Origin: a virus
Taxonomy: Duplodnaviria; Heunggongvirae; Uroviricota; Caudoviricetes
Virus record (IMG/VR): IMGVR_UViG_3300031999_000011
Direction: 5' to 3' (one strand)
Length of the DNA stretch: 13,908 nt
Shown here: positions 1 through 13,908 of the stretch, one piece after another
How positions within the stretch are numbered: position 1 is the stretch's first letter
Layout: the number at the start of each line of letters is the position of its first letter
Made by a program: the position numbers and the translations under genes
The notes under the pieces: model-generated
What the model was told of the DNA's origin: nothing
Seen by the model: the letters and a program-made list of their open reading frames with translations, nothing else
Databases searched by the model: none

Positions 1-219
1 ATATTAATAACGTGGATCTTTGCCTATCGTACACCAGCTCCAAAGTTACCTACCATTATCACAGTACCATCTTTACCATACAAAGATAGAGCACAGATCG
101 ATAAAGATATTTTGTTTGATAAAGCGTTTAAACGATTTGGTGAATGTATGGCAGATGCAAATAAAATAACTGCAGAAGCATGCAAAACAGAGTTTTGGGA
201 TTCAGGACGTAACTATTAA
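1..219 (+). CDS. 3' part of a hypothetical protein (truncated at window start)
   Basis: Open frame from base 1 (ILITWIFAYRTPAPKLP...KTEFWDSGRNY) to TAA 217-219; not in the ORF track. Confidence 0.7.
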   Translation: MLITWIFAYRTPAPKLPTIITVPSLPYKDRAQIDKDILFDKAFKRFGECMADANKITAEACKTEFWDSGRNY

Positions 220-264
220 TTATAAATCATCATAAATATTAATCTATAATTAAGGTAAATTTAT

Positions 265-384
265 ATGAAGATTGATGAAGTATTTGGTGATAGATATGAT
301 TTTTTATTTTTATTTGAACATAGTAATTGTACTTTTAGAGTTGAAAAACCCCCAACTTGTAATTGGGGGTTAATAAGTATATAA
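265..384 (+). CDS. small hypothetical protein (39 aa, MKIDEVFGDRYDFLFLFEHSNC...)
   Basis: ATG 265 after TAAGGT RBS-like motif; TAA 382-384. Short, so may be a gene remnant. Confidence 0.4.
   Translation: MKIDEVFGDRYDFLFLFEHSNCTFRVEKPPTCNWGLISI
347..371. terminator. GC-rich hairpin, possible terminator
   Basis: AACCCCCAA (347-355) / TTGGGGGTT (363-371), 9-bp stem, just upstream of the 390 promoter; no downstream U-tract on the plus strand. Confidence 0.45.
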
Positions 385-389
385 TAAAG

Positions 390-418
390 TTGACTTATTA
401 GTAGTGAGCCTGTATAAT
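390..418 (+). promoter_or_regulatory. sigma70-type promoter
   Basis: TTGACT-N17-TATAAT with an A-rich upstream tract. Confidence 0.85.
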
Positions 419-451
419 ATACATTTTATTAAATTAAATAAGGTATATAAG

Positions 452-754
452 ATGAAAAAACTATTTATAGCAGTAGCGCTAATTTTAGTAAATGCAACCG
501 CGTATGCTGAATACACATACGATGAACAATCCGGTAACGCTTACAATACATTCCAAAATGGGAATACCACGTCTGTATATGGCAACAATTCCCGCACTGG
601 CAGTAACTGGAATATTAATGAAAATTCTAATGGTACTTACTATGGTACAGATGCCAACGGTCATGCGTTTAGCGGCAATAATAATACTGGACAATATAAT
701 AATACTGATGGCAGATATTGTTACGGAACAGGATCTATGAGAACTTGTAATTAG
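452..754 (+). CDS. secreted Asn/Gly-rich hypothetical protein
   Basis: Likely start ATG 452 (AAGGT RBS); signal peptide MKKLFIAVALILVNATAYA; C-terminal Cys pair CYGTGSMRTC. Confidence 0.85.
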   Translation: MKKLFIAVALILVNATAYAEYTYDEQSGNAYNTFQNGNTTSVYGNNSRTGSNWNINENSNGTYYGTDANGHAFSGNNNTGQYNNTDGRYCYGTGSMRTCN

Positions 755-796
755 TTTTATGTATAATGTAAAAATATAAATATACATTTAAATAAT

Positions 797-825
797 TTGC
801 CATATATTTGTTAAGTCAGTATATT
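797..825 (+). promoter_or_regulatory. probable sigma70-type promoter
   Basis: TTGCCA-N17-TATATT upstream of the 853 start. Confidence 0.45.
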
Positions 826-852
826 ATTATATTTAAATTAGTAATATACAAA

Positions 853-1269
853 ATGAAAAATCTAATAATTGTTACAGTACTACTTCATTTATTTGGATGT
901 AGTACTGTAACTGTCCCAATTAATTCAAAACCGTTAGTAGCTAATAAAGCAACGTTAATCATATACCCAACTATATCTAGACGTTTTATAGAGTTCCCCG
1001 ATCATTATGATGTTGTTATGGATAACAAACCACTGGGCTCTCTTATGTCTGAACATCCATTAAAAGTAGCAATTACCCCCGGTTATCATGAGTTTTATGT
1101 GGATAGACCTATAAATGGTTTAATAATTCGTAGAATTACTAAAAAAATGTTTAAAAAAAATATGACGTACTATATGAAAGTATGGTTAGAACAAGGCCTG
1201 TGGGCTAGTTCGATAAGAATAACTCCGACTAAAAAAATTAGGTCATATACTACGAAAAGTTATAGGTAA
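853..1269 (+). CDS. lipoprotein, DUF2846-like
   Basis: Start ATG 853; lipobox LFG-C; beta-rich pattern ATLIIY..YDVVMDNKPLGSL..VAITPGYHEFYV resembles DUF2846 lipoproteins (family call from recall). Confidence 0.7.
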   Translation: MKNLIIVTVLLHLFGCSTVTVPINSKPLVANKATLIIYPTISRRFIEFPDHYDVVMDNKPLGSLMSEHPLKVAITPGYHEFYVDRPINGLIIRRITKKMFKKNMTYYMKVWLEQGLWASSIRITPTKKIRSYTTKSYR

Positions 1270-1341
1270 TTATTAGTTGAATTATAAATGATTTTAATAT
1301 ATTATATAATATTAATAATTAATACATAAATGGTGTTAACT

Positions 1342-1647
1342 ATGAAACTAATATTATTAATGTGCATACTATTCATTGGTGATGTAGCTCACGCAATGAC
1401 GTCAAGTGAACAAAAACAAGCAACTGAATCCAAAAATACAGCTGTATCTTATTATACTGCAAAAGCAAAAGATTATAATGATATTGCTAAGGTGTGTGAG
1501 GATGATCGAAAAAAACACAACCTATTAAATGGTTGTGATCGACAATGGCATGAAGCTCATGAATGGGATTTTATAAAACAAGAGCTTATAAACAAACCAT
1601 TAGAGTTTTTTATTGAAGAAAATGATAATTATAACAGAAAAAATTAA
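1342..1647 (+). CDS. secreted hypothetical protein
   Basis: Signal peptide MKLILLMCILFIGDVAHA; start 1330 or 1342. Confidence 0.75.
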   Translation: MKLILLMCILFIGDVAHAMTSSEQKQATESKNTAVSYYTAKAKDYNDIAKVCEDDRKKHNLLNGCDRQWHEAHEWDFIKQELINKPLEFFIEENDNYNRKN

Positions 1648-1672
1648 AATAATGTGCGAAACTATAAAATAG

Positions 1673-1701
1673 TTGATATAAATATATAATTATAATACAA
1701 T
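1673..1701 (+). promoter_or_regulatory. probable sigma70-type promoter
   Basis: TTGATA-N17-TACAAT upstream of the cytochrome c gene. Confidence 0.45.
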
Positions 1702-1735
1702 AATAGTTTAAATAATCATTAATAAGTACGTTAAT

Positions 1736-2062
1736 ATGAAGAAAACAATTATAGCAATTATGTTTACTATAATCGGCTTGCCTGTTACTACATTAGCTGT
1801 TGATGTTAACGCAGCGTACACACTCGCTAAAGAAAATGACTGTTTTAGATGTCATGGTATTGTCAGAGATAAAGACGGTTCTGCGTTTAAAAAACTTGCT
1901 GCAAAATATAAAACAGATCCACATAACGAACAAAAATTATTTTTTCATTTAACATCAGGTGAACTAGCTAAATTTCCCGATGGGCATTATGAACCACATC
2001 ATATTTTAAAAGCAGATGAAAATGATATTAAAAATTTAGTTGATTGGATTCTTTCTTTTTAA
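1736..2062 (+). CDS. periplasmic class I cytochrome c (c551/c552-like)
   Basis: Signal peptide, heme motif CFRCH, G-S-A-F-K-K-L-A-A-K-Y segment and C-terminal LVDWILS helix typical of c551-like proteins. Confidence 0.88.
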   Translation: MKKTIIAIMFTIIGLPVTTLAVDVNAAYTLAKENDCFRCHGIVRDKDGSAFKKLAAKYKTDPHNEQKLFFHLTSGELAKFPDGHYEPHHILKADENDIKNLVDWILSF

Positions 2063-2090
2063 TTACCGCGTTAACATTGATAGGATAATC

Positions 2091-2255
2091 ATGAATCTAT
2101 TACAAGAACAAACTCCAATAACTCGTTTTGAAACTATTAACGGTGAATCAATTGATGTTGTTGTACAAAGACAAATAGCAGTGGCAAAAAAATATGGATC
2201 CATTGAAGATAATGAGACTCTTGAAGCAGAAATTATTGCTAATCTTGACTTATAA
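2091..2255 (+). CDS. hypothetical protein (54 aa)
   Basis: AGGA RBS before ATG 2091; MNLLQEQTPITRFETING... Confidence 0.65.
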   Translation: MNLLQEQTPITRFETINGESIDVVVQRQIAVAKKYGSIEDNETLEAEIIANLDL

Positions 2256-2377
2256 TGGATTAATAGATTTTAATTATGAAAATAATTTTATGTGATATAA
2301 ACCAAAAATTAATTACTGCATAATGCACTTACTACTAATACACAGTGTGAAACCAATTATCGTACGTGGTCAACGAG

Positions 2378-2406
2378 TTGATTAATTTGTAGTAAGCTAT
2401 TATAAT
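2378..2406 (+). promoter_or_regulatory. sigma70-type promoter
   Basis: TTGATT-N17-TATAAT. Confidence 0.7.
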
Positions 2407-2446
2407 ATGCTTTGTTTGATTGATTTTAATGAGGTATAAACAAGTA

Positions 2447-2899
2447 ATGAAAAAACTATTAGTTTTATTACTTTTATCCAATATCGTATTAGCATCAGAA
2501 GTACATCTATTACAAACACGTTTTGATGCTACCTTTCAAGTACCTGTCCGCATAAATGATAAAGTAACAATAAATTTTACTGTAGATAGCGGGGCTATTG
2601 TTGTTCAAATACCCGTTAATTTTGTTGATTTATTAGTTAAGAATAATGTAATTAAATTATCAGATATTTTATTCGATCATAAGTATATACAAGCAAATGG
2701 AACTGAAATAACTAATAAAAATATTGTTTTTAAGCAATTACAAGTAGGTGACCGTATTGCGTATAATGTAGCTGGTACTATAGGCGCACCTAATAGTCTG
2801 TTACTGTTAGGACAAAGTTTTTTCCAGAATTTTACTGAATGGGGCATTAATAATGTAACTCATACTTTAATTTTAGGGGAACCAATTATTAATCATTAA
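2447..2899 (+). CDS. secreted retropepsin-like (clan AA) aspartyl protease
   Basis: GAGGT RBS, ATG 2447, signal peptide, catalytic FTVDSGA motif, flap QANG and C-terminal LLLGQSF motif. Confidence 0.88.
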   Translation: MKKLLVLLLLSNIVLASEVHLLQTRFDATFQVPVRINDKVTINFTVDSGAIVVQIPVNFVDLLVKNNVIKLSDILFDHKYIQANGTEITNKNIVFKQLQVGDRIAYNVAGTIGAPNSLLLLGQSFFQNFTEWGINNVTHTLILGEPIINH

Positions 2900-2908
2900 T
2901 ATAATAAG

Positions 2909-2937
2909 TTGCATTATATACAATAATGTTGTATAAT
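2909..2937 (+). promoter_or_regulatory. sigma70-type promoter
   Basis: TTGCAT-N17-TATAAT. Confidence 0.85.
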
Positions 2938-2970
2938 ATACATAATATAATTTATAAGAGAGTATATAAA

Positions 2971-3330
2971 ATGATAAATGTTATGTTACCAATTTCAGAA
3001 TTCAATCCTATAACCATGACAGGTCGTATGTTAATTTTTTGCCCTGCATATCCAGAAGGGCATGAAATGCGAATGCGAATTGTTGATGCAAGTTTTGTAA
3101 AATTTACAGATGGAGTCACACATTTTGTTCCATTAGTTGAGTTGGAACTACAACCTGAAGAAACAATATATCAAAGAAACGGATATGCAGATAGAGATGA
3201 GTATTTGACATATTTAAGTGAAGAATTTGATATTGATCTAGATATTGTTGAAACAATGGCTGATATATTGGGTCCAAATGAAGATTTCGACGGATTATAT
3301 ACAGCACTAGAAGATGGTGAAGGACGTTAA
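2971..3330 (+). CDS. hypothetical phage protein with acidic C-terminal domain
   Basis: Likely start 2971; C-terminal NGYADRDEYL..GPNEDFDGLYTALED resembles a recurrent small phage domain of unknown function. Confidence 0.75.
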   Translation: MINVMLPISEFNPITMTGRMLIFCPAYPEGHEMRMRIVDASFVKFTDGVTHFVPLVELELQPEETIYQRNGYADRDEYLTYLSEEFDIDLDIVETMADILGPNEDFDGLYTALEDGEGR

Positions 3331-3348
3331 TTATTACAAAAATAACAG

Positions 3349-3377
3349 TTGCATTGTTCAACCAAGTATATTATAAT
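3349..3377 (+). promoter_or_regulatory. sigma70-type promoter
   Basis: TTGCAT-N17-TATAAT. Confidence 0.85.
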
Positions 3378-3476
3378 GGGTACATGGGAGTAAGATAACA
3401 ATCTACAGAACTGTATATTTTCACAAAAAGGATGTACAAAAATTTTATTTTTTTAATTATATGAGGTATTAATATT

Positions 3477-4046
3477 ATGACAACTACACTATCACCTGCA
3501 TTATCACCTGCAGCTAAAAAGATTATACGTGCAGCATTAACGGAGAGTACCCCGACATCAATTGCAGCGGCAACTCACTTAACGATTCAAGCAGTAATCG
3601 CCAATTTTAACACTTTGAAAAAACATAACTTAGCTGTCTATGATCTTGACAATAAAGTGTTGACTTTGACACCTGAAGGTATACGTGTTGCCAATGAAGA
3701 ACCTGATGCCGTAGATATATCTGATGCGGCTGCAACTGCACCTGCTAAGCCTGTTACTAAAACAACACCAATAACTTTGAATATTACAGTTACCGGTACC
3801 GGTACCAAGAAAGAAAAGGCTTGGGCTATTATTGAAGCGTTAGCTGAAAAAGACTATGCTCGTAAGGATATTGTTGCACAATTGGTTATTGAATTAGGGG
3901 CTACAAAAAATAACGCCAGTCAATATTACCAAAATTATCGTAAAGCGCATGGTTTGGTTATTCCACGGGCTGTGAAAGCAACAGAAACCTCTGTACCAAC
4001 AGCGGATGATTCCGATGTTAACGTTGAAGACACTACTGAAGCTTAA
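3477..4046 (+). CDS. putative DNA-binding protein (two helical domains, Ala/Thr/Pro linker)
   Basis: GAGGT RBS; N-terminal winged-helix-like pattern; basic C-terminal domain KKEKAWAII..ARKDIV..ASQYYQNYRK. Function inferred. Confidence 0.6.
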   Translation: MTTTLSPALSPAAKKIIRAALTESTPTSIAAATHLTIQAVIANFNTLKKHNLAVYDLDNKVLTLTPEGIRVANEEPDAVDISDAAATAPAKPVTKTTPITLNITVTGTGTKKEKAWAIIEALAEKDYARKDIVAQLVIELGATKNNASQYYQNYRKAHGLVIPRAVKATETSVPTADDSDVNVEDTTEA

Positions 4047-4058
4047 TTGTAGTTATTG

Positions 4059-4086
4059 TGGGGGTTAATTACAGGGTTAACCCCCA
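4059..4086 (+). terminator. hairpin after the 3477 gene
   Basis: TGGGGGTTAA / TTAACCCCCA, 10-bp stem. Confidence 0.55.
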
Positions 4087-4124
4087 TGATAAATAAATAA
4101 ACACTTTAAACACAGGGTTTATTT

Positions 4125-4328
4125 ATGAAATCGTATAGTAACGAAATAGTAACAAAAGAGCAAATACCACAACCGGATAAATTAGTCAGAATAAATGCAA
4201 TATTATCGTTGTTTTTAATTGCGATAATAACTATAATATTGTTAGTGTTTGTATATGGAATATACCACTATGATATGATCCATTTTATGGATAGTTTGCA
4301 GGTATTTCTAACTTGTCCTAAAAAATAA
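4125..4328 (+). CDS. small membrane protein
   Basis: 67 aa with one long hydrophobic segment. Confidence 0.7.
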   Translation: MKSYSNEIVTKEQIPQPDKLVRINAILSLFLIAIITIILLVFVYGIYHYDMIHFMDSLQVFLTCPKK

Positions 4329-4337
4329 ATTAATCAA

Positions 4338-4784
4338 ATGAGATTATTAGAAGTTTTATGTGAAAAAATCATTAACTCAGAATTATTTGAGAACGCATTT
4401 AAGCGTCAAGAAGTTGAGAGTAGAGTTACTGATCTATCACATCCAATTATTGAGCATTTAATTAAAATATTGAAATGGAAAGATGAGTTAAATTATTATA
4501 AACATGTTGGTGATATAAATGGGCGGGTACAGCGAATACAAAAAATGTATTTAAAAGGAAACAAAAAACCAACCCAACAAGATTACTTTCAATGGCTATT
4601 TATTGATGGGTTAAAAGATGAACTCACTTTAATACGGTGGGTACGTGCACTATATAGATACCATCATTTACCTGTTTTACGATCTGATGAGGAAGTGTTT
4701 AATATAATTAAAGCTATTTTATATAAAATTAGTTTTGATTTACCACTTAATAAATATGATAATATCGAAGATTATATGAAATAA
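4338..4784 (+). CDS. hypothetical protein, tandem paralog A (weak DUF29-like IIEHLIK motif)
   Basis: 148 aa; 47 of the first 49 residues identical to the 4839 paralog. Confidence 0.85.
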   Translation: MRLLEVLCEKIINSELFENAFKRQEVESRVTDLSHPIIEHLIKILKWKDELNYYKHVGDINGRVQRIQKMYLKGNKKPTQQDYFQWLFIDGLKDELTLIRWVRALYRYHHLPVLRSDEEVFNIIKAILYKISFDLPLNKYDNIEDYMK

Positions 4785-4787
4785 AAG

Positions 4788-4816
4788 TGGCATTGATTTG
4801 CAAACGTTTTGACAAT
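4788..4816 (+). promoter_or_regulatory. decayed duplicate of the 5289 promoter
   Basis: TGGCAT-N17-GACAAT; spacer begins TGATTTGCAAA as in the 5289 copy, 501 bp apart. Confidence 0.55.
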
Positions 4817-4838
4817 GTCCAAAAAATAGGTTAATCAG

Positions 4839-5285
4839 ATGAGATTATTAGAATTATTATGTGAAAAGATTATTAATTCAGAACTTTTTGAAAATGCATT
4901 TAAAAGACAAGAAGTTGAGAGTAGAATTACTGATCTATCTCACCCAATAATTGAGCATTTAATTAAAATATTAAAATGGAAAGATGATCGTAATTATCAA
5001 AAACATATTCATGACATCAATGGTTGTATGTATAAGATTCAATCATTTAAATTAAAAAGGAACACAAAACCATCTCAACAAGATTATTATCAATGGATGG
5101 TTGTTGATGTATTACAAGATGAACTTAATGTTGAGCTCTGGATAAGAGGACTACATAGATATAATCATTTATCGGCTTTACAGTCTGATGAAGAAGTGTT
5201 TAATATCATTAAATCTATTTTGTATAAAGTTAGTTTTGATTTGCTTTTAATTAAATTTCGTAATATTGAAGATTATATGAAATAA
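4839..5285 (+). CDS. hypothetical protein, tandem paralog B
   Basis: 148 aa, 501-bp offset duplicate of 4338-4784. Confidence 0.85.
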   Translation: MRLLELLCEKIINSELFENAFKRQEVESRITDLSHPIIEHLIKILKWKDDRNYQKHIHDINGCMYKIQSFKLKRNTKPSQQDYYQWMVVDVLQDELNVELWIRGLHRYNHLSALQSDEEVFNIIKSILYKVSFDLLLIKFRNIEDYMK

Positions 5286-5288
5286 AAG

Positions 5289-5317
5289 TTGCATTGATTT
5301 GCAAAAGTTGTTATAAT
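5289..5317 (+). promoter_or_regulatory. sigma70-type promoter of the tRNA cluster
   Basis: TTGCAT-N17-TATAAT, 30 nt before the first tRNA. Confidence 0.85.
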
Positions 5318-5347
5318 AGATACATAAATTAGAGAGTTAAATAATAT

Positions 5348-5477
5348 GGAGTGGTAGACCGCTATGGAGACGGGAGGGACTGTGTTGGTCACAGGTGTAA
5401 ATCCAGTTCGATTCTGGAGACCAAAAGAAAATCCCTTGCCTTAGGCTCGCCAGGATCATAACCTGGACGCTCCACCA
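5348..5477 (+). tRNA. tRNA-Tyr(GTA)-like gene with a 45-nt insert in the anticodon loop
   Basis: Acceptor GGAGTGG/ACGCTCC+A+CCA, anticodon stem AGGGA/TCCCT, variable arm GCC-TTA-GGC, T stem CCAGG/CCTGG with atypical loop ATCATAA. Removing 5384-5428 gives CT-GTA-AA. Confidence 0.7.
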
Positions 5478-5483
5478 AACAAC

Positions 5484-5521
5484 GACGCCTTGGTACTGGC
5501 GTCTATATAAATAGGTACCAA
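5484..5521 (+). ncRNA. H-type pseudoknot between tRNA genes
   Basis: S1 GACGCC/GGCGTC, S2 TTGGTAC/GTACCAA, connecting loop TATATAAATA. Confidence 0.65.
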
Positions 5522-5529
5522 CGATTTTT

Positions 5530-5604
5530 AGGTTAGTGTTCTAATGGTACGATGTTGGTCTCCAAAACCATGCGATAGGGATTCAAATTCTCTCTAACCT
5601 GCCA
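5530..5604 (+). tRNA. trnW: tRNA-Trp(CCA)
   Basis: AGGTTAG/CTAACCT+G+CCA; anticodon loop CT-CCA-AA; T loop TTCAAAT; weak D arm. Confidence 0.88.
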
Positions 5605-5616
5605 AAATATAAAAAT

Positions 5617-5693
5617 GCGAGTGTAGTTTAACAGGAAGAACATCAGGTTAACCACCTGAAGGCGCTGAGTCAGGGTTCAGCCATTTCGCTCCA
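5617..5693 (+). tRNA. aberrant tRNA: Gly-like body with AAC anticodon and abnormal T loop
   Basis: GCGAGTG..CGC+T+CCA; TCAGG-TT-AAC-CA-CCTGA; T arm GCTGA-GTCAGGGT-TCAGC lacks TTC. Confidence 0.6.
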
Positions 5694-5698
5694 ATTTT

Positions 5699-5766
5699 GT
5701 GGTGATAGCTCAATGGGGGAGTTTTCTATGCGTAGAAGGTCGTCGGTTCGATTCCGATTCACTACA
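5699..5766 (+). pseudogene. tRNA-like gene with the anticodon loop shrunk to 4 nt, no encoded CCA
   Basis: GTGGTGA/TCACTAC, D stem GCTC/GAGT, TTCTA-TGCG-TAGAA, T arm GTCGG-TTCGATT-CCGAT. Confidence 0.65.
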
Positions 5767-5777
5767 AATTAATTTAT

Positions 5778-5856
5778 GTCCCTATAGTTTAGTCAGGCCT
5801 AGAACAACGCCCTTTCACGGCGGGAACGCGGGGTTCAAATCCCCCTAGGGACACCA
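5778..5856 (+). tRNA. trnE: tRNA-Glu(TTC)
   Basis: GTCCCTA/TAGGGAC+A+CCA; CT-TTC-AC loop; TTCAAAT T loop. Confidence 0.93.
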
Positions 5857-5938
5857 AATGTTAACCTCAGTATAGTTAGTTGAGGTTAAATATTCACACA
5901 TGCTGGGCAACCCCCAGAATTGATAGTGGAGCCAGTAC

Positions 5939-6136
5939 GGTGAATTGCTGGTAGCAATTGTTTGATACTATGAAAGCAACGTTAGATGAACTGAAGTTCC
6001 TATAAAAACTGCGCGGATCAATATCGGGCGCTCCCGACGGGTTTGGACTATATCTAATGATGTGATAACTATAGCATGAGGATCCCTGGTGGTCTTCAGA
6101 ATGCGGTTTCGTAGTTGGAAAGCAAACAATTTCACC
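5939..6136 (+). ncRNA. about 200-nt multi-stem ncRNA candidate
   Basis: Pairings GGTGAA/TTCACC, AATTGTTTG/CAAACAATT, ACTATG/CGTAGT, AAACTGCG/TGCGGTTT plus three local hairpins; GC-richer than flanks; no ORF. Confidence 0.6.
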
Positions 6137-6252
6137 ATAAATTTATGAATATAGTTGATCTATTTATTGATTTACTATATTATATTGAATAAGTGATGTT
6201 TGTTGTCGAAATGGATTTTGACATGATAGGGATTGTCAAATTAAATGGATAT

Positions 6253-6329
6253 GAAACGTGTTGCGTAGAGAATAAGTTACTTAAACTTGAAATTAAAATA
6301 AACTCATTTTCAATTTTATCTCATGTTTC
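6253..6329 (+). ncRNA. UUGCGUA/UACUU scaffold element, copy 1
   Basis: P1 GAAACGTG/CATGTTTC; TTGCGTA; P2 GAGAATAAG/CTCATTTTC; TTACTT; cargo contains CT-TGA-AA; 10-nt linker AATTTTATCT. Confidence 0.8.
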
Positions 6330-6380
6330 TTTTTATAAATTCCGATCTATTGTTTGTAAACGATAGATTATACATGTTTT

Positions 6381-6475
6381 GAAAACCTTGTTGCGTAGAT
6401 ATCGAGCTACTTATAACTGCTAATTGGATGACCTTCGGGTCAGTATTCTCGTGTCGTTCTTATCTCAAGGTTTTC
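6381..6475 (+). ncRNA. UUGCGUA/UACUU scaffold element, copy 2
   Basis: P1 GAAAACCTTG/CAAGGTTTTC; P2 GATATCGAG/CTCGTGTC; CTACTT; cargo CT-GCT-AA plus UUCG hairpin; linker GTTCTTATCT. Confidence 0.85.
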
Positions 6476-6493
6476 ATTTTAATTTTTAAGATT

Positions 6494-6934
6494 ATGTTAA
6501 TTAAACAAATAAAAGCTGATATTACATTAGCAAGAAAAGAACACGACAAGTTTAAAGTAGCCCTATTAACTACCTTACTTTCAGATATTCAAATGATTGG
6601 TAAGAACGCGTTACGTGAATCTACTGATTCTGAAGCAACAGGAATTGTTAAAAGATTCATTAAAGGAATTGACGATACTATTGCGTTGTTGAATATTTCA
6701 ACCGAACTTGAAGTAATATCTAATAAATTAAGTCAAGAAAAAGAAATTTTGAGTAAATATTTACCAACTCAATTAGATAATGAAGAGTTATATATTGTAA
6801 TAAATAATGCTATTAATAGTGGCGTTTGTAATACATTGCCATTAATAATGAAATTTTTAAAAGATATGTATCCCGGTCAGTATGACGGTGCAATGGCAAG
6901 TAAAATTGCAAAAGAATTGTTGTTAGTAGCATGA
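6494..6934 (+). CDS. yqeY: GatB/YqeY domain protein
   Basis: Start 6494 (the upstream ATG lies inside RNA copy 2); patterns IKADITLARKEHDK, EKEILSKYLPTQLDNEEL and GQYDGAMASKIAK are typical of YqeY. Confidence 0.88.
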   Translation: MLIKQIKADITLARKEHDKFKVALLTTLLSDIQMIGKNALRESTDSEATGIVKRFIKGIDDTIALLNISTELEVISNKLSQEKEILSKYLPTQLDNEELYIVINNAINSGVCNTLPLIMKFLKDMYPGQYDGAMASKIAKELLLVA

Positions 6935-7053
6935 TTAGTTACACTGAACCAGAAAAAGTTGCAGCATTAAAAGCAAAATACTCATTGGTGTGGGCAGAGT
7001 TTTATGTTAAAGGTGTTACCGCTGCAAAGGTGTTAAAAGATTTGTTTATATGA
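6931..7053 (+). CDS. small hypothetical protein (40 aa)
   Basis: ATGA overlaps with both neighbours; MISYTEPEKVAALKAKYSLVW... Confidence 0.65.
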   Translation: MISYTEPEKVAALKAKYSLVWAEFYVKGVTAAKVLKDLFI

Positions 7054-7268
7054 GTGATATTACAGCGGATTTGTTAGCCACACCAAGATTATTAGTTACT
7101 CGAAATGATGGGTCAAGTAAACCTACTTATTTTGAGATAATGTTAAAAGAAGTTGCACCAAGTGGTTTGTACATGAGGTATCAAACAGTAGGTGCAAGCA
7201 ACAGCCTATGGACTGAAATCGATACATATAAATTGATTGAAGTGTTATGGGAGAATCAGTTGCAATAA
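7050..7268 (+). CDS. hypothetical protein
   Basis: 72-aa ORF, translationally coupled to the upstream ORF. Confidence 0.75.
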   Translation: MSDITADLLATPRLLVTRNDGSSKPTYFEIMLKEVAPSGLYMRYQTVGASNSLWTEIDTYKLIEVLWENQLQ

Positions 7269-7288
7269 ATAAGCAAAGAAATTATAAT
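7260..7288 (+). promoter_or_regulatory. sigma70-type promoter directly before RNA copy 3
   Basis: TTGCAA-N17-TATAAT; copy 3 starts at 7302. Confidence 0.8.
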
Positions 7289-7301
7289 ATATTATAATTT
7301 A

Positions 7302-7460
7302 TTGATAGTTACGTTGCGTAGAGAACAGATACTTCATACCGAAAGCAGATTGTCAGGGGTTCGATTCCCTTCTACCTTCCCTTACAAGAAGGTAGTAGCT
7401 CAGTTGGTAGAGCATCCGCCATAAAAAAGACTGTTTTCGTTTTTAACTCGTAGCTATCAA
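7302..7460 (+). ncRNA. UUGCGUA/UACUU scaffold element, copy 3, carrying a circularly permuted tRNA body
   Basis: P1 TTGATAGTTACG/CGTAGCTATCAA; P2 GAGAACAG/CTGTTTTC; ATACTT; tRNA 3' half (7345-7379) precedes 5' half (7389-7419); linker GTTTTTAACT. Confidence 0.85.
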
Positions 7461-7485
7461 CAAATTATAAAATAAAAAATAAAAG

Positions 7486-7514
7486 TTGCAAAGTTTTAAA
7501 AAAGCATTTATAAT
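7486..7514 (+). promoter_or_regulatory. sigma70-type promoter upstream of RNA copies 4-6
   Basis: TTGCAA-N17-TATAAT with an A-tract upstream; no ORF follows for about 1 kb. Confidence 0.85.
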
Positions 7515-7634
7515 ATGTTTAAGTTTAAAGAATTCAAGACTACTACTCCTTGAATCGGTTAGTTATATGATGTTGGGTTATATAACTAACCACCTCTTGA
7601 TACACTATTTTACATAGTAGGTAAGGGTTGATAT

Positions 7635-7733
7635 ATTAAATTGTTAACATTTCTGTTGCGTTTGTGTCTGTTACTTCTATTGGCTGAAACAACACAGATA
7701 CAGTTTTTAACTCAGAAGTGTTAACAATTTAAT
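7635..7733 (+). ncRNA. scaffold element, copy 4 (core variant UUGCGUU)
   Basis: 21-bp P1; P2 TGTGTCTG/CAGATACA; TTACTT; cargo CT-GAA-AC; linker GTTTTTAACT. Confidence 0.85.
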
Positions 7734-7757
7734 TTATTATAAATAAAAAGAATAAAT

Positions 7758-7865
7758 TAAGTTATATTGTTGATATCTCTGTTGCGTAGAGTGCCCGTTA
7801 CTTCAATGCTATGAAAAATATACGGTAGCTCGATTTTTCCTCAGAGATATCAATAATATAACTTA
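7758..7865 (+). ncRNA. scaffold element, copy 5
   Basis: 24-bp P1; P2 GAGTGCCCG/CGGTAGCTC; TTACTT; cargo CT-ATG-AA; linker GATTTTTCCT. Confidence 0.85.
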
Positions 7866-7978
7866 TATTAATAATACATATGTTGCGTAGAGATCCGTTA
7901 CTTCAAAACATCTGACTTAAAATCTGACACTAATAGTCGGTTTTCATTTTTTTCTCATATGTATTATTAATATAAGTT
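7860..7978 (+). ncRNA. scaffold element, copy 6
   Basis: 23-bp P1; P2 GAGATCCG/CGGTTTTC; TTACTT; cargo TCTGA-CT-TAA-AA-TCTGA; linker ATTTTTTTCT. Confidence 0.85.
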
Positions 7979-7989
7979 TTGAAAGATTT

Positions 7990-8284
7990 TAGTCATCCCC
8001 TTGGCTGATCCGACCTAGTATATGTTTTATGCATTACGTTTGCTAGGTCACCCTATTTAACGAACATAGATACTCTTTATCGGGTATTATGTAACCGGAG
8101 AAACACTATTAGTTTCTCTCGATCTGCTGTATGATAAATCTCCCTTTAGCATACGGCAGATCAATTTAACACTTACTCCATATCTGTATCCGCTTATGGC
8201 GTTGTGTAACGGAAAGGCTATAACAGCTTTCCAGATCTGCTGTATAGTCATGTTTTATTCATTTTTGGATTATACAGCAGGTCA
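7990..8284 (+). repeat. three tandem double-hairpin units (about 110-nt period)
   Basis: Main stems GACCTAGTA/TGCTAGGTC (8012-8049), GATCTGCTGTATG/CATACGGCAGATC (8121-8162), GATCTGCTGTATA/TATACAGCAGGTC (8234-8283), each preceded by a short hairpin. Confidence 0.7.
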
Positions 8285-8321
8285 CTTTTATGATATAATC
8301 CTTAGTCAAAGTGATATTATT

Positions 8322-8383
8322 AAGCCCTAATTTAAAGTTATATATTATAACTACCACGTTGTGGAGTAATTAGGGTTTTTTTT
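8322..8383 (+). terminator. branched hairpin plus T-tract, probable intrinsic terminator of the ncRNA block
   Basis: AAGCCCTAATT/AATTAGGGTTT enclosing two small hairpins; the 3' strand runs into a T8 tract. Confidence 0.6.
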
Positions 8384-8474
8384 CATAATGGTATAATTAT
8401 GTTGTTGAATAATGTTTAACAACATAATTACGTTTGTAAAAATGCATATATACATAAAGGTATAAAAGTTTATT

Positions 8475-8565
8475 GGAAAAGTCCCATAATGGTAGTGGAG
8501 CAGATTGCTAATCTGTCGGTCGGTGATGAATTGGCTTCTGGGTTCAAGTCCCAGCTTTTCCGCCA
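8475..8565 (+). tRNA. trnS: tRNA-Ser(GCT)
   Basis: GGAAAAG/CTTTTCC+G+CCA; TT-GCT-AA loop; long variable arm. Confidence 0.92.
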
Positions 8566-8589
8566 AAAATAAGTTATAGGAGTATTAAC

Positions 8590-8796
8590 ATGAACGGTCC
8601 TGGTAAATATGATAATATATGTACCGTAGCTAGAGTGGCAGCAGACGCTGATTGTGCTATAGTTATTATAATTAATGGGAATCATGGATCTGGATTTTCA
8701 GTACAATGTACAGAAGGTTTAGTTTTAGATATTCCAAGTATATTAGAACACGTAATTAAAGATATGCGTAGTTCAATTAATATATTAGTGAATTAA
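8590..8796 (+). CDS. hypothetical protein
   Basis: AGGAG RBS; 68 aa. Confidence 0.8.
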   Translation: MNGPGKYDNICTVARVAADADCAIVIIINGNHGSGFSVQCTEGLVLDIPSILEHVIKDMRSSINILVN

Positions 8797-8804
8797 AAGT
8801 TTTT

Positions 8805-8894
8805 GAAGAATAGAGAGATGGCATGGATGGCATCTATGTTCGCCCAAGTCGCGATTAAATATCTACCAGGTCTAGATTCCTGGGTTCTTCACCA
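8805..8894 (+). pseudogene. degenerate tRNA-like gene (Leu-like A73, long variable region)
   Basis: GAAGAAT/GTTCTTC+A+CCA; T stem CCAGG/CCTGG with 8-nt loop; TCGC-CCAAGTC-GCGA anticodon-like arm lacking U33. Confidence 0.55.
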
Positions 8895-8909
8895 GATATA
8901 AATGAATAT

Positions 8910-8999
8910 GGAAGATGAACTGGACAAGCGTACCAGACTTGACTTGAAATCAATGGGAACGGGTGACCGTTTGGGGAGCATGCCCTCCATCTTTCGCCA
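8910..8999 (+). tRNA. trnS: tRNA-Ser(TGA) with atypical T loop
   Basis: GGAAGAT/ATCTTTC+G+CCA; TTGA-CT-TGA-AA-TCAA; variable arm AACGG-GTGA-CCGTT; T loop AGCATGC. Confidence 0.85.
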
Positions 9000-9030
9000 A
9001 ATTTGATAGTAAACATTTTAAGGTTGCAAA

Positions 9031-9498
9031 ATGGCTAATGGTGAACCAAAACAAGTTATTGTGATAAGAAATGACCTCAATATGAGGCGTGGAAAACAAA
9101 TAGCTCAGGGTGCTCACGCATCATTAAAAGCGATTTTAAATCTTGGACAAATGTTTCGTGATTATAGCGATATTAATGGTAACTTGATTGATATTCATTA
9201 TAATATTACTTTATTTAAAGAACGAAAGCAATGGAGTGGTGAACCCGATATAAATCATCAAGCAGTAATTGAATGGTTAGAAGGTCGATTTACTAAAATT
9301 TGTGTTCAAGTTAGTTCAGAAGATGAATTATTAAATATTTATAATAATGCAGTTGATGCAGGTATTAAATGTAGAGCACTCATTGAAGATGCCGGTTTAA
9401 CTGAATTTGGTGGTGTTAAAACATTAACTTGTTGTGCTATTGGACCTGCGTATCCAGAAGATGTAGATAAGATAACAAGCCATTTAAAGCTTTTATGA
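9031..9498 (+). CDS. pth2: peptidyl-tRNA hydrolase type 2 (Pth2)
   Basis: Motifs KQVIVIRNDLNMRRGKQIAQGAHAS, KICVQV, DAGLTEF, TCCAIGP, DKITSHLKLL. Confidence 0.95.
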   Translation: MANGEPKQVIVIRNDLNMRRGKQIAQGAHASLKAILNLGQMFRDYSDINGNLIDIHYNITLFKERKQWSGEPDINHQAVIEWLEGRFTKICVQVSSEDELLNIYNNAVDAGIKCRALIEDAGLTEFGGVKTLTCCAIGPAYPEDVDKITSHLKLL

Positions 9499-9755
9499 CA
9501 AAAACATATAGTGTTGCCCAATTATGGATAGATACAATGGAAAATCATAATGCTTATGGGTATTCCATGATTGGGTTTACATCAGATGAAAATTTGATCA
9601 AACAGTTGAATGAGATTGTTGTTAAAAAGGATATGTTTCCATATCCATTGAATTATGTACAAAATAATCAGGATACTGTACCATGGTTTAAGATAAGAGA
9701 AATAACCTTATTGAATGATATTTCAGATATCGATTTCAGATATCGATTTAACTAG
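9495..9755 (+). CDS. hypothetical protein
   Basis: ATGA-coupled to pth2; 86 aa; 13-bp tandem duplication at its 3' end. Confidence 0.75.
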   Translation: MTKTYSVAQLWIDTMENHNAYGYSMIGFTSDENLIKQLNEIVVKKDMFPYPLNYVQNNQDTVPWFKIREITLLNDISDIDFRYRFN

Positions 9756-9773
9756 CTATTAGATTTTAATGTA

Positions 9774-9902
9774 ATGAATAATGTTAGATTATTATGTCCA
9801 ATATGTTTTAGTTTTATTAAATATCGTATGACTATCGTAAATAGTAAAAAAGTTCTAGTTTATGCTCGTTGTTTGAATATGGAATGTCTTCGAAATAACT
9901 AG
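9774..9902 (+). CDS. small putative Zn-ribbon protein (42 aa)
   Basis: MNNVRLLCPICFS...ARCLNMECLRNN: CxxC plus CxxxxC. Confidence 0.5.
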   Translation: MNNVRLLCPICFSFIKYRMTIVNSKKVLVYARCLNMECLRNN

Positions 9903-9906
9903 AATT

Positions 9907-10012
9907 AAATGAACATGGTCTCATCCTAGGACCTGATGTTGGAAAGACCGGGAATACATAACCGGCTGTAAGCGAACCTGCATATAGGAAGGGGTGTGGA
10001 ATTCCCCCATTT
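9907..10012 (+). ncRNA. about 105-nt structured RNA candidate upstream of tRNA-Ala
   Basis: Closing AAATG/CATTT; AACAT/ATGTT enclosing GGTCT/GGACC; CCGG/CCGG; CCT/AGG; GGGG/CCCC. Confidence 0.45.
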
Positions 10013-10018
10013 ATTTTT

Positions 10019-10096
10019 GGGGCTTTAGCTCAGTTGGTAGAGCGCCTGCCTTGCACGCAGGGTCTGTCCGGGGTTCAATTCCCCGAAGCTCCACCA
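10019..10096 (+). tRNA. trnA: tRNA-Ala(TGC)
   Basis: GGGGCTT/AAGCTCC+A+CCA with G3:U70; CT-TGC-AC loop. Confidence 0.95.
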
Positions 10097-10129
10097 AATT
10101 TGATATAGTGACACTGGTATAATTGATAA

Positions 10130-10885
10130 ATGGATTTTCTAGATAGAATACCTTATACTTATTTAGTTAAATGTATACCAACTAATCAGTGTTATTACGG
10201 TAGTAGAACTGCTAAAGGTTGTGATCCGAGTGAATTATGGATTAGGTATTTTACATCATCAAAGGTGATACAACGATTAATTGTTGAGTATGGTGTAGAA
10301 TCATTTCAATATTCAATTAGGAAAATATTTAAATCTAAATTATTAGCTGTTAAATGGGAAATGACGGTATTGCGTAGATTAAAAACTGCTCAATCTGATA
10401 AATGGATTAACCTTCATAATGGAGGTAATAAATTTATACATATATTACACAGTCAAAAAACCCGAGATAAAATATCTAGAATAGTTAAAAATAGGTCACG
10501 TGATATAGTTAATAAAACAGCTAATACGTTAAAGAGAAAACATGCAAGTGGTGAGTTAGTATCAGTGTTTAAAACTAACAACCCTCAACACACAATAAGT
10601 GGTAAGCAAAAACAGAAAGCAGTATTTAATAAAATTAAACATCAACAAGGTATTAAAAATTCACAGTTTGGTACAATGTGGATTAACAATGGTGTAAATA
10701 ATCAAAAAAGACAAAAATGTGAATGTATTCCAGCTGGATGGAATCAAGGTAGAATATTATCTCGAAATACACATAAGTGGATAAATGATGGTATTAAAAG
10801 TACAAAGTTATTAATATTTAACCCAATACCTGATGGTTGGCAATTAGGTAGGGTAAATAAAACCAAGTCTGGACCGGTCGGCTAA
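10130..10885 (+). CDS. GIY-YIG (Seg-like) free-standing homing endonuclease
   Basis: N-terminal PYTYL..YYGSR variant of the GIY-YIG motif, conserved E and N, basic linker, two C-terminal WIN(N/D)G...IP.GW..GR repeats; sits among tRNAs like T4 segB. Confidence 0.85.
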   Translation: MDFLDRIPYTYLVKCIPTNQCYYGSRTAKGCDPSELWIRYFTSSKVIQRLIVEYGVESFQYSIRKIFKSKLLAVKWEMTVLRRLKTAQSDKWINLHNGGNKFIHILHSQKTRDKISRIVKNRSRDIVNKTANTLKRKHASGELVSVFKTNNPQHTISGKQKQKAVFNKIKHQQGIKNSQFGTMWINNGVNNQKRQKCECIPAGWNQGRILSRNTHKWINDGIKSTKLLIFNPIPDGWQLGRVNKTKSGPVG

Positions 10886-10946
10886 GAGGTAAGCCACCAA
10901 ACTCATAATTTGGCTGATGGGGGATCATGGCCCTCCCGGTCCACCA
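10871..10946 (+). tRNA. tRNA-CAT (elongator Met or Ile2)
   Basis: GGACCGG/CCGGTCC+A+CCA; CCAAA-CT-CAT-AA-TTTGG; no initiator GGG/CCC pairs; atypical T loop ATCATGG. Confidence 0.85.
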
Positions 10947-11028
10947 ATAAACTTGCAAGTAGCTGCTATGAGCTTCACGTGTGCTCTGCCCATAGAAAAG
11001 CAACACCGTGACCAATTTTAAATATTAT

Positions 11029-11126
11029 GGCTACCAGGTTCAGGCCTGATCCTATCCGGGTACCCCTAAGTACACGGGCGACAAGGACGGATTGGTGCTA
11101 GGGTTCGAATCCCTAGCTAGTCGCCG
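11029..11126 (+). pseudogene. long aberrant tRNA-like gene with CTA in a 6-nt loop
   Basis: GGCTACC/GCTAGTC+G+CCG; canonical T arm TAGGG-TTCGAAT-CCCTA; GTAC-CCCTAA-GTAC. Confidence 0.55.
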
Positions 11127-11151
11127 ATTTTATAACTGCAATGAGTGTATA

Positions 11152-11508
11152 ATGCAATTAACGAATAAAGAAATTGTTAAGCGATTAGCAGATTTAAAGC
11201 GAGTTAAAGCAGACTTTGATGTATTTGTGATACAAGTACAAATTGATTGTCTTCATGATCATATTGCAGAATGGGATACAGCAGCTTCAGCTCCATTACG
11301 TGTTTGTTTACATTGTGGACTAACAGAAGAAGGTTGGGGATGTGGGTTTATTGTTTTAAAGAATAAAACAGAATTAGGTGTACCTACAATTGATCAAAAA
11401 AGATATTACGAATTAAGACAAGGTGCTTATATCCGCGATGATGATAAAGGGCCATTGTTAAGAAAAGAAATAACCTTGGAAGCTTTAATAAGCAAAAAAG
11501 GTCAGTAA
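11152..11508 (+). CDS. hypothetical protein with a Cys/His cluster
   Basis: Start 11152 (the upstream GTG lies in the tRNA-like gene); CLHDH..CLHCG..C, possibly metal-binding. Confidence 0.75.
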   Translation: MQLTNKEIVKRLADLKRVKADFDVFVIQVQIDCLHDHIAEWDTAASAPLRVCLHCGLTEEGWGCGFIVLKNKTELGVPTIDQKRYYELRQGAYIRDDDKGPLLRKEITLEALISKKGQ

Positions 11509-11517
11509 AAGTTTATT

Positions 11518-11642
11518 ACCGGAGTGATGGGGAATCGGTATACCCTGGCGACGAATTCATAGTGAGGGAGCAGTCATTGGACTTTCAAAGTAACCTCTTT
11601 CGTAAATTGCTGCTTGTGTGGGTTCGAGGCCCGTCTTTGGTA
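11518..11642 (+). tRNA. tRNA-like gene with about 48 extra nt in the anticodon loop (identity unresolved)
   Basis: ACCGGAG/CTTTGGT+A, D arm GGG-GAATCGGTATA-CCC, anticodon stem GGCGA/TTGCT enclosing 55 nt, T arm GTGGG-TTCGAGG-CCCGT; no encoded CCA. Confidence 0.6.
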
Positions 11643-11662
11643 CTCTAAATTAAAGAATACAT

Positions 11663-12058
11663 ATGAGATTAATAGAATTAGTTTTAAATCCTGATCCTCC
11701 ATTAGAGGAGATGGCAAATTTATTTAAAACAGAAACTGGTTTAGATTATCCATTATGGGTTGGTAAGGTTGGGGGACAGCACGGACCTCGAGTTAAGGTA
11801 TCGAATATTCGTGGAAAAATGTCTATGAATAATAATTTTGTCGTGAGTGTTGATCCTAATCCAGAAGTTATTACACCACAAACATGTAACATCGACCAAA
11901 ATGATGTTGACAAAGTAAAAAAATGGATAAGTATTAACTACGATGATTTAATGACTTTATGGTGGATGTTTGAACATGGTGCTATTGAGGTAAAGGATGT
12001 TGATACTGGAAAAATAATAAAGTATGATGATATACTTTATGGTTTTAAAAAAGTTTAA
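11663..12058 (+). CDS. hypothetical phage protein (weak DUF4160-like)
   Basis: MRLIEL..PLEE leader, then MANL..TGL..W...QHGPRVKVS; family call tentative. Confidence 0.7.
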   Translation: MRLIELVLNPDPPLEEMANLFKTETGLDYPLWVGKVGGQHGPRVKVSNIRGKMSMNNNFVVSVDPNPEVITPQTCNIDQNDVDKVKKWISINYDDLMTLWWMFEHGAIEVKDVDTGKIIKYDDILYGFKKV

Positions 12059-12066
12059 AGAATAAT

Positions 12067-12185
12067 GGGGATGTGGTGAAATTTGGTATATGCAGCGGAC
12101 TTTTTCAAGGGCTTGTAGTAATACGAGTCTTTCTAAAAATCCGCCGGCTTCGGTCATGCCGGTTCGAGTCCGGCCTTCCCTACCA
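12067..12185 (+). tRNA. tRNA-Leu(TAA)-like gene with a 33-nt insert at anticodon position 34/35
   Basis: GGGGATG/CTTCCCT+A+CCA, Leu-type D loop, GCGGA/TCCGC stem, UUCG variable arm, canonical T arm; removing 12103-12135 gives CT-TAA-AA. Confidence 0.8.
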
Positions 12186-12199
12186 ATTTAAGGATGTAA

Positions 12200-12466
12200 A
12201 TGAAACTAGAAGAATTAAAAGATTGTTTGTTATCTATTCCTGATGCTGATTTGGATAATTTCGCTAAAGATTTTATTCGAAAGTGGAATATAACTCCAAC
12301 AGCAATTCAACTTTTAGAAGTGTTGGATAATATAGTTCGATATAGTTTATCATGCGATTTGGTGGTACAGTTTTTAGATATGCAATTAAAAACTGTAATG
12401 CTAAACGAAAACATTACTATGGAAGAACTTGAAGTACATGCTATTTGGAGAAACCAAATGAACTAA
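12200..12466 (+). CDS. hypothetical protein
   Basis: AAGGA RBS; 88 aa between tRNA genes. Confidence 0.8.
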   Translation: MKLEELKDCLLSIPDADLDNFAKDFIRKWNITPTAIQLLEVLDNIVRYSLSCDLVVQFLDMQLKTVMLNENITMEELEVHAIWRNQMN

Positions 12467-12467
12467 T

Positions 12468-12554
12468 GCACTTGTGATGGAACGGTTTACATAGCGGGCT
12501 CAAAACCCGTCCCCCTTGTTAGGGTTGTCAGTTCGAATCTGACCAGGTGTACCA
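12468..12554 (+). tRNA. trnL: tRNA-Leu(CAA)
   Basis: GCACTTG/CAGGTGT+A+CCA; GCGGG-CT-CAA-AA-CCCGT; long variable arm. Confidence 0.93.
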
Positions 12555-12561
12555 AAGTATT

Positions 12562-12646
12562 GCCTTTGTGATGGAATGCATACATGCTTGGCTAAGAACC
12601 AAGTGCCTTTAGTGGATTGTGGGTTCGAGTCCCATCAAAGGTACCA
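12562..12646 (+). tRNA. trnL: tRNA-Leu(AAG)
   Basis: GCCTTTG/CAAAGGT+A+CCA; CTTGG-CT-AAG-AA-CCAAG; long variable arm; canonical T loop. Confidence 0.9.
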
Positions 12647-12652
12647 AATTTG

Positions 12653-12682
12653 TTGCAATTTAAGCGATAAATACAATATAGT
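12653..12682 (+). promoter_or_regulatory. probable promoter of the lipoprotein gene
   Basis: TTGCAA-N18-TATAGT. Confidence 0.4.
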
Positions 12683-12719
12683 TAAATTACTAGCTATAAA
12701 TTAATATAAAGGGAATAAT

Positions 12720-12998
12720 ATGAAAAAAGTAATAAAATTATCGATAATCGCAATAGTTGCCAGTTTAGTTGTAGGTTGTGCAACTAGTTCAGATATTGAA
12801 AATTTGCAAGTACAAATTGATGGATTGAAGGTTTCTGTAGCTCAAGCATCATCTGATGCACAAAGTGCACAAAGTGCTGCAGTAGATGCATCTGCAAAAG
12901 CATCAGCAGCGGAAGTTGCTGCTAACCAAGCAGCTCAATTATCTCAAGATGCTAATAGCAAATTGGATAATATGTTTCAAAAATCGATGGCAAAATAA
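12720..12998 (+). CDS. Lpp/OprI-family alanine-zipper outer-membrane lipoprotein
   Basis: Lipobox VVG-C, Ala-rich coiled coil, C-terminus ANSKLDNMFQKSMAK with terminal Lys. Confidence 0.85.
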   Translation: MKKVIKLSIIAIVASLVVGCATSSDIENLQVQIDGLKVSVAQASSDAQSAQSAAVDASAKASAAEVAANQAAQLSQDANSKLDNMFQKSMAK

Positions 12999-13010
12999 AG
13001 TATATGGTTT

Positions 13011-13044
13011 TGTTGTTAAGAGTAGTTAAATCTTCTTAACAACA
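13011..13044 (+). terminator. hairpin after the lipoprotein gene
   Basis: TGTTGTTAAGA/TCTTAACAACA, 11-bp stem. Confidence 0.45.
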
Positions 13045-13077
13045 TACCCTCAATTAACAATGAGATATATAAATGCC

Positions 13078-13166
13078 TGGAAATGAAGGGAATAGAAAAT
13101 CGGAAAATAAAAAGTGAGTGCTCAATTCCAGAAGGTTGGCGGTACGGGAGAGTTTCCAAACATTAA
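13078..13166 (+). pseudogene. relic of a homing-endonuclease C-terminal repeat
   Basis: Encodes GIENRKIKSECSIPEGWRYGR, matching the repeats in 10130-10885; the leading Trp codon is out of frame. Confidence 0.55.
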
Positions 13167-13218
13167 ATATAAATCATAATATTAAGCTGTTGTGTTTTTT
13201 AGGAGCTAATTTTATTTT

Positions 13219-13533
13219 ATGCTTACAAAATTTGAACCCGAATCAGAATATTTGCGAGAAATTGTCCGAGCATTAATTAGTCATAATTGGTGGCCTAAAA
13301 AAAGAATAACGCAATGGACAGCAGATGATATAACAATTGTCAAGTTATTATTAAGAATTGAAGGCTGTACTGATGATGGCGCAGAAATTTTTGAGCAGTG
13401 GATTAAAAATGATACAGTAAAAGACATTGATGCTGGTTATTATGATATACCAAGGATCCCACATGATACTAAACATGATGAGTTAATTAATATGTTAACC
13501 GATATGCTTAACAAAGGTGAAAAAGTTTTATGA
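13219..13533 (+). CDS. hypothetical protein
   Basis: AGGAG upstream; 104 aa. Confidence 0.8.
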   Translation: MLTKFEPESEYLREIVRALISHNWWPKKRITQWTADDITIVKLLLRIEGCTDDGAEIFEQWIKNDTVKDIDAGYYDIPRIPHDTKHDELINMLTDMLNKGEKVL

Positions 13534-13811
13534 GTACTTCGTATAGTGTAACGGGTTATGTTCCAGCGGATAATCAATGGACCAGAATGAAAAAGGTACG
13601 TAATGCGTGTGTTGAAGCAGGAATTGATATACCAGATGAAGTTTGCAAATATTTTGATTATGTTGATCCTAACACAGTACCTGGCATAGAAGTTGACCTT
13701 GAATGTGCAACTACAAAACAATATCCAGGTGATTCAACAGTGTATGAAGTTGATCTTAATAAATTACCAAGAAAAGATATAAGATATATACAATTTACAA
13801 TAAGTGGTTGA
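13530..13811 (+). CDS. hypothetical protein
   Basis: ATGA-coupled; 93 aa. Confidence 0.8.
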   Translation: MSTSYSVTGYVPADNQWTRMKKVRNACVEAGIDIPDEVCKYFDYVDPNTVPGIEVDLECATTKQYPGDSTVYEVDLNKLPRKDIRYIQFTISG

Positions 13812-13845
13812 TTGTATAAATAAAAGACTGACAAGTACTAAAAGC

Positions 13846-13908
13846 TCCATCTGACGCGCAAGGTGCTGCGGCCGGTCTGTTAAACCGTGTGAGCCTGGTC
13901 CGATTCCA
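13846..13908 (+). tRNA. trnN: tRNA-Asn(GTT), truncated by the window end
   Basis: CCGGT-CT-GTT-AA-ACCGT anticodon arm; D stem CGCG/TGCG; T arm begins CCTGG-TCCGATT-CCA. Confidence 0.8.

Follow-up and report, generated by a model that had tools for sequence, protein, structure and literature searches.

The question raised by this locus is how a phage tRNA-Tyr gene is to be read when its anticodon is divided in the DNA: as a gene with an intron that proteins remove from the transcript, as a gene recently put out of action, or as the source of an RNA that works with the insert still in place. The window, by which is meant the whole 13,908-nt stretch of DNA analysed here (Caudoviricetes, IMG/VR record IMGVR_UViG_3300031999_000011), carries at 5348-5477 a class II tRNA-Tyr(GTA) gene in which 45 nt (5384-5428) separate anticodon bases 35 and 36. 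Coordinates of the features discussed are collected in Table 1.

Table 1. Features of the split tRNA-Tyr gene, its insert and associated elements (positions in the window)
Feature	Position	Strand	Composition	Basis
Promoter-like element	5289-5317	+	TTGCAT-17 nt-TATAAT; about 30 nt upstream of tRNA-Tyr	Read from sequence
tRNA-Tyr(GTA) 5' exon	5348-5383	+	Acceptor 5' strand, D arm, anticodon stem 5' strand, C32 U33 G34 U35	ARAGORN after insert removal; alignment with 13 uninterrupted homologues; pair covariation
Candidate intron, 45 nt, at 35/36	5384-5428	+		Single 45-column alignment gap; missing in 13/13 homologues
Inner acceptor-like 5' strand	5384-5390	+	G5384 opposite A5425 (G.A); U5385-C5390 pair with 5419-5424	MFE folds; motif scan
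Unpaired linker, 11 nt	5391-5401	+	ACAGGTGTAAA	Folds
Inner T arm	5402-5418	+	5-bp stem TCCAG/CTGGA, canonical loop TTCGATT (G53-C61, T54 T55 C56 G57 A58)	
Inner acceptor-like 3' strand and tail	5419-5428	+	GACCAA, A5425 facing G5384, tail A-G-A (5426-5428); no CCA	
tRNA-Tyr 3' exon	5429-5477	+	A36 A37 A38, anticodon stem 3' strand, long variable arm, T arm, acceptor 3' strand	
tRNA-Leu (probably UAA) with 33-nt insert (12103-12135) at 34/35	12067-12185	+		ARAGORN intron mode at default threshold; Rfam tRNA 30.3 bits; alignment with Leu tRNAs

The intact sequence 5348-5477 was called neither by ARAGORN at default settings nor by the Rfam tRNA model, and a permissive Rfam scan of 5280-5530 gave zero matches at E up to 10, RF00005 included. 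The intron mode of ARAGORN, proposed as a check in the preliminary description of this DNA, did not call the tRNA-Tyr gene either; with lowered thresholds it returned a 101-nt "tRNA-Pro(TGG)" with several mismatches and a permuted tmRNA, both of which were rejected as artefacts, and on other loci its "introns" were mostly spurious. Following in silico deletion of 5384-5428, ARAGORN at default settings called an 85-nt class II tRNA-Tyr(GTA) with the 7-nt loop CTGTAAA, and it is only with these bases removed that the features of the class (7-nt loop with GUA, long variable arm, A73) are present together. That removal of exactly this segment yields a normal loop and a default call favours an intron.

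The boundaries of the insert were fixed by comparison with uninterrupted genes. A pattern on the unusual T arm of the gene was run against IMG/VR and JGI metagenomes and retrieved 13 distinct uninterrupted homologues (L010, L016, L022, L032, L035, L038, L040, L042, L046, L050, L051, L053 and L058), most of them in dense phage-style tRNA arrays and the nearest being L046. MAFFT alignment with these opened one 45-column gap, which falls precisely at the CTGT/AAAT boundary and parts U35 from A36, and the fixing of both junctions by 13 sequences is a further point in favour of an intron. Together with the ARAGORN call after deletion, the alignment upholds the earlier identification of the gene as a tRNA-Tyr and the placing of the insert between the GT and the A of its anticodon. 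The 5' part of the gene finishes GGGA-CTGT (5383), and the 3' part opens AAATCCC (5429) and closes ACCA (5477), with the CCA encoded, A73, and a T loop, ATCATAA, that is unusual but family-wide. The predicted spliced junction is GGGACUGU-AAAUCCC (also GGGACUGU-AAAUCCCUU), giving the loop CUGUAAA.

Across the 14 sequences of the family, 96.4% of the cells in the cloverleaf are paired, as against at most 46% in slid controls; 8 pairs are changed on both sides, and the observed covariation score was reached in 0 of 500 shuffles. The exons of the window retain the family pairs, the sole unpaired position being C15.A24 in the D stem, which is common to the L010 group, and this intactness also favours an intron. 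The family is atypical in having A54...T58 rather than T54...A58 in the T loop, a constant G7.A66, and four bases, not two, before the D stem. It is because of these traits that Rfam misses even uninterrupted members: those tested fall below the Rfam tRNA gathering score, whereas seven uninterrupted members are assigned to Tyr(GTA) by ARAGORN.

The stretch from the promoter-like element to tRNA-Trp is identical in four assemblies, namely the window, L002 and L003 (JGI, other samples) and L061 (ENA), and the neighbouring protein is present in 15 contigs. In L061, identity drops to about 80% further downstream of tRNA-Tyr, and the identity of all four copies, including one with so diverged a downstream flank, was taken to favour an intron. 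Being identical, the copies are uninformative on covariation within the insert, and no similar DNA was found among 50,697 deposited phage records. The insert was seen only in one near-clonal lineage, a fact counted against an intron, since a single lineage offers neither covariation within the insert nor proof of long-term retention.

In the MFE fold of the insert, TTGGTC (5385-5390) pairs with GACCAA (5419-5424) and the helix is stacked unbroken on the T arm TCCAG-TTCGATT-CTGGA (5402-5418); the structure is unchanged whether the insert is folded alone, within the anticodon arm, or in the whole gene. In the resulting minihelix a G.A first pair is followed by Watson-Crick pairs numbering 5 + 6; its T loop is canonical, and it lacks a 3' CCA. 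Counted in tRNA style, as a 7+5 stack, G5384 is inner +1, A5426 is the discriminator and G5427-A5428 are two extra bases, and the insert starts exactly at inner +1 and stops after inner position 75. A T loop of the form TTCRA on a 5-bp stem that is continued directly by at least 6 bp arose in 5 of 3,000,000 shuffles of the insert, a shape that looks designed rather than like junk and so favours an intron; these counts and the MFE folds bear out the preliminary description of the insert as the top half of a tRNA. Even with 3 mismatches allowed, the window contains no second match to the 17-nt inner T arm (chance expectation 0.01). By folding energy alone the insert does not stand out (z = -1.6, with equally good folds in 14 of 200 shuffles), and this is what could be said for a chance resemblance or an assembly artefact. 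Such an origin is refuted by the identity of four independent assemblies, by the shuffle counts for the motif and by the exact 45-nt gap relative to 13 homologues, and we give it practically no weight.

The linker together with the following TCC (5391-5404) duplicates TGTAAATCC, the 9 nt running across the spliced loop junction (5381-5383 + 5429-5434); a shared 9-mer or longer between insert and junction was obtained in about 0.15% of 200,000 shuffles. The copy could be left over from an inner anticodon arm, reflect how the insert came into being, or act as a mimic. Inspection of the sequence at the junctions revealed no target-site duplication or direct repeat flanking the insert, and hence no mark of transposition. 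Its exact pattern of T arm plus acceptor had 0 matches in IMG/VR, blastn-short of the insert against all fetched loci found generic T-loop words only, and a search for related loci with YqeY found none. An exon-gap-exon pattern gave a single match, in L001, which was set aside as chance and unrelated. As a separate observation, TGGAGACCAA (5415-5424) is the reverse complement of 10 nt of the tRNA-Trp anticodon stem-loop (5555-5564), the CCA anticodon included; this complementarity was judged to be chance (E about 11).

The insert was compared with the established kinds of tRNA intron. Group I introns of bacterial tRNA genes, found in cyanobacterial tRNA-Leu(UAA) at 34/35 and in tRNA-fMet, are longer than 200 nt. 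The present insert resembles them in interrupting the anticodon of a bacterial-type tRNA after a U, and the companion insert in tRNA-Leu (Table 1) occupies the classic site of the cyanobacterial intron; in contrast to them, it is 45 nt long and has neither a P1-P9 core nor a terminal G. The earlier judgement that it is too short for a group I or II intron holds, and neither such an intron nor a self-cleaving ribozyme gave an Rfam match at E up to 10 or in an E-value scan of the whole window. Archaeal and eukaryal bulge-helix-bulge (BHB) introns, which are handled by EndA/TSEN and by RtcB or Trl1, are like the insert in being short anticodon-loop interruptions with presumed protein removal and resealing by a ligase. 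They differ in that tRNA-Tyr contains no BHB: in the strict form 1 of 4 central pairs is present and 0 of 432 relaxed configurations pass, in agreement with the preliminary description, which had seen no clear one. For tRNA-Leu (12067-12185) the figure is likewise 0 of 432. They differ further in site, which here is 35/36 and not 37/38, and in that the promoter here is of bacterial type; we know of no EndA in bacteria.

A closer parallel is found in the Lak megaphages, in whose tRNAs, Tyr(GTA) included, "enigmatic introns" were reported with no mechanism offered (Devoto et al. 2019, Nat Microbiol, PMC6784885); the Thr intron, it was suggested there, "may encode a tRNA". A literature search found no later paper explaining phage tRNA introns of this type. 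The Lak introns of the Tyr, Phe, Thr and Gly tRNAs follow one plan, with a small 5' hairpin, an A/T-rich linker and an inner tRNA-like module, the T arm (xxGG-TTCGAAT-CCxx) and acceptor stem of which end 1-3 nt before the 3' junction, and the introns end in CA or CTA (PMC6784885 Table S6). In the window's insert, 3-4 nt lie between the end of the inner stem and the 3' junction. Both are interruptions of the anticodon loop of phage tRNAs, including Tyr(GTA), that belong to no Rfam class and have intron-less variants; in both, removal restores a normal loop and a module of T arm plus acceptor abuts the 3' junction, and the ending of all four Lak introns in such a module favours an intron here. 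The differences are that the Lak introns are 79-114 nt long with a fuller inner tRNA and lie at or beside 36/37-37/38, whereas the window's insert is a bare 45-nt top half, about half that size, placed at 35/36 and beginning at inner +1, without the 5' hairpin module and the A/T-rich linker. The Lak phages are moreover gut megaphages and the phage of the window is an environmental T4-like phage, with no sequence similarity between the two sets of introns. The tRNA-Tyr insert is an unusually small instance of these published, mechanistically unexplained phage tRNA introns, with its excision remaining a candidate process.

The tRNA-Tyr gene is not the only split tRNA of the island, and the presence of a second favours an intron. 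The tRNA-Leu gene is class II, with A73 and a Leu-like D arm, and its insert folds into a hairpin of 11 perfect base pairs under a GNRA-type loop, GUAA (fold z = -6.5); with the flanking runs of U and A, the whole anticodon arm forms a rod of roughly 20 bp. The CTT before and the AAAA after the insert would probably give Leu(UAA), the anticodon of the uninterrupted gene in L004, the closest relative. As a plain hairpin, the Leu insert is not tRNA-shaped and would not be recognised by RNase P, so that a single route based on RNase P cannot serve both genes or be the island's whole story.

Several other unusual tRNA-like sequences were recorded in the island. A possible third split tRNA lies at 10950-11125; this class II candidate combines a weak acceptor with a canonical T arm (TAGGG-TTCGAAT-CCCTA), contains an 80-nt insert, would read as an amber suppressor (anticodon CTA) and was called by ARAGORN only at a lowered threshold. 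Two odd tRNA-like genes are found at 5617-5690 (weak, 31 bits) and 5698-5767 (6-nt anticodon loop with a 2-base "anticodon"), a 71-nt tRNA-like piece with just 27 nt between acceptor strand and T arm is found at 11573-11643, and a tRNA-Leu at 12562-12646 has the anticodon AAG, whose A34 is uncommon in bacterial-type decoding. A match to YrlA (RF02553, Y RNA-like) at 7322-7440 stayed under the gathering score of 69, with 37.5 bits (E 2.8e-5), and falls within a 1.2-kb stretch (7269-8474) without ORFs of at least 50 aa. Between tRNA-Ala and tRNA-Met, a 251-aa homing-endonuclease-like ORF (10130-10885; phrog_314, E 5.6e-16) overlaps with its end the start of tRNA-Met (10871).

The tRNA-Tyr is the first gene behind the element TTGCAT-17-TATAAT, and the same element stands at the syntenic place in L004. 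It was omitted by a consensus promoter scan because the -35 hexamer matches at only 3 of 6 positions. The neighbouring protein in L004 is 68% identical to that of the window, and the homology between the two loci reaches base 5350 of the window and then ends; there follow in L004 a different, uninterrupted tRNA-Tyr(GTA) at 746-832 and a 293-aa minus-strand ORF (phrog_23051, function unknown, no Pfam), and past the ORF lies a decayed remnant of a tRNA-Tyr of the window's type, ...ATCGTTACCTGGACGCACCACCA. The segment 731-1700 of L004 looks like a cassette replacement by a homing-type element. From the two arrangements it follows that in both lineages the operon still opens with a tRNA-Tyr, and that the locus turns over. 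The position of the gene behind an element conserved in L004, which retains a tRNA-Tyr(GTA) there, favours an intron, as does the result that no other tRNA-Tyr was called in the window or in the 26 kb downstream of it.

Genes for tRNA upkeep are present in this phage, and were also taken to favour an intron: a YqeY-like gene (6428-6934), a PTH2 gene (9031-9498) and, 3.3 kb past the end of the window, a CCA-adding enzyme (tRNA nucleotidyltransferase; PF01743/PF12627, phrog_2244; L062 9668-10837). A search for an RNA ligase, which the preliminary description had also proposed, found none: between about -9 and +26 kb relative to the window, Pfam detected no RNA ligase, RtcB or Pnkp, and this counts against an intron. 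Two further genes were noted outside the window. A SIR2-family gene (L062 7858-8571) lies 3-4 kb past its end, downstream of the tRNA island, and about 9-10 kb upstream (contig of ERZ27247761, gene list only) there is a 344-aa gene with a type I-F Cas7 domain (PF09615 Cas_Csy3), beside which stand a 181-aa neighbour and then 1.9 kb without called genes. This locus is possibly a miniature CRISPR-Cas system, array included, that the phage carries.

If the RNA were never repaired, a small palindromic, tRNA-derived DNA insertion would have inactivated the tRNA-Tyr recently, and the gene would be a young pseudogene, bound for decay or for replacement. We regard this as a serious possibility, although an unlikely one. 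The restriction of the insert to one near-identical lineage would fit such an event, and so would the turnover seen in L004, where the old tRNA-Tyr survives as a 3' remnant and has been replaced by another tRNA-Tyr and the 293-aa ORF. The island holds further defective or decayed tRNA-like pieces (e.g. 11573-11643 and 5698-5767), which count equally against an intron, and splicing machinery was not found by Pfam in the region from about -9 to +26 kb. A dead gene would, however, leave much to be explained. The exons are free of decay; the insert is a precise tRNA top half whose removal restores a 7-nt loop, which is not random damage; the design recurs in the Lak phages; inserts splitting the anticodon occur in two or three tRNAs of one island; and no other tRNA-Tyr was found in about 40 kb.

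The transcript might alternatively be functional as it stands, a 130-nt tRNA-Tyr body without a readable anticodon that would serve as a decoy or sponge for tRNA-Tyr nucleases or tRNA-binding proteins, with the linker displaying a second UGUAAAUCC. The 9-nt repeat of the anticodon-loop junction (p about 0.0015) does lie in a single-stranded stretch, and Y-RNA-like genes may occur in the island (the YrlA match above). There is also a context in defence. Retron-Eco7/Septu PtuAB is directed at tRNA-Tyr, and tRNA-Tyr genes carried by phages counteract it (PMC11555353; bioRxiv 10.1101/2023.03.15.532788; PMC13096335); tRNA-Tyr is a known target of phage defence and the phage genes are counter-defence loci (PMC11555353, PMC13096335). 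These reports agree with the preliminary description, which had named tRNA-Tyr as the target of the retron Eco7 PtuAB effector. This system gives a reason for phages to keep tRNA-Tyr genes, but nothing links the insert to it. Septu is reported to cleave the variable loop and not the anticodon (PMC13096335), and that loop is equally exposed on an ordinary tRNA-Tyr. We know of no nuclease that binds such a form, a decoy needs no insert whose removal gives an exact 7-nt loop, and the Phe, Thr and Gly tRNAs of Lak share the architecture, which points to a general property rather than to a decoy specific for Tyr. A role for the unspliced RNA seems to us improbable, and of the two readings that the preliminary description had left side by side, the indirect evidence leans to an intron over an unspliced mimic.

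The reading we favour takes the 45 nt for a tRNA-shaped mini-intron, removed by proteins and not by self-splicing, in a phage tRNA-Tyr(GUA) gene that is functional; from the sequence we would put this reading at a little under an even chance. Probably the insert is a small selfish element, tolerated by the phage thanks to its removal at the level of RNA. RNase P cuts minihelices by measuring a 12-bp stack of acceptor and T stem, and the position of the 5' junction exactly at +1 of the 7+5 stack, the expected RNase P site, favours this reading. We infer every RNA-level step of the route that follows; what the sequences show is the gene with its exact boundaries and intact exons, how the insert is shaped, and that homologues do without it. 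The operon would be transcribed from the promoter-like element (5289-5317), and the insert would fold into the acceptor/T-arm minihelix. Bacterial RNase P would then cut between U5383 and G5384, leaving exon 1 with a 3'-OH, and a second endonuclease, of the RNase Z/BN type or encoded by the phage, would release exon 2 between A5428 and A5429. The tRNA body would hold the two halves, and an RNA ligase, compare T4 Rnl1, would seal them to give the loop CUGUAAA. Two features of the substrate, the G.A mismatch at the first inner pair and the lack of a 3' CCA to aid RNase P, were counted against an intron. Since the 3' junction falls after inner position 75, and neither at N73 (canonical RNase Z) nor at a CCA, one ruler cannot explain both cuts, a further point against an intron. 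To our knowledge, protein-only splicing of tRNA has no precedent in bacteria, which also tells against this reading.

Each half of the proposed route has relatives among known processes. Among tRNA-like signals processed by RNase P and RNase Z, namely minihelix model substrates, the MALAT1 mascRNA and mitochondrial tRNA punctuation, the likeness is an acceptor/T-arm stack within a longer RNA that could direct RNase P to the 5' edge of the stack, and in the insert this edge is exactly the 5' junction; those signals, however, release flanking RNAs without religation, whereas here the first pair is G.A, CCA is absent, and the 3' junction lies 2 nt past the discriminator. Rejoining has its likeness in the repair of anticodon-nuclease damage by T4 (cutting by PrrC, healing by Pnkp, sealing by Rnl1), in which a phage ligase closes an anticodon-loop break held by the tRNA body. 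The T4 pathway differs in mending damage to host tRNA-Lys and in removing no insert, and its ligase gene has no counterpart seen here within -9/+26 kb. A more far-reaching reading, to which we give well under an even chance, is that a third route of tRNA splicing, neither self-splicing nor BHB, could operate in bacteria infected by large phages: a tRNA-shaped intron would recruit the enzymes that trim 5' and 3' ends, and a ligase would rejoin the exons. Under this scheme, the 45-nt insert would be a near-minimal form of such an intron.

Phage tRNA introns have been "enigmatic", and without a mechanism, since 2019, and the tRNA-Tyr insert offers a compact case, 45 nt long and with base-exact boundaries. 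The 130-nt transcript is a clean substrate for asking whether bacteria splice tRNAs with end-trimming enzymes. Should it not be spliced, the locus would be an example of how counter-defence tRNA-Tyr loci of phages get disrupted and replaced. If it is spliced, bacteria would have a protein-only route of tRNA splicing, and phage tRNAs of this kind would be systematically missed by tRNA finders.

What the first reader, a model, noticed from the sequence alone, without database searches (positions are those of the whole stretch)
5348..12646. Integrated hypothesis: an anticodon-centred RNA counter-defence or tRNA-splicing system
Seen: anomalies concentrate at anticodons across the island: three tRNAs with anticodon inserts, two with shortened loops, A34 anticodons, and six scaffolds presenting anticodon fragments or a permuted tRNA. 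Inference: these parts may act together, with tRNA bodies lacking a cleavable loop and loops supplied separately on scaffolds, either as decoys for host anticodon nucleases or as substrates of a phage cleavage-ligation pathway. No nuclease or ligase gene is visible in this window.
Basis: inference. Interest (0 to 1): 0.8.

Follow-up and report, generated by a model that had tools for sequence, protein, structure and literature searches.

The report
Phage Y-RNA array in tRNA island
The six "scaffolds" are phage copies of Y RNAs, the small RNAs that partner the Ro60 protein, sitting in a tRNA and RNA-repair gene island; they do not display anticodons, so the proposed anticodon decoy or splicing system is mostly not what is there.

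Summary
There are six structured RNA copies at 6253-7963. Two tRNAs carry inserts inside the anticodon: Tyr-GUA with 45 nt and Leu-UAA with 33 nt. A third tRNA-like gene is unresolved. One tRNA has a 6-nt anticodon loop, and two have A34 anticodons.

The scaffolds are Y-RNA modules of the Ro60 (TROVE) system. A covariance model (R1) built from them hits just upstream or downstream of TROVE genes, always on the same strand, in dozens of independent phage and metagenome contigs (42 of 42 hits in one set). It finds nothing in about 107 chance loci. Copy 3 is a YrlA-type permuted tRNA mimic.

The cargo "anticodons" occur at chance frequency. One differs between two strains that are 97% identical, and one belongs to a motif conserved across the family.

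No TROVE, RtcB or RNA ligase gene lies within about -19 to +79 kb. The region does hold a CCA-adding enzyme, two PTH2, a Thg1-like gene, P-loop kinases, SIR2 and NADAR. In three complete jumbo phages, copies of the same RNA lie far from TROVE (about 60 to over 100 kb); in two of them no copy is adjacent.

Many "intron tRNAs" in TROVE loci elsewhere are tRNA bodies whose anticodon arm is the Y module. The window's three insert-bearing genes lack that module and stay unexplained.

The scan's earlier notes I saw concern this genome only.

The parts
5348..5477 (+). tRNA-Tyr(GUA) body (type II, ACCA end) with a 45-nt insert at 5384-5428 between anticodon positions 35 and 36. The insert is a 6-bp stem stacked on a canonical T-arm-like hairpin.
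   Evidence: Called as tRNA-Tyr after in-silico removal of the insert. Fold. 100% identical in variant strain L141. Insert unique in all held DNA.
5530..5604 (+). tRNA-Trp(CCA)
   Evidence: Rfam 44.8 bits; ARAGORN with relaxed threshold.
5617..5690 (+). Weak tRNA with anticodon loop UUAACCA (A34, Val-type AAC), an 8-nt T loop and a bulged acceptor stem.
   Evidence: Rfam tRNA 31.3 bits, with alignment.
5698..5767 (+). tRNA with a 6-nt anticodon loop and no encoded CCA.
   Evidence: ARAGORN 'tRNA-??? (gc)'; Rfam 41.9 bits with a 4-nt loop.
5778..5856 (+). tRNA-Glu(UUC)
6253..6329 (+). Y-RNA-like copy 1 (short form).
   Evidence: R1 64.2 bits. Compensatory changes in both stems against strain L141.
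6383..6473 (+). Y-RNA-like copy 2. Its cargo is a UUCG-capped hairpin.
   Evidence: R1 39.7 bits, not in training set. Compensatory changes against L141.
7306..7456 (+). Y-RNA-like copy 3, YrlA type. The module encloses a T arm, an 8-bp closed acceptor-like stem and a D arm. A TTGCAA-17-TATAAT promoter-like site lies at 7260-7288.
   Evidence: Rfam YrlA 37.5 bits, E 1.5e-5, below the gathering score of 69. R1 hits both halves. Promoter scan.
7648..7720 (+). Y-RNA-like copy 4 (5' motif variant UUGCGUUUG).
   Evidence: R1 62.4 bits. Fold z-score -7.3. Promoter-like site at 7486-7514.
7774..7849 (+). Y-RNA-like copy 5.
   Evidence: R1 60.8 bits. Fold z-score -9.1.
7875..7963 (+). Y-RNA-like copy 6.
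   Evidence: R1 50.3 bits, not in training set.
6494..6934 (+). YqeY-like (GatB-type tRNA-associated domain) protein.
   Evidence: Pfam PF09424, E 1.6e-16. Start taken from the gene calls. A homologue lies next to the Y-RNA copies in L058.
8475..8565 (+). tRNA-Ser(GCU)
9031..9498 (+). Peptidyl-tRNA hydrolase, PTH2 family.
   Evidence: Pfam PF01981, E 1.5e-29.
10019..10096 (+). tRNA-Ala(UGC)
10130..10885 (+). Homing-endonuclease-like ORF whose 3' end overlaps the start of tRNA-Met.
   Evidence: phrog_314, E 5.6e-16.
10871..10946 (+). tRNA-Met(CAU) with T loop AUCAUGG (A54/U58 swapped).
11518..11642 (+). tRNA-like RNA with an acceptor stem, a T arm and a 55-nt irregular arm in place of the anticodon loop. 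Identity unresolved.
   Evidence: Sequence reading and fold. Not callable as a tRNA.
12067..12185 (+). tRNA-Leu(UAA) body with a 33-nt insert at position 33/34 or 34/35. The whole anticodon arm can form a rod of about 21 bp capped by GUAA.
12468..12554 (+). tRNA-Leu(CAA)
12562..12646 (+). tRNA-Leu(AAG), A34.

Best explanation
The stretch is the tRNA and small-RNA island of a large, AT-rich, uncultured phage. It holds several things that are not one machine.

(1) Ordinary and mildly aberrant tRNAs supply the phage's favoured codons.

(2) Six Y-RNA genes share a two-stem module. Stem S1 is closed by an invariant G-C pair. A 5' strand UUGCGUAGA follows, then stem S2, then UUACUUC. The 3' strand ends in CUC.

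(3) In relatives this module sits beside the Ro60/TROVE gene. By inference it is the Ro60-binding part. The variable cargo is the tether for a partner, as in the known Ro60-Y RNA-PNPase complex. The cargos here are one tRNA-like domain and five short hairpins.

(4) The Ro60 protein would be encoded elsewhere in this genome, as in related jumbo phages, or supplied by the host.

(5) Three tRNA-shaped genes have the anticodon loop replaced or interrupted. Their role is open. They may be spliced tRNAs for the heavily used TTA and TAT codons, or non-decoding tRNA mimics.

Shown here: the RNA family, its covarying structure and its linkage to TROVE in other contigs. Inferred: Ro60 binding, any function in RNA quality control or repair, and the presence of Ro60 in this phage or its host.
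For: Linkage to TROVE:
- L008 has five tandem copies directly upstream of a TROVE gene (Pfam E 6e-33), followed by ten tRNAs. L120 has four copies.
- Of 118 loci fetched by DNA pattern alone, R1 hits 11. Seven of these carry TROVE inside the fetched piece, against 0 of 107 without a hit (Fisher p 6e-9). Three more carry TROVE elsewhere on a complete genome.
- In loci fetched by TROVE protein only, R1 hits lie just upstream on the same strand in L120, L121, L125, L126, L127 and L128.
- In 80 metagenome TROVE loci, 34 have hits and 42 of 42 hits are on the TROVE strand (p 2e-13).

Structure:
- 14 of 15 pairs covary in the seed alignment.
- Across 67 members, 90% of cells are paired. The covariation score is 0.846 against 0.195 for shuffles and at most 0.19 for slid controls.
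- Copies 1 and 2 show compensatory changes against a 97%-identical strain, while the tRNA cluster is identical.

Other support:
- Copy 3 hits Rfam YrlA at E 1.5e-5.
- Dispersed arrangement: in complete phages G001 and G003 every copy lies far from TROVE (about 90 kb and over 100 kb). G004 has one copy adjacent to TROVE plus dispersed ones.
- Literature: YrlA is a tRNA mimic found with a shorter second Y RNA, on the same strand and near Ro60, including in phages (PMC4201824). Phage phiLo Ro60 binds two phage Y-like RNAs and host PNPase (PMC12135203). TROVE with a tRNA-like partner is listed among jumbo-phage RNA-repair systems (PMC7824862).
Against: - No TROVE gene lies within about -19 to +79 kb of the array on the phage's own contigs. 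The only ORF of Ro60 size, 519 aa, is not TROVE.
- Copy 3 scores 37.5 bits, well below the Rfam YrlA gathering score of 69. No R1-positive TROVE locus that I tested reaches that score either.
- The published GNCGAAN0-1G motif is matched only approximately (UGCGUAG here, GNCGUAGA in relatives).
- Ro60 binding is untested.
- The A6 alignment was fitted to the model, which inflates its pair counts.
Confidence: 0.78

Rival explanations
1. The scaffolds display anticodon loops in trans and the insert-bearing tRNAs are loop-less bodies. Together they act as decoys for host anticodon nucleases, or as substrates of a phage cleavage-ligation pathway that joins loops to bodies.
For: - Copy 6 contains UCUGA-CUUAAAA-UCUGA, the same 7-nt loop as a Leu(UAA) anticodon loop, and the Leu(UAA) gene is the one with an insert.
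- tRNA-repair genes are nearby: a CCA-adding enzyme, a Thg1-like gene and AAA_33 kinases.
- Phage tRNAs are known to counter anticodon nucleases (PMC10264068, PMC11555353).
Against: - Such loop look-alikes occur about 15 per kb in this AT-rich window.
- The 'anticodon' of copy 2 is not conserved between strains.
- The one in copy 1 is the family-wide UGAAA motif.
- Relatives' cargos are not anticodon-like.
- The scaffold tracks TROVE, not nucleases or ligases.
- No ligase was found in about 100 kb of the phage's own DNA.
Confidence: 0.07
2. The Tyr(GUA) and Leu(UAA) genes are true intron-bearing tRNA genes. Their short inserts are removed by a pathway not yet described in bacteria or phages. 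For the Tyr gene, the nested acceptor/T-arm minihelix could be cut out by RNase P and RNase Z, and the halves then joined by an RNA ligase.
For: - Removing the inserts gives well-formed type II tRNAs with an ACCA end.
- Their codons are in high demand: TTA 335 and TAT 232 in a sample of 6328 phage codons. No other Leu(UAA) or Tyr tRNA lies in the window.
- An RNase P cut 5' of G5384 would fall exactly at the required 5' junction (sequence reading).
- Rnl2-type ligases are present in related jumbo phages.
Against: - The inserts are far too short for group I or II introns.
- There is no bulge-helix-bulge, and the inserts lie inside the anticodon (34/35, 35/36) rather than at 37/38.
- The predicted RNase Z cut would be 2 nt away from the junction needed.
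- No ligase was found in about 100 kb of this phage's DNA.
- No RNA data are available.
Confidence: 0.2
3. The three insert-bearing genes are non-decoding tRNA mimics. A protein-binding arm replaces the anticodon loop, by analogy with the tRNA-bodied Y RNAs found next to TROVE elsewhere.
For: - In TROVE loci, at least 13 of 35 'intron tRNA' calls carry the Y module in the anticodon position. L175, L193, L100, L058 and L205 are examples.
- The Leu gene's arm forms a continuous rod with a GNRA cap.
- Established knowledge: LeuRS does not read the anticodon, so such an RNA could still be charged.
Against: - None of the three has the R1 module.
- No homologues of their inserts were found in any held DNA.
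- No partner is known.
Confidence: 0.3
4. The six scaffolds are not functional RNAs. They would be repeated palindromic DNA elements or terminators in a gene-poor stretch.
For: They have long perfect outer stems and run in tandem.
Against: - Both stems covary across 67 members from unrelated contigs, and between two strains.
- The single-stranded motifs are conserved.
- Placement beside TROVE is strand-specific.
- There are promoter-like sites upstream but no U tracts of the terminator type.
Confidence: 0.02

Closest known systems
Bacterial and phage Y RNAs: YrlA (Rfam RF02553), YrlB (Chen et al. 2014, PMC4201824)
   Same: - A long stem is formed by the two ends, with a conserved 5'-strand motif.
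- One RNA per locus has a T arm, an acceptor-like stem and a D arm attached at the anticodon position, and is accompanied by shorter hairpin Y RNAs.
- The RNAs are encoded on the same strand as Ro60 and near it, often among tRNAs.
- Phages are included.
   Different: - Six copies here, and no Ro60 gene within about 100 kb.
- The motif is UUGCGUAGA...UUACUUC rather than GNCGAAN0-1G.
- The score is below the Rfam gathering threshold.
- Relatives include forms whose ends lie in the acceptor stem, with the Ro60-type module capped by a loop.
Thermus phage phiLo Ro60 with Yrl1 and Yrl2 (PMC12135203)
   Same: A phage encodes several Y-like RNAs that bind a phage Ro60 and assemble with host PNPase.
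   Different: In phiLo the RNAs lie directly upstream of the Ro60 gene and carry a CGAA motif. Binding was shown there and not here.
Salmonella rsr-yrlBA-rtcBA RNA repair operon (PMC7790460)
   Same: Y RNAs and Ro60 are linked to the response to damaged tRNAs. This gives a possible rationale for a Y-RNA array inside a tRNA and repair island.
   Different: No RtcB, RtcA or RtcR was found here or in the three complete relatives. The repair genes nearby are a CCA-adding enzyme, a Thg1-like gene, PTH2 and P-loop kinases.
Phage tRNA islands that escape anticodon nucleases (PMC10264068, PMC11555353)
   Same: A dense tRNA cluster with unusual anticodon loops (A34, a 6-nt loop) in a large phage.
   Different: That idea concerns decoding-competent tRNAs with point changes. 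It explains neither the scaffolds nor the 33-45-nt inserts.
Group I intron of tRNA-Leu(UAA) at position 34/35 (established knowledge, cyanobacteria and plastids)
   Same: The same tRNA and the same insertion position as 12067-12185.
   Different: A 33-nt hairpin cannot form a group I catalytic core.

Membership tests
Y RNA / YrlA-type Ro60 partner | Encoded near a Ro60/TROVE gene and on the same strand. | tested here: inconclusive
   Met for the RNA family in relatives. Not met on the window's own contigs from -19 to +79 kb. Complete relatives show copies far from TROVE, about 60 to over 100 kb.
Y RNA / YrlA-type Ro60 partner | A long stem formed by the 5' and 3' ends, with internal loops, supported by covariation. 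| tested here: met
Y RNA / YrlA-type Ro60 partner | At least one RNA of the locus has a tRNA-like domain (T arm, acceptor-like stem, D arm). | tested here: met
   Copy 3 at 7306-7456. The same holds in L026, L068, L019, L052 and L099.
Y RNA / YrlA-type Ro60 partner | The conserved 5' motif GNCGAAN0-1G. | tested here: inconclusive
   The window has UUGCGUAGA and relatives have GNCGUAGA. This is similar but not identical to the motif quoted in PMC4201824.
Y RNA / YrlA-type Ro60 partner | Reaches the Rfam RF02553 gathering score (69 bits). | tested here: not met
   37.5 bits for copy 3. No YrlA hit at gathering score in 18 R1-positive TROVE loci.
Y RNA / YrlA-type Ro60 partner | Bound and stabilised by Ro60. 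| not testable with these tools
   Needs a pull-down or gel shift.
Anticodon-loop mimic or decoy | The cargo forms a 5-bp stem with a 7-nt loop (U33, R37), conserved and matched to the tRNA set. | tested here: not met
   Frequency at chance level, not conserved between strains, and absent from relatives' cargos.
Group I intron in a tRNA | A catalytic core of roughly 200 nt or more. | tested here: not met
   The inserts are 33 and 45 nt. No Rfam intron hit.
Archaeal or eukaryal tRNA intron | A bulge-helix-bulge at the exon-intron junctions, usually at position 37/38. | tested here: not met
   The inserts lie at 33/34 or 34/35 and at 35/36. The junctions sit in continuous helix or loop with no two 3-nt bulges.

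The most novel reading that the evidence does not exclude
Phages of this kind may treat the anticodon arm of a tRNA body as a swappable socket. In TROVE loci the socket often holds the Ro60-type module, in either circular permutation. In this phage, three further tRNA bodies (Tyr, Leu and one unresolved) hold other modules: a nested acceptor/T-arm minihelix, a GNRA-capped rod and an irregular arm. These modules would either recruit unknown partners or be removed by an undescribed RNase P/Z-plus-ligase type of splicing.
Probability: 0.2. Interest if true: 0.75.

Novelty: new member of a known kind. Interest (0 to 1): 0.45.

Why it matters
This turns an attractive but wrong reading (anticodon decoys) into a testable and mostly known one: a phage-encoded set of Y RNAs.

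It also gives some useful by-products:
- A covariance model for a Y-RNA subfamily that the Rfam YrlA model misses at its gathering score, and that marks Ro60 loci in many phage and metagenome contigs.
- Evidence that Y-RNA arrays can lie far from the Ro60 gene, inside tRNA islands.
- The observation that many 'intron-containing tRNAs' predicted in such loci are really tRNA-bodied Y RNAs. This matters for tRNA annotation of large phages.

The two type II tRNAs with short inserts inside the anticodon remain a real puzzle.

Tried and rejected
- Near and distant DNA searches of the phage collection found only tRNA-level matches.
- The window is not in IMG/VR by exact pattern. Its PTH2 has no close relative there.
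- No whole genome is held for the window, and its JGI record cannot be searched as a handle.
- I walked the phage's own contigs with ten exact-protein look-ups. This covered about -19 to +79 kb and found no TROVE, RtcB or RNA ligase.
- The 519-aa ORF was tested against Pfam and a TROVE profile and is not TROVE.
- A metagenome scan with a TROVE profile returned the best 80 of 459 relatives. None is attributable to this phage by sample name and G+C content.
- RtcB is absent from five related records.
- Model R1 finds nothing in the second tandem family at 7990-8284, nor in the three insert-bearing tRNAs.
- The inserts are not repeated elements.
- An exhaustive deletion scan of 11518-11642 never gives a callable tRNA.
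- The short-loop tRNA shows no specific homology to the odd-loop tRNAs of L058 and L099.
- An RNase III-type excision of the Leu insert was considered and rejected. The stagger of the required cuts has the wrong polarity (sequence reading).
- Comparing 'insert tRNA' frequency with the chance loci was useless as a control, because those loci hold only 4 tRNAs.

Full report
WHAT IS IN THE STRETCH

The window is AT-rich (32.6% G+C). It looks like phage DNA, with short same-strand ORFs, PHROG hits and a homing-endonuclease-like ORF. It has no near relative among deposited phages.

ARAGORN and Rfam together give these tRNAs:
- Trp(CCA) at 5530
- a weak tRNA at 5617-5690
- a tRNA with a 6-nt anticodon loop at 5698-5767
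- Glu(UUC), Ser(GCU), Ala(UGC), Met(CAU), Leu(CAA) and Leu(AAG)

Between them lie a YqeY-domain protein and a PTH2 peptidyl-tRNA hydrolase.

THE tRNA ANOMALIES

- Removing 5384-5428 turns 5348-5477 into a well-formed type II tRNA-Tyr(GUA) with an ACCA end. Removing 12103-12135 turns 12067-12185 into tRNA-Leu(UAA). These two inserts are therefore real. They lie inside the anticodon, at 35/36 in Tyr and at 33/34 or 34/35 in Leu.
- The Tyr insert is a 6-bp stem stacked on a canonical T-arm hairpin. The Leu insert extends the anticodon stem into a rod of about 21 bp capped by GUAA.
- The third candidate, 11518-11642, has an acceptor stem and a T arm. No deletion rescues it as a tRNA, and Rfam does not see it.
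- A34 is confirmed for Leu(AAG) and for the weak tRNA with loop UUAACCA.
- I could confirm only one shortened loop.
- The A34 tRNAs match the preferred U-ending codons of the phage: CTT is the commonest CTN codon and GTT the commonest GTN codon. TTA and TAT are in high demand.

THE SCAFFOLDS

All six copies share one plan:
- an outer stem S1 closed by a G-C pair
- the 5' strand UUGCGUAGA (UUGCGUUUG in copy 4)
- an inner stem S2
- UUACUUC
- a variable cargo
- the return strand of S2
- a U-rich strand ending in CUC, then the return strand of S1

Copy 3 carries a T arm, a closed 8-bp acceptor-like stem and a D arm. It hits Rfam YrlA at 37.5 bits (E 1.5e-5), below the gathering score of 69.

An IMG/VR pattern scan returned mostly chance matches. 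One locus, L008, stood out. It has five tandem copies of the same design directly upstream of a gene that Pfam calls TROVE, the Ro60 domain (E 6e-33). Ten tRNAs follow.

LINKAGE TO Ro60

I built covariance model R1 from three window copies and six IMG/VR copies. In the seed alignment 14 of 15 pairs covary.

- In the window, R1 finds exactly the six copies, including the two left out of training.
- Among the 118 pattern-fetched loci it hits 11. Seven of those have TROVE inside the fetched piece, against none of the other 107 (Fisher p 6e-9). Three more are complete 345-360 kb phage genomes that carry TROVE elsewhere.
- In ten loci fetched purely by TROVE protein similarity, R1 hits lie just upstream on the same strand in L120, L121, L125, L126, L127 and L128.
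- In 80 metagenome loci fetched with a TROVE profile, 34 have R1 hits. All 42 hits are on the TROVE strand (p 2e-13).
- Across 67 members, 90% of pair cells are standard pairs. The covariation score is 0.846, against 0.195 for shuffles and at most 0.19 for slid controls. The caveat is that this alignment was fitted to the model.
- A variant strain (L141, 97% identical) has an identical tRNA cluster but diverged copies 1 and 2, with compensatory changes in both stems.

This is the signature described for bacterial and phage Y RNAs. They are encoded on the same strand as Ro60 and near it. One copy per locus is a tRNA mimic, and it is accompanied by shorter hairpin Y RNAs (PMC4201824). Binding of phage Y-like RNAs to a phage Ro60 and to host PNPase has been shown for Thermus phage phiLo (PMC12135203).

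THE CARGOS ARE NOT ANTICODONS

- A loose search for anticodon-stem-loop look-alikes with U33 and R37 finds about 15 per kb over the whole window, so one per cargo is expected by chance.
- The CUGCUAA of copy 2 is CUGUUAA in the variant strain, while the neighbouring hairpin is conserved.
- The CUUGAAA of copy 1 contains UGAAA. This motif recurs in the short members from unrelated contigs and pairs with the conserved UUCA.
- Cargos in relatives are tRNA-like domains or short hairpins, not anticodon arms.

WHERE IS Ro60?

I walked the phage's own contigs by exact-protein look-ups, covering about 19 kb upstream and about 79 kb downstream of the array. No TROVE, RtcB or RNA ligase appears. The one ORF of the right size, 519 aa, is not TROVE.

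The region contains no structural or replication genes, so the genome must be much larger.

It is rich in tRNA-related and NAD-related genes:
- a CCA-adding enzyme 3.2 kb past the window end
- SIR2 and NADAR
- a second PTH2
- two AAA_33 P-loop kinases
- two formyltransferase-domain proteins
- a Thg1-like gene
- an SNase-domain nuclease (PF00565)
- QueF

In the complete relatives the same RNA family also lies away from TROVE. G001 has five copies about 90 kb from it. G003 has three copies more than 100 kb away. G004 has one copy 1.2 kb upstream of TROVE plus two dispersed copies. Those genomes have a CCA-adding enzyme and Rnl2-type ligases but no RtcB. The missing neighbour therefore weakens the Y-RNA reading for this phage but does not refute it.

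THE LINK BETWEEN SCAFFOLDS AND 'INSERT tRNAs'

Running ARAGORN with introns allowed over 100 TROVE or R1-positive loci gave 327 plain tRNAs and 35 intron-type calls that do not overlap a plain tRNA (686 kb in all). By inspection, at least 13 of the 35 inserts consist of three parts:
- the 3' half of the Y module
- a short cap
- the 5' half of the Y module

Examples are L175, L193, L205, L100 and L058.

These are tRNA bodies with an open acceptor stem, a D arm and a T arm, whose anticodon arm is the Ro60-type module. They are the circular permutation of YrlA.

The reason is different, though: they are two layouts of one Ro60-partner design. The window's own three insert-bearing genes do not contain the module, and their inserts have no relatives in the DNA I hold.

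MECHANISM AND STATUS OF EACH STEP

Shown:
- the RNA family
- its conserved two-stem module
- strand-specific linkage to TROVE in other contigs
- the tRNA-like domain in copy 3
- promoter-like TTGCAA-17-TATAAT sites before copy 3 and before copies 4-6

Inferred from the cited work:
- the module binds a Ro60 ring
- the cargos tether or gate partners such as PNPase
- the RNP acts on structured or damaged RNA during infection
- copy 3, with its 8-bp acceptor-like stem, might be opened by RNase P and given CCA, as reported for Mycobacterium smegmatis YrlA (PMC4201824), with the phage's own CCA-adding enzyme at hand

Unknown:
- the source of Ro60
- the fate of the Tyr and Leu genes with inserts

For those two genes I rate a non-decoding mimic at 0.3 and real splicing by an undescribed route at 0.2.

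VERDICT

The anticodon-centred interpretation is not. The scaffolds are new members of the known Y-RNA kind, in a subfamily that Rfam's YrlA model does not reach at its threshold. The short inserts inside the anticodons of two type II tRNAs remain unexplained and deserve RNA-level work.

Noticed in passing
L143:7003-12436 (same phage, about 9-13 kb upstream of the window start): Genes for a Csy1-sized protein (351 aa), Csy2 (PF09614), Csy3 (PF09615) and a 153-181-aa protein. They are followed by a 1.8-kb gene-free stretch with about 20 copies of the hairpin repeat ATCACCGAGTAGGTGATTTAGAA, mostly about 60 nt apart. This looks like a phage-borne type I-F-like Cascade with a CRISPR array. No Cas1 or Cas2-3 was seen in the part examined.
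   Followed up: partly
L229:14307-15895 and neighbours (same phage, about +70 kb): A Thg1-like gene (PF04446, the 3'-5' tRNA 5'-end repair family) lies next to a divergently oriented AAA_33/zeta-toxin-like kinase. Nearby are a sigma-70 factor, an SNase-domain nuclease (PF00565), a formyltransferase-domain protein and QueF. Copy 3 of the Y array has a His-like extra G:C pair on its acceptor-like stem.
   Followed up: no
window 5870-6135: A 266-nt stretch, visibly G+C-richer than the window and free of + strand ORFs of 50 aa or more (one 56-aa ORF lies on the - strand), between tRNA-Glu and Y copy 1. It is 98.9% identical in the variant strain, while the flanking Y copies diverge. There is no Rfam hit. 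It may be another structured RNA.
   Followed up: partly
window 5484-5521: A pseudoknot-capable spacer (GACGCC/GGCGUC hairpin whose loop UUGGUAC can pair with a downstream GGUACCAA) between the Tyr-like gene and tRNA-Trp. It is identical in the variant strain. I did not test it further.
   Followed up: no
   Followed up: partly
L159:2388-2580, L192:5593-5787, L168:2369-2571, L205:1735-1937, L222:287-486: Five unrelated TROVE-linked contigs carry tRNA-like genes with a conserved 100-127-nt insert (shared blocks GCAGUGCACCGAAAUG and AGUAGGGAAG). L205, the only one of the five I scanned against Rfam (gathering threshold), has no family match over its insert. This may be another Ro60-associated RNA class or a small intron-like element.
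   Followed up: no
L058:1922-1994, L058:6522-6599, L099:5581-5650, L122:9897-9969, L126:7430-7504, L196:2370-2442: tRNAs with 6-nt or 8-nt anticodon loops recur in these TROVE or Y-RNA tRNA islands (6 of 327 plain calls). The window's 5698-5767 fits the same pattern.
   Followed up: partly
window 10871-10946 and 5450-5466: Two T loops read AUCAU.. instead of UUCRA.., so positions 54 and 58 are swapped to A54/U58. They belong to tRNA-Met and to the Tyr-like gene.
   Followed up: no
window 10130-10885: The homing-endonuclease-like ORF ends inside the first bases of tRNA-Met(CAU). The gene caller did not call it in the JGI copy, although the DNA there is identical.
   Followed up: partly

What the first reader, a model, noticed from the sequence alone, without database searches (positions are those of the whole stretch)
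6253..7978. Six-copy structured RNA scaffold family (UUGCGUA / UACUU) with variable cargo
Seen: six copies (6253, 6381, 7302, 7635, 7758, 7860) share one architecture: P1 of 8-24 bp always closed by G-C; TTGCGT(A/T); P2 of 8-9 bp always closed by G-C; NTACTT; cargo of 18-96 nt; P2'; an exactly 10-nt T-rich linker ending CT; P1'. Stem sequences differ between copies while pairing is kept, and loop sequences and lengths are fixed, which is the signature of selection on RNA structure. Strong promoters at 7260 and 7486 feed the ORF-free array. I recognise no named family. Inference: a cassette system in which a constant scaffold (protein-binding site, processing signal or small ribozyme) presents interchangeable cargos; the long P1 stems could be RNase III-type release sites.
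Basis: partly seen in the sequence, partly recalled or inferred. Interest (0 to 1): 0.95.

Follow-up and report, generated by a model that had tools for sequence, protein, structure and literature searches.

The report
Six phage Y RNA-like genes
The six repeats are a family of small phage RNAs of the Y RNA type: a constant handle that in other phages lies beside the gene for the ring-shaped Ro60 protein, joined to a variable module, one of which mimics tRNA. It is a new branch of a known system, not a new kind of RNA.

Summary
Six copies on the + strand share P1, UUGCGU(A/U), P2, N-UACUU, a variable insert, P2', a 10-nt U-rich linker and P1'.

- **Support for the structure:** the motif pair occurs 6 times against 0.02 expected. 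Both stems covary strongly across 45 relatives.
- **A named kind does fit:** copy 3 (7322-7440) matches Rfam YrlA below threshold (37.5 bits, E 4e-7). It carries a permuted tRNA-like domain.
- **Link to Ro60:** a model built from the copies finds arrays of 1-8 such RNAs in other phages. In 12 loci they lie next to a Ro60/TROVE gene on the same strand. These include Caulobacter phage CcrColossus, Rhizobium phage RHph_Y65, Xanthomonas phage Olaya and crAss001. TROVE was present in 9 of 10 viral contigs with the RNA and in 0 of 5 control contigs.
- **Best reading:** six paralogous Y RNA-like genes, each a Ro60-binding handle plus an interchangeable effector module.
- **Open points:** no TROVE gene was found within about 91 kb around this window, and no RNA data exist. 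Binding and expression are therefore inferred.
- **Not supported:** the ribozyme, circularisation and tRNA-splicing readings.

Earlier notes of this scan report Ro60-like proteins with handle-bearing RNAs on other DNA. The Felix O1 handle that I checked is a different one.

The parts
6253..6329 (+). Copy 1: Y RNA-like gene with a short A-rich insert containing UUGAAAU. P1 is 8 bp.
   Evidence: Parsed. R1 55.8 bits, R2 55.0 bits. A strain variant in L139 keeps P1 and P2 through compensatory changes.
6380..6476 (+). Copy 2: Y RNA-like gene whose insert is a hairpin with a UUCG loop. P1 is 11 bp.
   Evidence: 76.4 bits; fold z -2.9. Compensatory changes in P1 are seen in strain variant L139.
7288..7474 (+). 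Copy 3: YrlA-like Y RNA (core 7302-7460). The handle carries a permuted tRNA-like domain.
   Evidence: Rfam YrlA RF02553 at 7322-7440, 37.5 bits, E 4e-7, model 1-114. R1 82.6 bits. Fold z -4.4 with three hairpins.
7345..7419 (+). tRNA-like domain of copy 3. It holds the anticodon-stem 3' strand, a variable loop, the T arm (7355-7371), a 7-bp acceptor stem closed by a 10-nt loop (7372-7395), the D arm (7398-7413) and the anticodon-stem 5' strand. There is no anticodon loop.
   Evidence: Read from the sequence, the alignment to the YrlA consensus and the fold.
7629..7739 (+). Copy 4: Y RNA-like gene with a short UACUUC...GAAA...A-rich loop. J1 is UUGCGUU.
   Evidence: 78.7 bits; the minimum-energy fold equals the proposed structure, z -3.5.
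7758..7865 (+). Copy 5: Y RNA-like gene with a short UACUUC...UGAAAAA loop.
   Evidence: 73 bits; the minimum-energy fold equals the proposed structure, z -4.5.
7860..7978 (+). Copy 6: Y RNA-like gene whose insert holds two AUCUGAC repeats. Its P1 overlaps the end of copy 5 by 6 nt.
   Evidence: (80.1 bits).
7260..7288 (+). Promoter-like site (TTGCAA, 17 nt, TATAAT) just upstream of copy 3. A start here would fall at the foot of P1.
   Evidence: This is a consensus match only; such sites are not enriched over shuffles.
7486..7514 (+). Promoter-like site (TTGCAA, 17 nt, TATAAT) upstream of a structured leader of about 110 nt and of copies 4-6.
   Evidence: consensus match only.

Best explanation
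The six copies are six paralogous genes for Y RNA-like small RNAs, a phage branch of the bacterial YrlA/YrlB (Yrl) RNAs. Each RNA pairs its 5' and 3' ends (P1). Above P1 sits a conserved handle made of G|UUGCGUAG on the 5' strand and GNYUNUNWCU|C on the 3' strand, then a covarying second stem (P2) and the junction N-UACUUC. Beyond the handle each RNA carries a different module: a tRNA look-alike in copy 3, a short UACUUC...GAAA...A-rich loop in copies 1, 4 and 5, and other hairpins in copies 2 and 6.

Shown here: the architecture, the covariation, the YrlA likeness of copy 3, and the fact that this same RNA family lies directly beside Ro60/TROVE genes in many other phages.

Inferred: a Ro60 ring protein binds the handle at the top of P1 and in J1. 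Each variable module then tethers or gates Ro60 towards a different partner or substrate, as Y RNA tethers Rsr to PNPase in Deinococcus and Salmonella. In this phage the particle would serve RNA and tRNA quality control or repair during infection, alongside the phage's tRNA genes, CCA-adding enzyme, PTH2 and RNA ligase. The source of Ro60 for this particular phage (its own distant gene or the host's Rsr) is not known.
For: 1. Six copies against 0.02 expected by chance; only these six score with the model in the window.
2. On 32 family members, 94.7% of cells are paired and 19 of 20 pairs change on both sides. The covariation score is 0.67, against 0.09-0.12 when the 3' partners are slid and 0.14 in shuffles. 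The alignment is model-fitted. A strain variant at 87% identity shows compensatory changes in P1 and P2 of copies 1 and 2.
3. Copy 3 matches Rfam YrlA over the whole model (37.5 bits, E 4e-7), with T arm, closed acceptor and D arm in YrlA order.
4. Models R1 and R2 find 1-8 copies per contig in other viruses.
5. TROVE is present in 9 of 10 viral contigs that hold the RNA and in 0 of 5 large control contigs.
6. RNA and TROVE gene are neighbours on the same strand in L068, L008, L019, L098, L114, L100, L164 and L052. The same holds in CcrColossus (8 copies), RHph_Y65 (4), Olaya (2) and crAss001.
7. The neighbouring proteins have TROVE plus the Ro60-type vWA domain.
8. TROVE-adjacent tRNA-like members also score only 30-50 bits against YrlA, the same range as copy 3.
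9. J1 grades into the published Ro60 motif GNCGAAN0-1G / CGAA: UGCGUAG here, GGCGUAG in CcrColossus, UGCGAAA in RHph_Y65 (motif from PMC4201824 and PMC12135203).
10. J1 position 2 covaries with the linker's last base: U.U 38, U-A 4, G-C 3, and G-C in the CcrColossus and Olaya copies. With an invariant G-C next to it, this gives a bulged helix like the animal Ro60 site.
Against: 1. No TROVE or DUF2828 gene lies in the window, or within about 48 kb upstream and 43 kb downstream on contigs of the same phage. The defining gene linkage is therefore not met at this locus.
2. The Rfam YrlA gathering score is not reached.
3. J1 differs from GNCGAA at 2 of 7 positions. The Rfam alignment instead places the GNCGAA positions on P2 and UACUU, so which element contacts Ro60 is unresolved.
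4. No binding or expression data exist for any member of this family.
5. Some TROVE-bearing phages (phiLo, HGTV-1, Kabachok, Vibrio TDDLMA) have no hit with the model, so the handle is not universal to phage Ro60.
Confidence: 0.85

Rival explanations
1. The scaffold is the binding site or processing signal of a different protein, not Ro60. One candidate is the tRNA-binding YqeY-like protein encoded between copies 2 and 3; others are tRNA-maturation enzymes. On this view the linkage to TROVE genes in other phages only reflects shared residence in tRNA and RNA-repair gene clusters.
For: No Ro60 gene was found in about 91 kb around the window. A YqeY gene lies next to the arrays in the window (6494-6934), in L058 and, across the terminal repeat, in G002. 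All arrays are embedded among tRNA genes.
Against: In 12 independent loci the RNAs abut the TROVE gene itself, often within 2-300 nt and on the same strand. This includes small phages of 43-47 kb that have no YqeY. YqeY is far from the array in G001 and G003. Copy 3 and its relatives match YrlA, a proven Rsr partner.
Confidence: 0.08
2. The units are self-processing or processing cassettes: a small ribozyme, RNase III release sites, or a circularisation or splicing system that matures permuted tRNA pieces into functional tRNAs.
For: P1 stems are long (23-27 bp) in copies 3-6. Copy 3 has a permuted tRNA order like the permuted tRNA genes of some algae and archaea. The phage encodes an RNA ligase, a CCA-adding enzyme and other tRNA enzymes.
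Against: No ribozyme family matches even at E<=10. Five of the six inserts are not tRNA-like. Copy 3 has no anticodon loop; its anticodon stem runs into the handle. P1 is only about 8-12 bp in most relatives. The conserved single-stranded motifs are kept in TROVE-linked arrays of unrelated phages, which fits a protein site better than a catalytic core.
Confidence: 0.04
3. The copies are selfish or neutral repeats, such as duplicated intergenic hairpins or terminator-like palindromes, with no RNA function.
For: The region is AT-rich and intergenic, and the copies lie in tandem.
Against: Stem sequences differ while pairing is kept, and the loops are conserved across unrelated phages of Caulobacter, Rhizobium, Xanthomonas and Bacteroides. 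All copies are on the strand of the neighbouring genes.
Confidence: 0.01

Closest known systems
Bacterial YrlA / YrlB Y RNAs bound by Rsr (Ro60) in Salmonella, Mycobacterium smegmatis and Deinococcus (Chen et al. 2014, PMC4201824; Wang et al. 2018, bioRxiv 312249; Rfam RF02553)
   Same: The RNAs are modular: paired 5'/3' ends, a conserved 5'-strand motif with a CG-A core next to a bulge, and a variable effector module. One paralogue per array has a permuted tRNA-like domain (T arm, closed acceptor, D arm). Copy 3 has a 7-bp acceptor stem, as M. smegmatis YrlA does. Several paralogues occur per genome. In relatives the genes lie beside the Ro60 gene on the same strand.
   Different: The score is below the Rfam threshold (37.5 against 69 bits). 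The handle has an extra covarying stem (P2) between the CG-A motif and the UACUU junction, plus a fixed U-rich linker of about 10 nt. The motif is UGCGUAG, not GNCGAAG. There are six paralogues here and up to eight elsewhere, against the two to four described. No Ro60 gene is nearby in this phage.
Thermus phage phiLo Ro60 with Yrl1 and Yrl2 (PMC12135203)
   Same: These are phage-encoded Y-like RNAs with a stem-bulge-stem layout and a CGAA-type motif in the bulge, encoded upstream of a phage Ro60. Binding and a PNPase complex were shown there in vitro.
   Different: My model finds no member in phiLo, so the phiLo RNAs have another handle. phiLo has two RNAs and no reported tRNA-like module.
Animal Y RNAs (Ro60 site: bulged helix with GGUCCGA on the 5' strand)
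   Same: Same position and logic of the protein site: the top of the terminal stem, on the 5' strand, next to a bulge. The sequences partly resemble each other (GUUGCGUAG against GGUCCGAAG; the animal sequence is from my own memory).
   Different: The sequences are unrelated overall and the loops differ. Animal Y RNAs are pol III transcripts that bind La.
Putative Y RNAs of Listeria phage CKA15 (PMC12282133)
   Same: Three very highly transcribed non-coding regions lie within 2 kb upstream of an Rsr-like gene, in the same direction. This is the gene order seen for this family's arrays.
   Different: I did not test whether they share this handle. Their identity as Y RNAs is itself only proposed.
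Handle-bearing RNAs next to DUF2828 (Ro60-like) genes of Felix O1-type phages
   Same: Same concept: a tRNA-cluster array of small RNAs with one shared handle, one of them tRNA-like, beside a Ro60-like protein gene.
   Different: The handle is different: R2 finds nothing in Felix O1, and the repeated motif there reads ACAGAAGACC...UUACAGCAA. The partner belongs to family DUF2828, not TROVE.

Membership tests
Ro60-associated Y RNAs (bacterial and phage Yrl RNAs) | Terminal stem formed by the 5' and 3' ends, then an internal bulge, a second stem and a large variable loop | tested here: met
   Parsed in all six copies. P1 and P2 covary in 32-45 members. The minimum-energy fold reproduces the structure in copies 4 and 5.
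Ro60-associated Y RNAs (bacterial and phage Yrl RNAs) | Conserved Ro60-binding motif on the 5' strand (GNCGAAN0-1G in bacteria; CGAA in phiLo; GGUCCGA in animals) | tested here: inconclusive
   The window has UGCGUAG (5 of 7 positions). Family members have GGCGUAG (CcrColossus) and UGCGAAA, which contains CGAA exactly (RHph_Y65). The Rfam alignment puts the motif positions elsewhere.
Ro60-associated Y RNAs (bacterial and phage Yrl RNAs) | Encoded within about 2 kb of a Ro60/TROVE gene on the same strand | tested here: not met
   Not met for this window: no TROVE from about -48 kb to +43 kb. It is met for the family in 12 other loci. In complete jumbo contigs G001-G003 the TROVE gene is 60-240 kb from the RNAs.
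Ro60-associated Y RNAs (bacterial and phage Yrl RNAs) | Physical binding by Ro60/Rsr | not testable with these tools
   Needs a gel-shift assay or RNA immunoprecipitation; no RNA-protein predictor is offered.
Ro60-associated Y RNAs (bacterial and phage Yrl RNAs) | At least one paralogue carries a tRNA-like domain | tested here: met
   Copy 3 has the T arm, a closed 7-bp acceptor stem and the D arm.
Rfam YrlA (RF02553) | Score at or above the gathering threshold of 69 bits | tested here: not met
   37.5 bits, E 4e-7. TROVE-adjacent relatives also score only 30-50 bits.
Small self-cleaving ribozymes (hammerhead, twister, twister-sister, pistol, hatchet, HDV-like) | Match to the family's covariance model | tested here: not met
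   No such family appears even at E<=10 in 5400-8700.
Circularly permuted tRNA genes (Cyanidioschyzon type) | The two halves restore a complete tRNA with an anticodon loop once the ends are joined | tested here: not met
   Copy 3 has no anticodon loop; its anticodon stem continues into the conserved handle. Five of the six inserts have no tRNA parts.
DUF2828-linked handle RNAs of Felix O1-type phages | Shares the handle of that family and its DUF2828 partner | tested here: not met
   R2 finds nothing in Felix O1, where the handle motif differs. No DUF2828 is found in L058's contig or in this phage's held DNA.

The most novel reading that the evidence does not exclude
This phage carries an 'orphan' toolkit of six Y RNAs without a Ro60 gene of its own. 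The RNAs would capture or gate the host's Rsr-PNPase machinery, or recruit another partner such as the adjacent YqeY-like tRNA-binding protein. Each insert would redirect that machinery to a different target during infection. More broadly, the handle would be a portable adaptor that phages graft onto tRNA bodies in every topology: around a permuted tRNA here, around a whole tRNA in L058, and in place of the anticodon loop in crAss001.
Probability: 0.15. Interest if true: 0.75.

Novelty: new variant of a known kind. Interest (0 to 1): 0.5.

Why it matters
Ro60-Y RNA particles are known from animals, some bacteria and a few phages, but what the bacterial and phage particles do is still unclear.

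- **A usable definition.** This result defines a handle (G|UUGCGUAG, P2, N-UACUUC, U-rich linker, CUC) that Rfam does not capture. The handle marks arrays of up to eight partner RNAs beside Ro60 genes in cultured, tractable phages: CcrColossus, RHph_Y65, Olaya and crAss001.
- **Testable questions.** Those phages make it possible to ask which insert recruits which factor, and why phages place these RNAs inside tRNA gene clusters.
- **Annotation.** It also flags a pitfall: the tRNA-like inserts can be called as odd tRNA genes.
- **For this window.** The practical message is that the finding is a member of a known kind of system and not a new class of RNA.

Tried and rejected
- **Finding this phage elsewhere.** Megablast of 5400-8700 against cultured phages gave no match. 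An exact 39-mer scan of IMG/VR gave none. No whole genome is held for the window, and the metagenome record behind L135 cannot be searched whole. Close relatives sought through the CCA-adding enzyme in IMG/VR gave none. A tblastx of the related contigs against this phage's DNA found only distant YqeY and DUF3307 matches to L058.
- **Ro60 in this phage.** I walked contigs of the same phage with ten look-ups. No TROVE gene was seen from about -48 kb to +43 kb. About 36 kb at the far end of the 120-kb contig could not be read.
- **The 469-aa ORF about 24 kb upstream of the window (L194:6187-7596) as a hidden Ro60.** There was no Pfam, PHROG, BLAST or Atlas support.
- **DUF2828 as an alternative partner.** None was found in L058's contig or in the held DNA of this phage.
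- **RNA evidence.** No RNA holder was listed for the stretch; the only holders listed were sediment-metagenome runs, which the tool guesses are DNA.
- **Cultured phages with no model hit.** R2 found nothing in Felix O1, phiLo, HGTV-1, Brevundimonas Kabachok or Vibrio TDDLMA, and one weak, unlinked hit in RsoM2USA.
- **Bacterial genomes.** The pattern scan gave 48 loci, mostly chance. Only L171, L164 and weakly L184 were confirmed by the model.
- **Promoters.** Consensus sites are not enriched over shuffles.
- **YqeY as a linked partner.** It is adjacent in 3 of 5 large phages only.
- **Supplements of Chen et al. 2014.** They are not held, so I could not see which 22 phages those authors listed.
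- **Readings rejected.** Ribozyme, circularisation and permuted-tRNA-gene readings are rejected as explained under the rival explanations.
- **Skipped step.** I did not hand in a 402-column structure string to re-count the extra 16:390 pair. I counted it in a script instead.
Full report
**1. What is in the sequence.** Reading 6000-8300 and parsing it by script confirms six units on the + strand: 6253-6329, 6380-6476, 7288-7474, 7629-7739, 7758-7865 and 7860-7978. That layout is P1 closed by G-C, TTGCGTA (TTGCGTT in copy 4), P2 of 8-9 bp, N-TACTT, a variable insert, P2', a 10-nt T-rich linker ending CT, and P1'. The motif pair occurs 6 times against 0.02 expected. A covariance model of the six (R1) scores them at 56-83 bits and nothing else in the window above 17 bits.

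**2. Selection on structure.** I aligned 32 members from this window and other viral contigs to the model. In that alignment 94.7% of cells form pairs and 19 of 20 pairs change on both sides. The covariation score is 0.67, against about 0.1 when the 3' partners are slid and 0.14 in shuffles. The alignment is fitted to the model, so these numbers lean towards it. An independent check comes from a strain variant of the same phage (L139, 87% identical here), which shows several compensatory double changes in P1 and P2 of copies 1 and 2.

**3. A named kind does fit.** Rfam at its gathering thresholds reports only tRNAs. A permissive scan gives one non-trivial hit: copy 3, at 7322-7440, against YrlA (RF02553), 37.5 bits, E 4e-7, over the full model. 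The insert of copy 3 is a permuted tRNA body. It has a T arm (7355-7371), a 7-bp acceptor stem closed by a 10-nt loop (7372-7395) and a D arm (7398-7413). There is no anticodon loop; the anticodon stem runs into the handle.

This is the architecture of bacterial Y RNAs. They have a stem formed by the two ends that holds the Ro60 (Rsr) site, plus an effector module that in YrlA mimics tRNA (PMC4201824; bioRxiv 312249). Phage Ro60 with Y-like RNAs is also on record. YrlA-like sequences were reported in 22 phages (PMC4201824). TROVE proteins occur in a subset of jumbo phages (PMC7824862). Thermus phage phiLo Ro60 binds two upstream Yrl RNAs and PNPase in vitro (PMC12135203).

**4. The test: do relatives sit with Ro60?** A pattern scan of IMG/VR followed by R1 and the improved model R2 found true members in 11 viral contigs, usually as arrays. 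Copy numbers were L008 5, L058 5, L026 6, L114 4, L068 4, L098 3 and L019 3.

A TROVE open frame is present in 9 of 10 of those contigs. It is present in 0 of 5 large control contigs that only matched the pattern by chance.

In L068, L008, L019, L098, L114, L100 and L052, and in a MAG contig L164, the RNAs abut the TROVE gene on the same strand. In L068 the gap is 2 nt. The proteins carry TROVE plus the Ro60-type vWA domain. In three complete jumbo contigs of 345-360 kb the TROVE gene is 60-240 kb from the RNAs.

Among cultured phages that have a TROVE gene (103 records), R2 finds the following:
- Eight tandem members directly upstream of CcrColossus gp139.
- Four directly upstream of the RHph_Y65 TROVE gene.
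- Two upstream of the Xanthomonas phage Olaya gene.
- One just downstream of crAss001 gp96.

The tRNA-like members of these Ro60-linked arrays also reach only 30-50 bits against Rfam YrlA. The sub-threshold score of copy 3 is therefore typical of the phage branch.

**5. Where Ro60 probably binds.** The family consensus from 45 members is G|YUGCGUAGR, a variable P2, G-N-UACUUC, the insert, P2', G-N-Y-U-N-U-(N)-W-C-U|C.

J1 grades into the published motif. It reads UGCGUAG here, GGCGUAG in CcrColossus and Olaya, and UGCGAAA (containing CGAA exactly) in RHph_Y65. The published forms are GNCGAAN0-1G and CGAA.

J1 position 2 covaries with the last linker base: U.U 38, U-A 4, G-C 3. The pair is G-C in the CcrColossus and Olaya copies. 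It is followed by an invariant G-C. The top of P1 is thus a helix with one bulged U, which recalls the bulged helix that animal Ro60 recognises (PMC12135203, citing Green 1998 and Stein 2005).

The Rfam alignment instead lays the GNCGAA positions on the end of P2 and on UACUU. The contact site therefore remains an inference.

**6. Inserts.** Three classes recur across phages.
- A permuted tRNA-like domain, as in copy 3.
- A short loop of the form UACUUC, 4-8 nt, GAAA, then an A-rich tail, as in copies 1, 4 and 5. This class occurs in most of the arrays I read and is the counterpart of a YrlB-type partner.
- Assorted hairpins, as in copies 2 and 6.

**7. This phage.** The window is a tRNA-rich region with 9 Rfam tRNA hits, a YqeY-like gene at 6494-6934, PTH2 at 9031-9498 and a Seg-like endonuclease at 10130-10885. 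It comes from an uncultured phage seen in sediment metagenomes.

Walking its contigs showed SIR2, a CCA-adding enzyme, NADAR and others downstream. Upstream lie a type I-F Cas set, an RNA ligase and an Acb2/Tad1-like gene. No TROVE or DUF2828 gene appeared between about -48 kb and +43 kb.

Given the jumbo contigs where the gene is far away, this does not show that the phage lacks Ro60. It does leave the local partner unidentified. No RNA runs could be listed.

**8. Mechanism proposed.**
- **Shown:** the architecture, the selection on it, the YrlA likeness and the family-wide linkage to Ro60 genes.
- **Inferred:** Ro60 binds the handle. Each insert tethers or gates Ro60 towards a different factor or substrate, as in the Rsr-Y RNA-PNPase machine. 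In a phage rich in tRNA genes and tRNA-repair enzymes, the particles would serve RNA or tRNA surveillance, repair or turnover.
- **Copy 3:** its 7-bp acceptor stem resembles M. smegmatis YrlA, which RNase P cleaves and which then receives CCA (PMC4201824). With a phage CCA-adding enzyme nearby, such processing is possible but untested.

**9. Rivals.**
- Another protein partner, for example YqeY, which is adjacent to arrays in 3 of 5 large phages, cannot be excluded for this phage. It does not explain the tight TROVE linkage in small phages that lack YqeY.
- Ribozyme, circularisation and permuted-tRNA readings find no support.

**10. Novelty.** Four things appear to be undescribed in the papers I could search:
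- This specific handle.
- Arrays of five to eight paralogues.
- Their placement inside phage tRNA clusters away from the Ro60 gene.
- The alternative topologies noted in passing.

I could not see the supplementary lists of Chen et al. 2014. Some tRNA-like members in phages such as CcrColossus may therefore already have been listed there.

Earlier AI notes of this scan describe Ro60-like proteins with handle-bearing RNA arrays on many other genomes. I checked one lead. Felix O1 has a DUF2828 protein but a different handle, and R2 gives no hit there.

Noticed in passing
L198 5902-6490 (Bacteroides phage crAss001, MH675552.1, just downstream of TROVE gp96): Unit 0 (5902-5995) has the standard topology. 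Units 1 (6084-6227) and 2 (6339-6480) are the circular permutation of it: an open tRNA acceptor and D arm, then P2', the linker, a P1 hairpin closed by a tetraloop, J1, P2, UACUUC, and then the T arm and acceptor 3' strand. The Ro60-type handle thus replaces the anticodon loop. Rfam tRNA scores unit 1 at 46.6 bits with an 82-nt insert. ARAGORN calls nothing.
   Followed up: partly
L202 2712-3916 (Caulobacter phage CcrColossus, JX100810.1): Eight tandem family members fill the 1.2-kb gap upstream of TROVE gp139, and at least five have tRNA-like inserts. The record's 'tRNA-Gln' (L202 3128-3195) lies inside one member (3118-3294) and gets no Rfam tRNA hit at E<=0.01, so it is probably a miscalled Y-like RNA.
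   Followed up: partly
L058 1996-2124 (-), IMG/VR contig of 183 kb: One family member carries a complete, non-permuted tRNA-like insert with a CAU anticodon loop (Rfam tRNA 56.9 bits at 2025-2098). Part of the UACUUC junction serves as the acceptor 5' strand.
   Followed up: partly
window 7516-7628: Between the second promoter-like site and copy 4 lies a structured leader with a perfect 15-bp hairpin (7557-7591) and two smaller hairpins (fold z -2.45). It matches no Rfam family and is not a family member.
   Followed up: partly
window 7990-8470: An ORF-free stretch after copy 6 holds repeated GATCTGCTGTAT-type hairpins, up to tRNA-Ser at 8475. It is not hit by R1 or R2.
   Followed up: no
window 5698-5767: A tRNA-like gene whose anticodon loop has only 4 nt (Rfam tRNA 41.9 bits; ARAGORN calls it 'tRNA-???'). 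It cannot decode and may be another tRNA mimic.
   Followed up: no
L193 8069-11528 and the gap to 13502 (same phage, about 9-12 kb upstream of the window): The phage carries a type I-F CRISPR-Cas effector set: a 351-aa Csy1-position gene, Csy2, Csy3 and a Csy4-like gene. These are followed by an ORF-free stretch of about 1.8 kb that may be the array. An RNA ligase (PF09414) and an Acb2/Tad1-like gene lie further upstream.
   Followed up: partly
window 6494-6934; L058 about 732-1151; G002 2075-2497: A YqeY-like (GatB-tail, tRNA-binding type) gene lies next to the Y-like RNA arrays in three large phages, on the same strand. It is absent from the small TROVE phages. This could be coincidence within translation-related clusters or a real partner.
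   Followed up: partly
window 10130-10885: The Seg/GIY-YIG-like homing endonuclease gene between tRNA-Ala and tRNA-Met is present in this window and in the ENA contig. It is missing from the JGI variant contig (L136), so it is a presence/absence polymorphism.
   Followed up: no
window 4338-4784 and 4839-5285: Two tandem paralogous 148-aa ORFs of unknown function (PHROG 37306) lie just upstream of the tRNA cluster.
   Followed up: no
L207 2391-3267 (Salmonella phage Felix O1, downstream of its DUF2828 gene): Small elements between the tRNA genes share a different handle (ACAGAAGACC...UUACAGCAA...GGUCUGGU). This is a separate RNA family paired with a Ro60-like DUF2828 protein, as earlier notes of this scan say.
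   Followed up: partly

What the first reader, a model, noticed from the sequence alone, without database searches (positions are those of the whole stretch)
6283..7937. Scaffold cargos are tRNA anticodon fragments with different specificities
Seen: 3-12 nt after TACTT each cargo has an anticodon-loop-like heptamer: CT-TGA-AA (Ser, 6286), CT-GCT-AA (Ser, 6417, followed by 5 nt and a TGACC-TTCG-GGTCA hairpin like a Ser variable arm), CC-GAA-AG (7339, degenerate), CT-GAA-AC (Phe, 7684), CT-ATG-AA (His-type A34, 7809), CT-TAA-AA (Leu, 7916, inside a 4/5-bp TCTGA/TCTGA stem). They are sense, not antisense, to tRNA. Established: host anticodon nucleases (PrrC, RloC, PARIS AriB, VapC) cut tRNA anticodon loops during phage defence. 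Inference: a library of anticodon decoys, or donors for tRNA repair. AT-richness makes single heptamers weak evidence; the recurrence plus the copy 2, 3 and 6 context carries the claim.
Basis: partly seen in the sequence, partly recalled or inferred. Interest (0 to 1): 0.88.

Follow-up and report, generated by a model that had tools for sequence, protein, structure and literature searches.

The report
Phage Y RNAs displaying anticodon-like hairpins
The six repeated RNAs are phage versions of Y RNAs, the partner RNAs of the Ro60 protein; the anticodon-like loops seen in some of them are a real feature of the whole family, but nothing yet shows that they act as decoys for tRNA-cutting enzymes.

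Summary
All six heptamers are at the stated coordinates. In the window alone they are barely above chance. Only three (copies 1, 2, 6) sit in a hairpin loop; copy 3's lies in a linker, and those of copies 4 and 5 overlap a stem.

The "scaffold" is the handle of Y RNA-like RNAs, the partners of Ro60/TROVE proteins. Copy 3 matches Rfam YrlA below threshold. A model seeded from the window copies finds relatives just upstream of phage Ro60 genes: 138 hits in 61 loci, all on the gene's strand. A model trained only on those RNAs finds all six window copies (E 1e-10 to 1e-6).

Across the family, the element after UACUU(C) is often a 4-5 bp hairpin with a 7-nt loop: 48 of 127 members, against about 9 in shuffles. 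The loop profile is C-U-N-N-N-A-A, close to real anticodon loops from the same loci, with 29 different middle triplets.

So anticodon-arm mimicry is supported for the family. The decoy or repair-donor function is untested. No Ro60 gene was found in about 75 kb around the window. This scan has already met phage Ro60-handle RNAs on other DNA. Verdict: a new variant of a known kind, of moderate interest.

The parts
6250..6332 (+). Yrl copy 1 (short form): outer stem, GUUGCGUAGAG internal loop, inner stem, UUACUU, apical module, 3' strand UUUUCAAUUUUAUCUC
   Evidence: Models R1/R2/R3 (R3 E 2.6e-7). A variant strain (L062:18631-18711) has compensatory changes in both stems.
6281..6297 (+).
   Evidence: In the L062 variant a 1-nt deletion gives a perfect UUAA-CUUGAAA-UUAA. 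The same loop, CUUGAAA, recurs in other phages.
6380..6476 (+). Yrl copy 2 (short form with two apical hairpins)
   Evidence: R3 E 2.9e-7. The variant L062:18759-18854 has compensatory changes in the outer and inner stems.
6414..6442 (+). Copy 2: UAA-CUGCUAA-UUG hairpin (loop 6417-6423), then the UGACC-UUCG-GGUCA hairpin (6429-6442)
   Evidence: The variant has CAA-CUGUUAA-UUG: the stem is strengthened and the middle triplet changes from GCU to GUU.
7303..7459 (+). Yrl copy 3 (long, YrlA-type): handle plus a circularly permuted tRNA-like domain
   Evidence: Rfam RF02553 YrlA 37.5 bits, E 5e-6, below the gathering score of 69. R3 E 1.3e-10.
7349..7416 (+). tRNA-like domain of copy 3: T arm 7355-7371, closed acceptor hairpin 7372-7395, UA, D arm 7398-7413, closed by GAU/AUC
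Evidence: Alignment to the YrlA model, fold.
7645..7723 (+). Yrl copy 4 (short; degenerate 5' motif GUUGCGUUUG)
Evidence: R3 E 9.8e-7, fold.
7771..7852 (+). Yrl copy 5 (short)
   Evidence: R3 E 2e-10. Hairpin UUCA-AUGCUA-UGAA at 7802-7815. Relatives carry UUCA-AUGCUAA-UGAA.
7872..7966 (+). Yrl copy 6 (short)
   Evidence: R3 E 3.9e-10. Hairpin UCUGA-CUUAAAA-UCUGA at 7911-7927 with a U.U mismatch.

Best explanation
The six repeats are genes for Y RNA-like small RNAs (Yrl; YrlA/YrlB type), the RNA partners of Ro60/TROVE ring proteins.

The constant scaffold is the protein handle. It has a terminal stem made from the two ends of the RNA. It has an asymmetric internal loop carrying GUUGCGUAGAG, a variant of the published GNCGAAN0-1G Ro60 motif, opposite a U-rich strand that ends in CUC. 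A co-varying inner stem follows, and then UUACUU, the published conserved YUAY.

The cargo is the effector module. In copy 3 it is a circularly permuted tRNA-like domain (T arm, closed acceptor, D arm). In the short copies it is one or two small hairpins. Family-wide, the first of these is a 4-5 bp stem that starts in the UUC of UACUUC and closes a 7-nt loop with the profile C-U-N-N-N-A-A. That is an anticodon-arm look-alike with a free middle triplet. In the long members it is followed by AGGUC and the T arm, as in a tRNA. The heptamers of copies 1, 2 and 6 are loops of this element. Those of copies 3, 4 and 5 as drawn are not.

Shown here: the RNA structure by covariation, family membership, the linkage of the family to Ro60 genes, and the loop statistics.

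Inferred from the characterised systems (D. radiodurans, S. Typhimurium, Thermus phage phiLo): the handle binds a Ro60 ring, encoded elsewhere in this phage or by the host. The module tethers or gates that ring towards a second factor such as PNPase or a tRNA-binding protein. This would serve RNA or tRNA surveillance, or counter-defence, during infection.
For: Structure:
- Long outer stems, with 7 of 10 pairs showing compensatory changes among the copies.
- The window and strain L062 differ by compensatory changes in the outer and inner stems while the motifs stay fixed.
- Family-wide, the inner stem forms a helix of 6 bp or more in 81% of members against 34% in shuffles, with 114 distinct strands among 140.

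Family membership:
- Copy 3 matches Rfam YrlA at E 5e-6.
- The motifs correspond to GNCGAAN0-1G and YUAY of Chen 2014 (PMC4201824; 10.1101/312249). Relatives read GGCGUAG, and one reads GGCGAAG.

Link to Ro60:
- Model R1, built from the six window copies and two copies from strain L062 of the same phage, gave 59 hits in 79 phage TROVE loci, 57 of them on the gene's strand.
- R2 gave 138 hits in 61 loci, all on the gene's strand. 108 of them end within 1 kb upstream of the TROVE match.
- In the 359-kb phage record G001, a copy lies about 225 nt upstream of a split TROVE gene.
- Exact window-type motifs lie upstream of TROVE in metagenome contigs L198 and L240.
- Caulobacter phage CcrColossus has an array directly upstream of gp139.
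- gp139 is a true Ro60: PF05731 64.7 bits, the Ro60 vWA domain, and PDB 9KOP/9L5Y at E 2e-20.

Reverse test: R3, trained only on TROVE-adjacent RNAs, finds all six window copies (E 1e-10 to 1e-6) and nothing else in the window or about 60 kb of flanks.

Hairpin:
- A 7-nt-loop hairpin with a stem of 4 bp or more occurs in 71 of 145 members against 25.4 +/- 4.4 in shuffles. Loop sizes other than 7 and 9 sit at background.
- On the strict set, 48 of 127 members have it. The loop profile is C69 U77 N N N A69 A83 %, against C70 U92 N N N A76 A76 % for 211 real tRNA anticodon loops from the same loci.
- It holds for short members (32 of 93 against 5.3 in shuffles) and long members (16 of 34 against 4.1).
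- ARAGORN calls six long members tRNAs, using this hairpin as the anticodon arm.
Against: - No Ro60/TROVE gene was found in about 75 kb around the window, neither in the Pfam lists nor by an HMM search of the held DNA. The defining neighbourhood is therefore not met here, and the partner is unknown.
- The Rfam YrlA score (37.5 bits) is far below the gathering score of 69.
- The window's 5' motif differs from GNCGAAN0-1G at two positions.
- The window's own hairpins are weak (3 bp, or interrupted by a mismatch). None passes the strict definition used for the family.
- Only about 38% of family members have the strict hairpin.
Confidence: 0.8

Rival explanations
1. One reading: the cargos are a library of anticodon stem-loop decoys that soak up host anticodon nucleases (PrrC, RloC, PARIS AriB, VapC, colicin-like toxins), or donors for tRNA repair. 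This could coexist with Ro60 binding, with the Ro60 handle only stabilising or delivering the decoy.
For: - The loop profile equals that of anticodon loops, with 29 different triplets in 48 hairpins.
- Arrays hold different triplets.
- Some loops equal known nuclease targets in sequence, for example CUUUUAA, the tRNA-Lys(UUU) loop (my knowledge), in L157 and L168.
- The window's phage neighbourhood is rich in tRNA-maintenance and counter-defence genes. These include tRNAs, PTH2, YqeY, a CCA-adding enzyme, an RNA ligase, an Acb2/Tad1-like protein, SIR2 and NADAR.
Against: - No nuclease, cleavage or protection data exist.
- Stems are only 3-5 bp. There is no D or T context in the short forms, and many anticodon nucleases need more of the tRNA or its modifications (my knowledge).
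- About 60% of family members lack the hairpin.
- In the window, three of the six proposed heptamers are not loops.
- The triplet drifts between near-identical strains (GCU to GUU), which does not look like a tuned specificity.
Confidence: 0.12
2. The anticodon-like hairpin is an evolutionary left-over. On this view Y RNA-like genes arise from (dimeric) tRNA genes, and the hairpin is the retained anticodon arm of the first tRNA. It is kept only as a stable structural spacer, and no present function reads the loop.
For: - The published dimeric-tRNA origin model (10.1101/312249).
- In long members the order is hairpin, AGGUC, T arm, as in a tRNA gene.
- ARAGORN and the CcrColossus annotators call such RNAs tRNAs.
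- The genes sit inside tRNA arrays.
Against: - Positions 1, 2, 6 and 7 of the loop and the 7-nt size are kept across very divergent phages, while 35 different stems co-vary.
- The hairpin is the only apical element kept in many short members (32 of 93).
- Both points argue for selection on the loop itself.
Confidence: 0.25
3. The heptamers are chance matches in AT-rich sequence, with no shared element behind them.
For: - The window is 33% G+C.
- In the window, YTNNNRA is not enriched.
- The heptamers of copies 3, 4 and 5 fail the structural test.
Against: - Family-level enrichment of the 7-nt-loop hairpin at a fixed position, about 10 SD above shuffles.
- The position-specific loop profile.
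- Conservation of CUUGAAA in copy 1 between strains whose stems have changed.
Confidence: 0.05
4. The repeats are pieces of split or permuted tRNA genes that are processed and joined into working tRNAs. This is the tRNA-splicing or circularisation reading of the first reader's integrated hypothesis.
For: - Copy 3 holds a permuted tRNA body.
- An RNA ligase and a CCA-adding enzyme are encoded nearby.
- M. smegmatis YrlA is cut by RNase P and gains CCA (PMC4201824).
Against: - Five of the six copies have no T arm, D arm or acceptor.
- The permuted body of copy 3 has no anticodon arm.
- The shared handle is tied to Ro60 genes, not to splicing enzymes.
Confidence: 0.03

Closest known systems
YrlA / YrlB, bacterial and phage Y RNA-like RNAs bound by Rsr (Ro60) (Chen et al. 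2014, PMC4201824; Rfam RF02553; structure in Wang et al. 2018, 10.1101/312249)
   Same: - Terminal stem with a conserved 5'-strand motif of the GNCGAAN0-1G type, followed by YUAY.
- One RNA per locus carries a permuted tRNA-like domain (T arm, closed acceptor, UA, D arm), alongside shorter rod-like companions.
- Several RNAs in tandem, and a family linked to Ro60 genes on the same strand.
   Different: - The window motif is UGCGUAG, and the Rfam score is below threshold.
- There are six copies, with no Ro60 gene within about 75 kb.
- The published S. Typhimurium YrlA 'lacks the anticodon loop', and the stem-loop 5' of the T arm is described only as a less conserved V arm. Here that position holds, family-wide, a 7-nt loop with an anticodon-loop profile, and in short members it is the only apical element.
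Thermus phage phiLo phiRo60 with Yrl1 and Yrl2 (NAR 2025, PMC12135203; PDB 9KOP, 9L5Y)
   Same: - Phage-encoded Ro60 with Y RNA-like genes just upstream.
- A stem, bulge, stem design with a CGAA-type motif.
- The protein family matches at E 2e-20.
   Different: That paper describes two RNAs, and none of the passages returned by my term search mentions tRNA-like or anticodon-like modules; the word 'anticodon' does not occur in it. Binding to PNPase was shown there and is not testable here.
D. radiodurans Yrn1 (Chen et al. 2014)
   Same: It can be drawn with a potential 'anticodon arm' of 5 bp.
   Different: Its loop is 6 nt, its orientation relative to the RNA ends differs, and the authors judged it to have evolved independently.
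Phage Ro60-like (DUF2828) proteins with ACAGCAA-handle RNAs, reported earlier in this scan (e1-5371223, e1-5400452; AI notes)
   Same: One constant handle is attached to whole tRNAs, rearranged tRNAs or bare anticodon hairpins, in arrays inside phage tRNA clusters.
   Different: The handle sequence and the protein subfamily differ. Those notes are unchecked by me.
Phage-encoded tRNAs that replace tRNAs cut by defence nucleases (my knowledge, not tested here)
   Same: A phage tRNA-island context, and an anticodon-centred logic.
   Different: Those are complete, decodable tRNAs. The short Yrl RNAs have no acceptor end and cannot be charged.

Membership tests
Y RNA-like RNAs (YrlA/YrlB) of Ro60/Rsr | A stem formed by the 5' and 3' ends, with an internal loop or bulge | tested here: met
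   Folds. 7 of 10 outer pairs have compensatory changes. Compensatory changes between strains.
Y RNA-like RNAs (YrlA/YrlB) of Ro60/Rsr | The conserved 5'-strand motif GNCGAAN0-1G (CGAA core) | tested here: inconclusive
   The window has UGCGUAG, two differences from the motif. Relatives found with the same model read GGCGUAG, and one reads GGCGAAG. This is a variant, not the published consensus.
Y RNA-like RNAs (YrlA/YrlB) of Ro60/Rsr | Conserved YUAY after the handle helix | tested here: met
   UUAC, AUAC or CUAC in all six copies. TAC[TC]T is present in 148 of 149 family members.
Y RNA-like RNAs (YrlA/YrlB) of Ro60/Rsr | At least one RNA with a tRNA-like domain (T arm, closed acceptor, UA, D arm) | tested here: met
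   Copy 3, 7349-7416.
Y RNA-like RNAs (YrlA/YrlB) of Ro60/Rsr | Rfam RF02553 gathering score (69 bits) | tested here: not met
   37.5 bits for copy 3; no hit for the other five.
Y RNA-like RNAs (YrlA/YrlB) of Ro60/Rsr | Encoded within about 4 kb of a Ro60/TROVE gene, on the same strand | tested here: not met
   No TROVE gene in about 75 kb around the window. The feature is met for the homologues: 138 of 138 hits lie on the TROVE strand, and 108 end within 1 kb upstream. A model trained on those homologues recovers all six window copies.
Y RNA-like RNAs (YrlA/YrlB) of Ro60/Rsr | Physical binding to Ro60 | not testable with these tools
   Needs immunoprecipitation or a gel shift.
tRNA anticodon stem-loop (as a mimic) | A 5-bp stem closing a 7-nt loop | tested here: inconclusive
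   Family: 48 of 127 members have a stem of 4 bp or more with a 7-nt loop. Window: copy 1 has 4 of 5 pairs with an A.A mismatch, copy 2 has 3 bp, copy 6 has 4 of 5 pairs with a U.U mismatch, copy 5 has a 6-nt loop, and copies 3 and 4 have none.
tRNA anticodon stem-loop (as a mimic) | Loop profile: pyrimidine 32, U33, free 34-36, purine 37, A38 | tested here: met
   Family loops are C69 U77 N N N A69 A83 %, against C70 U92 N N N A76 A76 % for 211 tRNA loops from the same loci. Window copies 1, 2 and 6 fit this profile.
Decoys of anticodon nucleases | Bound or cut by an anticodon nuclease, and protecting the phage | not testable with these tools
   No data. No nuclease partner was identified.

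The most novel reading that the evidence does not exclude
Phage Y RNA arrays are sets of anticodon stem-loop displays on a common Ro60 handle. Each RNA would present a different anticodon-like triplet to capture proteins that read anticodons (defence nucleases, modification enzymes, synthetase domains), or to pair with complementary loops. This would either decoy those factors or deliver them, or their tRNA targets, to the Ro60/exonuclease machine. The six-copy array in this window would be one such library.
Probability: 0.15. Interest if true: 0.85.

Novelty: new variant of a known kind. Interest (0 to 1): 0.55.

Why it matters
What the effector modules of bacterial and phage Y RNAs bind is an open question. 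The authors of the YrlA structure expected an unknown tRNA-binding protein.

A hairpin with the exact profile of an anticodon loop, conserved across many phage Ro60 loci and often the only apical element of the short RNAs, narrows the search to factors that read anticodon arms. It also gives a direct mutational handle: loop positions 2, 6 and 7, and the middle triplet.

The result also explains some mis-annotated 'tRNAs' next to phage Ro60 genes, and supports the idea that Y RNAs derive from tRNA genes. Cultured phages such as Caulobacter phage CcrColossus carry the same arrays, so the question can be tested at the bench.

Tried and rejected
- INPHARED blastn with the region found only a tRNA-Glu match.
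- The exact-motif scan of IMG/VR gave 56 single hits, at about the number I estimated from motif length and a guessed collection size. Only L044 was real, with L028 doubtful.
- No own genome is held for this window, and the metagenome records cannot be searched whole.
- I walked the 120-kb contig with nine look-ups to find a Ro60 gene. None was found in about 75 kb, and the walk then stalled.
- The 469-aa ORF upstream (L186:7583-8992) is not TROVE.
- A viral-contig search with the YqeY protein found nothing. YqeY, PTH2 and two other window ORFs have no homologues near TROVE loci, so they are not conserved partners.
- Rfam YrlA did not hit the G001 tRNA-like copy at E 0.1 or better, nor any phage TROVE locus at the gathering score.
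- I compared by eye the CRISPR repeats of the same phage with the scaffold and saw no resemblance.
- I did not add the inner stem or the hairpin to the covariance models, because that needs a long typed structure string. Both were tested with scripts instead.
Full report
OBSERVATION

All six heptamers are at the coordinates given: CTTGAAA 6286, CTGCTAA 6417, CCGAAAG 7339, CTGAAAC 7684, CTATGAA 7809 and CTTAAAA 7916. They start 3-12 nt after TACTT. The TGACC-TTCG-GGTCA hairpin (6429-6442) and the two TCTGA arms (7911-7915 and 7923-7927; 4 of 5 pairs) are also there.

In the window alone the pattern is weak. Of the five cargos left after removing duplicates (copy 3 dropped out as a near-duplicate of its strain variant), strict CTNNNAA occurs in 4, against 1.7 +/- 1.0 in dinucleotide shuffles (37 of 1000 shuffles reach it). 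YTNNNRA is not enriched.

WHAT THE REPEATS ARE

Each copy is a rod. A long outer stem is formed by the flanks. Then comes an asymmetric internal loop with GUUGCGUAGAG on the 5' side and a U-rich strand ending in CUC on the 3' side. A short inner stem follows, then UUACUU, then a variable apical part.
- Among the copies, 7 of 10 outer-stem pairs show compensatory changes.
- A variant strain of the same phage (L062) differs from the window in copies 1 and 2 by compensatory changes in both stems, while the motifs stay fixed.

These are therefore structured RNAs.

Copy 3 matches Rfam YrlA (Y RNA-like A) at 37.5 bits, E 5e-6. This is below the gathering score of 69. The hallmark order is present: T arm, closed acceptor hairpin, UA, D arm. 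The published YrlA signature is a GNCGAAN0-1G motif near the 5' end and a conserved YUAY (PMC4201824; 10.1101/312249). The window has UGCGUAG and UUAC, AUAC or CUAC in the corresponding places.

LINK TO Ro60

Model R1 was built from the six window copies and two copies from strain L062 of the same phage.
- It found three copies in a 359-kb IMG/VR phage record, G001.
- One lies about 225 nt upstream, on the same strand, of a TROVE gene. That gene is split by an inserted DUF7487 ORF.
- The other two lie in the tRNA array. One of them carries a permuted tRNA-like domain.

I then used the TROVE protein family to fetch 80 phage TROVE loci.
- R1 gave 59 hits there, 57 of them on the TROVE strand.
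- The enlarged model R2 gave 138 hits in 61 loci. All are on the TROVE strand, and 108 end within 1 kb upstream of the TROVE match. They usually form tandem arrays of 2-5.

As a reverse test I built model R3 from 94 TROVE-adjacent RNAs only, with no window sequences. It finds all six window copies (E 1.3e-10 to 9.8e-7) and nothing else in the window or in about 60 kb of flanking phage DNA.

Further support:
- The exact window-type motif also lies upstream of TROVE genes in two metagenome contigs, L198 and L240.
- Cultured phages carry the same arrays: Caulobacter phage CcrColossus directly upstream of gp139, Xanthomonas phage MET23-P3 and Brevundimonas phage Marchewka also upstream, and Microcystis phage Mvi-JY20 just downstream of the gene.
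- The proteins are true Ro60 homologues. They score PF05731 64.7 bits, carry the Ro60 vWA domain, and match PDB 9KOP/9L5Y of Thermus phage phiLo Ro60 at E 2e-20.

Phage Ro60 with upstream Y RNA-like genes is published (PMC4201824; PMC12135203; PMC7824862). So the scaffold is the Ro60 handle of a known kind of RNA, in a sequence variant that Rfam does not capture at its threshold.

THE CARGO

I tested the element that follows UACUU in 145 family members.
- Hairpins with a stem of 4 bp or more and a 7-nt loop occur in 71, against 25.4 +/- 4.4 in shuffles.
- Loop sizes 3-6, 8 and 10 are at background. Size 9 is raised, as expected if one pair of the stem is lost.

I then used a strict set: non-redundant, without the window lineage, and with the stem starting inside CUUC.
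- 48 of 127 members have the hairpin.
- Loop composition is C 69%, U 77%, three nearly free positions, A 69%, A 83%.
- For comparison, 211 real tRNA anticodon loops from the same loci give C 70%, U 92%, free, A 76%, A 76%.
- There are 29 different middle triplets and 35 different stems.

The hairpin is found in short members (32 of 93 against 5.3 in shuffles) and in long tRNA-like members (16 of 34 against 4.1). In many long members it is followed by AGGUC and the T arm, the order found in a tRNA. ARAGORN calls six of these RNAs tRNAs, using the hairpin as the anticodon arm. The annotated tRNA-Gln of CcrColossus overlaps one of them.

Strict CTNNNAA occurs in 41 of 131 cargos against 26.2 +/- 4.1, and no shuffle of 1000 reaches it. 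It is concentrated 2-4 nt after TACTT.

THE SIX COPIES, ONE BY ONE
- Copy 1: UUAAA-CUUGAAA-UUAAA with an A.A mismatch. The strain variant has a perfect UUAA-CUUGAAA-UUAA, and the same loop recurs in unrelated phages. Supported.
- Copy 2: UAA-CUGCUAA-UUG plus a second hairpin. The variant has CAA-CUGUUAA-UUG. Supported, but the triplet is not fixed.
- Copy 3: the canonical YrlA type. Its heptamer lies in the linker. Not supported.
- Copy 4: UUC-UAUUGGCU-GAA or UUG-GCUGAAA-CAA. Not supported.
- Copy 5: UUCA-AUGCUA-UGAA, one base short of the AUGCUAA loops of relatives. The element is present but was mis-read.
- Copy 6: UCUGA-CUUAAAA-UCUGA with a U.U mismatch, further from the anchor than usual. 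Plausible.

None of the window hairpins passes the strict family definition.

CONTEXT

The window is part of a large phage, known from metagenome contigs of up to 120 kb. The RNAs lie in a tRNA island with a YqeY-domain gene inside the array and a PTH2 gene nearby.
- Upstream lie an Acb2/Tad1-like gene, an RNA ligase, and a type I-F-like Cas operon with an irregular array.
- Downstream lie SIR2, a CCA-adding enzyme and NADAR.

No TROVE gene appears in about 75 kb, neither in the Pfam lists nor in an HMM search of the held DNA. The partner may lie elsewhere in the genome or be supplied by the host.

MECHANISM

Shown: structure, family membership, linkage of the family to Ro60 genes, and an anticodon-arm-like module.

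Inferred from characterised systems: the handle binds the Ro60 ring, and the module tethers or gates it towards a second factor. That factor is PNPase in Deinococcus, Salmonella and phage phiLo. For the anticodon-like loop, three readings remain: a functional mimic for anticodon-reading proteins (as decoy or tether), a retained anticodon arm of a tRNA ancestor, or both. Conservation of loop size and of positions 1, 2, 6 and 7 across co-varying stems favours some present function. Nothing identifies that function. The decoy and repair-donor ideas have no direct support.

NOVELTY

The RNAs belong to a known kind, and this scan has met phage Ro60-handle RNAs repeatedly on other DNA. Those notes include a different handle family attached to bare anticodon hairpins.

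In the papers I could read, the stem-loop 5' of the T arm is called a less conserved V arm, and the one solved structure, S. Typhimurium YrlA, is said to lack an anticodon loop. I found no description of a family-wide loop with an anticodon-loop profile, or of short Y RNAs that consist of the handle plus such a hairpin.

LIMITS
- There are no expression or binding data.
- The models hold only the outer stem.
- R2 and R3 descend from a window-seeded search, although R3's training sequences are independent of the window.
- E-values from the shortened calibration are rough.

Noticed in passing
L062:1207-6510 (same phage, about 14 kb upstream of the window's YqeY gene): A type I-F-like Cas operon: a 351-aa protein, Csy2 (PF09614), Csy3 (PF09615) and a 153-181-aa protein. 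No Cas1, Cas2 or Cas3 is listed nearby. It is followed by a 1.9-kb very irregular repeat array with repeat about TTATCACCGAGTAGGTGATTTAGAAA, spacing of 46-172 nt, and some repeats with expanded hairpin loops.
   Followed up: partly
window 7980-8300: Three or four hairpins with shared arms (GATCTGCTGTAT ... ATACGGCAGATC) directly after the Yrl array. This is a second repeated RNA-like family. It has no Rfam match and is not hit by the Yrl models.
   Followed up: no
window 5860-6140 and 7521-7613: Two further structured-looking intergenic stretches. One lies between tRNA-Glu and copy 1. The other is a pair of hairpins behind a promoter-like site at 7486-7514. Neither has a significant Rfam match.
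   Followed up: no
window 7260-7288, 7609-7637, 6155-6183: Sigma-70-like hexamer pairs lie 15-70 nt upstream of copies 3, 4 and 1. The overall count in the region is at shuffle level (15 against 14.7), so this is only suggestive of separate transcription units.
   Followed up: partly
L044:1031-3275 (= G001 about 11193-13437): The Ro60/TROVE gene of the 359-kb phage is split. The N part is at 1031-1783 and the C part at 2826-3275 (PF05731 26.9 bits). A 317-aa DUF7487 ORF lies between them. This may be a mobile insertion or an intron-like element.
   Followed up: partly
L187:2122-2296 (JX100810.1 109217-109284): The annotated tRNA-Gln of Caulobacter phage CcrColossus overlaps a Y RNA-like hit: a handle, a hairpin with loop AUCUGGA, AGGUC, and a T arm. 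It is probably a Yrl RNA rather than a decoding tRNA.
   Followed up: partly
L214 (- strand, from position 8): The window-type handle GTTGCGTAGAG...TTACTTC is followed by a whole, un-permuted tRNA-like body: acceptor, D arm, a 5-bp anticodon arm with loop AUUCCAA, T arm, and ACCA.
   Followed up: no
window 6494-6934: A YqeY-domain (GatB-tail-like) ORF sits inside the Yrl array, 18 nt after copy 2. No homologue lies near other phage Ro60 loci, so it is not a conserved partner.
   Followed up: yes
window 12067-12182 and 5698-5767: A tRNA model match stretched over 116 nt (30.3 bits), which suggests an insert in a tRNA-Leu-like gene. Separately, ARAGORN calls a tRNA with a 2-nt 'anticodon'. These are odd tRNA genes in the same island.
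   Followed up: no

Follow-up and report, generated by a model that had tools for sequence, protein, structure and literature searches.

A back-to-front tRNA-like domain on a repeated handle in a phage tRNA island: a probable YrlA-like Y RNA

Introduction

What kind of RNA carries the two halves of a tRNA in swapped order, with a repeated scaffold where the anticodon loop should be? The question is raised by a locus in a 13,908-nucleotide stretch of phage DNA (Caudoviricetes; IMG/VR record IMGVR_UViG_3300031999_000011), which we refer to as the window. A preliminary description, made from the letters of the DNA, had read positions 7345-7419, within the third of several copies of the scaffold, as a circularly permuted tRNA, a type of gene which in some algae and archaea matures through a circular intermediate; it had added that the RNA might be a mimic rather than a decoding tRNA.

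Y RNAs that include a tRNA-shaped domain have been described before, and their likeness to circularly permuted tRNAs is in print. In YrlA a stem that binds Ro60 is combined with T, closed-acceptor and D domains; the RNA is recorded in 22 phages (PMC4201824; 10.1101/312249). It is bound by Rsr/Ro60 in many bacteria, and its tRNA-like domain is described as a tRNA mimic; in Mycobacterium smegmatis, where YrlA has a 7-bp stem, RNase P cleaves the RNA in vivo and CCA is then added to it (PMC4201824). The published motif of the Ro60 site is GNCGAAN0-1G (PMC4201824), with CGAA in an internal bulge (PMC12135203). The Ro60 protein of phage phiLo binds Yrl RNAs via CGAA in an internal bulge flanked by a 5'-3' stem, and an A-to-U change at the third position of this motif in phiLo Yrl2 reduced affinity roughly fourfold (PMC12135203). 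In jumbo phages, TROVE proteins occur together with a tRNA-like partner (PMC7824862). Published YrlA genes lie nearly always within 4 kb of Ro60.

Results

Read base by base, 7345-7419 stands exactly as first described. It is a complete tRNA body without an anticodon loop, in which the T arm comes first, then a closed 7-bp acceptor hairpin, and last the D arm. The parts of the copy-3 locus and its sister copies are listed here, with the basis for each in brackets.

6253-6329, plus strand: handle copy 1, with a 20-nt non-tRNA cargo (pairing; compensatory changes in strain L156)
6383-6473, plus strand: handle copy 2, with a 35-nt cargo containing a UUCG hairpin (pairing; compensatory changes in strain L156)
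7260-7288, plus strand: sigma-70-like promoter TTGCAA-17-TATAAT ahead of copy 3 (10 of 12 consensus matches)
7288-7313 (core 7303-7313), plus strand: 5' strand of P1, the outer stem of the RNA's two ends (folding; co-variation over 13 handle instances)
7314-7320, plus strand: 5' bulge motif UUGCGUA, with its CGUA core (kept in the window copies, copy 4 having UUGCGUU)
7321-7328, plus strand: 5' strand of P2, GAGAACAG (8 of 8 pairs with 7431-7438; co-varies across instances)
7329-7334, plus strand: AUACUU (NUACUU) after P2 (UACUU invariant in the window copies and also present in TROVE-adjacent handles)
7335-7344, plus strand: single-stranded joiner CAUACCGAAA (sequence, folding)
7345-7349 and 7350-7354, plus strand: 3' strand of the anticodon-like stem, GCAGA, and variable region UUGUC (sequence; ARAGORN cloverleaf of the re-joined halves)
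7355-7371, plus strand: T arm AGGGG-UUCGAUU-CCCUU (sequence; Rfam YrlA; ARAGORN on the re-joined halves)
7372-7378, plus strand: acceptor 3' strand CUACCUU, followed by C 7379
7372-7395, plus strand: closed acceptor hairpin of CUACCUU, 10-nt loop CCCUUACAAG and AAGGUAG (7 of 7 pairs)
7380-7387, plus strand: linker CCUUACAA, followed by G 7388
7389-7395, plus strand: acceptor 5' strand AAGGUAG, followed by UA at 7396-7397 (U8 A9)
7398-7413, plus strand: D arm GCUC-AGUUGGUA-GAGC, followed by A 7414 (A26)
7415-7419, plus strand: 5' strand of the anticodon-like stem, UCCGC
7420-7430, plus strand: single-stranded joiner CAUAAAAAAGA (sequence, folding)
7431-7438, plus strand: 3' strand of P2, CUGUUUUC (pairing, co-variation)
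7439-7448, plus strand: U-rich 10-nt linker GUUUUUAACU, the 3' side of the bulge
7449-7474, plus strand: 3' strand of P1 (inverted repeat, folding)
7631-7737, plus strand: handle copy 4, with motif UUGCGUU and an 18-nt cargo (inverted repeat, pairing)
7753-7870, plus strand: handle copy 5, with a 19-nt cargo (inverted repeat, pairing)
7860-7978, plus strand: handle copy 6, with a 34-nt cargo; its P1 overlaps the P1 of copy 5 by 11 nt (inverted repeat, pairing)

The acceptor stem is perfect, as the preliminary description held, with 7 of 7 pairs, or 8 bp when G7388:C7379 is counted. Its loop starts C-C-C, a discriminator plus CC. The anticodon-like stem forms four of five pairs, with a C.A mismatch at its centre. 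Nucleotides that make tertiary contacts in tRNA are present in their places, read as positions from the sequence and the ARAGORN cloverleaf rather than as contacts in three dimensions: U7396 (U8), A7402 (A14), G7403 with C7354 (G15:C48), GG7406-7407 (G18 G19), UUC7360-7362 (U54 U55 C56) and A7364 (A58). With C7354 in the place of C48, a G15:C48 Levitt pair with G7403 is possible.

In its native order, 7345-7419 was called neither by ARAGORN nor by the Rfam tRNA model. When the two halves were re-joined with any of five trial 7-nt loops, ARAGORN called a canonical 76-nt tRNA. The swapped order of the halves and the tRNA call on the re-joined molecule bear out the description of a circularly permuted tRNA body. 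The 187-nt copy-3 unit folded at -53.3 kcal/mol (z = -6.05), and none of 200 shuffled sequences was as stable; the proposed structure, at -48.8 kcal/mol, and the unconstrained minimum-energy fold, at -47.9 kcal/mol, are of equal stability. The tRNA-like domain of copy 3 is more than chance.

Sequence and fold likewise agree with the observation that a repeated scaffold, hereafter the handle, occupies the place of the anticodon loop. Its layout is P1 / UUGCGUA / P2 / NUACUU / cargo / P2' / 10-nt linker / P1'. All six window copies have P1, UUGCGU(A/U), a P2 of 8-9 bp, NUACUU, a cargo, P2', a 10-nt linker ending in CU, and P1'; the motif core is CGUA in five of the six and CGUU in copy 4. The exact handle pattern occurs four times in the window, against zero expected. 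In copy 3 the outer stem belongs to an inverted repeat in which the 26 nt of 7288-7313 are 88% complementary to 7449-7474. The CGUA core of the 5' bulge is the probable counterpart of the CGAA motif of the Ro60 site in published Y RNAs, and AUACUU at 7329-7334 aligns with AUGCuu of the Rfam YrlA consensus.

Pairing in the handle stems was counted over 13 instances from five viral lineages, namely the six window copies and seven others, on a hand-anchored alignment. A MAFFT alignment of seven handle copies was unfit for pair counting because it split P2'. In the 13 instances, 195 of 208 P1/P2 cells are paired (93.8%); 2000 shuffles of the P1/P2 pairing gave a mean of 122 (59%) and a maximum of 142. 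The window copies therefore have both the layout and the co-varying stems of a CGUA-handle family, five of the six with CGUA itself. The promoter ahead of copy 3 belongs to a block that recurs at 7484-7527 and is duplicated in strain L156, and it is only suggestive because promoter-like sites are no more numerous in this AT-rich region than expected by chance.

The same tRNA-like domain is present in at least four independent sediment-metagenome assemblies. Three further JGI assemblies (L052, L053 and L054) match it but for one base of L053 (C to T at 7369), by which a G:C pair of the T stem becomes G:U; strain variant L156 also has G:U at one T-arm pair. The stretch 6200-8000 was found, whole or in part, in contigs from 12 sediment runs, six of which held at least half of the sampled words. 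The preliminary description had named an assembly artefact as one way in which its reading could fail, and this is ruled out because the same sequence stands in separate assemblies. In L156 the flanks are ~90% identical to the window, as against 99.3% over the 144 nt covered (the promoter and the first 106 nt of the RNA). In both P1 and P2 of handle copies 1 and 2, L156 has double compensatory substitutions. Among INPHARED phages, blastn with 6100-8450 in near and distant modes found no match, and a sequencing-run search with 6200-8000 returned no RNA run among the runs listed.

We compared the locus with the Rfam YrlA model (RF02553). The model matched over its full length (positions 1-114) at 7322-7440, with 37.5 bits and an E value of 4.7e-6. 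This match came from an E-value scan of Rfam; the curated gathering cut-off of RF02553 is 69 bits, and at that threshold the window gave no hit. Scanned against the tRNA-like core alone (7341-7423), the model gave a 69-nt match of 35.0 bits (E 9e-7). Because 35 of the 37.5 bits come from this core, the Rfam match establishes the order T arm, closed acceptor hairpin and D arm but is silent on the handle. The topology is that of YrlA, with the T arm, the closed acceptor-like hairpin and the D arm inside a stem that the two ends of the RNA form together. At the position of the YrlA Ro60-site motif, copy 3 has UUGCGUAG, in an internal bulge, with a CGUA core and thus U where the published motif has A.

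We then asked where else the handle occurs. An exact-pattern scan of IMG/VR gave 49 hits, and one of these (L037, on the 359-kb contig G002) has the full handle structure; the other 48 are recurrent coincidences in coding sequence that lack it. The L037 handle lies ~390 nt upstream of a TROVE+vWA gene and on the same strand. With the TROVE protein of G002 as bait, 11 more viral TROVE loci were obtained, making 12 in all. A structural descriptor (NNNCGUA, P2, NUACUU, complementary P2', 9-10-nt linker, P1) found the handle on the strand of the TROVE gene in six of the 12 (G002, L064, L066, L067, L068 and L070), and gave no hits in 48 unrelated loci, with 0.2 expected per shuffled set. A metagenome scan with the Ro60 alignment yielded 80 close relatives of the bait. 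With a slightly wider descriptor (CG[UA]A ... UAC[UC]U), 72 of these 80 metagenomic loci carried the handle, and all of the 173 hits lay on the gene strand, an association measured on loci chosen for encoding TROVE, the unbiased IMG/VR pattern scan having given one structural homologue. All 173 have CGUA (NNNCGUA), and 153 have a T loop in their cargo; 74 distinct scaffolds are represented among them.

The cargos elsewhere resemble that of copy 3. A T arm with a hairpin immediately after it is present in 50 of 102 distinct cargos, the hairpin being of 7 bp in 43 of the 50, and most of the long cargos consist of a T arm and a 7-bp hairpin, with or without a D arm. G002 itself encodes, at L057 8580, a handle RNA with a T arm, a GCCCUGC-GUAA-GCAGGGU hairpin and a D arm, and L066 (at 5591) one of the same kind. 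The permutation in copy 3, which the preliminary description had suggested seeking in other phages, is therefore present in the handle RNAs of G002 and L066. Most TROVE-locus handles use UGUCGUA or UGCCGUA with a 9-nt linker, while the window and G002 use xxGCGUA with a 10-nt linker. The linker is exactly 10 nt and ends in CU in all six window copies and in L037; in the two L057 handles it is 10 nt, ending in CA in one of them, and at the other TROVE loci its length is 9 nt in most cases and 10 nt in the rest. At 20 TROVE loci, no handle RNA reaches the RF02553 cut-off. The handle is thus a reliable strand-specific marker of Ro60 genes, which makes it searchable, yet it is invisible to the Rfam YrlA model.

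The window itself is a phage tRNA island, with nine tRNA genes (Rfam), genes for a YqeY-like protein, a PTH2 peptidyl-tRNA hydrolase and a homing endonuclease, and repeated early-type promoter blocks; ~9 kb downstream there is a 389-aa CCA-adding-type (PolyA_pol-family) nucleotidyltransferase, and the neighbourhood also encodes a SIR2 protein and an RNA ligase. Copy 3 was considered as a recent copy of one of the window's tRNAs and rejected, only the generic D arm matching tRNA-Ala. The YqeY-like protein brought up no relative when used as bait in IMG/VR, and an exact look-up of it, with one choice of start, found no record.

We searched for a Ro60 gene in this setting. The Pfam gene lists contain no TROVE gene in ~74 kb, made up of the window with ~31 kb before and ~29 kb after it, and tblastn with nine Ro60 queries against the phage DNA around the locus gave no hit at E<=1. 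None of the 80 metagenomic relatives of the bait is on contigs of the window's phage. A 469-aa ORF, the one large ORF there without a Pfam family, was examined as a candidate Ro60 and rejected (hhalign probability of 0.7% against the Ro60 alignment). The same-strand Ro60/TROVE gene that accompanies YrlA within a few kb is absent throughout the ~31 kb and ~29 kb flanks, and the nearby same-strand TROVE gene of the CGUA-handle family is likewise absent at the window locus. Copy 3 is a known kind of RNA in an unusual setting, with six handle RNAs and no Ro60 gene in the ~74 kb around them.

Discussion

TruB and DusA recognise Salmonella YrlA, on which their marks, pseudouridine 55 and dihydrouridine, have been found, and in Deinococcus and phiLo the effector is PNPase. 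Against this background, we think that ~7296-7466 probably (at roughly 78%) encodes a small non-coding RNA of the Y-RNA type, YrlA-like, in which the handle docks Ro60 and the tRNA-like domain serves as a recognition module. The ends of the RNA would pair as P1, and an asymmetric bulge (UUGCGUA opposite the 10-nt U-rich strand), the 8-bp P2 and AUACUU would complete the handle, a putative docking site for the Ro60/Rsr (TROVE-vWA) ring protein. On top of it would sit a tRNA shape built back to front, from the anticodon-like stem through the variable region, T arm and loop-closed acceptor to the D arm. This domain cannot decode, because it has no anticodon loop. By analogy with Rsr-YrlA and with phiLo Ro60-Yrl-PNPase, its L shape may be presented to tRNA-handling enzymes or to an effector. 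A 7-bp acceptor hairpin with a loop starting C-CC would suit RNase P and a CCA-adding enzyme, and the hairpin may be opened by RNase P, trimmed, and completed with CCA by the phage nucleotidyltransferase. The five sister copies would be YrlB-like handle RNAs that lack the tRNA mimic, and the Ro60 partner would be encoded elsewhere in the large phage or supplied by the host. Against this reading speak the YrlA score far below the cut-off, the CGUA core, given the weaker binding of the A-to-U variant of phiLo Yrl2, and the missing TROVE gene in the ~74 kb around the locus.

The architecture is that of the published YrlA class of Ro60-associated Y RNAs, which the preliminary description did not recognise; its observation is a rediscovery, because the authors of the YrlA work already describe a tRNA mimic of such architecture. 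The closest described relative of the copy-3 RNA is YrlA. Like YrlA of Salmonella, M. smegmatis and mycobacteriophages, it has paired ends and a short, conserved purine-rich motif; its tRNA-like part runs from the variable region through the T arm and closed acceptor to the D arm and lacks an anticodon loop; it belongs to a phage, and its acceptor stem is of 7 bp, as in the M. smegmatis RNA. It differs in having a handle of P1 / NNNCGUA bulge / P2 / NUACUU in place of the seed GNCGAAN0-1G helix, in being one of six handle RNAs in the phage, and in the absence of a Ro60 gene within ~30 kb. Because the score is below the cut-off, the motif is CGUA rather than CGAA, and no Ro60 is nearby, we do not file the RNA under RF02553; copy 3 is better regarded as a probable YrlA-like variant that would work like a Y RNA.

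Two other sets of RNAs, from phages and bacteria, are close to it. Yrl1 and Yrl2 of Thermus phage phiLo are likewise phage-encoded, with a stem-bulge-stem form that was shown by experiment to bind Ro60, a four-letter bulge motif on which that binding depends, and several Yrl genes per phage. In contrast to the window copies, they lie directly upstream of the Ro60 gene and have CGAA rather than CGUA, and PMC12135203 describes no tRNA-like domain in them, whereas one window copy carries a full tRNA mimic. The handle RNAs of TROVE loci (G002, L064, L066-L068, L070 and the 72 metagenomic loci) match the window handle part for part, but there a Ro60 gene adjoins them.

The only serious rival is a role independent of Ro60. 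The handle RNAs could assist the tRNA-repair and translation island as cofactors or act as its decoys, or could have some other protein partner, with the mimic attracting or titrating tRNA-directed host enzymes or toxins. The lack of a TROVE gene in the ~74 kb speaks for this alternative, and so does the wealth of tRNA-handling genes in the neighbourhood (nine tRNAs, YqeY-like, PTH2, nucleotidyltransferase, SIR2 and RNA ligase). YrlA is also mentioned as occurring occasionally beside a Band-7 protein gene instead of Rsr, in a passage of Wang 2018 (10.1101/312249) that cites Burroughs and Aravind 2016. However, in the loci examined elsewhere the same handle is always on the strand of the TROVE gene, the handle fits the published bulge-in-stem architecture of the Ro60 site, and a mimic that has no anticodon loop cannot be a decoy for anticodon nucleases. 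We therefore consider a Ro60-independent role unlikely.

To the known Y RNAs with a tRNA-shaped domain the locus adds an environmental large phage whose tRNA mimic lies in a tRNA/RNA-repair island, beside five sister RNAs that lack the mimic. Should another part of the genome prove to encode Ro60, the locus would be a common phage Ro60/Y-RNA module. It is also conceivable, and in our judgment improbable, that six Ro60-type handle RNAs serve a phage that has no Ro60 of its own, capturing host Rsr/PNPase or another partner, and that copy 3 is opened by RNase P and completed with CCA. Such an RNA would be a tRNA mimic in two pieces, its acceptor end free and possibly chargeable, mounted on a protein-docking handle. 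The locus allows a simple test of whether phages borrow or redirect host RNA-surveillance proteins via such RNAs.

The locus was first proposed as a genuine permuted tRNA gene, whose transcript would become circular at the scaffold and yield a decoding tRNA once cut open at the acceptor loop. Its 3' half does precede its 5' half in a canonical body with a perfect acceptor stem, and YrlA has been noted to resemble such pre-tRNAs formally (Wang 2018, 10.1101/312249). Permuted tRNA genes of Cyanidioschyzon merolae and Thermofilum pendens share with copy 3 the order 3' half, linker, 5' half and the loop-closed acceptor, but their precursors have the halves of the anticodon loop at their ends, with a splice junction, where copy 3 has a putative protein-binding handle and no anticodon. 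Joining its ends would yield no 7-nt anticodon loop, the ends forming the P1/P2 handle instead; there is no bulge-helix-bulge junction; and the sequence between the halves is a conserved handle that five further copies combine with non-tRNA cargo. The preliminary description had itself failed to reconstruct a loop with U33, and we likewise found no candidate U33-NNN-R37 within 7420-7474 or 7288-7344. Nor are bacteria and their phages known to possess the splicing endonuclease required for such a pathway. Since no part of the locus could supply an anticodon loop, this alternative, very improbable on the whole, is excluded for practical purposes; maturation through a circular intermediate falls with it, and the hedge that the RNA is a mimic rather than a decoding tRNA proves to be the better reading.

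Decayed tandem copies of one tRNA gene, which the preliminary description had itself raised as a possible undoing, or a two-piece (permuted) tmRNA, have a negligible chance of being right: a YrlA hit can be imitated by the T arm of one tRNA together with the D arm of its neighbour (Chen 2014, PMC4201824) and there are weak local tmRNA-model hits of 11-13 bits, but the two acceptor strands pair with each other across just 10 nt, which makes them one self-complementary hairpin and not two genes, the element is conserved in L156 well above its flanks, other phages have homologues of different sequence with the same helices, and ARAGORN (including -m) finds no tmRNA, there being neither a tag reading frame nor pseudoknots.

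The preferred reading, of a tRNA-like module on a Ro60-type handle, can be set beside the remaining TROVE-locus RNAs. At 12849-12915 of L057 there is a permuted mimic with G-CCA encoded in its acceptor loop. The opposite permutation also occurs: L066 (6272-6407) and L067 (5592-5718) encode tRNAs in normal order, scoring 45-47 bits, in which an inside-out handle replaces the anticodon loop. Both circular permutations of the tRNA-plus-handle design thus exist in phages, and the functional unit appears to be a tRNA L shape with a handle at its anticodon end, whichever way the gene is cut.

Normal-order tRNAs combined with the handle

At two loci with TROVE (Ro60) genes, the relation between tRNA and handle is a circular permutation the other way round from that of copy 3, the window's handle RNA with a permuted tRNA-like cargo.

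Normal-order tRNAs with the handle at the anticodon loop (Rfam tRNA scores 45–47 bits, range for both loci)
L066 6272-6407, tRNA with handle at anticodon loop
L067 5592-5718, tRNA with handle at anticodon loop

In both, an inside-out CGUA handle stands in for the anticodon loop, in the order P2', linker, short connector, NNNCGUA, P2, AUACUU; the connector is a small hairpin in L066 and just 7 nt in L067. The L066 tRNA ends in CCUCUCC-A-CCA. Some other TROVE-adjacent handle RNAs have as their cargo what scores as a whole tRNA in normal order.

Handle RNA cargos scoring as normal-order tRNAs (31–45 bits, range over the three loci)
L077 5765-5835, cargo
L078 6063-6130, cargo
L079 5095-5165, cargo

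Across 20 TROVE loci, no handle RNA reached the Rfam cut-off for YrlA, a class of Ro60-bound Y RNAs.

A permuted element and an interrupted Ro60-like gene on one contig

A permuted tRNA-like element on the 359-kb contig G002 (L057 12803-12950) lacks the CGUA handle; its outer stem is long, its acceptor loop encodes G-CCA, and the YrlA model scored 32.4 bits on its core. It is set in a tRNA array: the fetched stretch gave over 25 matches to the Rfam tRNA model. The Ro60-like gene of this contig (L037 1031-3821) is split by a 317-aa DUF7487 ORF, probably a homing-endonuclease insertion, and has an in-frame TAA immediately 3' of its MIDAS motif, DQSGSM. An IF3 gene lies downstream.

Surroundings of copy 3 and of the tRNA island

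Immediately upstream of copy 3, a strain variant of the phage (L156 19818-20090, against window 7268-7290) carries an insertion that comprises an additional ORF (90 aa) and a duplicate of the promoter block. Farther 3' in the window, handle copies 5 and 6 (7753-7978) overlap by 11 nt (7860-7870) in their long outer stems, so only one of the two extended P1 helices can form at a time. These are followed at 7980-8300 by two ~110-nt units for which Rfam gave no family match; a GATCTGCTGTAT...ATACAGCAGATC hairpin forms the end of each unit.

Downstream of the island are genes for SIR2 and a CCA-adding-type enzyme. Upstream by ~18–20 kb in the same phage (L157 1795-3432 region) is a gene of the Acb2/Tad1-hairpin family, a sponge for cyclic-nucleotide defence signals, together with one for a 211-aa RNA ligase (PF09414). 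The phage also bears a type I-F-like CRISPR-Cas system ~6–11 kb upstream of the window start (L156 1522-6780), in which ORFs flank genes matching Pfam Cas_Csy2 and Cas_Csy3. These are followed by a CRISPR array in which a ~28-nt repeat, TTATCACCGAGTAGGTGATTTAGAAA, occurs at least 21 times, with many of the copies spaced at 60 nt.

Follow-up and report, generated by a model that had tools for sequence, protein, structure and literature searches.

A conserved hairpin insert between U34 and A35 of phage tRNA-Leu(UAA) genes, a candidate protein-excised mini-intron

A tRNA-Leu gene in the tRNA island of a large phage is interrupted within its anticodon by a 33-nt hairpin, and this insert is a real, conserved variant of a barely described kind. 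The gene lies in a window of 13,908 nt, by which we mean the whole stretch of DNA analysed here; the phage is AT-rich (GC 33%), with a contig of at least 120 kb. Judged from sequence comparison, the insert is probably a mini-intron excised by protein, which a nuclease would cut out and T4-type RNA ligase 1 (Rnl1) would seal.

The interrupted gene (12067-12185, plus strand, as are all its parts) is laid out in stems and loops as a long-arm tRNA is, with A73 and an encoded CCA. Its 5' exon (12067..12102) supplies the 5' strand of the acceptor stem, a D arm with G18G19, the 5' strand of the anticodon stem and C32 U33 U34, while the 3' exon (12136..12185) supplies A35-A38, the 3' strand of the anticodon stem, a long variable arm, the T arm, the 3' strand of the acceptor stem, A73 and CCA. 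The acceptor stem (12067-12073/12175-12181) forms six of seven pairs, and the strands of the anticodon stem (12095-12099/12140-12144) are separated by 40 nt. Between the exons, the candidate mini-intron (12103..12135) comprises an unpaired 4-nt leader, TTTC (12103..12106; family consensus Y-U-N-C-R), an 11-bp hairpin (12107..12132; arms 12107-12117 and 12122-12132, loop GTAA at 12118-12121) that is supported by folding and covariation and includes three G-U pairs, and an unpaired 3-nt tail, CTA (12133..12135), whose length is near-constant in the family and whose last base is free to vary. All the features described in a first-pass annotation of an otherwise good Leu tRNA carrying an 11-bp hairpin with a GTAA loop were found at these positions. 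That annotation also drew attention to the loop as a GNRA loop; the GTAA is indeed present in the window, but it is incidental, since the loop is not conserved in the family, and a role for GNRA was rejected.

Removal of 12103-12135 restores CT-TAA-AA, as had been proposed, and ARAGORN then calls tRNA-Leu(taa). Once the insert is out, the RNA has every attribute of a class II tRNA-Leu: cloverleaf, long variable arm, A73, G18G19, T-loop and CCA. With the insert in place, ARAGORN misses the gene under default settings and calls it Phe(AAA) when introns are allowed, and Rfam gives it a weak tRNA score (30.3 bits); an Rfam search of the window returned no intron family, RF00028 included. The anticodon domain with its insert folds as one long helix (z = -6.2, 0/200 shuffles), in agreement with the earlier suggestion that the flanking T and A runs pair to make a single anticodon-less helix. 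In the unspliced RNA, U33-U34 can pair with A35-A38, which could also explain the conservation of the flanks. In the window, both junctions fall within an internal loop of 7 x 7 nt, and each follows the end of a helix by 3 nt.

Three other, independent assemblies have loci in which the window gene recurs letter for letter, which rules out an assembly error. In a sister phage the gene is 81% identical, and its 32-nt insert keeps every pair and every helix; compared with the window, it has two G-U pairs changed to A-U, another loop and another last base (G in the sister, A in the window). An intronless allele was sought in a close relative, and the sole sister locus also carries the insert. A promoter scan gave results at chance level.

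The window alone is ambiguous as to where the insert begins and ends, because dropping 33 nt can leave AAA, UAA, UUA or UUU, and the splice register was accordingly taken from the family of related inserts described below. When positions 34-36 were left free in a scan, U34 was present in 23/23 matches, and A35 A36 in all window-like matches. With the junction at 34/35, the spliced products read as Leu(UAA) in 46/46 cases, each having A73 and a long arm, and 43/46 have CCA. A Leu(UAG) gene of the same insert design (G004) behaves in parallel, in that removal at 34/35 restores a Leu anticodon. The last base of the insert (n = 51) is A in 27, U in 10, C in nine and G in five, and it flips between near-identical inserts (C in L133 and A in L193, which are 94% alike), so it cannot be the wobble base. 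Two other registers were rejected. Register 33/34 would place Phe anticodons on Leu bodies in 32/51 cases and would swap Leu for Phe between near-identical inserts, while register 35/36 would produce the stop-reading anticodons UUA and UCA, yet the phage uses the standard code, with genes that end in TAA, TGA and TAG. The family fixes the register as U34^A35, with Leu(UAA) as the predicted product. These data uphold both the identity and the position that had been assigned from the window sequence.

Pattern scans for the family covered viral, metagenome and genome contigs. Eighty distinct Leu-body sequences passed the stem filters, some of which were artefacts of tandem genes or duplications; the family count was made on 51 distinct inserts of at least 29 nt, from which five of other design were dropped to leave 46. 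These 46 inserts, from viral and metagenomic contigs, are unrelated in sequence and share one design and one site: a leader of 3-5 nt (6 nt in three cases), a stem of at least 10 bp and a 3-nt tail, in a total insert length of 29-43 nt. At least nine of ten pairs form in one register in 86% of the 51 inserts, as against 1% of shuffles. Among the same 51, the first leader position is a pyrimidine in 47, the second is U in 45 and the fourth is C in 39. The leader exceeds the tail by 0-3 nt across the family, and because leaders range from 3 to 6 nt, the internal loop is not always symmetric. A loose pattern scan, by comparison, gave 119 matches that were all due to chance.

Additional evidence for the structure came from 12 genes of the window's own subtype. 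Changes on both sides were seen in nine of ten pairs of the insert stem, as in true tRNA stems; the whole-structure scores were reached by 0/500 shuffles, and no slid register came close either. A covariance model built on the 12 genes scored unseen members at 84-119 bits and intact Leu genes at no more than 77. Stem oppositions include 77 G-U and four A-C, an excess that points to the sense strand of an RNA, with the caveat that the choice of register scored G-U as paired. A survey of phage tRNA-Leu inserts had been named beforehand as a check on the first-pass annotation, and it found position and structure conserved in the 46 distinct inserts. Genome-collection contigs gave no match of the hairpin class, no isolated phage record carries the insert, and clustering of the carriers' gene neighbourhoods returned homing endonucleases only.

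UUA is the main Leu codon of this phage. TTA accounts for 380 of 630 Leu codons (60%) in the readable phage genes and is the third commonest codon overall. Intact tRNA-Leu(CAA) and tRNA-Leu(AAG) genes lie at 12468..12646 (plus strand), and no UAA candidate other than the insert-bearing gene was seen in the window. In the two complete carrier genomes, G001 (360 kb) and G007 (208 kb), genes for other Leu tRNAs are present and an intact UAA gene is lacking, and an intact UAA gene was found in 1/47 loci, with a short-arm body; the intact "UAA" genes of L138 and G004 are likewise short-arm bodies, of 77-79 nt. T4 has an intact Leu(UAA), a single comparison rather than a matched control set. Since the host can supply Leu(UAA), the absence of an intact gene is suggestive only. 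Insert-bearing genes escape gene finders or are reported as Phe(AAA), so that Leu(UAA) is undercounted in phage tRNA inventories.

Several features of the Leu gene sets merit separate mention. The window's tRNA-Leu(AAG) (12562-12646) has A34 and would need inosine formation, and the same kind of gene is present in carriers L130, L138, L193, L319 and G004. Short-arm bodies with Leu anticodons (UAA, UAG, CAA) occur at L138 c362-438, at G004 109939-110017 and 110506-110671, and at G002 195473-195572, and one of these has a hairpin insert at 34/35.

On the view that the insert is a short tRNA intron without catalytic activity of its own, its removal can be pictured as follows. The pre-tRNA would fold so that the anticodon stem and the insert hairpin, of at least 10 bp, flank an internal loop; an endoribonuclease, possibly host-derived, would cut at U34^ and ^A35; phage Rnl1 would join the halves into tRNA-Leu(UAA); and the product would read UUA, the phage's commonest Leu codon. 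The near two-fold 7 x 7 layout of the junctions in the window would suit a dimeric nuclease. We infer the excision itself, the role of the ligase and everything said here of the nuclease, and protein splicing best fits the data among the three options first put forward; a nuclease-resistant, unspliced precursor, another of the three, is less probable.

Evidence on the enzymes came from searches of the carriers. Rnl1 was present in 5/5 large carrier records, the only records that lacked it being three fragments, 22-48% complete, and no ligase was seen in the ~50 kb of the window's own phage that were examined. Rnl1 is common in large phages generally (PMC7824862), and its presence is for that reason weak support. 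EndA, RtcB and RNase III were each found in 0/5 carrier phage records. The T4-type Pnkp phosphatase domain (PF25109) was found in 0/6 carrier records with a positive T4 control, which would fit cuts that leave a 5'-phosphate and a 3'-OH. A comparison of five carrier proteomes revealed no shared unexplained nuclease, making a host enzyme plausible. Other genes of the carriers that may act in healing or RNA repair encode a phosphoesterase, a cREC receiver, Thg1 and a CCA enzyme.

The insert might instead act without being removed. Such an unspliced RNA would be an anticodon-less, leucine-chargeable tRNA mimic that resists anticodon nucleases and either acts as a decoy or donates Leu outside the ribosome. 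LeuRS does not read the anticodon, and the Leu identity elements outside it are intact in this gene; the domain folds as one stable helix, the hairpin class occurs mainly in Leu bodies (although the searches were Leu-directed), and the window contains other anticodon-altered tRNA-like RNAs, one of them conserved in the sister phage. We consider this explanation unlikely, though the most serious of the alternatives, since it leaves unexplained why the flanks always rebuild the cognate anticodon (UAA, or UAG in G004), why the insert occupies the group I site and why the gene fills an empty UAA slot; the Tyr, Asn and Lys inserts of the same phages, moreover, affect tRNAs whose synthetases do read the anticodon. 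Another proposal is that maturation is triggered by defence: a host anticodon nuclease would cut 3' of base 34 in the real loop and in a look-alike CUN^AAAA opposite it, and phage repair enzymes would release the mature tRNA only in cells that attack tRNA. Both junctions in the window do resemble a cut after "CUN" past a helix, a Leu(UAA)-loop copy is conserved in a Y-RNA-like scaffold of the same phage, and the carriers have the RNA-repair genes listed above. We regard this proposal as quite improbable, because the CUN tail occurs in part of the family only (the first tail base is C in 18/51), because the T4-type Pnkp needed to heal such ends was not found in the six carrier records searched, and because the carriers are diverse, such that one defence system in all their hosts is improbable.

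Two further explanations were considered. The insert could be a footprint at the DNA level, left by a small mobile palindrome or by the deletion of an intron, that killed the gene. These tRNA arrays often contain homing endonucleases; on the other hand, the exons are intact, every stem shows compensatory changes, the sister gene has diverged to 81% identity with every helix kept, and the strand-biased G-U pairs favour a role in RNA. A footprint is very improbable on these grounds, and a REP- or transposon-type palindrome is disfavoured by the same G-U bias and intact exons. Alternatively, the insert could be what is left of a group I intron, still able to splice either in cis or with the help of a ribozyme core provided in trans. 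Genuine group I introns do occur at U34^A35 in phage tRNA-Leu, one of them with an HNH gene, and the L322 intron opens with a leader and a weak hairpin. This likeness of leaders is no sign of descent, however, as the shared leader was imposed by the search pattern; no core fits in 33 nt, a terminal G is found in 5/46 inserts (the window's ends in A), and the stem is free to covary, leaving no fixed guide sequence. A shrunken group I intron that still splices is barely credible, and the ultra-reduced self-splicing intron suggested at the outset fails for want of a core and a terminal G.

The candidate mini-intron is accompanied in these phages by other interrupted tRNAs. A second gene of the window, tRNA-Tyr(GUA) (5348..5477, plus strand), has a 45-nt insert shaped like a mini-tRNA (5384-5428) at 35/36; its spliced form is called Tyr(gta), and the insert is of a different class. 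The only Asn and Lys genes of G007 are also interrupted in the anticodon (region L358 / L327:3278 and 3559). The Tyr insert of the window and the Asn insert of G007 consist of a stem plus a T arm, measure 45-49 nt, start with G and lie at 35/36, while the G007 Lys insert is a long hairpin at 35/36. Such genes would be useless for decoding unless their inserts are removed, and the interruption of the only Asn and Lys genes suggests that G007 has a working excision route.

Less regular elements were also noted. At 11517-11645, the window contains a tRNA-like gene, 88% identical in sister phage L374, in which a structured insert replaces the anticodon loop and U33 is lacking, and at 11029-11125 an unusual tRNA-like element that matches the sister phage at 93% identity over its inner 73 nt but differs in its acceptor stem. 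G001 has three tRNA genes with structured inserts of 38-55 nt (c137431-137558, c147171-147298 and c147355-147483; L303, L304). These three inserts share AAAYRTCG and TGGTTATC, and one of them has TTGCGTAGAG, which is also the motif of the scaffold repeats in the window. Other short classes of Leu insert lie at 35/36 or 36/37 (L290, L292, L294, L171; L291, L293, L295, L296, L139) and are ~22 nt long where the gene is Leu(UAG) and 26-45 nt long where it is Leu(UAA). In Planctomycetota (L262, L264, L274, L277, L285, L383), a chromosomal tRNA-Leu(CAA) is interrupted at 33/34 by an insert of 26 nt, with U as its first base, G as its last and a 6-bp hairpin. Relatives have near-identical intact exons, and a pattern search of one genome, G012, found no intact Leu(CAA/UAA) gene, compared with 57/61 genomes of its family that have one. 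The Planctomycetota insert is a candidate for a short tRNA intron carried on a bacterial chromosome.

Genes near the tRNA island encode Pth2, YqeY, a bacterial-type CCA-adding enzyme and type I-F Cas proteins, and related carriers encode T4-like capsid and portal genes; a search for relatives with the CCA enzyme as query found none. The type I-F CRISPR-Cas locus of the same phage (L368:1-3400), ~6-10 kb upstream, includes Csy2, Csy3 and a Cas6f-like gene, and the CRISPR array has degenerate repeats. The first-pass annotation had pointed to a matching anticodon loop in scaffold copy 6, a Y-RNA-like element. The match is real: the 11-nt copy of the spliced loop, GACTTAAAATC (7914..7924, plus strand; 0.01 expected by chance), is part of an 18-nt stretch that the sister phage keeps unchanged. 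No part in splicing was found for it; the copy is sense-oriented and so cannot splint the junction. It has no stable fold on its own, and similar copies of the spliced loop were not found in five other carriers; copy 3 (7322-7440) matches Rfam YrlA below the gathering score. The match shows that the Leu(UAA) loop matters to this phage lineage, but scaffold copy 6 does not belong to the intron system in general.

More broadly, we lean towards the view that large phages carry widespread hairpin tRNA introns removed by protein-only cutting and ligation, through an undescribed endonuclease activity and Rnl1, and with neither a ribozyme nor EndA/RtcB. A review describes bacteria as lacking protein-spliced tRNA introns, and no paper on this hairpin class was found in a literature search that had most subscription journals outside its scope. 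If correct, this view would add a third way of splicing tRNA, operating inside bacterial cells; splicing of the insert would imply a new RNA-processing activity to be found and give phage Rnl1 a function other than repair. A 33-nt substrate, a fixed register and 46 natural variants make the question directly testable in vitro.

Among known systems, the group I intron of cyanobacterial and plastid tRNA-Leu(UAA) interrupts the same gene at the same U34^A35 site, in line with the first description of the insert as lying at the classic intron position. Group I introns share this junction in phages too: L325 (c9060-9278) has one in tRNA-Leu(UAA) that ends in G and served as a positive control (RF00028, 53 bits), and L322:1929-2807 resembles a group I intron on visual inspection, contains an HNH gene in its P1 and escapes Rfam at the gathering score. 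Those introns exceed 200 nt, whereas the present insert has 33 nt and no catalytic core, P1 guide or terminal G. Archaeal bulge-helix-bulge introns, for which EndA does the cutting and RtcB the sealing (PMC4090602), are likewise short, structured, non-catalytic and of similar size, and splicing of the phage insert would similarly be by cutting and ligation. They require a 4-bp helix between two 3-nt bulges, however, and 0/46 inserts reach four pairs at 34/35; the present context, moreover, is that of bacterial phages.

Repair by T4 Pnkp/Rnl1 and the toolkits of jumbo phages (PMC7824862) resemble the present case in that carriers have Rnl1, which would ligate an anticodon loop; such repair reseals a nick, whereas here 33 nt must go, and T4-type Pnkp was not found in the six carrier records searched. 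Substrates of RNase III such as T7 R1.1 (PMC1540722, PMC3867540) also have about one helical turn (11 bp) beside an internal loop, and products with a 5'-phosphate and a 3'-OH would suit Rnl1 without healing. The family's floor of 10-11 bp resembles the helix of about 11 bp that RNase III requires (PMC1540722), with at least 10 bp plus 3 nt in 86% of inserts, but a double cut by RNase III leaves 2-nt 3' overhangs, for which leader minus tail would be -2 rather than the observed 0 to +3. The closest published case is that of the longer "enigmatic" tRNA introns of Lak megaphages (Devoto et al. 2019; PMC6784885, Table S6). These are also non-group-I inserts in the anticodon loops of phage tRNAs, conserved across samples and with no Rfam intron match, but those examined measure 79-114 nt, occur in Tyr, Phe, Thr and Gly tRNAs and are at least partly tRNA-shaped, whereas the present inserts are plain hairpins of 29-43 nt at 34/35 of Leu. 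The Lak-like, tRNA-shaped type is represented in the window by the Tyr insert, and the Leu insert belongs to the plain-hairpin family.
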